DNA of 49,204 nt, from the sequence record DRR723986_13874, one strand, 5' to 3'. The position numbers and the translations under genes are program-made. Below, piece by piece: positions 1-49,204 of the stretch. Position 1 is the stretch's first letter; each line of letters opens with the position of its first letter. The notes below the pieces were generated by a model, which saw only the letters and a program-made list of their open reading frames with translations, was not told the origin of the DNA and made no database searches.

Positions 1-639
1 TTGCTGCTCGCCTTGTTGCTGCTCGCCTTGCTGGGCAGATTCCTCATCCTTGAGTGGCTCGCCGCCCAGTTGTTCGACTAGTTCAGCGGCTTTCTTTTCG
101 AGCTGTTGCTGATTCTCCGACGACAGGTTTAGATCCTGACCGCCCTCAGTTCGGCCGCGAAGAGCGCCTTGCATTCGCAGGAGCCGTTCTGTTTCTTCGA
201 TCCATCGCCTGACTTCTTCTCGCTTCTCGCGGATTCTGTCTTGCCGGTTTTCACTTTGCAGCAGTTCCAGGATCTTGGCTAAGTTCGCTTTGGCAGTCGT
301 CTGGCGCTCAAGCGCTTCGCTATACTGCTGGGCTCCAATGTTCTTCGCGGCAGATACAAGCTCATCGCTCAGCCGTACTTGTTTGCTCAATTGTACGGCT
401 TGTTTGAGAAGGGCAGATCGCGTCGGATTGCTAATCGCCTCCAGTTCGGCACTTCGAAGAAGCAACTTCTCTAGCTCTGCGTAGCGATTTGCCAAACTGC
501 TTTGCTGGTCAGCAAGTTTCGGCTGAGCAGACTCGGGAGACTGAGCAAACGCTCGCATCGAATCCTGGACCGATATGAGGTGCAATGAGAGGACGAGCGT
601 AAGCGACGCGAGAATCTTTGGTCGGGAAAGCCTAATCAT
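1..639 (-). CDS. Secreted coiled-coil, Gln-rich protein; 3' end runs off the window; last visible gene of the MoxR/vWA operon
   Basis: Not in the ORF track because there is no stop in the window. Read manually: ATG at 639 preceded by GAGG. Translation MIRLSRPKILASLTLVLSLHLISVQDSMRAFAQ (signal-peptide-like), then helical RYAELEKLLLRSAELE...LELLQSENRQDRIREKREEVRRWIEE, then QGEQQQGEQQ repeats. Frame is open to base 1. Confidence 0.8.
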   Translation of the reverse strand, partial: MIRLSRPKILASLTLVLSLHLISVQDSMRAFAQSPESAQPKLADQQSSLANRYAELEKLLLRSAELEAISNPTRSALLKQAVQLSKQVRLSDELVSAAKNIGAQQYSEALERQTTAKANLAKILELLQSENRQDRIREKREEVRRWIEETERLLRMQGALRGRTEGGQDLNLSSENQQQLEKKAAELVEQLGGEPLKDEESAQQGEQQQGEQQ

Positions 640-720
640 CGAACTGCCTCTTCATTGTGCAAGAAAGTCTACGCGACCAATTGCTGTCGCCGGACGATTC
701 CGCACGCTCAGTTGTATCCA

Positions 721-3162
721 CTACTTGAACAAATCCAAGACGCGTTTCTGCTGCTCTTCTTTGGTGCGTTTCATCAATTCGTCTTGTTCATCCATTAGAC
801 CGCGAACCAAGTCTACGATCTCATTGAAAGATTCCATGTCGAGCATATTGGCCTGGATCTCTAGAAGTCCGGCCAGAATGTTATCAAGCTGCGTCCGCGC
901 TGTAGCCGCACTTTGCATGATCGACGGAACGGCATCATCGTTTATGCGTCGTGCTTGTTTGCGAAGACCTCCGAGCGAATCCTGGAACTCAGCGTACTCT
1001 TCGTCCAGCAGTTCGTTAAGCGGTTGGACAACCTTGGTATCCAGTCGCTCGATACGGTCATAATTGCCAGTTCTGTTGTTCACCAACTGCTGCTGCACAT
1101 TGGCGATGCTTAATGCGATTCCCGACAGTTCCTGCTGCGATTTGTCGCCTTGCATAACAGACTGTTGAGCCATGATGTCAATCCGGCGACTCATCGTTAA
1201 ATTGCCCGAGTCCGAACTGCCGGCCTCGTCTGCAGCTTCGGCAACGCCACTGTTGATCTTGATCAGTAGCTCGCTTAGCTCCCGCAATTCTGAAATGATG
1301 ATGTCCAGACGCTGACGCTGTTCTAGTTCCTGGCGATCAAGCAGGATGAGCAATTCATCAAGGGTTACGATCGAAAGCTGCTTGGGAGTTGAGCGTCCTG
1401 CGCGAGTGGGCGCGGGCGAGACTGGTTCGCCGGAGGTACCAGCTTGCTGGGTAGTCGAATCCATCTCGTAGTAGTCGGTTGCGACGACAGAAATTCCAAT
1501 CGCTTCGCCGACTTCAACCGAGATAGCGTTCGATTCTCGCAACTGCTTGAGATCAAGTTGCGTGGCAAATTCCTCGGTCGAACTCGCGACGGGGATATCG
1601 GTAAGCGAGCCATCTGCAGTCCCAAACTCGACGCTCACCGATGCGACGGCGTGATCGTCTGTGATGGTACCCGCAATGGGCAGAATGGCATCTGCTGTGA
1701 TCGCAGATCCAATGCCGACTAGCTTTGTCTCTACTTCTGGGACGGTATCAGGAAGCACATGAATAACGTATCGAGCGACGCTTCCGGATGGTAAACCGTA
1801 CTGATCGATGAGTCGCGTTTCGACGACCATATTCTCGGTGATTGCACCAAGCGGGATTGTGAAATCGGTACCTTCTGTTTCGACGCGTCTGATGTCCAGT
1901 TCCGCGGTCGTATTGTTCGGAGAAGGCGATTCCTCACCATCCTGTTGGGCTAAAGCTGAGGCACTCGCCTGCTGCGATACGATCAAGTATTCGACTGCCT
2001 GAAGCGTACTGCTCGATTGTCCAACCAAGGATATGGCGGTGCCCTCTGGGATGCGCATCGCATTGCGATAGGCAAGCAATTCCGTGCCGCTCCGAAAGCT
2101 ATCGCCGGAACCACCAGCAGAAAGGTATTCCGGGTATTGGCACTGTACACGCATTTGAATCGCAACGGCGGGTTCAACAGTTTCAATTCTTAATCCGCTG
2201 ATTCGACCATCTCGTCCAACGATATCCAAGTCGACGGATTCAGCGACACCGTCGAGTGGAGGACCGTCGAGCGTGAATGGTTGCCATGACTCGAGGGGCG
2301 ACCCAATCTTTCGCAAGTTTGCTCTTCCGCGTGTTCCGCCCGCGAATCGATAGTACATCGTGCAGACATCAGGTGTCTCGGGGGCGTCAACGTTGGCAGC
2401 AATTTGCAACAGGACATCGGTGCCCGCTGGTACGCGTACAGTTGATTGTTCGTCGAATGCAAGGAGAGTCTTCGAGCTTGATGTTTCACCGGAAAAGAGT
2501 GGCTTCTGAAACTCGACACCATCTGCTCTCAGCTCAACGGATCTCGGCCACCGCGTGTCGGACAATCCGAACAAGCGGCTTGCCCAAAGTCGCGTCCAAT
2601 TGCTTTGCGTCGCGACGACGGCCAGGCTGACTAGGCAGAGTGCCGTCAGCAAAGAACCGCTGAGCCAAACCGGTTGCCAGTTGATGACCTCGCGAACGGC
2701 AAGTGGCTTGATCCTCTGCTGCGCTTCCTGGTGCGCCTCACCCAACATAGCTTGGTAAGCAGCCGGGTTGGAAACTTCAGCGACCTTACGTTGACGCTCT
2801 GCGGGATCAAGCAGTTCGACGGCAGTGACTAGTGAGCTTCCCAAGGCTGGGAAGTGGCGTTCGAGCGCGATTGCCAAGCTGCGAGGAGAAAGCTGGCGAA
2901 AGAACCGCGGTAAAAAATATACGGTGGCAATCCAAAGTAGCCCGAAACTCAGGACACAGAGCATGCCAATTCGGACAAAACGGGGTGTTTCACTAGAGCC
3001 GATTCTGACCGGAAGGTAATCGACTAGGCCGCCAAGCCAGAATATTGCCAAGAACCATATTCCAGCCCAGCACAGCGAGTTCAGCGTCACATAACGGCGC
3101 AAGAAGAACCGCAACTCACTGAGTTTATCTGTGATGATCGGTGATAGTTTGTCGTCATCCAT
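721..3162 (-). CDS. Large membrane-anchored hypothetical protein (N-terminal TM helices, beta-rich middle, C-terminal coiled coil)
   Basis: 813-aa ORF with about three hydrophobic N-terminal segments, an 'LERHFPALGSSLVTAVEL' segment and a heptad-rich C-terminus. Co-oriented within the MoxR/vWA operon. Confidence 0.75.
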   Translation of the reverse strand: MDDDKLSPIITDKLSELRFFLRRYVTLNSLCWAGIWFLAIFWLGGLVDYLPVRIGSSETPRFVRIGMLCVLSFGLLWIATVYFLPRFFRQLSPRSLAIALERHFPALGSSLVTAVELLDPAERQRKVAEVSNPAAYQAMLGEAHQEAQQRIKPLAVREVINWQPVWLSGSLLTALCLVSLAVVATQSNWTRLWASRLFGLSDTRWPRSVELRADGVEFQKPLFSGETSSSKTLLAFDEQSTVRVPAGTDVLLQIAANVDAPETPDVCTMYYRFAGGTRGRANLRKIGSPLESWQPFTLDGPPLDGVAESVDLDIVGRDGRISGLRIETVEPAVAIQMRVQCQYPEYLSAGGSGDSFRSGTELLAYRNAMRIPEGTAISLVGQSSSTLQAVEYLIVSQQASASALAQQDGEESPSPNNTTAELDIRRVETEGTDFTIPLGAITENMVVETRLIDQYGLPSGSVARYVIHVLPDTVPEVETKLVGIGSAITADAILPIAGTITDDHAVASVSVEFGTADGSLTDIPVASSTEEFATQLDLKQLRESNAISVEVGEAIGISVVATDYYEMDSTTQQAGTSGEPVSPAPTRAGRSTPKQLSIVTLDELLILLDRQELEQRQRLDIIISELRELSELLIKINSGVAEAADEAGSSDSGNLTMSRRIDIMAQQSVMQGDKSQQELSGIALSIANVQQQLVNNRTGNYDRIERLDTKVVQPLNELLDEEYAEFQDSLGGLRKQARRINDDAVPSIMQSAATARTQLDNILAGLLEIQANMLDMESFNEIVDLVRGLMDEQDELMKRTKEEQQKRVLDLFK

Positions 3163-3235
3163 GGTGCGATCAGTTGCAATGCTGGATTTGCATTTCTATG
3201 CGTTGGACGTGCTAAGGAAATCGTGATTGATTGTG

Positions 3236-6040
3236 TTAGGCAAGACGGAAGACTCGGCGTGTAAGCCATTCTATGCCCAGGCAGGTTGCGATCCATGCCA
3301 TAAACCAGCCCAACAGTCTGACCTGGAATACCGTGTCCGGAGTGCCGGGAACATAGGTGACGATTGCGGCCGAGGGTAGGGCCGTGGCTAGCGAGTCGCC
3401 GGCGGTTGTGGTTGCGGCACAGCCGTCCCAGAAACGCCCACTGGTTTCCTTCGTTATTTGTTCGATGAGTTTATCGTTTCTCTGTGCGAATTGCATTTCG
3501 CTTGCTGGGACCGTCGCTTGGACACTTGCAGAAAGAATTTCATCGCTGGCAAGTGCTCCCAACTGTAACTCGATCAAGTAGTCTCCTTCTGCGAGCAGTG
3601 GAAACTGCCCCGTATAGACACCTGGTTGTGAACCATCGGGCAATGGTCTGAGCGTGAGCGGGACGTTTCTTCCAAGGGGATCTGTCAATCGAGCGACAAC
3701 CTCTGCCTGAATAAGCGGCTCGTACTGTTGATCCTTCAGGACAGCTCGAACGGAAATTTGATCACCCACCGAAGCACGCTCGCGATCAACTAGTACGACG
3801 CCACGGTCGGAATCAAGCAAGAGTCGACCTTGGGATAGCCACCGAAGCAGTTTGATGTAAAATCGGTCAAAGTATTCATCGCCGCTAGTTCGCATTCGCC
3901 ACATCTCGCTGCTACCCAAATAGCCGACGCGACCAGCACCATAAAAGTGATTGGCGATAACAATTGGAAGGTTGCCCGAGACGGCCGACTGTGGATCACT
4001 GAAGTAACCCTGTGCTTTTGCACCCGGTTTCAGCTCTCTGGCTGCGTAGAATCCATAGATGCCTTCAAAGTCTTGCCAGATTCGCAGGCTCTCTGCGGGA
4101 TCATCGGCAACCCACATGAACTCTGTTGTGGATGCATCGGGAGTGAGCGCGAGCGGCCAAGCGGTTGGGGATTCAATTCTCCCAGCGGCAAGAAAACGGC
4201 TGCCGCGGCGTTCGAGTACAACTGGCGAGAGTGACCGCAGGATGTCACCACGCCTGCCGGAAGCACTTCGGCTAACCCATTTCGGCATCTCCACACTTCC
4301 GGCAACCATCAGGAGTCCGCCAGCCTGCTCGGCGACCCACTTTTCGACAGCGTCGACATCCGCGTCTGGGATTTTGGTCCAGTCTGGATCGAATGCCAGA
4401 ATCGCATCATACTGGCTCAGCTCCGCACGCCCACTTGGAAATTTGGTAAGCAGTTTTTGTGCTTCCTGGCTCGACCCCTGGCCACCGGACTGCAGCAGCA
4501 CGTGTGATTCGACATCACGATCGCGGTACATCAGGTTTCGAACAAACTGATACTCTCGCGAAGGGCCGCCCGCGAAAATGAGGATTCGATTCTTACGCTC
4601 GACAACTTCTACCGAAATAGTCCGAAGGTTGTCGTCAGTCGAGTACTCGCCCGGTGGCGAAACGACTCGCAGTGCGTAGTCCCACTTGCCGACCGCCTTG
4701 GGCGTTAGTTGGAACTCAGCGTCCGTTAATTCGCCGTCGGGCCCTAGCGTAATGGGTTGTTCCTGCTCCACTGCCATCTGAGCTGGTGGTGTGCCCGGTT
4801 TGCCGGCGAGAACCTGAACGCTAACCGATTGCCCAGAGTATCCCGAGCTGGCAAGGATGCCTGTCAGTGAGAAACGGTCGCCGGGGTAAAGCCGTTTGGA
4901 TGCGTCGACTTCTGCAACGGAGATATTTGGCGGAGTCTTCTCTGAACCCAGGCCTATGAAATGAATCGGAACGCCGCGCGCCGCGGCGGACGCACTGCTG
5001 CGGCGCGGATCGACGCCCGCGTTGCTTCGACCGTCACTAACAACCACAATCCCGGCTAGCGGCTGACCCGCTTCCTTGTCGAGCACAATAGCCAGGGCAT
5101 CACCCAGCCTTGTGTTTGATCCCGATGGACGCAGGGCGTCGGTCCAGTCCTCCGGTAATTCTGCGGATGCGTCTGGAGCATCGTCTTCGGTGGTGATTTC
5201 GGATTCAAGCCGTTCTTCGCCGTCCCAAAGCGAACCGAGCGTGAATTTTGAATTAGGGACCGCCGCAAAGCCGGCTACGATGAGCCCGGCGAACACGGCA
5301 ATGACTCCCAGCATCATCGAATTGTGCAATCCTGAGGTTGCGCGGAATCCAGCAAACTGGCCAATCAGACAGGCTAAGATCAGAAAGCTTGCCGTAATTA
5401 GGAGTACAGCCGCTATCCTGGCAAGCGTTCTGCCAACCTGCAATCTTTCAAGCAGTGCCGATTGGCCGCCATTGTTACTTGGTTCCTGGGCGATAACTTC
5501 TGCGTCTGCGGACAATGGAACCGTTGCGAGCAATTGCGGGCTGCGAGCGGCATCAAAGCGATACAGAGAAACATCATGCGTACCCGACAACTCATCGAGC
5601 ACCGACGAGTTCGCGAGCCAGTCTGAGGCGACTTGGATTCTTGATGGGGACCCTGCCGTAGGACCGTCCGCCGCTGGCAGCGTCATGCTCAATGATGCGT
5701 CGACCAAAATCGCCACTTGTGAGTTGCGTACAACACGTTGTTCGGTTCTCTTTTCAAGTCCTAGGAAGTGGACCAGAAGACCGAGGATTGCTGCCAAGCG
5801 CAGCGTCACTAGTGACCACTTGATGATCTTGGGGAGGTCGCTGCCATCACGCGTGTAAAGTCGGGTGACGAAACCTGTTATCCCGACGACAACGATGGCA
5901 AGCACTAGCCAGTGCCACCACTGGTCAAGCTGCTCCAGCGTGGACCAGGAATAGTTCACCCTGGTCTGAGCAAGGGTAAGCGAATCTACCCCAAGCGAGA
6001 GTGAGGAAAGGCTGCTGAGTGTCGCATTCAGGAGGCTCAT
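3236..6040 (-). CDS. Membrane protein with vWA domain and class I glutamine-amidotransferase-like domain
   Basis: MIDAS-like DASLSM and VVVSDGRSN; TM segments; 'RILIFAGGPSREYQFVRNL...YDAILAFD...GGLLMVAG' GATase-like region; C-terminal TM ending IEWLTRR. Start moved to ATG 6040, which gives an ATGA overlap with the upstream stop. Confidence 0.8.
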   Translation of the reverse strand: MSLLNATLSSLSSLSLGVDSLTLAQTRVNYSWSTLEQLDQWWHWLVLAIVVVGITGFVTRLYTRDGSDLPKIIKWSLVTLRLAAILGLLVHFLGLEKRTEQRVVRNSQVAILVDASLSMTLPAADGPTAGSPSRIQVASDWLANSSVLDELSGTHDVSLYRFDAARSPQLLATVPLSADAEVIAQEPSNNGGQSALLERLQVGRTLARIAAVLLITASFLILACLIGQFAGFRATSGLHNSMMLGVIAVFAGLIVAGFAAVPNSKFTLGSLWDGEERLESEITTEDDAPDASAELPEDWTDALRPSGSNTRLGDALAIVLDKEAGQPLAGIVVVSDGRSNAGVDPRRSSASAAARGVPIHFIGLGSEKTPPNISVAEVDASKRLYPGDRFSLTGILASSGYSGQSVSVQVLAGKPGTPPAQMAVEQEQPITLGPDGELTDAEFQLTPKAVGKWDYALRVVSPPGEYSTDDNLRTISVEVVERKNRILIFAGGPSREYQFVRNLMYRDRDVESHVLLQSGGQGSSQEAQKLLTKFPSGRAELSQYDAILAFDPDWTKIPDADVDAVEKWVAEQAGGLLMVAGSVEMPKWVSRSASGRRGDILRSLSPVVLERRGSRFLAAGRIESPTAWPLALTPDASTTEFMWVADDPAESLRIWQDFEGIYGFYAARELKPGAKAQGYFSDPQSAVSGNLPIVIANHFYGAGRVGYLGSSEMWRMRTSGDEYFDRFYIKLLRWLSQGRLLLDSDRGVVLVDRERASVGDQISVRAVLKDQQYEPLIQAEVVARLTDPLGRNVPLTLRPLPDGSQPGVYTGQFPLLAEGDYLIELQLGALASDEILSASVQATVPASEMQFAQRNDKLIEQITKETSGRFWDGCAATTTAGDSLATALPSAAIVTYVPGTPDTVFQVRLLGWFMAWIATCLGIEWLTRRVFRLA

Positions 6041-8469
6041 GCTAGGCCTCCCTTGGTGCGCGTTCGAGGGGCGGTTGAGCCGCGAGTCGAGTCGCTTGGG
6101 CTTGCGCTGTGGTAAGAACACGAGTATGCAAGTAGTTGCTCAATCACCAAGATGACAACGAGCACAATGATCCAAAAGGTGCTCTGAGTAGAATCTTGAG
6201 AAATGCCGGGCCCCGCGGCCATTGCATCCGCACGGAAAATCTGGACAGGCAGATCATTAAAGCTTCGCGCAAGTTCTCCGCTGTTCGTTGTTGCTAGATC
6301 GCCATCTTCTGGAGCAACATTGTGAGCGATGTTGCGGACGACTCGGTCACCACTTGCTTGGGTCAGCCAAACTTCGATCACCCCCGGCCGAAGAAACGCA
6401 TCGACGAGTTCTCGGTCACTCTGCCCCAATGCGACGTCGAGCTGCACTCGCGATGGTGATTCATTATTGTTTGTGGATTGGCCTGACGACGGCTGATCGC
6501 CTGTCTGAGCCGACTGCTGAGCCTCGACGAGCGATGATTCGAATCGAAGGCGGGCCGACGATTCCTGAGCGGACGAGCGTGCAGGCAAGAGGATTTCCGC
6601 CGATGGAAGCATTTGCTCGCTTCCGACGACGAAGTCTACAGGTGTTGATACTGGTGCGTCGACACTGTCCCGTTTGAAACTGCCCAAGTACCCAATCGTC
6701 CGCAGCATGAATACGACGAACGTTGGGTCGCTGCTCCAAGTGCTCCATTCCGAGGTCAGTCCCGTTAGCGCTGCAACGACGTGTCCTTCACCGAGCGGCA
6801 TGTCCACTGCTAAAGGGATTCCCGCGGATGTCATTGCGATTGGTTCGCTATCGCGATCCGTCAAAATGTCTTGGTCTAGACGTAGTAGTTTTCGAATTTG
6901 CAGCGCGAAGAACGGCGACGTCGCGAGGCCTTCTAGTGGCTCAAGGATGACGTGCCCAGTCAGGGAAGCTTGAGCACCGCTGGCAAACTCTTCCACCGCT
7001 TCGACTGGGGCGGGGAATGGCCCGTTGCCGTCGGCGTAAAAAATTGATTCCAAGTTTGCTGTATTTGTATTCGGGCCAGCAATCAAGAACACCCCGCCGC
7101 CTGAAGTCACGTAGTCGGATAGGCCGACGACGACATCTTGATCCAATCGCGGAACATCCAGTAGGCAGATAACGTCATACTGCTTCCATAGATCCGGTGA
7201 AGTGTCACGTAAAAAGACGTCGTCTTCGACATCGACCGTGATGCCAGTGGTGATCTTTTCATCGGGGGCAAGCAGTGCTTCGATAAAAAAAGCGTTCCTG
7301 CGTTGCGGATCACCGTCAATCAGGAGCACATTTTGTGACTGGGCAATATTGATGGTTGCCCAACGTCGATTGTCGGCAGCCAGGGAGTCATCTGGTAGCG
7401 AGATTTCAACTACGTGCGAACCGGCCTGGGAAAATAAAACCTGAGCTTTTCGAGTCATGGTTTCGCCGGGACCAAGTTCTTCGATCACGACGGGCGGCAA
7501 GCGCGTTGGTGTTCCCGACAGGGCGTCTTGAAGCACTGGTTCGGCGGCATCGAAAGTCGTACTCGTAAGCTGGACGACTAGGTTGCGGACTGCGGCGTCG
7601 GAATTGTTGCGAATCTGAAATCCTAGCTGCAGAGGTACGCCTGCAGCCCAAACGTCTTGTGGGGCTTGTAGTGCCACGACGCTTACATTCGGCTGGGTCG
7701 ATTCGATATCACAGGCGACGACACTGAATTCGGCCCCCTGGTCTGCTAGTTCCTTGATGGCTTCTTTGAGTTTCGCCGCTTCGCCAAACTCTCGCTGGCG
7801 TACATCGGTGAGCATGTAGACTCTGGCGGTCTGTTCGGGACTCGCGGCAATCTGCGGGCCGATCATCTCCAACGCGGTCAGAGAATCCGTTGCCAGGCCG
7901 GATGGCTCCGATGCAGAGATGCGATCAAGTAGCTTTTCGGGATCGCGGGGGACAGTCTGGCCACTCAAGTCTGCTGCAGAAACAAGTTGGCCTGAGTCGC
8001 CTGCGTCTTCGCTGGTGAATGCTCTGCTGGCGATGGCGGCTCTACTGTAACGCAACAGTGTAAGTTGGTGATCTCCCGGTTCGGCGGCGATTGATTTAAT
8101 CAGTCCGCTTAGCGCCTCAAGGGCCTTGCGATAGGAAGTGCTCGAACCATCAGATTGCCCCATGGAATAGGAGTCATCCAGGAGCACGTAATGATGTGTC
8201 GTCTGGCCGCCAAGTGCCGATAGCCACTCGGATTTACTTACCCATCGAGCCAAGAGCAGGACGAGGATGGCCATCGCCAACATGCGCGCCAACAACAGCA
8301 GCCATTGCTTGAGCATTACCCATCGTCGGTTCTTCTGATGGCTCTCGAGCAGGAACTCCATCGCAGCCCACTTGCGGCGGCGGTGTCGCAGCATGTTGAT
8401 CAGGTGGATCAACACAGGCAGGCCGAGCAGTAAAAAGCCCCAGGTCAGTACGGGGTATAGGAATTGCAT
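6037..8469 (-). CDS. BatA-like N-terminal domain and vWA domain membrane protein
   Basis: N-terminus FLYPVLTWGFLLLGLPVLIHLIN...WAAMEFLL is a BatA-type double-TM segment; MIDAS-like DDSYSM; Ig/CARDB-like middle; C-terminal TM. Confidence 0.85.
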   Translation of the reverse strand: MQFLYPVLTWGFLLLGLPVLIHLINMLRHRRRKWAAMEFLLESHQKNRRWVMLKQWLLLLARMLAMAILVLLLARWVSKSEWLSALGGQTTHHYVLLDDSYSMGQSDGSSTSYRKALEALSGLIKSIAAEPGDHQLTLLRYSRAAIASRAFTSEDAGDSGQLVSAADLSGQTVPRDPEKLLDRISASEPSGLATDSLTALEMIGPQIAASPEQTARVYMLTDVRQREFGEAAKLKEAIKELADQGAEFSVVACDIESTQPNVSVVALQAPQDVWAAGVPLQLGFQIRNNSDAAVRNLVVQLTSTTFDAAEPVLQDALSGTPTRLPPVVIEELGPGETMTRKAQVLFSQAGSHVVEISLPDDSLAADNRRWATINIAQSQNVLLIDGDPQRRNAFFIEALLAPDEKITTGITVDVEDDVFLRDTSPDLWKQYDVICLLDVPRLDQDVVVGLSDYVTSGGGVFLIAGPNTNTANLESIFYADGNGPFPAPVEAVEEFASGAQASLTGHVILEPLEGLATSPFFALQIRKLLRLDQDILTDRDSEPIAMTSAGIPLAVDMPLGEGHVVAALTGLTSEWSTWSSDPTFVVFMLRTIGYLGSFKRDSVDAPVSTPVDFVVGSEQMLPSAEILLPARSSAQESSARLRFESSLVEAQQSAQTGDQPSSGQSTNNNESPSRVQLDVALGQSDRELVDAFLRPGVIEVWLTQASGDRVVRNIAHNVAPEDGDLATTNSGELARSFNDLPVQIFRADAMAAGPGISQDSTQSTFWIIVLVVILVIEQLLAYSCSYHSASPSDSTRGSTAPRTRTKGGLA

Positions 8470-8475
8470 CGCTGC

Positions 8476-9375
8476 CTATCTCCGCACTGCGTGTTGTCGG
8501 GCGTTCAGAATGTCAGACAGGATTGCATCGGGAGCATCGCTGGTTCGAGCCAGGATGTAGTCGCAGCCAGCGCCAGCGCACGTTCGGCGTACCCTTTCCA
8601 GGAACTTCCCAAGTGATTCGAGGTATCCGTCTCGGAGAGCTTTTGGATTGCAAGTCAGTTGGGCGTCGCTCTCAAGCCCTTCGAATCGCGTTGGATCCGA
8701 GAATGGAAAGTCGAGTTCATCGTCGTGCATCACGTGCAGCACAATGCAGTCGTGGCCAGCCTTGCGAAGGGTCTCAATGCCCTTGAGCGAGCTTTTCTCT
8801 GCACCCAGAAGATCGCTCACCAAGACGACCAGTCCACGTCGCGGCATCGCTTGAACGACCTCTTTGAAGACACCGCCAAGGTCAGTTTTATCTCTGGACG
8901 ATTCATTCTCTAGGCCCGCCAGAATTGCCCTCAGGTGGCTTCGGCTTGTTCGCAGCGGGACTCGTGATCGGATTTTCGTGTCGAACGTCATGCTGCCAAC
9001 GGCATCCTGTTGATTGAGTACCAGCAGCGATAGGCAGGCGGCGAGTGTTGACGCAAATTCGAATTTGTTGTGGGCACCTTCCCCATAGGACATGCTGGCC
9101 GAGGCGTCCATCAGGAGGTTGCATCGGAGGTTGGTGTCTTCCTCGTATTGCTTAACGACCAGTCGGTCTTGGCGTGCCCATACCTTCCAATCGACGTGGC
9201 GCACGTCGTCGCCGGGGGCGTACTGACGGTGCTGCACGAATTCTACGGACTGGCCAAAATATGGGCTGCGGTGCGACCCGGAGAGAAACCCCTCCACGAT
9301 CTGACGGGCTTGCAATTCAAGACGCTGAACCCGCTTGACCGCCTCAGGAGGCAAAAATCTTTTGGAAGCGGGCAT
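8476..9375 (-). CDS. DUF58 family vWA-like protein
   Basis: [36 protein letters not shown] motif and DASASM; immediately downstream of a MoxR ATPase. Confidence 0.92.
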
Positions 9376-10405
9376 CGCGTGTCAGTTCATCCTCTGCGGT
9401 TGGGGTCTCTCGAACAAGGCGTTCGATACAATCGTCCGTCGTGATTCCTTCACTTTCGGCTGCAAATGTCACCACTAGTCGGTGGCGAAGAACCGGTGTG
9501 CATAGAGCTTGAATGTCTTCGACCGTCACGAATGTTCGTCCGTGCAGCAGCGCGCGTGCTTTGCCAGAGAGAACTAAAAACTGCACCGCACGTGGCCCCG
9601 CGCCCCAGCCGACATTCTCGGCGACAAACTCAGGAACGCCCTCAGTGCCAACTCGAGTTTGACGCACGATTGCGAGGGCGTAACGAATAACATGATCGGA
9701 GACGGGAACGCTTCGGACCAGATCCTGCAGTTCAAGGATTTCATCGCCGCCGAGCACTGGCTCGGTTGTGTGATCGATCTTGGCCGTCGTTTGGCGAGCG
9801 ACTTGCAATTCTTCATCAAAGCTGGGGTAGTCGACCAGCACCTTGAACATGAAGCGGTCTTGCTGTGCTTCCGGAAGCGGGTAGGTGCCCTCTTGCTCGA
9901 TCGGGTTTTGCGTGGCTAGCACAAAAAATGGATTGCCAAGAGCGTGCCGGGTTCGTCCGACCGTTACATGCCGTTCTTGCATGGCTTCCAAGAGAGCCGC
10001 TTGCGTTTTGGGCGGCGTCCGGTTGATCTCGTCGGCCAGAATCACATTGGCGAACAACGGACCTTCCATGAAGCGTCGTTGCAGCGCTCCGCCGGGCTGT
10101 TCTTCGATTACTTCTGTGCCGGTGATGTCAGCCGGCATCAGGTCAGGTGTGAACTGAATCCGGCTAAAGTTCAAACTCAGGCAGTCAGCAAGGGTGCTGA
10201 TCAGGAGCGTCTTTGCCAGTCCTGGAACGCCCTCCAACAAGCAGTGGCCCCGACTGAAGATGCTGATGAGCAGTTGGTCAATTACGTCCTGCTGACCAAC
10301 GATGACCTTGCCCAACTGTGCAAGGATTTGCTCGCGGGTTGCCTGGAGCTTGTCAATTGCTCCACTTGGCAGTTCGCCTCCAGTTCCATTATCGCCAGCA
10401 TTCAT
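9344..10405 (-). CDS. moxR: MoxR family AAA+ ATPase
   Basis: Walker [21 protein letters not shown], Walker [31 protein letters not shown]. Overlaps the DUF58 gene by 32 nt. Confidence 0.95.
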
Positions 10406-10802
10406 GCAGTCTTCCTACCTGATGTGTGCCACAGTGTCGCTTTCGTAAGCCGACAACTTGCCGTGATTGCTACAGCTTTACAGTCTGCATCAGTTATAGA
10501 CCAAAAGCTAGCCCTGGATGAAAAGGTGTTGCCCCCTCGGTGGCATAAAAACGAGCTTTTTGTTGCCCGCACAGTTGCACCGTGACTGATCCATATCACC
10601 GGTAATTGCTTGGTCAAGCCGCCGAATAGGACGCGGATCGAATGCCGTACCATGCCAGCGGTCAACGTATCCCCAACCCAGCCGCTGCGAAGTGCCCTTG
10701 GCTGGTAGCTTCGGGATTTGCTATCACCAGCATTCTATGACCGTGCACAGTAGATCTTCCGAATCCAACAACTACCTGGCCAAGTGCCGCTGTGGTGACA
10801 GT

Positions 10803-11789
10803 ATGTCTGGCGACAGTACGTCTGGAGTCAGGACGCAGGGAATCAATGCGCATGCACTTAGCCACTGGCGAGTGACCAGGATTGTTGCGCTACTGTGGTT
10901 GATCACGCCCCTGGCGATCGGTTGCGGCAGGATCTCGCAAACTATCCGTGATGACGACGACGGCGGCCCAAGGTTAGCGGACCTGGCAAAGTTCTCCGAG
11001 CGATTGCAACTGCCACAGCGGAAGCCTTCGCACCACCGATTGTGGCGAGCAGATTTGTCGGTGCTGCCCTACGCTGAAATCAGCAGTGATCGTGTCATTC
11101 TGCACAATATTCGCGATTGCGAGTACCGTACAGAAGACGACTACGATGTGCACTACTTCGATCGAGAGATCATGCTCGATACTGTGCAGTCGATCGATTT
11201 TATCGTTGTGCCGTTCAAGAACGCTCCGGCCATTGCCCACACGATGATCAGTATTGGACTGTCGACCGGTGAGCACTTTGTGTTTTCCGTGGAAGCGAGA
11301 CTTGAAAAGAATGAATCGTATTCTGCACTGGCAAGTACGAACAAAGAGTACGAGTTGATTTGGTTGGTTGGGACCGAACGCGATTTGATACGACTGCGTA
11401 CGAACGTTCGCAAAGTTGACGTGTATCTGTATCCGATCAACGCAACGCCGGAACAAGCACAGAAGACTTTCTTGGCCGCAGTCGCGCGGGTAAATGAAGT
11501 CGCTCGACGGCCTGAGCACTATGATCTGTTGACGAATAACTGCACAACGAACATCGTCGATCTGGTGAACAGTCTTCGCCCAGGGGCGATTCCCAAGGAC
11601 TTTCGTGTTGTGCTTCCCGGTCATTCCGATCGCATGGCGTACGACCTAGGCTTGTTGGCCGTTCCGCGTGACCAGGCGGGCAAGCCGACATTGACATTCG
11701 AACAAGTGCGGGCAGCCAGTCGCATCAATCTCAAGTCGATTCTTCATTCCGAGTCGACGCAGTTTTCTGCGGCCATACGCGGGCGCTAG
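10803..11789 (+). CDS. DUF4105 (Lnb N-terminal-like) domain protein, probable lipoprotein
   Basis: AHTMISIG, SVEARLE and YDLLTNNCTTNIV motifs typical of DUF4105. Hydrophobic stretch ends in a lipobox-like LAIG-C. Start uncertain (10803 or GTG 10872). Confidence 0.75.
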   Translation: MSGDSTSGVRTQGINAHALSHWRVTRIVALLWLITPLAIGCGRISQTIRDDDDGGPRLADLAKFSERLQLPQRKPSHHRLWRADLSVLPYAEISSDRVILHNIRDCEYRTEDDYDVHYFDREIMLDTVQSIDFIVVPFKNAPAIAHTMISIGLSTGEHFVFSVEARLEKNESYSALASTNKEYELIWLVGTERDLIRLRTNVRKVDVYLYPINATPEQAQKTFLAAVARVNEVARRPEHYDLLTNNCTTNIVDLVNSLRPGAIPKDFRVVLPGHSDRMAYDLGLLAVPRDQAGKPTLTFEQVRAASRINLKSILHSESTQFSAAIRGR

Positions 11790-11802
11790 TCGACACAACC
11801 GG

Positions 11803-12126
11803 ATGTCATTAATGTCAAAGATTCGAGCAAGCGCTTACACCGAAATTGAACCCGACGAACTGTCGCTCCGCGACCACCTCGCCCGTGATCGCACCATTCT
11901 AGCGAACGAACGTACACTGCTTGCCTACGTCCGAACGGCATTTGGCTTCGCTGCTGCGGGAATGACGCTCATTAAACTCTTTCCCGGTGAACCGAGTAGT
12001 CAGGCAATCGGGTTTTGGCTCTTAGTAGCCGCAGGCATTCTAGCCGTAATTGGAATCATACGATTCTGGATGGTCCGCGCGCAAATGAAACGGATCGTCC
12101 TTCCGCGGAAGTCGGCGAGTAAGTAA
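11803..12126 (+). CDS. DUF202 / YidH family small membrane protein
   Basis: RDHLARDRTILANERTLLAYVRT motif followed by two TM helices. Confidence 0.9.
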   Translation: MSLMSKIRASAYTEIEPDELSLRDHLARDRTILANERTLLAYVRTAFGFAAAGMTLIKLFPGEPSSQAIGFWLLVAAGILAVIGIIRFWMVRAQMKRIVLPRKSASK

Positions 12127-12367
12127 ACCACGCCCGCGCACTGAGTGTCCTTTTTCCCGACTCTCATAGGCTCAGTTACGTTCGCTTGGCGCGTATCGGC
12201 AGGCTGCAATTGCAAGCTTGGAGTGCGTAGTCTGCACTGGCACTATGAGTTGCTGGATATGTCTAGTCCGGTTTCTCGAGGCCGAAAAATGGATACGATT
12301 ATGTCAGCCACGAATTCGCATGTGGCCGTTCTGTTTCCGATCACCCTACTGAAAAGTCGATAGCCAG

Positions 12368-13096
12368 ATGAGCGCCAACTATCAAACCTATTCCAAGATG
12401 ATTGACCACTCTCTGTTGATGCCAACGATGGATGTCAAAACACTTGAAGAGGGCTGCGAACTGGCCGTTGCTTATGATGTCGCCAGCGTTTGCATCTTGC
12501 CCTATTACCTGCAGCGGTGCGCGGCAATCTTGGAAGGTTCCAGCGTTCAGCCGAGCACTACGATTGGTTTTCCGCACGGCGGACATACCACTCAAATGAA
12601 GCAGCAGGAAGCGGAGATTGCGGTCGCCCACGGGTGCCAAGAACTAGACATGGTCGTCAATATCAGCCAAGTGCTGAGCGGCAATTGGGATTATGTGACA
12701 AAGGACATTGCGGCCGTGATCGACGTCGCCCACGCGGCGCAGCGGAAGGTTAAGGTGATCTTTGAGAATTGCTACTTGAACGATGAACAGAAAATCCAGC
12801 TTTGCAAGACCTGCACCGAACTGAAGGCTGACTGGGTGAAAACCAGTACCGGCTACGGCACCGGTGGAGCGACTATGGAAGATCTGCAGTTGATGCTGGA
12901 CAACGTCGGTGAGGGTATTCAGGTGAAGGCGGCGGGCGGCGTTCGCGATTACGAAACGCTGAAGAAGGTGCATGATATGGGCGTCACGCGTTGCGGTGCC
13001 AGCAAGACGCAGCCCATGATGGATGAAGCACGCAAGGCGCTGGGGCTTGAGCCGATTGAGTTCAAGGCTTCTTCAAATAGCTCCAGCGGCTATTAA
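12368..13096 (+). CDS. deoC: Deoxyribose-phosphate aldolase
   Basis: IDHSLL, IGFPHG, ELDMVVN, VKVIFE, Schiff-base motif VKTSTGY, VKAAGGVR. Confidence 0.95.
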   Translation: MSANYQTYSKMIDHSLLMPTMDVKTLEEGCELAVAYDVASVCILPYYLQRCAAILEGSSVQPSTTIGFPHGGHTTQMKQQEAEIAVAHGCQELDMVVNISQVLSGNWDYVTKDIAAVIDVAHAAQRKVKVIFENCYLNDEQKIQLCKTCTELKADWVKTSTGYGTGGATMEDLQLMLDNVGEGIQVKAAGGVRDYETLKKVHDMGVTRCGASKTQPMMDEARKALGLEPIEFKASSNSSSGY

Positions 13097-13135
13097 TGCC
13101 ATGAGACGTCAGAGGGACTGAGGCAACCGTGATCG

Positions 13136-13951
13136 CTAGGTGGATGCAAGAATAAACGACGCAAGCTCTTGTGTAGACTCCAAAGAGTTGACGACGCGAT
13201 CCGCGCCAGCTTGTTCCAGATCTTGACGAGTGAAGCCGCCGGTCTCAACGGCCAGCGATCGGGCTCCTACTGATTTGGCCAACGCGACATCCAGTGGCGT
13301 GTCGCCGATGATCAGGATGTCTTTGGGTGCAAAGTTGCGTTCAGGAAACGGTCGCTTGTCGTGCGAGCCACCGTCGCCTGCACTTGCCGCGTCTGGTGTA
13401 AACGTGATTTGGATCGATTCAACATGTTGGTGGATAGGAACCCGTGCATTCTCCGGCGTCTGCAAGTGTTGAGCTGCCTCGGCAAGTGGGCGCGTCAGAT
13501 CTAGCCGGTCGATGGCACCGTGGCCGAATACTCCGTACGAGAAGTATCCCTCTAGTCCATAGTGTTTGAGTTTCGCTAGAGCGGAGCCAGGCATATTGCC
13601 CGTCGCGATCGACTGCGTGCATTCTTCGCGACCGTCAAGCAGCTTGAGGAGTTCAACCACACCTGGCAAGATCCGACCGCCGCGCTGTTTAAGCACTGTT
13701 CCCAATCGACCGAAATAGTTTTGCGTTAGCCGCCGCAGATTCTCCGGCGTTGCTTCCTGGTCGGAAGCCGTCAGCAATTCGCAGAAGATCCCTAAATCCG
13801 TTCGACCTTGCAGGCTTACGCGTGGCGGATCCAGCACGCCAAACTCGTCCTTGAGTGCTTCAGCTAGTGCGCCTCCACCAGCTCCCGATGAGTCGATTAG
13901 GGTTCCATCGATGTCCCAAAAGATAATCGTGCGCGACACCGAAACATCCAA
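13136..13951 (-). CDS. HAD-superfamily hydrolase (phosphoglycolate-phosphatase-like)
   Basis: Motif I WDIDGTL, motif II ATGN, motif IV IIGDTPLDV. Start uncertain. Confidence 0.85.
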   Translation of the reverse strand: MDVSVSRTIIFWDIDGTLIDSSGAGGGALAEALKDEFGVLDPPRVSLQGRTDLGIFCELLTASDQEATPENLRRLTQNYFGRLGTVLKQRGGRILPGVVELLKLLDGREECTQSIATGNMPGSALAKLKHYGLEGYFSYGVFGHGAIDRLDLTRPLAEAAQHLQTPENARVPIHQHVESIQITFTPDAASAGDGGSHDKRPFPERNFAPKDILIIGDTPLDVALAKSVGARSLAVETGGFTRQDLEQAGADRVVNSLESTQELASFILAST

Positions 13952-14152
13952 GTTGAGTTGGCGAAGGGAGAATTTACACAGTCCATAACAAGCGGCCGAG
14001 TCAGTTGTTTTACACTACTGCCTACCCGCTCTTTAGAGTCATGGATTGTAGATGAACCGTTTCTTCATCTTCGTTTGGGGCGGGGCAGCTAACAACACCG
14101 ATCCGAAGCGTCTCCACTACGCGGTCAAACGTTCACAATCACGACGCGAACG

Positions 14153-16897
14153 TTAGCTTGCGTCTGAAGAATCTGAGCTGGAAGTACTCGCCTCGCCCTC
14201 GGGCTCAGCGGATTTCTTGGTAGCGGTCTTCTTCTTTGCTGTCGTCTTCTTCGCAGCCTTCTTCTTGGTCGTCTTTTTCTTCGTAGTCTTCTTCTTTGCG
14301 GCCTTTTTCTTTGTCGCCTTCTTCTTCTTTTTCTTCTTGCTTCCGCCAGCAGCGGCTCGTGCCGCTAGTAGGTCGAGAGCTTCTTCGAAGGTCAGGTCTT
14401 CGGGCTTCTTGTCACGCGGTAGGCTCGCGTTGGTTTCACCGTCAGTGACGTAAGGACCATAGCGTCCGTCGAGCAGCTTGATTTCTTCCTCGGTGACGGG
14501 AGACTTATCAAACGTCTTGATCGGTTCCTTCGGTGCAGCTCGACCGCGGCCTCGCGTCTTGGGCTGAGCCAACAACTCGCAGGCCTTCTCGAACGTTACG
14601 TCTAACGGTGAAATCTCAGCCGGAAGTGACCGAGTCTCCTTGCCGCATTTAACATACGGACCGTAACGCCCGTTGGCGGCTATGACGGGCTCCTTCATCT
14701 CGGCGTGTTCACCAAGGTCTCTTGGGAGCGACAGGAGCTGCAAGGCGACGTCTAGATTGACGTCTTCGACGGTCATGCCTTTGAGCAAGCCAGCGTTCTT
14801 CGGCTTCTCTTCTTCGTCGGTCGAACCGAGTTGTATGTAGGGGCCGAATCGTCCCGACTTCACAAAGATCGGCTTGCCGGTCTCCGGGCAGTGTCCGAGC
14901 GGTTCGTCGCCCTTAGCCGCTTCTTCAAGCAGCTCGAGTGCCTTGGGAAGAGTGATTTCGTCCGGCGGGGTCATGTTCGGAATACTGGCTTTGCGTTCGC
15001 CCTGTTCGATGAAGGGGCCGTAGCGTCCGACGCGGGCGAACACTTCATCTTGATGTTCGCCTTCCTCGGGAGTGCCAAGTGAAAAACGGCTGGTGACACG
15101 CGGGTCAATCTCAGCTTCCTTGTTCTCCAGAAGTGGCTTCAGGCCTTGGTCTTCTCCGAAGTAGAAACTTTGCAGATACTCCAAGAAGCCCTTTTCGTTG
15201 CGGCTGATTTCATCAAGGTAGTCTTCCATCTGGGCGGTGAAGTCGTAGTCCACCAGTGAAGATAAGTGTTCTTCCAAAAGCCGGATAACCGAGAATGCCG
15301 TCCAGCTCGGAACCAGTGCACTGCCCTTCTTGAAAACGTAGTCGCGATTCTGGATGGTGTCAATAATTGAAGCGTAAGTACTCGGGCGACCGATCCCCTT
15401 CTCTTCCAGGGTTCGCGTCAGCGACGCTTCCGTGAATCGGGCTGGAGGCTGAGTGGTGTGGCTCTTCGCATCCAGGTTCTTGCAATCGAGCGTTTGCCCT
15501 TCTTGCATCGGCGGTAGCAGTTTTTCTTTTTCGCCCAGCGCGTCCTGAGGGTTGTCGCTGCCTTCCACGTAAGCACGCAAGAAACCTTCGAACTCGATGC
15601 TGGTTCCAGACGCTTGAAAGATCGCGTTTTCCGCCTCGATGGTTGTCGTCATGCGCTGCTTGCGAGCATCAGCCATCTGGCACGCAACCGTACGCTTCCA
15701 AATCATATCGAAGAGCTTAAATTGTTCGTCGTTGAGCTTGCTCTTCAGGTTCTGCGGCAGTTGGAAAGGAGCACCGGCTGGACGAATCGCTTCGTGAGCC
15801 TCTTGCGCGTTCTTGACCTTGGTCGAGTAGCTTCGTTGCTCGGGGTGTAGGAATTTGTCTCCATATTCCTGTTGGACCAAGTCGCGGGCTGCCTGCACTG
15901 CTTCTTTGGACAACGTCGTCGAGTCGGTACGCATGTAAGTGATATAGCCGTTTTCATACAGGCTTTGAGCAACCTGCATGGTTCGTCGCGCTGTAAAGCC
16001 AAGTTTGCGGTTGGCTTCCTGTTGCAGCGTACTGGTCGTAAACGGCGGCTTGGGACGTTCTTTGAACGGTTTGACTTCGATCTTCTTCACATTGAAAGGC
16101 TCACTGCGAAGTTTCTCGGAGAGTTCCGCGGCTGCCTTTTCATCCAACAGCAATAGATTCGGGTCCTTGATTTTGCCCGTCGCCGGATCAAAATCCTTCC
16201 CGCTTGGCATCTTCTTGCCATCGTAGCTGACCATGTTGGCTTCAAACGCTGCTCCGGTAGCGGCCAGGGTCGCGAGAAGATTCGAGTAAGTGGCACTGTG
16301 AAATGCCATGCGTTCGCGTTCGCGATCAACGATCAGGCGGACAGCAACACTCTGCACCCGGCCAGCGGAGAGCTTCGGTCCGACTTTTTTCCAAAGCAGC
16401 TTGGAAACGTCGTAGCCGAATAAGCGGTCGAGAATCCGCCGCGTCTCTTGAGCGCGAACGAGGGCTTCGTCGATTTGCCGTGGATTCGATAAAGCGCTTT
16501 GGATCGCTTCCTTGGTAATTTCGTGGAAGACGAGGCGGTGTACCGGAACCTTTGGCTTGAGCACTTCCTGCAAGTGCCAGGAAATGGCTTCTCCCTCGCG
16601 GTCTTCATCCGTCGCGAGATACAAGTCTTTACACTCTTTGAGTAGTTGCTTCAGCTTGGTGACGTGCTTCTTCTTTTCGGCAGGCACGATGTAAACGGGC
16701 TGAAACTCCTCGTCAACGTTCACACCCAGGTAGGCCCAAGGCTCCTTTTTGAGCTTCTCGGGGAGCTCTTTCGCCCCGGATGGCAAGTCGCGAATGTGGC
16801 CAATGCTCGCCTCGACGGTGTAATCCTTCCCCAAGAACTTGGAGATGGTGCGGGCCTTTGCGGGAGATTCGACGATGACTAGGGATTTATCGCTCAT
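14153..16897 (-). CDS. topA: Type IA DNA topoisomerase I
   Basis: LVIVESPAKA, LATDEDREGEAI, SAGRVQS, catalytic GYITYMRTDS, GIGRPSTY; four C-terminal GR(Y/F)GP repeats and a Lys-rich tail. ATG at 16897. Confidence 0.97.
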   Translation of the reverse strand: MSDKSLVIVESPAKARTISKFLGKDYTVEASIGHIRDLPSGAKELPEKLKKEPWAYLGVNVDEEFQPVYIVPAEKKKHVTKLKQLLKECKDLYLATDEDREGEAISWHLQEVLKPKVPVHRLVFHEITKEAIQSALSNPRQIDEALVRAQETRRILDRLFGYDVSKLLWKKVGPKLSAGRVQSVAVRLIVDRERERMAFHSATYSNLLATLAATGAAFEANMVSYDGKKMPSGKDFDPATGKIKDPNLLLLDEKAAAELSEKLRSEPFNVKKIEVKPFKERPKPPFTTSTLQQEANRKLGFTARRTMQVAQSLYENGYITYMRTDSTTLSKEAVQAARDLVQQEYGDKFLHPEQRSYSTKVKNAQEAHEAIRPAGAPFQLPQNLKSKLNDEQFKLFDMIWKRTVACQMADARKQRMTTTIEAENAIFQASGTSIEFEGFLRAYVEGSDNPQDALGEKEKLLPPMQEGQTLDCKNLDAKSHTTQPPARFTEASLTRTLEEKGIGRPSTYASIIDTIQNRDYVFKKGSALVPSWTAFSVIRLLEEHLSSLVDYDFTAQMEDYLDEISRNEKGFLEYLQSFYFGEDQGLKPLLENKEAEIDPRVTSRFSLGTPEEGEHQDEVFARVGRYGPFIEQGERKASIPNMTPPDEITLPKALELLEEAAKGDEPLGHCPETGKPIFVKSGRFGPYIQLGSTDEEEKPKNAGLLKGMTVEDVNLDVALQLLSLPRDLGEHAEMKEPVIAANGRYGPYVKCGKETRSLPAEISPLDVTFEKACELLAQPKTRGRGRAAPKEPIKTFDKSPVTEEEIKLLDGRYGPYVTDGETNASLPRDKKPEDLTFEEALDLLAARAAAGGSKKKKKKKATKKKAAKKKTTKKKTTKKKAAKKTTAKKKTATKKSAEPEGEASTSSSDSSDAS

Positions 16898-17668
16898 GGT
16901 CAAATTTGTTCGATGCGAGTGTGTTTACGCCAGGGTGCGGGACTTGTGGGTGGCCGAGCGGCCGCCGTCGTGTCGGAAAAGGATTGCACGCGAAGTCGAA
17001 AGTTTTAGGTCCGTATTACGGTTGTAAACATAAGGAGCTTTTGTCCACAAGCAGGGGCCTCGTAAATGCAACTTCGATTTAGGTGGTCGCGACAGTTTCC
17101 TTGGTGGTCGGTCGCCGCGCCAAGATCTTGGCATCACAGGCTTTGCTCGCCGATCCAAAATCGGGCTCCCTGCCGCAGGGAATGGCCAACTGCCGCGGGG
17201 AATACTGTATGGAACGCTCGCATGTTGGCTTCCGCGCTCCAGCAAATAGTGACGGGCGGATGGCTTACGTTCACTGAGAACTTATAGCGGACGCCGGGGA
17301 GTTGTTGGATTAGCTAAATTTTGCGGGCGCTGGGGGAAATGGGCAGTTCAGGTCGGGTTGTGCCGGTGGCACCCGGTTTCAACAGACCCGCTATCAGGAG
17401 GCAACTTGGCGGCGTTTGCAACGATTTCACCAAGTCGTATCTGCAAAATTCGGAAAGGTTGCTATCCTTTCTGTTTCGCTGAAAATTGCCAAAGATACAT
17501 TGGCAGATTGGAGCGAATGTGCTGGCAGAGCGTCTCAGATGTGGTGCTGGCGGATGAAACGGTCGCCCAGGCTCGAATCCAAACTCGAGCTCGACCGCAT
17601 AGAAAACTTACGAAGGATCAGCGGCCGCCTCGGTGCGCGTGTTTTAGGTAGTTGCAGGAACACATCGG

Positions 17669-19993
17669 ATGTCGAACCCATTTGCAGTCTTTCGAAAAAA
17701 TCAAACCGCTTGGATGGCGGGCCTAGTCCTTTTGGCCCTGCTGGCGTTTGTCGTTGCTCCGGCTTTGGAGCAAGTAATGTCCGCATTTGGTCGCGGGGGT
17801 TCCGGGAACGATGAGGTGGTGCGTTGGAACGGTGGCGTTATTACTGTTGCCGAATTGCAGACTGCTCAGCAACGCAACGGAATGGTCGATCGATTCCTGC
17901 GCAGTCTTGCAGATAAGGTAGTCGAGAATGGCGGAATGCCTCAGGTTCCGAATTTCGCCTTCGATCCTCAGTCAAATCGAGTGCTTAGTGTCGGGCTGCA
18001 GTTGTCCACTTTGGGTGAACAGGTTTGCCGCGACCGGATCTACTTGACCTATGCAGACGAAATTGGCATCGATTTTGACGATACCGCCGTCGACGATTTC
18101 ATCAAACTTTTCTGTGACAACAAGATCACCGATGAGGTGCTCGCTGAGACGCTTCGGGATGCAACCAGTGGCCAACTGAGTGTCTTCGATCTTCGGGACA
18201 TCATCAAGAAAGAGATGAGTCTGTCAGTCTTTGGGAAGTTGCTCGGAGCTGGTTTCCTATCGCAGCCTCCCGGCAAGACGTTCCGTGACTTCAAGAAGCT
18301 CAACGAGACGGCCACCGTGGAAGCTTTCCCGGTTGTTGTCGCCGACTACATTGACAAAGTCGACGGTGAGCCGACAGAGGCCGAAATCCAGGCAATCTAC
18401 GCGGACGGCTCAATCCGTGGCTCCGACCCAAGGAGCCCAGATCCTGGGTTCATCCGTCCCTACACTGCTGACTTTGAGTACGTTGTTGCCGACTTGACAA
18501 CATGGGTCGATCGCGAGAAGGCGAAGCTTACCGACGAGGAAATCCGTGCGGAATACGATCGCCGTGTTGCGTTAGGCCAATTGCAAGTCGTCGATGAACC
18601 TGAACCAGCCGCCACTGAAGAAGCTTCAACTGAAGGCGGTGCTGGCACGGCTCCTGCCGCTGAGGTAGAAGCAGACGCGGACGTTGGTGCCGACGCCGGC
18701 GAAACTCCTGCGACTCCAGAAGACGAAGCGCCAGCGACAGAACCTGGCGAAGGCGACTCGTCTGATCAATCAGGTTTGACGAACTCAAAGACTCGGTTTG
18801 TATCCTACCGACCTCAAGAGGGCGACGAACAAGCTGCTACACCAAGTGATCCTGCTCCGGCAGAAACAGAATCGGCAGCCGATGATCAGGCTGGGTCAGA
18901 CGAAGCCCCTGAACAACCAGCCGCTTCTGAGCCGCCGACCGTCGTTCAGCCTCCACAGTTGGGCGAGCCACCCGTGCCCGGCGATACTGGCGCAGAAATG
19001 CAACTGCCCAAGATGCGAACGAAGACCTTCGAGGAAGCTCGCGACGAAATCGCAACCGCACTTGCTGAAGCAAATGCAAACCCAGCGATCGAAGCCGCTC
19101 TGAAAGCGATCGAAGACGAGCATATGCGGCCCTACTTCCAAGAGTACCGCGCTTACAAAGTTGCTGCTGAAGCGGATGATCTCCCGGAAGGTGAGGAAGT
19201 CAAACGTCCAAAGCGTCCTGATCTGAAGGCAATTGCTGAAAGTGTCGGGCTGTCCTACCAAACAACTGGCATGGTCGACGCACTAACGCTCAACGATATG
19301 CAGTTCGGCCAGAGCATGCTGGCGGCACCCGGCGGTGGAAATGGCACCGTTGCTCAGACCATGGTCAACCTGGGCAAGAACATGTATCGTCCGACGCGAA
19401 GCAACCTTCTTGATCAAGCTGCGTTGATGGCAGGTGAGGTCAAGTTCCAACAGTTCCTATTCTGGAAAGTCGACGAGAAGGCTGCCTTTATCCCTGAGCT
19501 CGACGATATTCGCGACGAAATCGTTGAAGCCTGGAAAACGCAGAAGGCACGTCTTCTAGCCGAAGAGGCTGCAAAGTCTATTGCCGCGAAAGTCGGCACC
19601 GGTGAAGAAGCATGGTCAGGAGCCATCAGTGACGCGGAGCAGGCGTTGATCCTCAAGCCAGCGCCTTTCTCCTGGTACGATCGCAATGCTCAAAGCGCTG
19701 GGCTAAGTGTCGTAAGGGACTTGGACAGTGTAGGAAACGGATTCTTCCAGGCTGTCTTCAATACGGCTCCCGGCAAGACCACCGTGGCTGCCAATCAGCC
19801 TCAGCAAACCTACTACGTAACGCGAGTTCAAGAGTTCGGGCCTTCGGATGAGGTGCTGATGGAACGGTTTGAAGCTGACCCGCAGAAAGCTGGCGCCATC
19901 AACATTGCTCGTCAAGAAGTAAATAACACCGTCCTTGACTGGATGCAGCAACTAGAAAAACGCCTGAACGTACAGTGGCAAATGCAGCTTTAG
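17669..19993 (+). CDS. Membrane-anchored periplasmic protein, PpiD/SurA N-terminal-like chaperone fold (tentative)
   Basis: 774 aa; N-terminal TM (WMAGLVLLALLAFVVAP); segments such as EPTEAEIQAIY, LTDEEIRAEY and KTFEEARDEI resemble PpiD-type chaperones; central acidic low-complexity insert. Confidence 0.6.
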   Translation: MSNPFAVFRKNQTAWMAGLVLLALLAFVVAPALEQVMSAFGRGGSGNDEVVRWNGGVITVAELQTAQQRNGMVDRFLRSLADKVVENGGMPQVPNFAFDPQSNRVLSVGLQLSTLGEQVCRDRIYLTYADEIGIDFDDTAVDDFIKLFCDNKITDEVLAETLRDATSGQLSVFDLRDIIKKEMSLSVFGKLLGAGFLSQPPGKTFRDFKKLNETATVEAFPVVVADYIDKVDGEPTEAEIQAIYADGSIRGSDPRSPDPGFIRPYTADFEYVVADLTTWVDREKAKLTDEEIRAEYDRRVALGQLQVVDEPEPAATEEASTEGGAGTAPAAEVEADADVGADAGETPATPEDEAPATEPGEGDSSDQSGLTNSKTRFVSYRPQEGDEQAATPSDPAPAETESAADDQAGSDEAPEQPAASEPPTVVQPPQLGEPPVPGDTGAEMQLPKMRTKTFEEARDEIATALAEANANPAIEAALKAIEDEHMRPYFQEYRAYKVAAEADDLPEGEEVKRPKRPDLKAIAESVGLSYQTTGMVDALTLNDMQFGQSMLAAPGGGNGTVAQTMVNLGKNMYRPTRSNLLDQAALMAGEVKFQQFLFWKVDEKAAFIPELDDIRDEIVEAWKTQKARLLAEEAAKSIAAKVGTGEEAWSGAISDAEQALILKPAPFSWYDRNAQSAGLSVVRDLDSVGNGFFQAVFNTAPGKTTVAANQPQQTYYVTRVQEFGPSDEVLMERFEADPQKAGAINIARQEVNNTVLDWMQQLEKRLNVQWQMQL

Positions 19994-20036
19994 CGGCACC
20001 CACTTGTTGCTGTTGAAGAGCGTTTACAAACCGACC

Positions 20037-20063
20037 ACGGCGGCCCAACGGCCGCCGTTTTTT
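20037..20063 (+). terminator. Intrinsic terminator downstream of the PpiD-like gene, between convergent genes
   Basis: Perfect 9-bp stem ACGGCGGCC-caac-GGCCGCCGT followed by a T run, about 44 nt after the stop at 19993. Confidence 0.8.
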
Positions 20064-20092
20064 ATGGTTGGTCTCAATTCAAACTTCGGCGA

Positions 20093-22366
20093 TCATGGCC
20101 GGCCTGTAAAGTCGTCGGTTTTTTCAGCCTGTGCGAAGTCGATAGCAAAAGCTTCTCTTTCGGACACTGTTCCGATCAATACCGGAGCGCTGTGGCTATG
20201 CTCCAAAAATGCGGAATAGATCTCTGCTTCTGGGCGGTTGCTGGCAAATAGTACACCACCACACGTCTGTGGGTCGAATAGGATTGCCCAATCGTGATCT
20301 CCTGCGTCACTCGGAAAATCAATCTGCATGCTGTAGCTGCGACGATTCGATTCCCAAAGACTTGAACGAATCCCCCGAGCCAGAAGTCTTCGAGCTCCTG
20401 GAAGAATCGGCAACCGCTCAAGATCCAGGCGTGCCGAAAGTCCAGCGGGCTGCAGCATCTCAATCAAGTGTCCCGCGACACCAAATCCGGTGATATCCGT
20501 CGCAGCCTCGATCTCCAAGTCCGCGGCCAAACGAGGAAAAGCGGCGTCCGTCGCAAGCATCGCATCAATCGCTTCGGTCCAGGAAGAAGCGTCGCACCGC
20601 CCTGCCCCATAGGCCGCCAGAATGACGCCGAATCCAAGGGGCTTGGTGACATAAAGACGATCACCAGGCTTGAGACTCCCTTTTCGAATATGTCCGTCAA
20701 CCAGCTCACCCAAAACGGTAAATCCAGCTTCTGCCCGAGGGCCTACGATGGTATGTCCGCCCGCGATTGTGGCACCAATCCGCTCGGCTTCCAAGGCAGC
20801 GCCAACTTGAAACTCAGTGAACCATTGCACCTGCGCCCGCGGCGAACCCGCGGGAATGACAACGTTTGCTAGTAGTTGTGTCGGAGTGGCACCGGAGACG
20901 ATCAAGTCGCTGGCAGAATGGATCGTAGCGATACGTCCGGCCAACCAAGCATCATCGGTCGGGAGCGAGAAAAAGTCGGTTGATGCCAGCAGTCTTCCTT
21001 TGCCGCCAGCAACCTCGATAGCATCTTCAATCGGAGGTGCATGGATATGTTCTGATCTCTGGTGGCTACCGATGTCGCCTTCTGGATTTGCGATCTGAGT
21101 GCCAGCAAGTCCAATTTCCAGTGCTGAAGCTGGCAGTTTGCAGCCGCAACCTGAGCATTGCATCACGTCTGAGGTGTCAGATTGCATCGGCTGCAGACGA
21201 AACTTCTGCATGAAGCTCTTGTCAATCCACTCTTTCGCCTTCCACCATGTCTTTCCATACGACGACAGAGACCAGTTTTGAGCGATCGCCCCTCCGTCGG
21301 CAGTGTTGAGTAGCTTTAAGAAGCGGCGCTGCGGTTGGTAATCTTTCAGGCCTTTTCCGTCGATGACTCGTTGGAGGTTCTCCCACAGTACGGGGCCTTG
21401 CCTGACGGCGTAGACTCCGGCTTTGGGCGTTGGGTTGTCCCGAAGGGTACCGCTGTCGCCAACGACAAAGATGCGATCGTTTGCAACACTCTGCAACGAT
21501 TGCTTGGTCAGCAAAAAGCCTCGCGAGTCCACTGGTAATCCCAGCTTGCCGAGGATGTTGGATCCTTTCGCGCCAGTTGCCCAGATGGCCAAGTCGAAAC
21601 GTTCCGCTTCGTTTCGATCGACAGACTGTTGGCAGTTGACCGTGATGCCCGCATTGGTGAGCTTTTGCATCGCGAGTTTTCTGGTCGATGCGAGTTCGCC
21701 TGGGAGAATCTCGGGTGCTCGGGTCGAAAGGTGATATTCAAACGGAGTGCTTTGCAGGGTTGGTTGTCTGGCGAAGAACTTCGGTAGGCACAAGGCTATT
21801 TCGACGCCCGCCGCGCCAGCACCAATTATTGCGACGCGTAGGTTCGATTTTCCTGCCTTAGCTCGCATCGCAACTTCCGCGCGATGGAGTAACCGCTCGG
21901 TAAAGGTCTGCATCGGTTTGATTGCGATGCTGCTTGGGCAGTTCAGCAATTCTGTGGGTATGCTTGGCACAGAACCGATCCCAATGCTTAGGGCATCGAA
22001 GGGCATTGGTGGTCGCTGCTCGAACAAGAGGCTGTTTGATTCGCCGTCCAAACCAATCGGTGAATCGATAATCAGGCGTACGCCGGCGATCTTGCACAAA
22101 CTAACCAGGTCGATTTCCAGGTCATCGCGTTCGCATTGTCCCGCCAGGAAAGCGGGCAGCATTCCTGAGTACGTCGCGATCGGAAAATTTGAGACGCAGG
22201 TCAGTCTGGTGTCGGGAATCGGATCCATGGCCCACATTCTCAAAATGTGAGCGTTGGTGTGCCCGGCTCCCCACAAGACAATGTGGTGCGTGCCCAGTGG
22301 GGGCGTCACTTGCGGTGCCACTCGTTGTTCTGGATGACCTGGGTTTGCCGTATTTGCCACCGTCAA
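20093..22366 (-). CDS. selD: Selenide, water dikinase SelD fused to an N-terminal FAD/NAD-dependent (NDH-2-like) oxidoreductase domain
   Basis: N-terminal GAGHTN and GAGAAGVE dinucleotide motifs, PKAGVYAVRQG. SelD part: CSGCGCK, STDFF, GGHT, DITGFG, DPQTCGG. The TTG start overlaps the selA stop. Confidence 0.92.
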   Translation of the reverse strand: MTVANTANPGHPEQRVAPQVTPPLGTHHIVLWGAGHTNAHILRMWAMDPIPDTRLTCVSNFPIATYSGMLPAFLAGQCERDDLEIDLVSLCKIAGVRLIIDSPIGLDGESNSLLFEQRPPMPFDALSIGIGSVPSIPTELLNCPSSIAIKPMQTFTERLLHRAEVAMRAKAGKSNLRVAIIGAGAAGVEIALCLPKFFARQPTLQSTPFEYHLSTRAPEILPGELASTRKLAMQKLTNAGITVNCQQSVDRNEAERFDLAIWATGAKGSNILGKLGLPVDSRGFLLTKQSLQSVANDRIFVVGDSGTLRDNPTPKAGVYAVRQGPVLWENLQRVIDGKGLKDYQPQRRFLKLLNTADGGAIAQNWSLSSYGKTWWKAKEWIDKSFMQKFRLQPMQSDTSDVMQCSGCGCKLPASALEIGLAGTQIANPEGDIGSHQRSEHIHAPPIEDAIEVAGGKGRLLASTDFFSLPTDDAWLAGRIATIHSASDLIVSGATPTQLLANVVIPAGSPRAQVQWFTEFQVGAALEAERIGATIAGGHTIVGPRAEAGFTVLGELVDGHIRKGSLKPGDRLYVTKPLGFGVILAAYGAGRCDASSWTEAIDAMLATDAAFPRLAADLEIEAATDITGFGVAGHLIEMLQPAGLSARLDLERLPILPGARRLLARGIRSSLWESNRRSYSMQIDFPSDAGDHDWAILFDPQTCGGVLFASNRPEAEIYSAFLEHSHSAPVLIGTVSEREAFAIDFAQAEKTDDFTGRP

Positions 22367-23790
22367 GCCTCGCCCTCGGCAATGTCGATTGCTCGCTGCA
22401 AGCCCTCACTAAACAGCCCGAGTTGTTCGGGAAGCACTGTTCGCAAATCCAAAACAAGTCGATCATCGTTCACGCGGCCAACAATTGCAGGTTGCGATCG
22501 ACGTAAAATCGTAGCTAACTGTTCTGGCGTTGCGAGAGAATTGCCCGACGGAGAAATTGTAATGCCGACACTCGGTAACTCTTTTCCAGGTAGTGTGCCG
22601 CCCCCGGTAAAGCCGGAGGTTTCAACGATCTCAATTTGATGGGATCGTGGTGAAAGTGAGGCAACAACTTGCTTGCAAGTCTCGCGGAGAGATTCCTCGC
22701 TCTGCGACAACATCGCGTGAAGCGGGATCTGTTCCAGTCGCTCAGACATGTACAGTTCCAGCGTGGCTTCGAGGGCCGCCAACGTTAGCTTGCAAACCCG
22801 CATTGCTCGCATCAACGGGTGTTTGCGGAGACATTCAATCCACTTTTGTCGGCCCACAATAATTCCACACTGCGGGCCGCCAAGCAGCTTGTCTCCACTG
22901 AAAAGAGTCAGGTCAGCTCCTGAGGAAACGCTCTGATGAACCAGTGTTTCCTGGTCACCAATGTGAGGTAGGTCCACGATCATTCCACTGCCAAGATCAT
23001 CGATCATCGGAATGTCAGTTGAGTGGGCTACTTCGGAAAGTTCCGCCGTTGTTGGTTCGGTGCAAAAGCCAGACAGCGCGAAATTGCTTCGGTGAACCCG
23101 CATGATTGCGGCTGCTTCACTTGCTATCGGGCCTTGATAGTCCCTGACGTAGGTTCGGTTTGTAGTGCCGACTTCTGCCAGCGCAACACCAGCGGCTTCG
23201 AAGACTTCGGGAAGTCGAAAACCGCCCCCGATTTCCACCAGTTGGCTGCGCGAAATCAATACTTTTCGCCCGGACGCCGTCGCGGCCAAGGCAAGCAGAG
23301 TCGCCGCGGCGCAATTGTTGACCACGATGGCGTCTTCACTGCCACAATACTGTCGTATCAGCGAAGTGCACCGAAGACCGCGTTTGCTCCGTTTTCCAGA
23401 CTCTAGGTCAATTTCTATGTTTGCGTAACCCGCGGCTTGGCGAACACGATCGATCGCGTTCGGCGCGAGCGGTGCACGCCCGAGATTGGTGTGCAACAGT
23501 ATCCCGGTTGCATTGATGACGGTGTCCAGCGCCGACGACCTGTCCAATTCGCAGGCTTGCCTTAGTCGAATGGCAACCACTTTTGTCAGCTCAGACTTGC
23601 TCCTGCCATCACCTGCCTCAGTGAGACTTGTTCGCAAATCGGCAAGGAGCTCTCGCGCTCGTTCGACAATCCAAGTTCGGCCCTTCTCGTGGATCAAGCT
23701 TGCGACATCTGGGTGCTGAATCACACTGGTCATCGAGGGTAGCCGAGCCAGAGGTGACACCGCTGCATCTTGTTTTGGATTGCTTGCCAT
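22363..23790 (-). CDS. selA: L-seryl-tRNA(Sec) selenium transferase
   Basis: VINATGILLHTNLGRAPL, VNNCAAA, SRSQLVEIGGGFRLP, EVGTTNRT, DDLGSG, PLP-lysine motif FSGDKLLGGPQ, LDLRTV. Confidence 0.96.
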   Translation of the reverse strand: MASNPKQDAAVSPLARLPSMTSVIQHPDVASLIHEKGRTWIVERARELLADLRTSLTEAGDGRSKSELTKVVAIRLRQACELDRSSALDTVINATGILLHTNLGRAPLAPNAIDRVRQAAGYANIEIDLESGKRSKRGLRCTSLIRQYCGSEDAIVVNNCAAATLLALAATASGRKVLISRSQLVEIGGGFRLPEVFEAAGVALAEVGTTNRTYVRDYQGPIASEAAAIMRVHRSNFALSGFCTEPTTAELSEVAHSTDIPMIDDLGSGMIVDLPHIGDQETLVHQSVSSGADLTLFSGDKLLGGPQCGIIVGRQKWIECLRKHPLMRAMRVCKLTLAALEATLELYMSERLEQIPLHAMLSQSEESLRETCKQVVASLSPRSHQIEIVETSGFTGGGTLPGKELPSVGITISPSGNSLATPEQLATILRRSQPAIVGRVNDDRLVLDLRTVLPEQLGLFSEGLQRAIDIAEGEA

Positions 23791-23792
23791 GT

Positions 23793-25808
23793 TCAGCGCA
23801 GTTCCTCGAGTCGCTCGTTCGCAGAGCTACTAACGGTCCGTTGGTCGCCACTTCGGATTGTCAGCCCCTTGCGGTCGAAGGTCTCCAGTAGTGGGACGAC
23901 GTATTTTCGTGTCAGTTGAAGTTTATCGCGAATCTCCGAGACGGTTGCCGCCCCATCCTCGCGAAGCCAAGTTGTGGTGATTTCAGCCAATGAGAAAAAT
24001 TGTTCTGTGCTGAAAAAGAAGTCTGTCCCGACGGGTATGGCTCGATCTTGTGATTGTAGAATCTTCAGCAATTGTGTTGCCTCTTTGGCGGGAATGCCAG
24101 CCTCTTTCGCGAGTTCTTTAGTCGCCGGGGGCGTCATGCAATTGATAGACTCGGCAAACTGCTCCAGGATTTGACTCTGCTTCTTCGTCAATTGCGTCGC
24201 AAACTCGGGCGGTGCGACGAATTGTCCTGCCGTGGCAATCTTCTGTTCTTTAATTGCTAATTTGACAGCTTCACTTGCTATCCTCGCGTCGGTGAATTCT
24301 GCCAAGGATTGCTCCAGGCTCGTGGCGGGCAACCAACTGCCAGTTTGAGCGGAATTCGTGCGATGAACGGTACCGCTGGATTCCGCGCCATGGCGAAGCC
24401 GGATCGAGGCTTGGTCGGCGAGCCATGTTAAGAAGGCACTGCTGATAAGCCGGCTGCCGATTCGCTTTACGTTGTCTTGCTTCGAGAGCTGTTTGTATGC
24501 GGATGAGTAGTCGTCGGTGACCAACGCATAAAAACTACTCAGCGATGCTTCGTCAGCCTCCAACACATTGCAGTATTCTAGCGTTTCGGTCAGGAGTTCC
24601 TTTGGAGCGGTCATTGATCGCAGTTTGTTCGCCAGTACAAATTCAGGTGGCGAGTCAAGTTGTTGAATCCGAGCTTTACGCCATCGATTCCATACACGTT
24701 GGTCGCTCGGGAAACGCAGATTTTGAAGTAGATTCATATCCGCAACGACAATGCCACTTGCGAGTGTCCCGACCGGATACGGTTGCCGAAGGAGGATGCT
24801 CTGGCCAAACTGAGCGACGATTGGTGTCTTCGTTCGAATACGAAGTATCCCAGTTCGGAAATCTTTGCTGCTCCCCAGTAGGCTGGCGTCGCAAGTCGAG
24901 GTCGCCGAGTGCAATTGTGCGGTCGAGGGAAGCTTCAGTGACGGTGCATCATTGAACAGATTTACTTGGACCAGGATGTCGTCTGTTGTTGCCAGGCCGT
25001 CGACGGCAAGTAGTTCATCGCCACGCGAGATCGAGCCAATCTCTCCGACGAGATTCACCGCAGTCCGATAGCCTGGTTCAGCAGTTTCAACCGACTGAGA
25101 ATGCTGTTCGATGCTACGCACTCGCATCGTAGTGTCGTGGCCAGCCAGAGTGAGTGAATCTCCCACGGTGATCCGCCCGTCGAACAACGTTCCGGCTGCC
25201 ACCCAGCCTCGCCCTTCGACTCGCAAGACGCGATCAACCGGCAGACGCGTGGGTAACTCTGCTCGGGCCTCCGAACGAGTTACGGTAGCCGCCAATGACT
25301 GTAGCGTTTCAAGTAAGCCTTCGATGCCTTGGTCGGTCTTCGCACTGCAGTGGCAGATTGGAAAGTCCTCGTAGCCAACCTCAGATAGAAATAGCAAGAG
25401 TTCTTCGTCCAACTCATCCAGGCGTTTGGCATCGCTCAGGTCAATACGCGTCACGACGACCACGAGTCTACTGACTCCCATGCCTTTCAGGATGGCTGCG
25501 TGTTCTATCGTCTGAGCTTGGATACCTTGGTCAGCCGCGACGATGAGCATTGCGATATCGAGATTGGCGACACCGGCGAGAAGGTTTCCGATATACCGAG
25601 TGTGCCCAGGTGCATCTATGAGTGCGAAGCGTTGGTTGGAGACGGTGAACTCTGCAAAGCCAAGATCGATCGTAATGCCGCGGCGTTTCTCTTCTGGATG
25701 CGTGTCCGTGTTTTTTCCAGAAAGCCGCTCGGTAAGCGTGGTTTTTCCGTGATCAATATGCCCGGTGACGCCGACTGTAAAATAGCCCTGGTCCTGCGGT
25801 GCATTCAT
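23793..25808 (-). CDS. selB: Selenocysteine-specific translation elongation factor
   Basis: GHIDHGKTT, EEKRRGITIDLGF, DAPGH, RLPVDRV, RTAVNL; C-terminal SECIS-binding winged helix IRDKLQLTRKYVVPLLETFDRKGLTIRSGDQR. Stop lies 2 nt upstream of the selA start. Confidence 0.93.
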   Translation of the reverse strand: MNAPQDQGYFTVGVTGHIDHGKTTLTERLSGKNTDTHPEEKRRGITIDLGFAEFTVSNQRFALIDAPGHTRYIGNLLAGVANLDIAMLIVAADQGIQAQTIEHAAILKGMGVSRLVVVVTRIDLSDAKRLDELDEELLLFLSEVGYEDFPICHCSAKTDQGIEGLLETLQSLAATVTRSEARAELPTRLPVDRVLRVEGRGWVAAGTLFDGRITVGDSLTLAGHDTTMRVRSIEQHSQSVETAEPGYRTAVNLVGEIGSISRGDELLAVDGLATTDDILVQVNLFNDAPSLKLPSTAQLHSATSTCDASLLGSSKDFRTGILRIRTKTPIVAQFGQSILLRQPYPVGTLASGIVVADMNLLQNLRFPSDQRVWNRWRKARIQQLDSPPEFVLANKLRSMTAPKELLTETLEYCNVLEADEASLSSFYALVTDDYSSAYKQLSKQDNVKRIGSRLISSAFLTWLADQASIRLRHGAESSGTVHRTNSAQTGSWLPATSLEQSLAEFTDARIASEAVKLAIKEQKIATAGQFVAPPEFATQLTKKQSQILEQFAESINCMTPPATKELAKEAGIPAKEATQLLKILQSQDRAIPVGTDFFFSTEQFFSLAEITTTWLREDGAATVSEIRDKLQLTRKYVVPLLETFDRKGLTIRSGDQRTVSSSANERLEELR

Positions 25809-25870
25809 TGCAATCTTGCTATTCAGACGAAGGCGACGGATAAAGGGGCGACTACTGCGAGGAGTAGATG

Positions 25871-28105
25871 TTACCGCGTCGTCTTGCGTTCATACAGTGG
25901 ATCGTTTGCCGCGTTGATCTTCAAGCGTCCTGTGGCTTGAGATTTCTTCCATTGACTGATCGCAGCTTTCGTTGGACGTGCCGGCAAGTAACTGCCTCGC
26001 GACCCAGTCAAGTTCTCCAGGGAGTCGATCGCCAGCACTCTGGCCAGCAGCGATCTAGATTCCAACTGTGCGATTAGGAAAGAGATGGCGGTATCTGGGT
26101 AGTCGGCTGCCGGAGAGCCGACCAGCAGCTTACGAAGATCGCCAGGATTCGTATCCTGGATGCGAGCGCCAATTGCATTGGATATCTCCTCCGCGTCCAA
26201 GGCACCAGCCGCGATCAGTTCTCGCAGCAAGCTAATTGTTTCTTTCCAATGCGCTGAGCAGCGGGGATCAGAGAGAACGGCGACAGCGGGCTTGAAATCC
26301 TTCATCAGCAGAGCAGCGTGAGCCGCGGCAGCCCGCGTTTCGGGACGCCGGCTCTGCGTTGCTTGTTGAGTTGCATCTGCGACTGATTTCCCCTGCGCGA
26401 CCTGGCTTCCCAGAATAAAGGTCAGGTCTTCGGCCGCCAGCCGTTCAGCTTGATTACGACTTTCGTCCCTCAGCCAAAGTGATACCTGGCTGATTTTGAA
26501 AATACGAGGTTGGTCCCGGTCGACGAATGCTACGCCGTCGCCAGGCTCAAGTGCGACTGGCGTAGCTTCACCAAAACCGATGACAGCCGAATTCTCAAGC
26601 GCTAAGAAAACCGTAACGTTACGATAGGCCTTGGCATCATCCAGCGTCCCCAAACCGAAACGCCGCGTGTTGCGTTCTACCGTCAATCGGCAGTCTTGTG
26701 CAAGAGAGAGTTGGAACGTTCGGTCTTTCGTTCTAAGTGCTACTTTGGCTGGCTTTCCCTCAGGTGTAGCGACAAGTCCACGACCGAAATCTAGTTGAAG
26801 CTGCGTCGCTGCACCGTCGTCAATGATCTGCGCCAAAAGGGGCCCCCGCATGGCAAACTTGGGCGGCGAGTCGGGGCCATCGGTTGGCATCGAAAAAGTC
26901 GTCCAAAGTTGACTTGGCAGCAGAATCTCATTCCCGCTTCCAATTGGGCTCTCCGGCGTAGCAAGCGTTACTTGTGCGTTGGCGTCGCGAACGAGAACGG
27001 GTGCTTCCGCCTGTTCTGCATCCAGAGGCTGCCAGGTCAGTAGTCCTGCATCTACTGTTTGAGGTGTGTCGGTCGACGGCGAGTCTGATGCTAGTGGATT
27101 GGCCGCTGAATCGGGGCTAAGCTTTCCATCGGTGGAAGGCTTATCCGCGTCATCACCCCGTGAGTCGGATTCTCCTGCGCTGTTCGCATTCACGCCGTCA
27201 GCATTCACGCTGGTCATTGGAGGCGTGGGGACGTTGGAGTCGTTGTTTTCGTCGAGCGCGGTTGACGCGGGTTCGGCACGATCTGGCTTTGGAGTTGGAT
27301 CGTCCACGGGTGCAGTAGGTTGATCTTCGGAAGGTGCTCCCGCGGTGAAGAGCTTTGATATTTCATCCCATGGTCCCAAGGTCTGCCAAACTAGCAGCAA
27401 GAGAAGGCCGCAAAGGCCTGCGATTGCAGACGGCACCAACCATCGACCACGCTGGTTTCCTCGCAAATACTCGGGCACTTCCGATGGAAGACTCGCTGTT
27501 TCCAAGTCGAGCCCTTCCGGGCGAATCGACGTTCCCGCGGAGGCAACCATCGGAACCTGGACATTCAGCTCAGTGGGTGTTGGTGAATCGGAGTCTTCGG
27601 AAGCTGGCAGATGATGGCCCGCAGGATCGTGCGCGGCATCAACTCGCTCCAATACGGCGGCTTTTACGATGCGGTTTGATGTTCGACTGCCCGCGATTTT
27701 CCGCACACGTTGGATCTCTTCCGCGTCGGTCATCTTAAGCGCTTGTTCGCGGAGCGACTTTGGGACGTCGATCTGAGTTGTCAAAGCCGTCGTCAACAAT
27801 TCGTGGCAGTCTGCCAGCTCAGAGAGTTGAGCGTCGGATAGCAGGCAGATTCGCTCCATTTCGGGAACGTGTGCGGACTGCAGTGAATCGTCCAAGTACT
27901 CTGAAACGGTGTTGGCGTCGGAGCCTAGTCCGGTCCCCAAGACTGGCGGCGAACCGATTCCATCTTTGTGAGCGACCGAATCAATGCGGCGCAAGAGATT
28001 ACTGGCAAAATCGCTCTTCTGAATGCGGCCGTGCAGACTGGCGTGATCGTCGTCGCTCAGCACTCGATCGCGATACGCTAGCAGTGTTCTAAGGGTCAGT
28101 CGCAT
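25871..28105 (-). CDS. Single-pass membrane hypothetical protein with anti-sigma-like architecture
   Basis: 744 aa; N-terminal MRLTLRTLLAYRDRVL...EYLDDSL; one TM (WLVPSAIAGLCGLLLLLVW); Pro/Asp/Ser-rich linker; beta-rich then helical C-terminal region. Confidence 0.7.
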   Translation of the reverse strand: MRLTLRTLLAYRDRVLSDDDHASLHGRIQKSDFASNLLRRIDSVAHKDGIGSPPVLGTGLGSDANTVSEYLDDSLQSAHVPEMERICLLSDAQLSELADCHELLTTALTTQIDVPKSLREQALKMTDAEEIQRVRKIAGSRTSNRIVKAAVLERVDAAHDPAGHHLPASEDSDSPTPTELNVQVPMVASAGTSIRPEGLDLETASLPSEVPEYLRGNQRGRWLVPSAIAGLCGLLLLLVWQTLGPWDEISKLFTAGAPSEDQPTAPVDDPTPKPDRAEPASTALDENNDSNVPTPPMTSVNADGVNANSAGESDSRGDDADKPSTDGKLSPDSAANPLASDSPSTDTPQTVDAGLLTWQPLDAEQAEAPVLVRDANAQVTLATPESPIGSGNEILLPSQLWTTFSMPTDGPDSPPKFAMRGPLLAQIIDDGAATQLQLDFGRGLVATPEGKPAKVALRTKDRTFQLSLAQDCRLTVERNTRRFGLGTLDDAKAYRNVTVFLALENSAVIGFGEATPVALEPGDGVAFVDRDQPRIFKISQVSLWLRDESRNQAERLAAEDLTFILGSQVAQGKSVADATQQATQSRRPETRAAAAHAALLMKDFKPAVAVLSDPRCSAHWKETISLLRELIAAGALDAEEISNAIGARIQDTNPGDLRKLLVGSPAADYPDTAISFLIAQLESRSLLARVLAIDSLENLTGSRGSYLPARPTKAAISQWKKSQATGRLKINAANDPLYERKTTR

Positions 28106-28504
28106 GATTCAAACGCGTCTTTCACGGAAGAGAATCGACAGATTATCAGGATAGGAGCGTGGTCGACGAGGCTAAATTGGGTCAAACCGCATTGGGTTAT
28201 CGATGTCTTGTCACGCTTGCCTACTTGCCCAGCGAAATGGGCCTCCCTGTACAGTTAGTGACAGCCAGCACCGTCGTCCGTGCAGGTTTCTCCGAAAAAA
28301 ACGAATTTTCCACCAGTTTTTGAACACGCGCCAAGTTTGCCTAGCGGTCAGAATGTCGGCCGGTAAGTTTGCCATCCAGCAAGAATGCAACAACACGGCC
28401 GCCGATGCCGCCAGCGGATTGTGGATGCTCCGCAGTTGATCCTGCTTACGGCGCTCGGTGCCGTTTAACTGGCGGCGTGTTCCGAGCCCTTCACTGGACG
28501 ATTC

Positions 28505-30001
28505 ATGAAAACGCTGCTCATTCTTCCCCATCAACTTTTCGATCCGCATCCAGGGCTGGATGGCTCGGTCGATGAAGTCCTCCTGGTCGAAGACAGTTTG
28601 TTCTTTGCCGATCCGGTTTACGATGCGGTGCACCACAAGCAGAAAGTCTGGCTGCATCGTTCGAGTATGGTGCAGTATCGCACTCAGCTTGAGAAGCAAG
28701 GCAGGCGTTGCCGCTATGTAGATTTCGATCCTTCCGAACCAAAACGGCTCGATCAAGTACTTGAGGACTTCTTTCGAGAGCACAGCGTCGGTGAATTGGT
28801 TCTGGCCGACCCCGTCGATTTCATGGTGATGAAACGCGTCAATCGCGCCTGTCAAAAGCAATCTGTCTCGTTGCAAGTGACGTCAACGCCCGCTTTTCTG
28901 AATTCTGCATCGGAGAATGAAGAGTACGCCAGTAATCATAAACGCTGGTTCATGGCTGACTTTTACAAGTGGCAGCGTCGTCGGCTAGGTGTATTGGTCG
29001 AAGGTGATCAACCCGTTGGTGGAAAGTGGAGCTTTGACGAAGACAATCGGAAGAAGATACCCAAAGCGAAACTGGATAGCATTCCTGCTGAGCCAACAAG
29101 TTGTATCGGTGATGTTGATCAACGGGCAAAAGAGCACGTCGAGAAGCTGTTTGGATCACATCCGGGCAACCTGGATCGATTGGTCTATCCGACGACACAC
29201 TCGCAGGCAGCAGAGTGGCTGAGCGAATTCTTAGAGCAGCGTTTTGCTCAGTTCGGTGACTACGAGGACGCCATCTGCGAAGGTCGTTCGGTGCTCTGGC
29301 ACAGCGTCCTCACACCGATGCTCAACGTGGGCCTCCTGACTCCGAAGCAGATCGTTGACGAGGCACTTACTTGGGCAGAAACGCATCAGATTCCCCTGAA
29401 TTCGTTGGAGGGTTTTATCCGCCAAGTGATCGGTTGGCGAGAGTTCATGCGAGCAACCTACGCGGCTCAGGGGGTGCAAATGCGAACGACCAATCACTGG
29501 GGCATGAGTCGTCCGCTGCCCAGTTCGTTCTACGATGGCAGCACAGGCATTGTTCCCGTTGATGATTGCATTCATCGAATCCTCGACACAGGCTACTGCC
29601 ACCATATTGAAAGACTGATGGTTCTGGGCGGCTTTATGTTTCTGTGCGAAATCAACCCAGACGAAATATACCGCTGGTTCATGGAGATGTTTATCGATAG
29701 CTACGATTGGGTGATGGTCCCAAACGTCTATGCGATGAGTCAGAATGCCGATGGTGGGAAGATTACGACCAAGCCCTATTTCAGTGGTTCATCGTATGTT
29801 CGCAAGATGAGTCACTACAAGAAAGGGGCTTGGTGCGATGTCTGGGATGGCCTCTACTGGCGATGGATCGACCTGAACCGAAAGGAGCTGCAGAGCAACG
29901 CAAGGTGGGCGATGATGTGCCGGATGGCTGAGAAGATGGATAAATCGAAGATGAAAGCCCATCATGCCAACGCGGAAGCATTTCTTGAAGCGACTTTCTA
30001 G
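28505..30001 (+). CDS. Cryptochrome/photolyase family protein, bacterial (6-4) photolyase (PhrB/CryPro) type
   Basis: PHQLF, HKQK, FYKWQRRR, GGKWSFDEDNRK, FGDYEDA, NSLEGFIRQVIGWREF, GYCHHIERLM, WVMVPNVYAM, TKPY. Confidence 0.92.
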   Translation: MKTLLILPHQLFDPHPGLDGSVDEVLLVEDSLFFADPVYDAVHHKQKVWLHRSSMVQYRTQLEKQGRRCRYVDFDPSEPKRLDQVLEDFFREHSVGELVLADPVDFMVMKRVNRACQKQSVSLQVTSTPAFLNSASENEEYASNHKRWFMADFYKWQRRRLGVLVEGDQPVGGKWSFDEDNRKKIPKAKLDSIPAEPTSCIGDVDQRAKEHVEKLFGSHPGNLDRLVYPTTHSQAAEWLSEFLEQRFAQFGDYEDAICEGRSVLWHSVLTPMLNVGLLTPKQIVDEALTWAETHQIPLNSLEGFIRQVIGWREFMRATYAAQGVQMRTTNHWGMSRPLPSSFYDGSTGIVPVDDCIHRILDTGYCHHIERLMVLGGFMFLCEINPDEIYRWFMEMFIDSYDWVMVPNVYAMSQNADGGKITTKPYFSGSSYVRKMSHYKKGAWCDVWDGLYWRWIDLNRKELQSNARWAMMCRMAEKMDKSKMKAHHANAEAFLEATF

Positions 30002-30218
30002 GTGCCTTCAGCGTTAAGTCGCAGTCGTGGTTGGTCTAGCTGCCGATGGACAGCGGTATACAATCGTGCTTCAGTCGGGCAAGCTTCGGTGCTGACAATC
30101 ATTGGGTGCGAGTGGGCAATTCTACGCACGCAGTTGATTCAGCTAGTCAGGCGACGAATGCTTCGATCAGAGCCCGTTTTCCTGAATCTTATGCCGGATT
30201 ATTCGAGAAACTAGCGCA

Positions 30219-31643
30219 ATGCCACGTGACTTCCTCAAAGACTGCAAAGACCACTATGACGTCGTCGTGATCGGCAGTGGACTGGCTGGCATGACGGCCG
30301 CCAACATCTTAGGGCGAGCCGGACATAGCGTGCTCTTGCTCGAACAGCATTACAAACTGGGTGGCTTGGCGACTTGGTTTCGTCGACCGGGCAGCCATAT
30401 TTTCGATATCTCTCTGCACGGCTTCCCGGCCGGAATGCTGAAAAGCTGTCGACGTTACTGGAACGATGAAATCGCATCCAACATCGTCCAGCTAAAGAAC
30501 ATTCGCTTCGACAATCCGATGTTCTCACTGACCACAACCTTCAATCGCGAAGACTTCACGCGGCTGCTGTCATCGGACTTCGGTATCCCAAAAGAAAATG
30601 TGACGGCGTTCTTCGACACCGCCCGAAGCATGAATTTTTATGACGACCAATCCATGACGACTCGGGAGCTGTTCGAGAAGTTCTTCCCTGGTCGCGAGGA
30701 CGTTGTGCGCCTCTTGATGGAGCCAATTACCTACGCCAATGGTTCCACTCTGGAAGATCCAGCGATCACCTACGGAATTGTATTCTCGAACTTTATGGCC
30801 AAGGGAGTCTATATCTACGAAGGCGGTACGGACGATTTGGTTGGAAAGATGCACGCCGAGCTGAAGCGGAATAACGTTGATTGCCGGATACGCTGTGAAG
30901 TCTCTCAGATTGAAGTGGGTGATTCAGGCGTGGAAGCCGTTCACGTCAACGGTCGACGGATTACCTGCGGGACCGTGGTTAGCAATTCCAACCTCAATGG
31001 CACGATTTTCAACCTGGTCGGCGAGCAGCACTTTGAGCAAAAATTTGTCGATGAAGCCAAGACGGTGCGATTGAATAACAGTAGCACGCAAGTGTATATG
31101 GCGATCAAAGAGGGCGTCGAGATTGACGAGTCGACCGGCGATTTGTTGTTCAGCTCAACGGCACCTCTGTTCCGCACCGAAGCCTTGCTGAGTCGCGACA
31201 TTACCAGCAGAACATTTAGTTTCTACTATCCGCGAACGCGGCCCACTGGAAAAGTGCGGCATGCGGTGGTCAGTAGTACGAACGCTCGCTACGAAGACTG
31301 GGCGAATCTCAGTGATGAAGAGTACGAGGCAAGTAAGAAGGACTTAGTTGAAACGACTTTGGATGCCCTGGAAAAGTACGTTCCCAACATCCGCGACAAA
31401 GTAGACCACGCCGAAGCGGCAACGCCTCGCACGTTCCAGCACTACACCAAGCACTTGTTGGGCGCCAGCTTTGGCACAAAATTCGAAGGCTTGAATGTCA
31501 GTCGTACTCTCCCGCAGCAAATTCCCGGTCTCTATCACGCTGGCAGTGTGGGAATCATCATGTCCGGCTGGCTCGGGGCGATCAACTACGGTGTGATTGT
31601 CGCCAACGAAGTGGATCAGAAATTGGTCAAAGCGGGCGTCTGA
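30219..31643 (+). CDS. Phytoene desaturase-family FAD-dependent oxidoreductase
   Basis: [39 protein letters not shown]. Substrate unknown. Confidence 0.85.
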
Positions 31644-31668
31644 GTCCGGTAGCTTCGAGTTGCCCTGT

Positions 31669-32178
31669 ATGCCTCGACCAAAGAACAAAGATGAGCTTCT
31701 CGATTCTAGTGCCGATCGATACGCACGGTTGGTGCAATCGATCGACGCATTGACACCCGTGCAGCGCGATTTGCCATTTCCGTTTGAGCATCGCGATCGT
31801 AATCTTCGCGACGTGGTGGCTCATTTACTGGAATGGCAATTGATGATGCTCAGGTGGTATGAGAACGCAATGGATGGTGAAGAGCCAGTCATGCCTGCCG
31901 AAGGATTCACTTGGAAGACAACGCCAGCACTAAATGCGAAGATCTGGAAGAGTTATCAAAACGTTTCGCTGGAGCATGTTCGGGAGAACCTCGCGGTTTC
32001 CCACGACAGCCTTCTTGCCGTCATCCACGCCCATACCAATGACGAACTCTTCACAAAGCGTCACTATTCTTGGACCGGGACAACTTCGCTAGGCTCCTAT
32101 CTCACTTCCTCCCTACCCAGTCACTACGACTGGGCGTTAAAACTAATCGCACGTTTCACTCGTTCCCTCCGTTCCTGA
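31669..32178 (+). CDS. ClbS/DfsB (DUF1706, DinB-like four-helix bundle) family protein
   Basis: MPRPKNKDELL N-terminus, RDRNLRDVVAHLLEW, PAEGFTWK, WTGTTSLGSY, SHYDWA. Confidence 0.85.
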   Translation: MPRPKNKDELLDSSADRYARLVQSIDALTPVQRDLPFPFEHRDRNLRDVVAHLLEWQLMMLRWYENAMDGEEPVMPAEGFTWKTTPALNAKIWKSYQNVSLEHVRENLAVSHDSLLAVIHAHTNDELFTKRHYSWTGTTSLGSYLTSSLPSHYDWALKLIARFTRSLRS

Positions 32179-32212
32179 CCATGCGTGCAGGAGTGGACTA
32201 GCTGGACGAGTC

Positions 32213-33721
32213 TTAAAAGTTGATGTTTCCACCTTTGACGGGTTTTTGTCGTTCGTTCTGCCACCAAACGTTTGGTCCTTCCGTTTCAATCGAGGACCAT
32301 ACTTGGGCTAGTTGCTCTTTCAACTGGCGGAGTTTCTCGGGCTCCTGATTAGATAGGTCCCGCTCCTCTTTCCAGTCCGACTGGATGTTGAAAAGTTGAA
32401 ATTCGGAAAGTGTTTCATCGCCAACGATCTTCCAGTCACCGTCACGTAGCGCGACACGATTTTCAGGGGGCGAAACGTGCGTCCGCCAGAACAGCGGCGT
32501 GCCGCGTTCGACTGGATTTCCCAAGAGCGCGGGGAGCATGTCGACGCCGTCGATGGTGCGGTCAGCCGGCAGTGGCATCCCAACTGCGGAAAGAATCGTT
32601 GCAAATAGATCTGTTCCCACAACTGGAACGTCGCTGACCGTGCCCGCCGGGATACGCCCCGGCCATCGAGCGATTCCAGGAACCCGAATGCCTCCTTCGT
32701 GATCACTGCGCTTGCCACCACGCAGGCCGCCTGTCGTCCCGCCAAACCGAGCAACCGGGCCATTATCTGAAGTGAAGAAAACAAAAGTATTCGATGCTAG
32801 CTGTTGTTTATCGAGTTCGTCCAGCACCAAACCGAGCGCATGATCCATCTGCGTGATATTGCCCATGTAAGTGCTATTTTCATGGTCACCGTACAAATTG
32901 CGAAACCGCGGCGCTGTTGCAATCGGTGAGTGGGGTTCATGGACCCACACTGATAGGACGAAGGGTTTGTTGGCATCACGTTTTGAGCTCAACCATTCAA
33001 CGGCCTCGGATGCAACGAACGGAGCGGAGTACTGAGAGACTCTTCCAACCTCTTCGCCATTGCGTATGAAGTTCTCCGGATGTTTGTGGCTTGGATGAGC
33101 ATTGTTGTGGGTAGCCATCCAGTAGTCGTAACCGTGGTCGCCCGGCATCGGAAAGGCTGGGTTGTTCCACTGTGGACGGGAATTGAGGTGCCACTTTCCG
33201 ACATGACACGTTTCGTACCCGATGGCTTGCAGGAGACGCGGATAAGTAATCTCGCTGCGACGCAAGTGTGCCGGGTGATTCCCCGACAGGTGCCGCCACA
33301 CACCGTTACGATAGGGATGTCGACCGGTCAAAATCGCGGAACGCGACGGCGAACACACAGCACAGGCTGAATAGCAGGCCGTCAACTTCACACCGCCCTC
33401 AGCCAGACGATCAAGATTGGGCGTACGGATCAATGGATGCCCAAACGTGCTGGAGTCGCCCCACCCCATGTCATCGGCGACAAACACGACGAAGTTGGGC
33501 CGATCTCCATCAGGGGCCGTTTGCTGAGCCAGCGAAGTGATCACCTTCTCGGGTGCAGGAAGCGGTTGTGCTCTGTTCGCCGATTCCCGTCCTGAACTCA
33601 CTGGCTCTTGCGCCTGGCATCGATTCCTGCCTGAAGAAACCGTCAGATAACCAGCCAATGCGACCAGCAAAAGGTGAAACAAGGTATGCTGGCAGCCTTG
33701 CCATCTTGGTGTGATCTTCAT
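32213..33721 (-). CDS. Formylglycine-dependent sulfatase (S1 family), secreted
   Basis: PNFVVFVADDMG, CSPSR motif, GKWHL, SDNG, EGGIRVP; signal-peptide-like N-terminus. ATG 33721 chosen over the longer ORF start at 33865. Confidence 0.92.
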   Translation of the reverse strand: MKITPRWQGCQHTLFHLLLVALAGYLTVSSGRNRCQAQEPVSSGRESANRAQPLPAPEKVITSLAQQTAPDGDRPNFVVFVADDMGWGDSSTFGHPLIRTPNLDRLAEGGVKLTACYSACAVCSPSRSAILTGRHPYRNGVWRHLSGNHPAHLRRSEITYPRLLQAIGYETCHVGKWHLNSRPQWNNPAFPMPGDHGYDYWMATHNNAHPSHKHPENFIRNGEEVGRVSQYSAPFVASEAVEWLSSKRDANKPFVLSVWVHEPHSPIATAPRFRNLYGDHENSTYMGNITQMDHALGLVLDELDKQQLASNTFVFFTSDNGPVARFGGTTGGLRGGKRSDHEGGIRVPGIARWPGRIPAGTVSDVPVVGTDLFATILSAVGMPLPADRTIDGVDMLPALLGNPVERGTPLFWRTHVSPPENRVALRDGDWKIVGDETLSEFQLFNIQSDWKEERDLSNQEPEKLRQLKEQLAQVWSSIETEGPNVWWQNERQKPVKGGNINF

Positions 33722-34184
33722 GTTCGTTTTAGATGTGTCGTTGAGGTACAGAGTCGACAGCCGTGGCGAGTCCAGACAAGGAAGACTTCCAGTCCGGTTG
33801 CCGATTCCAAAGTGTGCATCAGGCCAGTGCATCAGCCAATTCCGCGGCAGCAAGTATTGTATCAACTGAGAAACGCAGATTTACAGTAATCGTGTATCCA
33901 TCCTGAGCGAGTTTACTCGCGGGACTGTGGAAACAATCGAGGAAACGAGCCTAATGCTAACAGTTCGCATGGCCTGTCTGATACTGCTCGCCACAGTGCC
34001 GAGCGCTGTTGCCGAATTGCCATCAGGACTTTGAAGATGATTCGCACGTTTCGGTACGACATTCATAATCCAAGCCCGATGCGGGCGGAATTACAGTGGC
34101 CTGCAGCCGAGGAGCCGCCGAAGTGCGCCGGTTTCGCCGCTTTCACTTTCGCCGCCAAGTCGCTCTAAGAACTAAGAGCTCTCA

Positions 34185-35513
34185 ATGAAGATCACAGCCG
34201 CAAACGTCATTGATATGCGCGTGCCTACGTCTGACCAAATGTTAGGCTCGGATCCATTCCATAAGTGCCCGGACTACTCATCTGCACTCTTGCATGTGGA
34301 GACGGACTCGGGCCTTCAAGGCGTTTCCGTTGTGTTTACAGTCGGTGCGGGCAACGACTGGATTTGTTATGGCATCCGAGACTTATGCCAGTTGATTATC
34401 GGCACCACTTTGAGCGACTTTGCGGCCTCACCAATTACTCTCTACAGAAGATTGATTGACCATCATCAGCTCCGTTGGTTGCACGATGGTGTTTTTCGTA
34501 TGGCCGCAGGGGCAGTCCTCAACGCGATGTGGGACCTGTGGGCAAAGTCGCTTGAAAAGCCGCTTTGGAAACTTTTGGTTGATTTGGAATCTGAGTTTGT
34601 AGCCGATTGCATCGACTGGCGTAATTTAGAGGATGCGCTTACGCGGGATGAAGCAATCGATTTGCTTGAGGACCGCGCCCGCAGGAAGAAACAAAGGGAA
34701 ACAGAAATGACCTCCCTTGGTCCCAAGGCCTATTGCACGGCCGGTTGGCTGGGACTGTCTGATGATGAAATACTCGCGACGATCCGCAAACTTCAGGCAC
34801 AAGGGTTTGATTCGTTCAAGTTAAAGGTCGGTCAAGACCTGAAAAAGGACGTCCAAAGAATTCGGTTCATGCGTGAAGCGATCGGCCCGGACTGCAGCTT
34901 GATGGTCGATGCAAACCAATTTTGGGGGCTTGAGGAAGCGAAACGCCACATCAATCACTACCAAGACTTTGGACTGAAGTGGATTGAGGAACCTCTGGCT
35001 CGTGACGACGTTCTCGGCTATGTCGAGCTTTCGGAGACGTTTGCTGGCTCCGACTTCGGATTTGCCTGTGGAGAACAGGCTGCTTCACCGGTCATATTCA
35101 AGCAGTTGTTGAAGAGCGGTGCGATCCAGTTTTGTCAAATTGACGCAGTGCGAGTCGCGGGTGTCAACGACGTCATGGCAATTATCTTGATGGCCGCGAA
35201 GTTTGAAGTCCCTGTGTGCCCTCACGGTGGAGGAATAGCGTTGTGCAATATGATCCAGCACTATGGGCTTTGGGATCAGATTGCAGTCTCGGGACACAGT
35301 GAAACACAACTGGTCGAGTACATCGACTTCCTTCATGATGCGGTTCACCACCCTCTGCAAGTGGAAGGAGGGCGTTATCGAACGCCTACTACACCAGGTT
35401 GGGGCCTCGAATTCCGCGATGAATTCGTCGCAAAGCATCGATATCCAGACGGTGAGGCTTGGAAAGACCGAGATTCAAATCGAAAAGGAACGCGATTTGA
35501 AGCCGCCGAGTAA
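34185..35513 (+). CDS. Mandelate racemase/enolase-superfamily protein, L-fuconate dehydratase-like
   Basis: N-terminal DMRVPTS...GSDPFHKCPDYS resembles FucD/ENOSF1; KxK motif FKLKVG; metal ligands in VDAN, IEEP and GEQ; catalytic QID and PHGGG. Confidence 0.85.
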   Translation: MKITAANVIDMRVPTSDQMLGSDPFHKCPDYSSALLHVETDSGLQGVSVVFTVGAGNDWICYGIRDLCQLIIGTTLSDFAASPITLYRRLIDHHQLRWLHDGVFRMAAGAVLNAMWDLWAKSLEKPLWKLLVDLESEFVADCIDWRNLEDALTRDEAIDLLEDRARRKKQRETEMTSLGPKAYCTAGWLGLSDDEILATIRKLQAQGFDSFKLKVGQDLKKDVQRIRFMREAIGPDCSLMVDANQFWGLEEAKRHINHYQDFGLKWIEEPLARDDVLGYVELSETFAGSDFGFACGEQAASPVIFKQLLKSGAIQFCQIDAVRVAGVNDVMAIILMAAKFEVPVCPHGGGIALCNMIQHYGLWDQIAVSGHSETQLVEYIDFLHDAVHHPLQVEGGRYRTPTTPGWGLEFRDEFVAKHRYPDGEAWKDRDSNRKGTRFEAAE

Positions 35514-35622
35514 CTCACTGCACTTTCCGGCACTGAAGCCTTCACGCGGCGCGCCGAACGGGCCAGAAGAAATGCGGATGAGCTACCGTCGTCAGTCCTC
35601 AATAATCTGAAAGCAACATTGA

Positions 35623-37455
35623 ATGATCAAGATACTTTTGGGGCGAACCTTTGCCGTCTTGGCCTCTGTGGCAACAGTAGTTCTTGCGATAGCTTCGTCT
35701 GCTAGGGCATCCCAGGCTAGCGACGAGGCGCAAACAAAGGGACTCAACGCAGCGAATGACACCGTCAACGCTAGTCGGAAGAACGTGCTGTTCATCGCTG
35801 TCGATGATCTTCGGCCGACACTGGGTTGCTACGGCGACGAACAAGCAATCACGCCCTACATGGACGCCCTTGCTAGTCGAGGCGTGTTGTTCGATCGAGC
35901 GTATTATCAGGTGGCTGTCTGCAATCCATCGAGGGCAAGTTTGATGACAGGCCTACGTCCTGACACTCTCGGTGTTTGGACTCTGCCAATACACTTCCGT
36001 GAAGCGAAGCCTGACGCGGTAACGATTCCGCAATGGTTCCGCAAGTTCGGCTACACGGCTGTCAGCCATGGAAAGATTTTTCACAACCCTACTCCGGATC
36101 CTCAATCATGGAGCGAGCCGATCCGTGATTTGCCGTCGTTGCCGGATCCGTATCCTCCCGGGACTCGCGAACGTGTTCAATCGGCAATGCAGGAGCTTCC
36201 CGCAGACGATTGGAGAAAGAACAATCTCCGTCGTCCGAGCACCGCGTCACCCGAACTGCCAGACAACGAAGTGCTCGATGGTGCTCGGACGGACATGGCA
36301 ATTGAGGACCTTCGGCGTCTTGCCAAGGCGGACGAGCCATTCTTCCTGGCAATGGGCTACATTCGGCCACACCTTGCCTGGGTGGCTCCCAAGAAATATT
36401 GGGACATGTACGATCCGGAGAAATTGCCCGTCATGCTGGATCAAGAAATCATCCCCAATACGCCAGAATATGCCCCGCACAACAACAGCGAGCTTTCGCA
36501 TTACGTCGACCTCATCGACATGCCAAAACCGTGGGACAAAGATTCAGTGCCGGAAGCGAAAGCACGCCACTTGGTACATGGTTACTATGCATGCGTCAGT
36601 TACATCGACGCGCAGATTGGTCGATTGCTGGAGGCTCTGGACGAGGAGGGTTTGCGTGACAACACGATCGTTGTCCTCTGGAGCGATCACGGGTGGAAGC
36701 TCGGCGAGCATCGCGGCTGGGGGAAGATGACCAATTACGAGCTTGATGCACGAGTGCCTTTACTGATCGCCGCGCCTGGGATGAGTGGTGCTGGCCGGGC
36801 GTCTAGTCAGCTTGTCGAACTGCTTGACCTGTTTCCGACTCTGTGTGACTTGACAGGGATCGATACGCCCGATTTCGTAGAAGGGCTCAGCATCGCTCCG
36901 CTACTCCGCGGCAACGAACGCCCTGTCCACAGCGAGGCGATGAGTCAGTATTATCGCCGCCACGAAAGCAAGGAGTACATGGGGTATTCGATGCGAACCG
37001 ACGAATATCGGTTCATCGAGTGGCGTGACTTTGCGACCGGGAAAGTCACCGATCGAGAACTTTATGATCACCGCAGAGGTCTGGAAGAGGATGTCAATAT
37101 CATTGCATCCGCCGAGGACGATTTGGTTCAACGGCTGACTGAGCAATTGGTTGCAGCGAGTCCGCGGAGGAAGCTGGTCATGACACCTGCAGTGCATTCC
37201 AGTCCGAGTCCGGGACGATGGCGCTCGGAGCTTGTTTTTGAAAACGGTTTATCCACAGAGCTTAGGATCTACCCGATAACACCAGCCGGGCGTCGCGGTC
37301 GCGTCAGAAAAGTTGCACCTGGCGAATCCACATCGTTCAGTGCTAGGATTGGTGGCGTCTATGTCGTCGAAAGTAAGGATGGCTCGATTTACCAGATCCA
37401 TTCCCCTTCCTACCCAACAAAAACAGTTCGCATTGATTCACCGGCGAGCCCTTGA
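35623..37455 (+). CDS. Sulfatase (iduronate-2-sulfatase/choline-sulfatase-like) with an extra C-terminal beta domain
   Basis: Signal peptide; NVLFIAVDDLRP; CNPSR; GKIFH; RPHL; WSDHGWKLGEH; extra C-terminal extension of about 75 aa. Confidence 0.92.
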   Translation: MIKILLGRTFAVLASVATVVLAIASSARASQASDEAQTKGLNAANDTVNASRKNVLFIAVDDLRPTLGCYGDEQAITPYMDALASRGVLFDRAYYQVAVCNPSRASLMTGLRPDTLGVWTLPIHFREAKPDAVTIPQWFRKFGYTAVSHGKIFHNPTPDPQSWSEPIRDLPSLPDPYPPGTRERVQSAMQELPADDWRKNNLRRPSTASPELPDNEVLDGARTDMAIEDLRRLAKADEPFFLAMGYIRPHLAWVAPKKYWDMYDPEKLPVMLDQEIIPNTPEYAPHNNSELSHYVDLIDMPKPWDKDSVPEAKARHLVHGYYACVSYIDAQIGRLLEALDEEGLRDNTIVVLWSDHGWKLGEHRGWGKMTNYELDARVPLLIAAPGMSGAGRASSQLVELLDLFPTLCDLTGIDTPDFVEGLSIAPLLRGNERPVHSEAMSQYYRRHESKEYMGYSMRTDEYRFIEWRDFATGKVTDRELYDHRRGLEEDVNIIASAEDDLVQRLTEQLVAASPRRKLVMTPAVHSSPSPGRWRSELVFENGLSTELRIYPITPAGRRGRVRKVAPGESTSFSARIGGVYVVESKDGSIYQIHSPSYPTKTVRIDSPASP

Positions 37456-37465
37456 GACTCAGTCC

Positions 37466-37487
37466 CGCAGCATCGTTCAGTGCTGCG
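37466..37487. terminator. Possible bidirectional hairpin between convergent genes
   Basis: CGCAGCA-N8-TGCTGCG inverted repeat in the 55-nt gap between convergent stops; no strong U tract. Confidence 0.35.
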
Positions 37488-37510
37488 AATTTGTCGAGAC
37501 AACACCGTGA

Positions 37511-38335
37511 TCATTGGCCAGCGAAATGACGTATGCCGTCCAGCACTGCGGCGGTCGAATGAAGCTGAGAATGGTAGACATACTCGGGGAAAGGGTGCGA
37601 CTTCTTGATCTCAGCGACCAGCTCTTTGGTGGCGTTACCGACTACCGTCGAGCATACACCGGTGCAAAAGGCTGCCAGGTCGTTTCCTGAATCACCGGAA
37701 TAGATCACATTGGCCAATTTCAGCCCCTCTTCGTGAATCCACCACTTAAGAGCAAACCCCTTGTCTACGCCGGAAGGCAAGACGTCGATAAGCCCATCGC
37801 CGGTGAACGGGTCGACGCTTTCCACTACGGAAAATGGCAATTGCTTATCGGCCAACTGACTTCGCACCATGGCGGCGACCTGCGACAACGACTCGCGGGC
37901 GCAGTAGTAACTCTGCTTAAACGCAGCCTGTTTCTCTGACTCCTGCTCTACCAGTCGCCAGGCTGGGTTCTTGGCCGCTAACTCTTCCAAACCACTTTGT
38001 ACCTCGCCGGGTTTCCGCTCTGCAGTTATCTCGCCGAGGGCGCGGTGGTAAAGCGGAACCGATTTGAAATCTGCGGCGCCGAAGCCATCGTCCGTGCGAA
38101 CATAAACGCTCGTCCCGACGTCACAAATAATGCACTCGGGAACAGGCAGATCAAATTCATCAATTGCAGCGAAGGCAGACGCAAAGTGCCGCCCGGTCAC
38201 AAAAACCAGCCGCAATTCCTGGGCGGTAAGTGCTGCTTTGAGCGGAGCGAGCTCGTCGCGGGATTCATCTCCAGTTGGTATGAGTGTGCCGTCTAGATCG
38301 GTCGCAACAACTTGAATCTGCTTCTCGGTGTTCAT
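37511..38335 (-). CDS. HAD-IIB hydrolase, sucrose-phosphate phosphatase-like
   Basis: TDLDGTL, VTGR, CDVGT, IDVLPSGVDKG, GDSGND; lies downstream of amylosucrase. Confidence 0.88.
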   Translation of the reverse strand: MNTEKQIQVVATDLDGTLIPTGDESRDELAPLKAALTAQELRLVFVTGRHFASAFAAIDEFDLPVPECIICDVGTSVYVRTDDGFGAADFKSVPLYHRALGEITAERKPGEVQSGLEELAAKNPAWRLVEQESEKQAAFKQSYYCARESLSQVAAMVRSQLADKQLPFSVVESVDPFTGDGLIDVLPSGVDKGFALKWWIHEEGLKLANVIYSGDSGNDLAAFCTGVCSTVVGNATKELVAEIKKSHPFPEYVYHSQLHSTAAVLDGIRHFAGQ

Positions 38336-38412
38336 CTGTTTACTCAGTGGGTGAGTCTATTCCGATTCTTTGCGCGGCGTCAAACGCCCTGCCCTTGCCG
38401 CTCTTGGTGCCC

Positions 38413-40398
38413 TTACACTCGAGACAACCAAAGCGTCTGGTACCCTTCCACGGTTAAGTCGTCGACGGTGCCATGTTCTTTACCCGAAATTGCGTCGGTG
38501 AAGAAACGCCCCATGCCAGCAGTTCGCAGCACGTTGCCCGATAGCACCTGGGCTTCAGGACTGAAATTCGCAACGACGACCAATCGATTCGCCTCGTGAA
38601 TTCTTGCAAATGCAAGCAGATGAGCGCTCCGTGTGGAAACCAGCTCCATTTGTTGACCGGCCAGTGCGGGGAGTTCCTTCCGACGTGCAATCAGATGCTG
38701 CGTCGCGCGGTAAATCCGGGCTTGGATCCCCGACGTGGCCCCGGGAGTCAACTCATTGAGAAGCTCCCAGTTCATTTTGGGGCGATGCACCCATCGTGTG
38801 TCATCACTCTTGGACGGATCGGTTGCGAAGCTGTAATCGTTCAGCATGCCCCATTCTTCACCTAGGTAAAGAAGCGGGATTCCTCCGATACTGAGCGCGA
38901 CGCCTTGAAGCAAAACGATGCGTCGAACGGCAAGTTCGATTGCATGGTTGTCCTTGAACTCAAGCGCTTTTTCTAGCCCCGCCAATGAAGCGAGCGTGCC
39001 GGCGATACGCATGTCGCCGGTCTCGGCGTTCTCCTGAAAGGGAACACCGCGTGCGAAGGAGCCGTCGAATTGTCCCGAATAGAACTCGTTCAGGAACTTC
39101 CGGTGATCGTACGCATTGATCCCAAGTGCGGCGGCATCGGCGTCGTCAAAGGTCCAGCCGATATCATCGTGGCACCGCAGGTAGTTGACCCACGCGGTTC
39201 CTTCGGGCGTTTTGTGGCGGTGCGATAACGAACGTTCGAGCAGCCGCGTCTCACGCGTTGCGAGCGATTCCCATAGTAGAGCCATCAGTGTCGGGTTGTA
39301 CGAGACCTGACACTCCTCCGGTGCAACGTACTTGATCACCTCATCGGGATGGACGATTGCCTCGGACTTAAACAGCAAGCTCGGCGTTGCGATGCGAGCC
39401 AGACAGTTGAAGGCTTGGATGAGCTTGTGCGCCTGAGGTAGATTCTCGCAAGTTGTCCCCATTTGCTTCCAGATGAACGCTACTGCATCTAGGCGGAGGA
39501 TGTCCACGCCCGTGTTAGCGATGAAGAACATCTCATCGGCCATAGCGCGGAAAACAGCGGGGTTCTGGTAATTTAGATCCCACTGAAAACTGTTGAACGT
39601 CGTCCACACCCAGTGCTGCATGCCGTCATGCCAACTGAAATTCCCGCGACGTACCGTGGGGAAGATCTCGCGGAGTGTTCTTTCGTATTGGTCAGGCATC
39701 TCCCTGTCTGGGAAGATGTAGTAGAAATCCATGTACTCGGGATCACACGATCGCGCACGCTGTGCCCAGTCATGCGTGTCGGCAGTGTGGTTGAACACAA
39801 AGTCTAACACCAGAGATATTCCAGCTTCGCGTAGTTCGGCCGCCAGAGTGCGCAAGTCATCGATCGTGCCAAGCCGAGGATCAACGCAGCGATAGTCGCT
39901 GATTGCATAGCCGCCGTCGCTGTTGCCCGGTCGCGCTTCGAACAGCGGCATAAGGTGCAAGTACGTGAGTCCGAGCTCTTTGAAGTAGCCAACGGACTCC
40001 TTCAGTCGCCCCAGGTTCTCGCTGAAGAGATCTACGTACAACGCGCCGCCGACCACCTCCTGCGACTGAAACCAGTTGGGTTGATTGATCCGCGCATCAT
40101 CGGCAGCTTGCAAATCTTCCGGACGATCGTGCCAAGCCTGTGCGCTTGTCAGCAAAATCTGCTCGAGGTGGTAGAAATAATCGTACCGCGCTCCGTAGAG
40201 CTCAAAGAGCAGCGAAAACAGCTGCCCCCAATGCTGTTCGAGTCGACGTTGGAAAGCCTCACGCACCCGCTCAGGCGTGCCTAAGCGGTTCCAGTGATCA
40301 TCCAGACGCGGCAGTAAACGCTTGAGCGAGAGATCGCTGCGGTGGTCGTTGAGCTTGGAAATCCCCGGTTGGTTCGCACTAGGATTCAATGTGATCAT
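38413..40398 (-). CDS. Amylosucrase (GH13_4-like alpha-amylase family)
   Basis: [25 protein letters not shown], nucleophile [10 protein letters not shown], acid/base [25 protein letters not shown]. Start placed at ATG 40398, which overlaps the sps stop. Confidence 0.9.
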
Positions 40399-42592
40399 TC
40401 GGGATGACAATGTTGTCGAGGAATTGATAGTACTGGATTCCCTCAAGGATACCTCTTGCATGGGAGCTCGACGCAAAAAAGACTCGCGGCCGCTTACGAA
40501 GCCGTTCAAGTTCGGGACTGTAATTTCCTACGACTAATCCAAGCGTTCTACCCAGAAGCATGCCGGCGTCGTTTCCGGAATCTCCGGCCACGAGTACTTT
40601 CTCAGGAGAGAAGCCCCACTTCCATAGCAGGTGTCGCATCGACAGGTCACTGCCGCCTCGTACGGGCACGACGTCCAGATACATACCCAGCGAAACAACC
40701 GCCTTGGCACGCAGGCCGGCTGCTCGCAGCGCTCGCTTGATCTCTTGCAGACTCGGTGCTTGACTCTGATCCAGCTCGAAACTGATCTTGTAGTTCGAGC
40801 AGTGTTTGTCATCCTGCGCGTAAACGCCCGGCATGGCTGTCAGCAGTTCGCGGACTTCGTCGGGCTTCCAGGCGTAACCGATCTGTTTCCGCCAGCTCAA
40901 ATCGGGCGTCAAATTTGCACCATAGTGGAGCTGAGTTCCGGCGTCGGTGTCCAGAACGTCGGGCATCGGCAAACCGAGTTCCTCTATCATCTCCATCGCG
41001 CTGTCCAGACGACGACCGGTTGCAAGACCGAATCCAATATGGTCATGCTCAGCGATCAAGTCCTTGAACTCCGCCAAGGCCTCGGGGTCACCGGTAAGCG
41101 TATTGTCGAGGTCGGTGATGATCAGCCGGTCAAACTCTGGCAGTCGACGAGCCTTCGGTCTGTCGACGAGTGCTGGTGTGGAATTCTTACCGCAAATCTC
41201 CGATACATCGCGAAGATATCTATTCGCGTGTGTTGCCCAGGAATAGTGCTTCCGAGTCCCATTGATCCCGTTGGTCGACCATTCTGTCCACTGTTCCGAG
41301 TCGGTCAACGTGCGTAACAACGCGTGCTCGATCTCGTCATCGCAGGTCGGTGATACGAGCAGACCGTTCTGACAATTAGCGATAATGTCGCGCGGACCGC
41401 CGTCGTTTGTGGCAACGATTGGTAGACCGGTAGCGGCGGCCTCCAGCAGTGTTAACCCGAACGGCTCAGTCAGCGCGGGGTTGATGAATACGCCACCAAG
41501 TTGCTTGGCCCAGCGATAGAGGTCTGGGATGTCCGTTGGAGCGTGCTGCTTAGGATAGGCTACTTTGCCGTAGAGGTCATAGTCGTCGATCAGGTGCAAG
41601 ATGTTCTGAATGATCGCCCGCTGCGGTCGCGGGAGTTCCGCCAAGTTTTGACGTGTACCCATGACAACGACAAGGTTGGCTTCGTCTTGAAGTTGCTTGC
41701 TGCGACCATACACGTGAACAAGCTTTTCCAAGTTCTTCCGCTCGTCCGGTCGTGCGAGTGTAAGGATCATCGGCTTCTCGGGCTCAGTCAAGAATCGATC
41801 GAGCTCCGACGCAATCTGTGGCTTTTCGAACTCAGCCGCCGGCGGTGAGAAGTGCGTCAAGTCGACGCCGGGTGGAATGATTTCCATCCGCTCGGGCTGG
41901 TAGTGATCGTAGAGCTCGTATTGCTGTTCGATCTCCTGGCTGGTGCTCGTGACCACCATCGAAGCCGTCTCTAGGGCCGTCTCTTCAGCTTCATATCGAA
42001 CGCGGAACTTATACTTCTGTTCCAGCTCACGAACACCTTGTTCGCCCAGAGAAAGACGTTGTGCTTTGACGCGGCCGAGAGAGTGACCGGTGAACATGAA
42101 CGGAACGTGCAGCAGACGCGACAGTTGCGCCCCGGCGAGGCCAGCATCGGCGTAGTGGCCGTGGATGATGTCCGGAATGGCGGAACGTCTGAAGTGGTTA
42201 AGCGTCTGGTCGACGAACATTTCGATGTACGGCCAGAGAGCTTCCTTCTTGAGGTATCGCCGTGGTCCGAAAGGTATACGAACGATTCGGGCCCCTTCGC
42301 AAAGCTCCTCGATTGGTTGCGCGTAGCTGTCATCAATCTTCGGGTCGATCACTTGCCGCGTCAGCAGCTCGACCCGTTCAACATTGGACTGCTGCGCCAG
42401 CTCGCGCGCAAGCTCAACGACGTACTTGATCTGGCCGCCGGTATCTGCGTCGCGGCCGAGTTCCATAGATTCCCCACGAATGAGGCCGTGTAGACTGATG
42501 AGGCAAATTCGCAGGCCTTCGTGCCGTGTAACTGGCGTTTCCATTTCCTTTGACTCGAGGTCCGTTGTTAGGGTAAGCATTGGAACGTTCAT
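40379..42592 (-). CDS. sps: Sucrose-phosphate synthase with C-terminal SPP-like HAD domain
   Basis: [55 protein letters not shown] (GT4 SPS). C-terminal TDLDNTL, ATGR, GDSGND. Confidence 0.93.
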
Positions 42593-43213
42593 CCGTTGAA
42601 GCTAAAAGTGGAGCTATGAGACCGAGGATGGGCCATACCACCCATGCAGCAGGTACGATGCCAAAATCCGTAATGGAAGATCGCCTGCCCTTAAAGCAGC
42701 TCAACACCATCTCAGTGTGACAAGCTGCACCTCTGCTGTACGCTCAGCGACCAGTATGGCCGCGCTTCGAGCACGCTGGTCGCGTGGCGGCCCCTGCTGT
42801 CGAAGCGGCTGCAAGTCGCCGACGGTCACGGCTTGCGACACCACCCGAGTGCTGCTCGAACGGCTATCGAGCAGGCTTCCGCATTACTTCTCAAGGGCGT
42901 TTGCAAGCCCGCGTTGATGACTCAAGGCTGCAGTGTTCCGGCTTACTTATTGATGAGCGACCCCTTCGCCTCAATCGGCACCTGTTCACCGACAACTGTT
43001 CGTGGTCGAACTCGTGTCGGCGCCCAGTACAGGGCTTTCGTGCTAGACGTATTACGGAAGCTATTGGACTTCCTACCTAAGACTGCGGTGCGAGGTGCTA
43101 CTGATCGCATTTGCGTTCCTTGCCTGCTAAAATGCTCGGCGGTCTGAATCGAGAAATTGCAAGTTCCGACTGCCAATTCGTTATCTCCACTACTCTGTTG
43201 CTTGGCTCCTCCG

Positions 43214-44785
43214 ATGACTAGATTGCTCCCCCTGGATCGATGGCACCTCGTTTACCTCAACCTGCTGTGTTTGTTTTCCATGCCAGTGGTTGGTTCGGCG
43301 AAGGAGAACGCGTCGAAGCCAAATGTGATTGTGATAATGGCGGATGACCTGGGGTACGGCGACGTGTCGTGCTATGGGGCGCAAAGTGTTGTAACGCCTG
43401 CGATTGACGCACTGGCCGCAGAGGGAGTTCGTTTTACGAGTGGTTACTGCAGCGCGTCGACCTGCACACCGACACGCTATTCCTTGCTGACCGGAAATTA
43501 TGCCTTCCGAACAAAGGGAACAGGCATTGCTCCTCCGAATTCTCCAGCCATCATCCAGCCTGGTACGGAGACGGTCGCGTCTCTATTGAAAAGTTCGGGA
43601 TACAAGACCGCGGTTGTCGGTAAATGGCACCTGGGCTTGGGAGGAAGCGAAGGGCCGGACTGGAACAACAAGCTTGCACCTGGACCACTTGAAATCGGCT
43701 TCGACCAGTGCTTCCTACTTCCGACCACCAACGACCGTGTTCCGCAGGTGTACGTACAGGATCATCGAGTCCTCAATCTTGACCCGGATGATCCGCTGTG
43801 GGTGGGAAAGAAAAAGCCGAGCGATGACCATCCGACAGGGATCACGCATCGCGCAACACTGAAAATGGACTGGTCCCATGGCCACAACTCGACAATTCAC
43901 AATGGGATCAGTCGGATTGGTTTCTACACAGGTGGTCATGCCGCCAGATTTCGTGACGAGGACTTGGCCGACAAATGGGTCGAGAAGTCGGTCGAGTTCA
44001 TTGAAGAGAATCAGGACAACCCGTTCTTCTTGTTTTTCGCATCGCACGACATCCATGTCCCACGAATCCCACACGAGCGATTTCAAGGTGCGACAACGAT
44101 GGGATTCCGAGGTGATTCGATTGTGCAGCTTGATTGGTGCGTGGGAGAGTTGATGGCTACGCTTAAGCGGCTCAATCTGGAAGAGAATACGTTGGTCGTT
44201 TTCTGCAGTGACAATGGTCCAGTCCTGGACGACGGATACAAGGATGGTGCAGTCGAACGGATCGGTGCACACCGAGCAGGCGGGCCGTACACAGGAGGGA
44301 AATATAGTGTCTACGAAGGCGGTACGCGGACTCCCTTTATCACGCGTTGGAAAGGGAAGATCAAACCACAGGTATCCGACGAATTGGTTTGCACAATTGA
44401 TCTCGCCGCAAGCTTGGCGTCAATCGTAGGGCAAGAAATCCCGAAACAGGCCTGTACCGACAGCCTTGATGTCTCGGCCGCGCTGCTCGGCCAGGCTGGT
44501 GCCAAGGGACGTGAGGAACTGGTTCAGCAGGACAATGGCAGTAGCGGGACGTTTGGACTTCGAATCGGCAACTGGAAATTGCATCGGTCCGATAAGAAGC
44601 GAGCCCGCAACGTTCTCGTCGAAGCCAAGCTTGCGAACGTGCAGGTGCCACGGTACCAACTCTTCGATCTCTCCAATGATCCTGCGGAGAAGGAGAACGT
44701 TATCGAAGACAATCCTGACGTAGCCGAGCGAATGATCGCCCGATTGGATGAGATCATTGCCACCGGACGAACGCGAAACGAATAG
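43214..44785 (+). CDS. Arylsulfatase (S1 family), secreted
   Basis: PNVIVIMADDLGYGD, CTPTR motif, GKWHLG, SDNG, EGGTRTP; signal-peptide-like N-terminus. Confidence 0.92.
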   Translation: MTRLLPLDRWHLVYLNLLCLFSMPVVGSAKENASKPNVIVIMADDLGYGDVSCYGAQSVVTPAIDALAAEGVRFTSGYCSASTCTPTRYSLLTGNYAFRTKGTGIAPPNSPAIIQPGTETVASLLKSSGYKTAVVGKWHLGLGGSEGPDWNNKLAPGPLEIGFDQCFLLPTTNDRVPQVYVQDHRVLNLDPDDPLWVGKKKPSDDHPTGITHRATLKMDWSHGHNSTIHNGISRIGFYTGGHAARFRDEDLADKWVEKSVEFIEENQDNPFFLFFASHDIHVPRIPHERFQGATTMGFRGDSIVQLDWCVGELMATLKRLNLEENTLVVFCSDNGPVLDDGYKDGAVERIGAHRAGGPYTGGKYSVYEGGTRTPFITRWKGKIKPQVSDELVCTIDLAASLASIVGQEIPKQACTDSLDVSAALLGQAGAKGREELVQQDNGSSGTFGLRIGNWKLHRSDKKRARNVLVEAKLANVQVPRYQLFDLSNDPAEKENVIEDNPDVAERMIARLDEIIATGRTRNE

Positions 44786-44847
44786 TGTTGAGCCTCACTT
44801 TCGATTCTCAGAACCGGATTGCCTTTCCTACACCACGGGGATAATTG

Positions 44848-45189
44848 ATGTCGACAATTTTTTCAAAGATCATCGCAGGTGAGATTCCTGCCAAGATTGT
44901 ACATGACGACGATCATTGTTTGGCATTTCATGATGTCGCCCCGCAGGCACCGGTGCATATCTTGGTCATCCCCAAGAAGCCTATCGTTTCGGTCGAGCAT
45001 CTCGAACCAGAGGACGCTCCGTTGATCGGCCATATGTGGTTGATGATCCAAAAGGTTGCCCGCGAGGCTGGGCTGGGCGAAGGCGGCTATCGCGTCGTGG
45101 TGAACTGTGGCAAGGATGGCGGTCAGAGCGTCGATCACCTGCATTACCACATACTTGGCGGACGTAGCCTAACTTGGCCGCCAGGTTAA
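44848..45189 (+). CDS. hinT: Histidine triad nucleotide-binding protein
   Basis: TIFSKII, DVAPQAPVHILVIPK, GQSVDHLHYHILGGR, C-terminal WPPG. Confidence 0.95.
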   Translation: MSTIFSKIIAGEIPAKIVHDDDHCLAFHDVAPQAPVHILVIPKKPIVSVEHLEPEDAPLIGHMWLMIQKVAREAGLGEGGYRVVVNCGKDGGQSVDHLHYHILGGRSLTWPPG

Positions 45190-45211
45190 TCGCCGCCAGG
45201 TTAATCGCCGC
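45177..45211 (+). repeat. 15-bp tandem duplication spanning the hinT stop codon
   Basis: GCCGCCAGGTTAATC x2 followed by a partial GCCGC. Confidence 0.9.
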
Positions 45212-45213
45212 TC

Positions 45214-45250
45214 GCGGTCGTCTTACCAACTTGCGGTCGTAGTACCAACT
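45214..45250 (+). repeat. Imperfect 18-bp direct repeat with 19-bp period
   Basis: GCGGTCGTCTTACCAACT and GCGGTCGTAGTACCAACT (16/18 identical). Confidence 0.8.
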
Positions 45251-45413
45251 CTGTCGCAGCCACCACGAACTTTCGTTAGTGAAAGTCACGGCGAACTGCG
45301 ACCCGCAAGAATTTGACCAACTCGCCCAGTTGCCTTCGGTCTATACGCATCAAATGAGCGCATTAGCGTACGGACCAAAGGAGTCCTGCTAGTATGCCAA
45401 GCTCTTGGGCATC

Positions 45414-45659
45414 ATGGATGATGCAATACCAAGGGATCGATACTGCGCGGGCAACATCAGTTTGGAGTCTTGCTCAGCGATTTACGTTGAACTGGAACCT
45501 GATGGAGAGGATCGCACGCAGTTTATGTTTTGGCGTCACCGAGCACCGTTTCGCGAGTTCAGCTTTTCCGGCAACCGCATTCGCGACCTGAAGCCTGGTG
45601 ACTCAGTGGTCCATCAAGGCAAGCAGCGCCGCGTGAAGGTGGTCAAGATCTTTCGCTAG
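45414..45659 (+). CDS. Small hypothetical protein (about 81 aa)
   Basis: ORF fills the gap between hinT and the convergent propeller gene; globular-looking sequence (FWRHRAPFREFSFSG...LKPGDSVVHQG). Confidence 0.55.
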   Translation: MDDAIPRDRYCAGNISLESCSAIYVELEPDGEDRTQFMFWRHRAPFREFSFSGNRIRDLKPGDSVVHQGKQRRVKVVKIFR

Positions 45660-45696
45660 GACGCTAGATCGGCAAACGTTGTTCACAAAACAGATT

Positions 45697-46860
45697 TTAC
45701 AAGTCGATGCACCTAATACTGGACTTGCTTCGCAAATAGAGCCTATTGCCGACGATGGCCGGATGCGAATAGATTTTCTGTGGCTTTTGAAACAATGTCG
45801 TCCGGCTCTGAATCGCCTTTGTCCCGTCGGTCTTCAGCAGTAACAACTCGCCGTCTCCAACAACAAGCAACCGGTCGGGTGAGGCAATCAACGACGCGTA
45901 GTCGCTAAGGGCTGGATCCCGAATTCGCCACAACTCTTTAAGGTTGTCGGAAAGATCAAGACAGTAAAGGAACTCACGCACGCAGAACAACTTATCACCA
46001 ACAATTACCGGTGTCGTCATGTCTGGGCGAAGACGTTTGTTCGATGCAATCAACTTGGGAGTCGAGTCGGCTGCGGCGGGCCACTGAAACTGCCGAGTGC
46101 CATTGTTGCGCGTCGCAACGATTAGCGTATCCTCATACAGCAACGGGGTAGGAACATTGAAGTCGCCTCCAGCAAGCGGCGATACGCTCCAGAGGCGTTT
46201 TCCAGTTTCGGCGTCCCAAGCGCCGAGAGTCGTTTTATCGTGACCAACGATAACAGAGTTAGCACCAACGTTCGCAGCATTGAATGAACCATAAGATGGC
46301 AGTCCGCCAGGGCTTTCCCAAATGATTGCACCTGTTGCAGGATCCAGTGCGACCAGAGAGGCGGTCTCTGCCCCAGGGGCAAGGATTAGCTTGCCGTCAA
46401 CGACCATTGGCGAACCGCAGTAACCCCACGGCAGCTCTTCGGCTATCGGGAAGTCGTCGCGCATGGATCGTTCCCAACGAACCTTGCCACTTGATAATTC
46501 GATGCAGAGCAGATTCCCGGTCGCACCAAAGCAGTAGGCATGCCCTTCATGCAACAGCGGAGTGGCTCGCGGAGAATTGCCATAGTCGTATTGGGCGATG
46601 GCAAGTCGCCGCACGGCCCAAAGCTCTTCGCCGGTCTTCGCGTCCAGGCACCGAAAGCAATCTTGAAGATCGTCAAAATCACGATCACCAAAAACGACAA
46701 AGGACTCGTCGGCAGCAATGCCTCCGAGTCCTTCACGTGCTAAATCAGTCTGCCAAACAACCTTCGGTACATCAGGAAGTTCTTTGGGAAGCCAGTCGAT
46801 CCGGCCGTCACGACCGGGACCGCGCCAACCTATCCAGCTCGCCGAGTCTTTGCGCTGGCT
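45697..46860 (-). CDS. PQQ-like (BamB-type) beta-propeller domain lacking its own start; probable C-terminal part of a frameshift fusion with the upstream gene
   Basis: Frame is open from 46920 to 45697. It contains WIGWRGPGRDG (the family's typical N-terminal WxxWRGPxRxG motif), CLDAKTGEELW, SPRATP and ALDPATGAIIW repeats, and ends HPAIVGNRLYLR. No ATG/GTG/TTG lies upstream of the WRGP motif in this frame. Confidence 0.8.
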   Translation of the reverse strand, partial: SQRKDSASWIGWRGPGRDGRIDWLPKELPDVPKVVWQTDLAREGLGGIAADESFVVFGDRDFDDLQDCFRCLDAKTGEELWAVRRLAIAQYDYGNSPRATPLLHEGHAYCFGATGNLLCIELSSGKVRWERSMRDDFPIAEELPWGYCGSPMVVDGKLILAPGAETASLVALDPATGAIIWESPGGLPSYGSFNAANVGANSVIVGHDKTTLGAWDAETGKRLWSVSPLAGGDFNVPTPLLYEDTLIVATRNNGTRQFQWPAAADSTPKLIASNKRLRPDMTTPVIVGDKLFCVREFLYCLDLSDNLKELWRIRDPALSDYASLIASPDRLLVVGDGELLLLKTDGTKAIQSRTTLFQKPQKIYSHPAIVGNRLYLRSKSSIRCIDL

Positions 46861-47750
46861 TTTTTTTTGCCGACCGTTGTAGCAGATTCCTCTGAGTAAT
46901 CGAGAAAACCGGCCAGGGATTCAAGCGCTTCTAAGACTTGCGGTTCGCGTGGGATAGACTTGAGAGCCAGGTCAATTGCGGACTTCTTCTGAGCACTCAA
47001 TTCATCTGACAGGAACAGGGTGACAAAGGGCACTTCTGCGGTCTTGCCAACCACGCGAAGGTCACCTTTCTTGATTGTGCCACAGCCTTCCAGCAGGGGT
47101 TGAGCGTAGCTAGAGATGACTGCAGCCGTCTTGGACTTTGGTCCAAGGTCAATCACCTTGCATGCCCCATCGCTGCAAGCTTCATCGATCTTCCGCAGTT
47201 CTTTCGGGACGCGAACCTTGGCGCTCTTGAGCAGTGCGAGGGCAGCGTCATGTTTCTCACGCGCCGACTGTGCACCGAAAATGATAGTGTATCCGGCCAA
47301 GTCTGATATCGATTTCGCTGGGTCTTCACGCCCCACAACGATTAGACCGTGCTGCGTGATGCCACCAGATTTGTCGCTAAGTTGGTAGGCTGGCGAGGCT
47401 TTCTTCTTCAATTCAGCAAGATCGGACTGAACAACGGAGTGCTTTCCGATGACGATGTCCGCGCCGCCTGCCTTCTTGATGCCCACGTCCAGTGAAGATG
47501 CGAACGCGAGGTTAACTTCCACGCCGAGCTCCCGCTCGAGCAGCTTTGCGAGAACTTCATAGTCGCGCTGCGCGTATCCTTCCACACATGGGCAAGAAAG
47601 CGGTGCCGCGAGCGGATCCATGACGATCATCGAGAGCGTCTTGGCTTCACCGGCCCAGGCCTTGCTGGCCAACTGCGATGCGGAAAGCGCGGCAGCAATG
47701 CACATTGCAATCGCCGCCGAAAGTAGCTGTTTATTGCTCATCTTGTTCAC
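46830..47750 (-). CDS. PhnD/SsuA-type periplasmic substrate-binding-fold protein with Cys motifs
   Basis: Signal peptide ending AWA; RDYEVLAKLLERELGVEV, GLIVVGREDPAKSISDLAG and LRVVGKT resemble phosphonate-binding proteins; SCPC, ACSDGAC and EGCG motifs. Start 47750 (GTG) or 47741 (ATG). Confidence 0.75.
   Translation of the reverse strand: MNKMSNKQLLSAAIAMCIAAALSASQLASKAWAGEAKTLSMIVMDPLAAPLSCPCVEGYAQRDYEVLAKLLERELGVEVNLAFASSLDVGIKKAGGADIVIGKHSVVQSDLAELKKKASPAYQLSDKSGGITQHGLIVVGREDPAKSISDLAGYTIIFGAQSAREKHDAALALLKSAKVRVPKELRKIDEACSDGACKVIDLGPKSKTAAVISSYAQPLLEGCGTIKKGDLRVVGKTAEVPFVTLFLSDELSAQKKSAIDLALKSIPREPQVLEALESLAGFLDYSEESATTVGKKKASAKTRRAG
46860..46868 (-). other. A9 slippery site joining the PhnD-like frame to the propeller frame (-1)
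   Basis: GGC AAA AAA AAA GCC in frame 0. One extra A or a -1 shift gives AAA AGC CAG CGC AAA GAC TCG GCG AGC TGG ATA GGT TGG CGC GGT. Confidence 0.65.
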
Positions 47751-49008
47751 GCCCCGCTTCTTCGTCGACGGTGGTTAGCGATGCTGTCCGTTGTGTCGTG
47801 TCGTTCGGCTTGGGTTGCATGACGGCGATGTGATTTCGCGTCAGGTCAAGCATGTACACGTCGCCACTCGCTGGAGACACCGCAATCGACACGTTCTTGC
47901 ATCCTGGCACTAGATCGACGTCGCCGATAATGGCAACGCGATTGCCGCTGGCATCGAACTTCTTGATACGTCCCAATGAGGCTTCCGCGGTGTAAACAAA
48001 TCCTTCTTGGTCGAAGCACACGTTCATTGGATTGCAGCAGGAGCCAAAACCTTCAATGCCCTTACGGTCCGACTTCCCCCAGTGGGTGATTTCTTTGCCA
48101 TCGAAATCGTAATGCACAACTCGATCTGCAGAATTCTCAGCGACGAACAACCCCTTGCTGCAGCATTGGACGTCCATTTGCCCACAGCAGCCGCGTAGCC
48201 CTTCAACGATGATCTTCCCGTCGGAAAGCTCTGCGTTGGTCTTCCAAATGTCGTAGCCGTAACCGGAAAGCGCACGCGTGGTCACAAAGACGGCATCTTC
48301 TGAGGAACAAATGGACGAGATTCGCATCTTTGACTTCACCAAGACTGCAACTTGTCGCTTGATCGCTTCCTCTGTGGGGCCGCCCTCGCCATCATCATCG
48401 TCATCCATGGCAGCCAATTGTTCTTTGTAGATTTCTAGCGTGTCGGGCAGTGATTGAAGCATCTGTTTCTCAGCCGACGAGAGCTCTTTCTCCTCTGCAC
48501 GTTTTTCAATCTGTGCAATGATGGATTCATACATCTCGATTTGTCGCTCCAGCGTGCCACGATTGGACGTACGCTTGAGGCTTTCAATGGCAGCTTTGCG
48601 AAGCTCGGCATCATCTTCTTTTAGCCGCAGTGCATGCGGTGAATCGGCTTTGCCAAGCAGCTTTCCGGTTGGTGAAAAATGATAGATCTGCCCCTCACCT
48701 CCGACCAAGACACTTTGGTCGACACGAACATTCACCGCCTCGGGTTTGAACGGGATCTCCCAGCTCTTAAGGACGGAGCCTTGATCATCCAGAATTCGCA
48801 GTTCGCCAGGACCGCTACCACAAGCGGCGACGATATTGCCATTGCCAGCTAGGCAAAAGGCATTGATCGTCGGTGCTCCCTTTTCCATCGAGATCGTTCT
48901 GGATTGCCGGTGCGTTGACATGCTTTCAACGCTTGCTGAGTCGGCAGCCACGGCGACCGAAAAGCTAGCGGCGCAAGCGGTCATCGCTAGAGCTAAACAA
49001 ATCTTCAT
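47731..49008 (-). CDS. Secreted NHL-repeat (beta-propeller) protein with vicinal-Cys motifs and a helical insert
   Basis: ATG 49008 with GGAG 8 nt upstream; signal peptide MKICLALAMTACAASFSVAVAA; NHL-like repeats (PEAVNV, LFVAENSADRVVHYDFDGK, NPMNVCFDQEGFVYTAE); GCCGQMD, QCCS, SCCNP and PGCK motifs. Confidence 0.85.
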   Translation of the reverse strand: MKICLALAMTACAASFSVAVAADSASVESMSTHRQSRTISMEKGAPTINAFCLAGNGNIVAACGSGPGELRILDDQGSVLKSWEIPFKPEAVNVRVDQSVLVGGEGQIYHFSPTGKLLGKADSPHALRLKEDDAELRKAAIESLKRTSNRGTLERQIEMYESIIAQIEKRAEEKELSSAEKQMLQSLPDTLEIYKEQLAAMDDDDDGEGGPTEEAIKRQVAVLVKSKMRISSICSSEDAVFVTTRALSGYGYDIWKTNAELSDGKIIVEGLRGCCGQMDVQCCSKGLFVAENSADRVVHYDFDGKEITHWGKSDRKGIEGFGSCCNPMNVCFDQEGFVYTAEASLGRIKKFDASGNRVAIIGDVDLVPGCKNVSIAVSPASGDVYMLDLTRNHIAVMQPKPNDTTQRTASLTTVDEEAGREQDEQ

Positions 49009-49204
49009 CCTTGTTTCTCCTGCTTTGGGCGAGTGAGGGGGCGTGACGCACGAAGGCGTTCGGGGCGTCACAGCGATTTATGCCTGCGAACCAATTTGCG
49101 CAGCGCATAAGCGCTCTTTGGGCAATGTAGCAGTTTGCTTGTTAGAAGGCAAAGATTTAATGCGCTTGCCGCAAGGCAACGCAGTTATTAAATCAAGGCA
49201 GTTT

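What the first reader, a model, noticed from the sequence alone, without database searches (positions are those of the whole stretch)
45697..47750. Candidate programmed frameshift or transcriptional slippage at A9 fusing a PhnD-like binding protein to a PQQ-type beta-propeller
Seen in sequence: the PhnD-like gene ends ...GGC AAA AAA AAA GCC AGC...TAG (KKK plus 9 residues). The -1 frame is open from 46920 to 45697 and, just after the A9 run, encodes WIGWRGPGRDG, the conserved start of PQQ-like propellers. This frame has no ATG/GTG/TTG before that motif and no signal peptide; the tracked GTG at 46614 would cut off about 80 residues of the domain. Adding one A, or shifting -1, gives a single secreted protein of about 684 aa. 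GC-rich pairing potential follows the site (CCAGC...GCTGG; CCGGTCG-TGA-CGGCCGG). Established knowledge: runs of about 9 A/T promote RNA-polymerase slippage (Thermus dnaX, Shigella mxiE), and A_AAA_AAA fits the X_XXY_YYZ -1 slippery heptamer. Inference: the locus may produce both a free binding protein and a binding-protein-propeller fusion in a set ratio.
Basis: partly seen in the sequence, partly recalled or inferred. Interest (0 to 1): 0.85.

Follow-up and report, generated by a model that had tools for sequence, protein, structure and literature searches.

The report
Conserved A9 slippage site fusing two genes
A run of nine A's sits between a binding-protein gene and a beta-propeller gene, always one base out of frame, in about fifty planctomycete species, so the cell most likely slips one base on purpose to make both a short protein and a long fused one.

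Summary
On the minus strand, a PhnD-like ORF (47750..46830) contains an A9 run (46868..46860). The -1 frame is open from 46920 to 45697 and encodes a BamB/PQQ-like propeller. Its conserved N-terminal motif lies 222 nt upstream of the first possible start codon.

The arrangement is widespread. I compared 79 related loci from different planctomycete species that carry both halves:
- 52 have the propeller in the -1 frame. Of these, 46 carry exactly A9, 4 carry A10 and 1 carries A8 at the junction.
- 25 are in-frame fusions. Two of these have A10 at the same spot.

Everything else in the linker has diverged. All 52 A/T runs of 9 or more in 620 kb of loci sit at this junction. In 38 of 51 out-of-frame rows that have the motif (50 loci plus the window), the propeller frame has no ATG, GTG or TTG before the motif.

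This is a conserved programmed recoding site. The most likely mechanism is RNA-polymerase slippage that adds one A. Ribosomal -1 shifting on the embedded A_AAA_AAG/A heptamer is the main alternative. The expected products are a secreted binding protein and a 684-aa binding-protein-propeller fusion.

There is no direct RNA or protein evidence. I found no prior report.

The parts
47731..49071 (-). Upstream NHL/SGL-like, cysteine-rich beta-propeller gene. It is part of a conserved three-part module, and its stop (47733..47731) overlaps the ATG at 47741 of the next gene.
   Evidence: ORF. Weak Pfam SGL and Phytase-like hits and NCBIfam ScyF-like 1.5e-8. A homologue lies upstream on the same strand in 77 of 80 loci, within 600 nt in 75 of them.
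46830..47750 (-). Zero-frame ORF for the PhnD/SsuA-like binding-protein domain with an N-terminal signal-peptide-like leader (GTG 47750; alternative ATG 47741). The short product is 306 aa and ends KKK plus 9 residues.
   Evidence: PF12974 scores 59 bits against a cut-off of 27. It is not a true PhnD: TIGR03431 scores 22 bits against a cut-off of 261.
46860..46868 (-). A9 run, the proposed slippage site. It is read as AAA AAA AAA in the zero frame and contains the heptamer A_AAA_AAA.
   Evidence: It is the only A/T run of 8 or more in the window. The homologous run is A9 in 46, A10 in 4 and A8 in 1 of the 52 loci that have the -1 offset.
46830..46832 (-). Zero-frame stop TAG, 27 nt after the run, overlapping the W-I-G-W codons of the -1 frame.
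   Evidence: In 39 of 52 rows with the -1 offset and run (51 loci plus the window) the zero-frame stop instead follows the run directly: TAG 24, TAA 11, TGA 4.
46804..46836 (-). The -1-frame motif WIGWRGPGRDG, the conserved start of the propeller domain. It lies upstream of any start codon.
   Evidence: The 75 codons from this motif have dN/dS of about 0.10 against L001 and L002, with dS saturated.
45697..46860 (-). -1-frame coding region for the 387-residue BamB/PQQ-like eight-bladed propeller. It can only be reached from the zero frame by a one-base slip at the run. The frame is open back to 46920.
   Evidence: PF13360 scores 77 bits. Identity to L001 is 69.7% over residues 2-380. A model of the in-frame homologue matches BamB 3prw at E=3e-19, TM 0.73.
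46612..46614 (-). GTG, the first canonical start codon in the propeller frame. Starting here would remove about 74 residues of the domain and leave no signal peptide.

Best explanation
The A9 run is a programmed recoding site conserved across Planctomycetota. Standard decoding gives a secreted PhnD-like binding protein that ends just after three lysines. In a fraction of expression events one base is gained at the run, and the reading frame continues into the propeller. The result is a fusion of about 684 aa that carries the only signal peptide available to the propeller.

I think the slip is made mainly by RNA polymerase, which would add one non-templated A on the T9 template to give A10 mRNA. 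Ribosomal -1 shifting on the embedded heptamer (A_AAA_AAA in the window, A_AAA_AAG in most relatives) would give the same protein and may contribute.

Shown here: the conservation of the run, of the -1 offset and of the downstream coding sequence, and the lack of an independent start. Inferred: that slippage occurs, at which level, and the ratio of products. I put recoding of either kind at about 0.85. The figure below is for the polymerase-led version.
For: 1. Recurrence. Of 79 species-level loci with both halves (the best 80 of 156 found), 52 have the -1 offset. Of these, 46 carry A9, 4 A10, 1 A8 and 1 no run.
2. Nucleotide-level selection.
- In the anchored alignment of 52 rows only [G][C]A9-G-T-A is conserved; the flanks carry about 0 bits.
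- The first A is the wobble base of eight different codons: GCA 25, GTA 9, TCA 5, CCA 2, CTA 2, ACA, CGA, TTA.
- Elsewhere in the same genes Lys is AAA only 48.5% of the time (775 of 1598).
- All 52 A/T runs of 9 or more in 620,634 nt of loci are at the junction, where 0.9 to 5.5 are expected.
3. The offset is conserved, not just the run. Rows with the run in another codon phase (3 in phase 0, including the window, and 3 in phase 1) and the four A10 loci still need exactly +1 nt.
4. No independent start. 38 of 51 rows have no ATG/GTG/TTG in the propeller frame between its upstream stop and the motif. The other 13 have only GTG or TTG. The run-to-motif distance is 12-96 nt, too short for a signal peptide.
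5. The start-less stretch is translated: dN/dS is about 0.10.
6. Natural in-frame fusions exist in 25 loci. L014 and L037 have A10 at the same place, and L037 is one 680-aa ORF.
7. The lysines lie in a disordered linker. In the L037 model residues 282-294 have pLDDT below 50 and KKK is at 288-290, so protein structure does not explain their conservation.
8. An independent protein set agrees. 92 of the top 120 stand-alone PhnD-like proteins end exactly in KK[KN], and 115 of 120 have it in the last 20 residues.
9. Points favouring the polymerase.
- The run is three A's longer than a heptamer needs, and it tolerates changes of codon phase.
- There is no conserved downstream or upstream structure: mean z is -0.72 and -0.52, against -0.29 for the control.
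- There is no Rfam element.
- Nine is the run length at which bacterial slippage becomes efficient, and the RNA:DNA hybrid is 9-10 bp (passages of PMC1088944, and PMC5009743).
Against: - There are no reads, RNA-seq or peptides, so slippage itself is unobserved.
- 40 of 52 runs are followed by G, giving A_AAA_AAG. This is the best E. coli -1 heptamer. 39 of 52 have a zero-frame stop right after the run. Both features are what a ribosomal mechanism would select.
- Nothing is known here about slippage by planctomycete RNA polymerase.
- A8 runs elsewhere in the loci are not depleted (10 seen, 4-20 expected), so I cannot show that these genomes avoid slippery runs.
- Plain fusions with no run arose at least a few times, so the short product is dispensable in some lineages.
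- The two A10 in-frame genomes could reflect DNA-level switching.
Confidence: 0.52

Rival explanations
1. Purely ribosomal -1 programmed frameshifting. Two tRNA-Lys slip back one base on A_AAA_AAG (A_AAA_AAA in the window), helped in most relatives by the zero-frame stop codon that follows directly. The mRNA stays A9.
For: Every run contains a valid X_XXY_YYZ heptamer. 40 of 52 are A_AAA_AAG, 9 end in C and 3 in T. A zero-frame stop is adjacent in 39 of 52, with all three stop types used, so the stop itself appears to be selected. A_AAA_AAG is the E. coli dnaX site (passages of PMC5009743).
Against: - A heptamer needs 6-7 A's, yet 51 of 52 rows have 9 or more, including a wobble A in eight different codons.
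- There is no conserved downstream hairpin or upstream Shine-Dalgarno-like element.
- The window and L001 have neither an adjacent stop nor a significant structure. Their heptamer is A_AAA_AAA, which is reported to be much less shift-prone than A_AAA_AAG in E. coli.
- High shiftiness of AAG depends on a sole tRNA-Lys. The tRNA-Lys set of these genomes could not be checked.
Confidence: 0.3
2. DNA-level phase variation. The run changes length during replication (A9 to A10 and back), switching the propeller fusion on and off in subpopulations, with no programmed slippage in expression.
For: Homopolymer runs are hypermutable (discussion passage of PMC1088944). Two genomes (L014, L037) have A10 in frame and one (L024) has A8. 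The proteins are extracytoplasmic, as many phase-variable ones are.
Against: - Only 2 of 54 junction runs are in the 'on' state.
- 46 independent species consensus sequences have exactly A9.
- The four A10 loci with the -1 offset are still 'off'.
- Only 1 of the top 120 propeller homologues in the protein collection is a KKK-type fusion.
- If 'off' were merely tolerated, the start-less propeller would decay, yet it is under strong purifying selection.
Confidence: 0.08
3. Two ordinary genes. The propeller is translated on its own by reinitiation after the stop or from a non-canonical start codon.
For: Public annotations call them as two genes, for example Rubripirellula obstinata P0176 and P0066. 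13 of 51 rows have a GTG or TTG somewhere before the motif, and 5 are within about 21 nt after the run.
Against: - 38 of 51 rows have no canonical start before the conserved motif, and none has ATG.
- The called N-termini are ragged. 92 of 109 short homologues start after the motif.
- No room or sequence for a signal peptide exists, although in fused relatives the propeller is exported behind the binding domain's leader.
- This reading does not explain an invariant A9 or a fixed -1 offset.
- No promoter-like site lies on the minus strand between the ORFs.
Confidence: 0.05
4. A strain-specific pseudogene or a homopolymer assembly error in the window.
For: A single-base frame break at a homopolymer is the commonest kind of sequencing error.
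Against: The same state recurs in 51 other assemblies from many projects, including a complete chromosome (L020) and isolates (L012, L033). In 39 of 52 rows the sequence has evolved a stop placed for the A9 reading.
Confidence: 0.02

Closest known systems
Thermus thermophilus dnaX (transcriptional slippage at A9 giving tau and gamma)
   Same: A run of nine A's in the sense strand of a chromosomal gene. Two products share an N-terminus. Stops lie close to the run (passages of PMC1088944, and PMC5009743).
   Different: In dnaX the slipped product is the shorter one and the long product is a single ORF. Here the slip is needed for the longer product. The proteins are unrelated, and here they are extracytoplasmic.
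Shigella flexneri mxiE and spa13 (transcriptional slippage joining two overlapping ORFs)
   Same: One non-templated nucleotide added at a homopolymer run fuses ORF a and ORF b. Slippage is required for the longer product. About 25-30% slipped product is reported for spa13.
   Different: Those are plasmid-borne type III secretion genes of one genus. This site is chromosomal and conserved across several planctomycete orders.
Escherichia coli dnaX -1 ribosomal frameshift at A_AAA_AAG
   Same: The same heptamer is present in 40 of 52 rows.
   Different: E. coli dnaX has an upstream Shine-Dalgarno-like stimulator and a downstream hairpin (recalled, not from a call). Neither is conserved here. The run here is three A's longer. 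The window itself has A_AAA_AAA.
IS-element orfA-orfB fusion by A-run slippage or -1 frameshift
   Same: Two overlapping ORFs in a -1 relation are joined at an A-rich run, and both polymerase and ribosome routes are known for this (discussion passage of PMC1088944).
   Different: This is not a mobile element. The neighbours are an NHL-like gene and ordinary chromosomal genes, and the module is syntenic in 77 of 80 loci.
Poly(A)-tract rescue of frameshifted genes in insect endosymbionts
   Same: Transcripts corrected at A runs are reported to restore reading frames in 12-50% of mRNAs (passage of PMC5009743).
   Different: Those are recent, lineage-specific lesions in AT-rich decaying genomes. 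Here the genome is about 55% G+C, and the site is old and kept under selection.

Membership tests
Programmed recoding site (transcriptional slippage or -1 frameshift) | Slippery motif conserved at the nucleotide level beyond what the encoded protein requires | tested here: met
   A9 is invariant while the flanks carry about 0 bits. There is a wobble A in eight different codons. AAA is only 48.5% of Lys codons elsewhere. The lysines lie in a disordered linker.
Programmed recoding site (transcriptional slippage or -1 frameshift) | Two ORFs in a fixed frame relation that overlap at the motif across species | tested here: met
   52 of 79 loci have the -1 offset, and 51 of those have the run. The overlap is as short as 3-6 nt plus the run in L018, L033, L046, L048 and L049.
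Programmed recoding site (transcriptional slippage or -1 frameshift) | The downstream ORF lacks its own initiation signal yet is under purifying selection | tested here: met
   38 of 51 rows have no canonical start before the motif. dN/dS is about 0.10.
Programmed recoding site (transcriptional slippage or -1 frameshift) | In-frame single-ORF homologues exist | tested here: met
   25 loci are in frame. P0013, P0014, P0035 and others are 669-689 aa. L037 is a 680-aa ORF.
Programmed recoding site (transcriptional slippage or -1 frameshift) | Trans-frame protein, or heterogeneous run length in mRNA, actually observed | not testable with these tools
-1 ribosomal frameshift cassette of the dnaX/IS911 type | Stimulatory downstream structure and/or upstream Shine-Dalgarno-like element | tested here: not met
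   Mean MFE z is -0.72 downstream and -0.52 upstream, against -0.29 for the control. Only 5 and 6 of 52 rows fall below -2. There is no conserved purine-rich block and no Rfam hit. An adjacent stop codon (39 of 52) could act as a different kind of stimulator.
PhnD phosphonate-binding protein (TIGR03431 equivalog) | Score above the curated equivalog cut-off | tested here: not met
   22 bits against a cut-off of 261. TIGR01098 scores 25 against 112. Only the broad Pfam domain PF12974 is met. The best PDB relative is 5jvb at E=4e-4 with the family profile. No ABC permease or ATPase genes were seen among the neighbours examined.
BamB (outer membrane protein assembly factor) | Score above the curated equivalog cut-off (TIGR03300 / NF008351) | tested here: not met
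   49 bits against 285, and 47 against 423. The fold resembles BamB (TM 0.73 to 3prw, 17% identity), but this is likeness of fold, not membership.
PQQ-dependent dehydrogenase | Score above the TIGR03075 cut-off | tested here: not met
   41 bits against 480.

The most novel reading that the evidence does not exclude
This is an ancient programmed one-base slippage site in an ordinary chromosomal gene, conserved across at least three planctomycete orders (Pirellulales, Planctomycetales, Gemmatales by record titles). It has been kept through compensating changes on both sides of the run. It sets a fixed ratio of a free secreted binding domain to a binding-domain-propeller fusion, and these work together with the co-encoded NHL-like propeller. 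That would make it one of the most widely conserved cellular recoding sites in bacteria outside prfB and dnaX. It would also be the first in Planctomycetota.
Probability: 0.75. Interest if true: 0.8.

Novelty: new member of a known kind. Interest (0 to 1): 0.72.

Why it matters
- Few non-mobile bacterial genes are known to depend on programmed slippage. A case conserved over some fifty species with cultured representatives gives a natural system to study how the choice between polymerase and ribosome slippage evolves.
- It corrects annotation. Hundreds of database entries called 'BamB' or 'PQQ-like', 350-390 aa long with ragged starts and no signal peptide, are probably the C-terminal halves of recoded fusions.
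- It flags an uncharacterised three-part extracytoplasmic module (NHL-like propeller, Cys-rich PhnD-like domain, BamB-like propeller) whose stoichiometry seems to matter.

Tried and rejected
- RNA structure as a stimulator. The window fold has z = -0.90. Across 52 rows there is no enrichment of stable folds up- or downstream. I rejected it as a conserved feature.
- Rfam scan of 46600..47100 at E up to 1: no hits.
- tRNA-Lys complement, to judge how shift-prone AAG is. There are no tRNA genes in the window, and only tRNA-Asp in 3 of the 60 loci scanned, out of 80 held.
- Conserved neighbours beyond the NHL-like gene: none. Flanks differ between L020, L033 and L044. Small ORFs after the propeller are not homologous. 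There is no promoter-like site between the two ORFs on the coding strand.
- Self-association of the binding domain (complex prediction, two copies of residues 36-290): no verdict, score 0.02 against a mark of 0.32. This is no evidence either way.
- Gain versus loss of the recoded state. The tree needs at least 4 changes, and the recoded state lies on both sides of the midpoint root. The root is not inferred, so the direction is open. It is a FastTree tree of 72 rows. Eight rows with partial or broken propellers were dropped: L006, L016, L024, L031, L039, L057, L066, L077.
- Prior reports. Five full-text searches and passages of PMC3711429, PMC1088944, PMC5009743 and bioRxiv 10.1101/2025.10.02.679949 gave no mention of this site. 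The GeneTack survey covered only 2 Planctomycetes genomes. Its supplementary file could not be searched, so a listed cluster cannot be excluded.
- Slips of my own. One search used the wrong frame and was corrected. One search translated the wrong frame for the propeller query and was redone. Searches had term-format errors and were re-sent.
- Not examined: the 76 further relatives that one search found but did not keep, and the closed metagenome and viral contig collections.
Full report
**The observation**

On the minus strand a 306-codon ORF (47750..46830) ends GGC AAA AAA AAA GCC ... TAG. The A9 run occupies 46868..46860. The -1 frame is open from 46920 to 45697 and reads WIGWRGPGRDG at 46836..46804. 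Its first ATG/GTG/TTG is the GTG at 46614, which is 222 nt after the motif.

Pfam assigns PF12974 (Phosphonate-bd, E=6e-16) to the first ORF and PF13360 (PQQ_2/BamB, E=2e-21) to the -1 frame. The curated equivalogs for PhnD, BamB and PQQ dehydrogenases are all missed by a wide margin, so these are fold-level names only. The run is the only A/T homopolymer of 8 or more in the 49,204-nt window. One extra A gives 297 + 387 = 684 codons.

**Relatives at the protein level**

A search with the 407-codon -1 frame returned 995 hits. I looked at the top 120:
- 11 are long, either 669-689 aa fusions carrying PF12974 plus PQQ domains or fragments of such fusions.
- 109 are short, at 320-421 aa.
- Of the short ones, 92 begin after the W..W.G motif and 17 begin a few residues before it. 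Those listed show no signal-peptide-like leader.

A search with the PhnD-like ORF returned 1543 hits. Of the top 120, 92 end exactly in KK[KN], and 115 have that tripeptide within the last 20 residues. Both halves often come from the same contig, for example Rubripirellula obstinata P0176 and P0066. This pattern pointed to a conserved lysine/A-run at a conserved break.

**Relatives at the DNA level**

An alignment of 36 PhnD-like proteins (A1) was used to scan one genome per GTDB species. It found 156 relatives, and the best 80 were kept. tblastn with the two window halves and a junction script classified the 79 loci that have both halves. L071 lacks a propeller.

| Frame relation | Loci | Run at the junction |
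|---|---|---|
| Propeller in the -1 frame | 52 | A9 in 46, A10 in 4 (L013, L022, L023, L064), A8 in 1 (L074), none in 1 (L039, which has a further frame break) |
| In frame | 25 | no run of 6 or more in 20, an A6 in 3, A10 at the homologous place in 2 (L014; L037 Bremerella sp. JC770) |
| +1 offset | 2 | L024 has A8; L058 breaks after the motif |

I confirmed three cases directly with the tools:
- The complete chromosome of Novipirellula sp. SH528 reads GTA AAA AAA AAG TAA.
- R. obstinata ends ...AKKK, with the -1 frame opening just upstream.
- L037 is a single 680-aa ORF with ...AAKKKVTS... in the linker.

**Why this is selection and not descent or chance**

- Only the run is conserved. Anchoring 52 rows (51 loci plus the window) on the run shows conservation only of [G][C]-A9-G-T-A-[G/A]. 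The surrounding linker has essentially no information.
- The first A is a wobble base. In 46 rows it is the third base of the preceding codon, and that codon varies: GCA 25, GTA 9, TCA 5, CCA 2, CTA 2, ACA, CGA, TTA.
- Codon choice is not neutral. Outside the junction the same genes use AAA for only 775 of 1598 Lys codons.
- The runs are concentrated here. In 620,634 nt of loci there are 52 A/T runs of 9 or more, and every one is at this junction. Base composition predicts 0.9, and a first-order model predicts at most 5.5.
- The offset is conserved separately from the run length. The window, L001 and L074 have the run in codon phase 0. L022, L023 and L059 have it in phase 1. The four A10 loci also differ in run length. 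All still need exactly one added base. For the window and L001 this implies compensating changes on both sides of the run.
- Protein structure does not explain the lysines. A model of the in-frame L037 protein has mean pLDDT 85.5. It puts the three lysines (288-290) inside the only internal low-confidence segment (282-294), between two well-folded domains.

**Why the propeller cannot be an independent gene**

- In 38 of 51 rows the propeller frame has no ATG, GTG or TTG between its upstream stop and the conserved motif. The other 13 have only GTG or TTG, and never ATG.
- The distance from run to motif is 12-96 nt, too short to encode a signal peptide. Yet in fused relatives the propeller follows a binding domain with a typical N-terminal leader.
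- The 75 codons of the window between the motif and the first start codon are 68-71% identical to L001 and L002. Their dN/dS is about 0.10, with dS saturated, so the value is rough.
- No promoter-like site lies between the ORFs on the coding strand.

Both routes give the same protein, and the two cannot be separated by sequence alone.

Points favouring RNA polymerase:
- The run has 9 or more A's in 51 of 52 rows, three more than a heptamer needs.
- It tolerates changes of codon phase.
- No structure is conserved downstream or upstream. Mean z is -0.72 and -0.52, against -0.29 for coding controls. The counts below -2 are 5, 6 and 2 of 52. The window fold has z = -0.90, and there is no Rfam hit.
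- The literature supports this length. Nine A/T is the length at which selection against slippage appears in many bacteria. Thermus dnaX uses A9. The hybrid is 9-10 bp, and A9/T9 slips efficiently in vivo (passages of PMC1088944, and PMC5009743).

Points favouring the ribosome:
- 40 of 52 runs are followed by G, giving A_AAA_AAG.
- 39 of 52 have the zero-frame stop directly after the run (TAG 24, TAA 11, TGA 4).

The window itself has A_AAA_AAA, no adjacent stop and no significant structure, so for this genome polymerase slippage is the better guess. The review notes that the shiftiness of AAG depends on having a single tRNA-Lys. I could not check the tRNA set.

**Distribution and history**

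By record titles, the recoded state occurs in several groups:
- Pirellulaceae: Rubripirellula, Rhodopirellula, Novipirellula, Bremerella, Anatilimnocola.
- One Botrimarina.
- Planctomycetaceae, including Fuerstiella.
- A Gemmatales bin.

Plain fusions dominate one clade of Lacipirellulaceae and unnamed Pirellulales.

A FastTree tree of 72 rows (8 partial or broken rows dropped) puts the recoded state on both sides of the midpoint root. One large fused clade appears, and scattered fused rows (L027, L045, L072) sit inside recoded clades. At least 4 changes are needed. The root is not inferred, so gain versus loss is open. The window is sister to L001, an uncultured Pirellulaceae bin (support 99; 73% identity over 655 columns). 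One Rubripirellula bin carries two paralogous loci (L011 with A9, L064 with A10), and both are recoded.

**What the proteins are**

The module is NHL-like propeller, then PhnD-like domain, then BamB-like propeller. An NHL-like gene lies upstream on the same strand in 77 of 80 loci. Nothing else is conserved around it.

The binding domain has invariant S-C-P-C, C-S-x-G-A and E-G-C-G motifs. It is only distantly related to solved PhnD structures (5jvb, E=4e-4). The propeller resembles BamB in fold (3prw, E=3e-19, TM 0.73, 17% identity). Their function is unknown.

By analogy with other two-product recoding systems, I infer that the ratio of free binding domain to fusion matters. This is not shown.

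**Novelty and limits**

Five literature searches and passages of four papers gave no report of this site. The GeneTack survey included only two Planctomycetes genomes, and its supplement could not be searched. The mechanism type is known, but the gene family, the clade and the breadth of conservation are new as far as I could see.

Limits:
- There is no expression evidence.
- Only 80 of 156 relatives were examined.

Noticed in passing
window 47731..49071 (-), and 47731..47741: The upstream NHL/ScyF-like, cysteine-rich propeller gene ends 11 nt inside the next gene (stop at 47733..47731, ATG at 47741). This suggests translational coupling. A homologue is upstream in 77 of 80 loci, so the unit is a three-part module.
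   Followed up: partly
L011 and L064 (same Rubripirellula bin, contigs CBDCUW010000003.1 and CBDCUW010000005.1): One genome has two diverged paralogous loci. Both are recoded (A9 and A10, both at -1). L064 groups with L055 at the base of the tree.
   Followed up: partly
L009 (JAYVRU010000150.1): The record is titled Candidatus Kuenenia sp., but the locus is sister to a Planctomycetaceae bin (L021, support 100). The contig may be mis-binned.
   Followed up: no
L031, L039, L057, L058, L077 (propeller region): These loci have additional frame breaks inside the propeller ORF, away from any A run. They could be assembly errors in bins or decaying copies.
   Followed up: no
L056, L061, L075 (linker between the two domains): Three in-frame fusions have an A6 run in the linker. 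In L056 it reads ...DKKV..., which could be a remnant of the A9 site.
   Followed up: no
window 46830..47750 (-), residues 52-55, 192-196, 221-224 of the 306-aa ORF: The motifs S-C-P-C, C-S-x-G-A and E-G-C-G are invariant across 36 family members. This suggests a disulfide or metal site not typical of phosphonate-binding proteins. No ABC transporter genes were seen in the neighbourhoods examined.
   Followed up: no
window 43157..44785 (+), 44845..45189 (+), 45405..45659 (+): The downstream neighbours are a sulfatase (PF00884), a HIT-family protein (PF01230) and an 84-aa ORF with no family. None recurs next to the module in other loci.
   Followed up: partly
literature (PMC10942540, search listing only): A 2024 paper on bacterial sterol-binding domains mentions PhnD 18 times. 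PhnD-like folds can bind ligands other than phosphonates. I did not read it.
   Followed up: no
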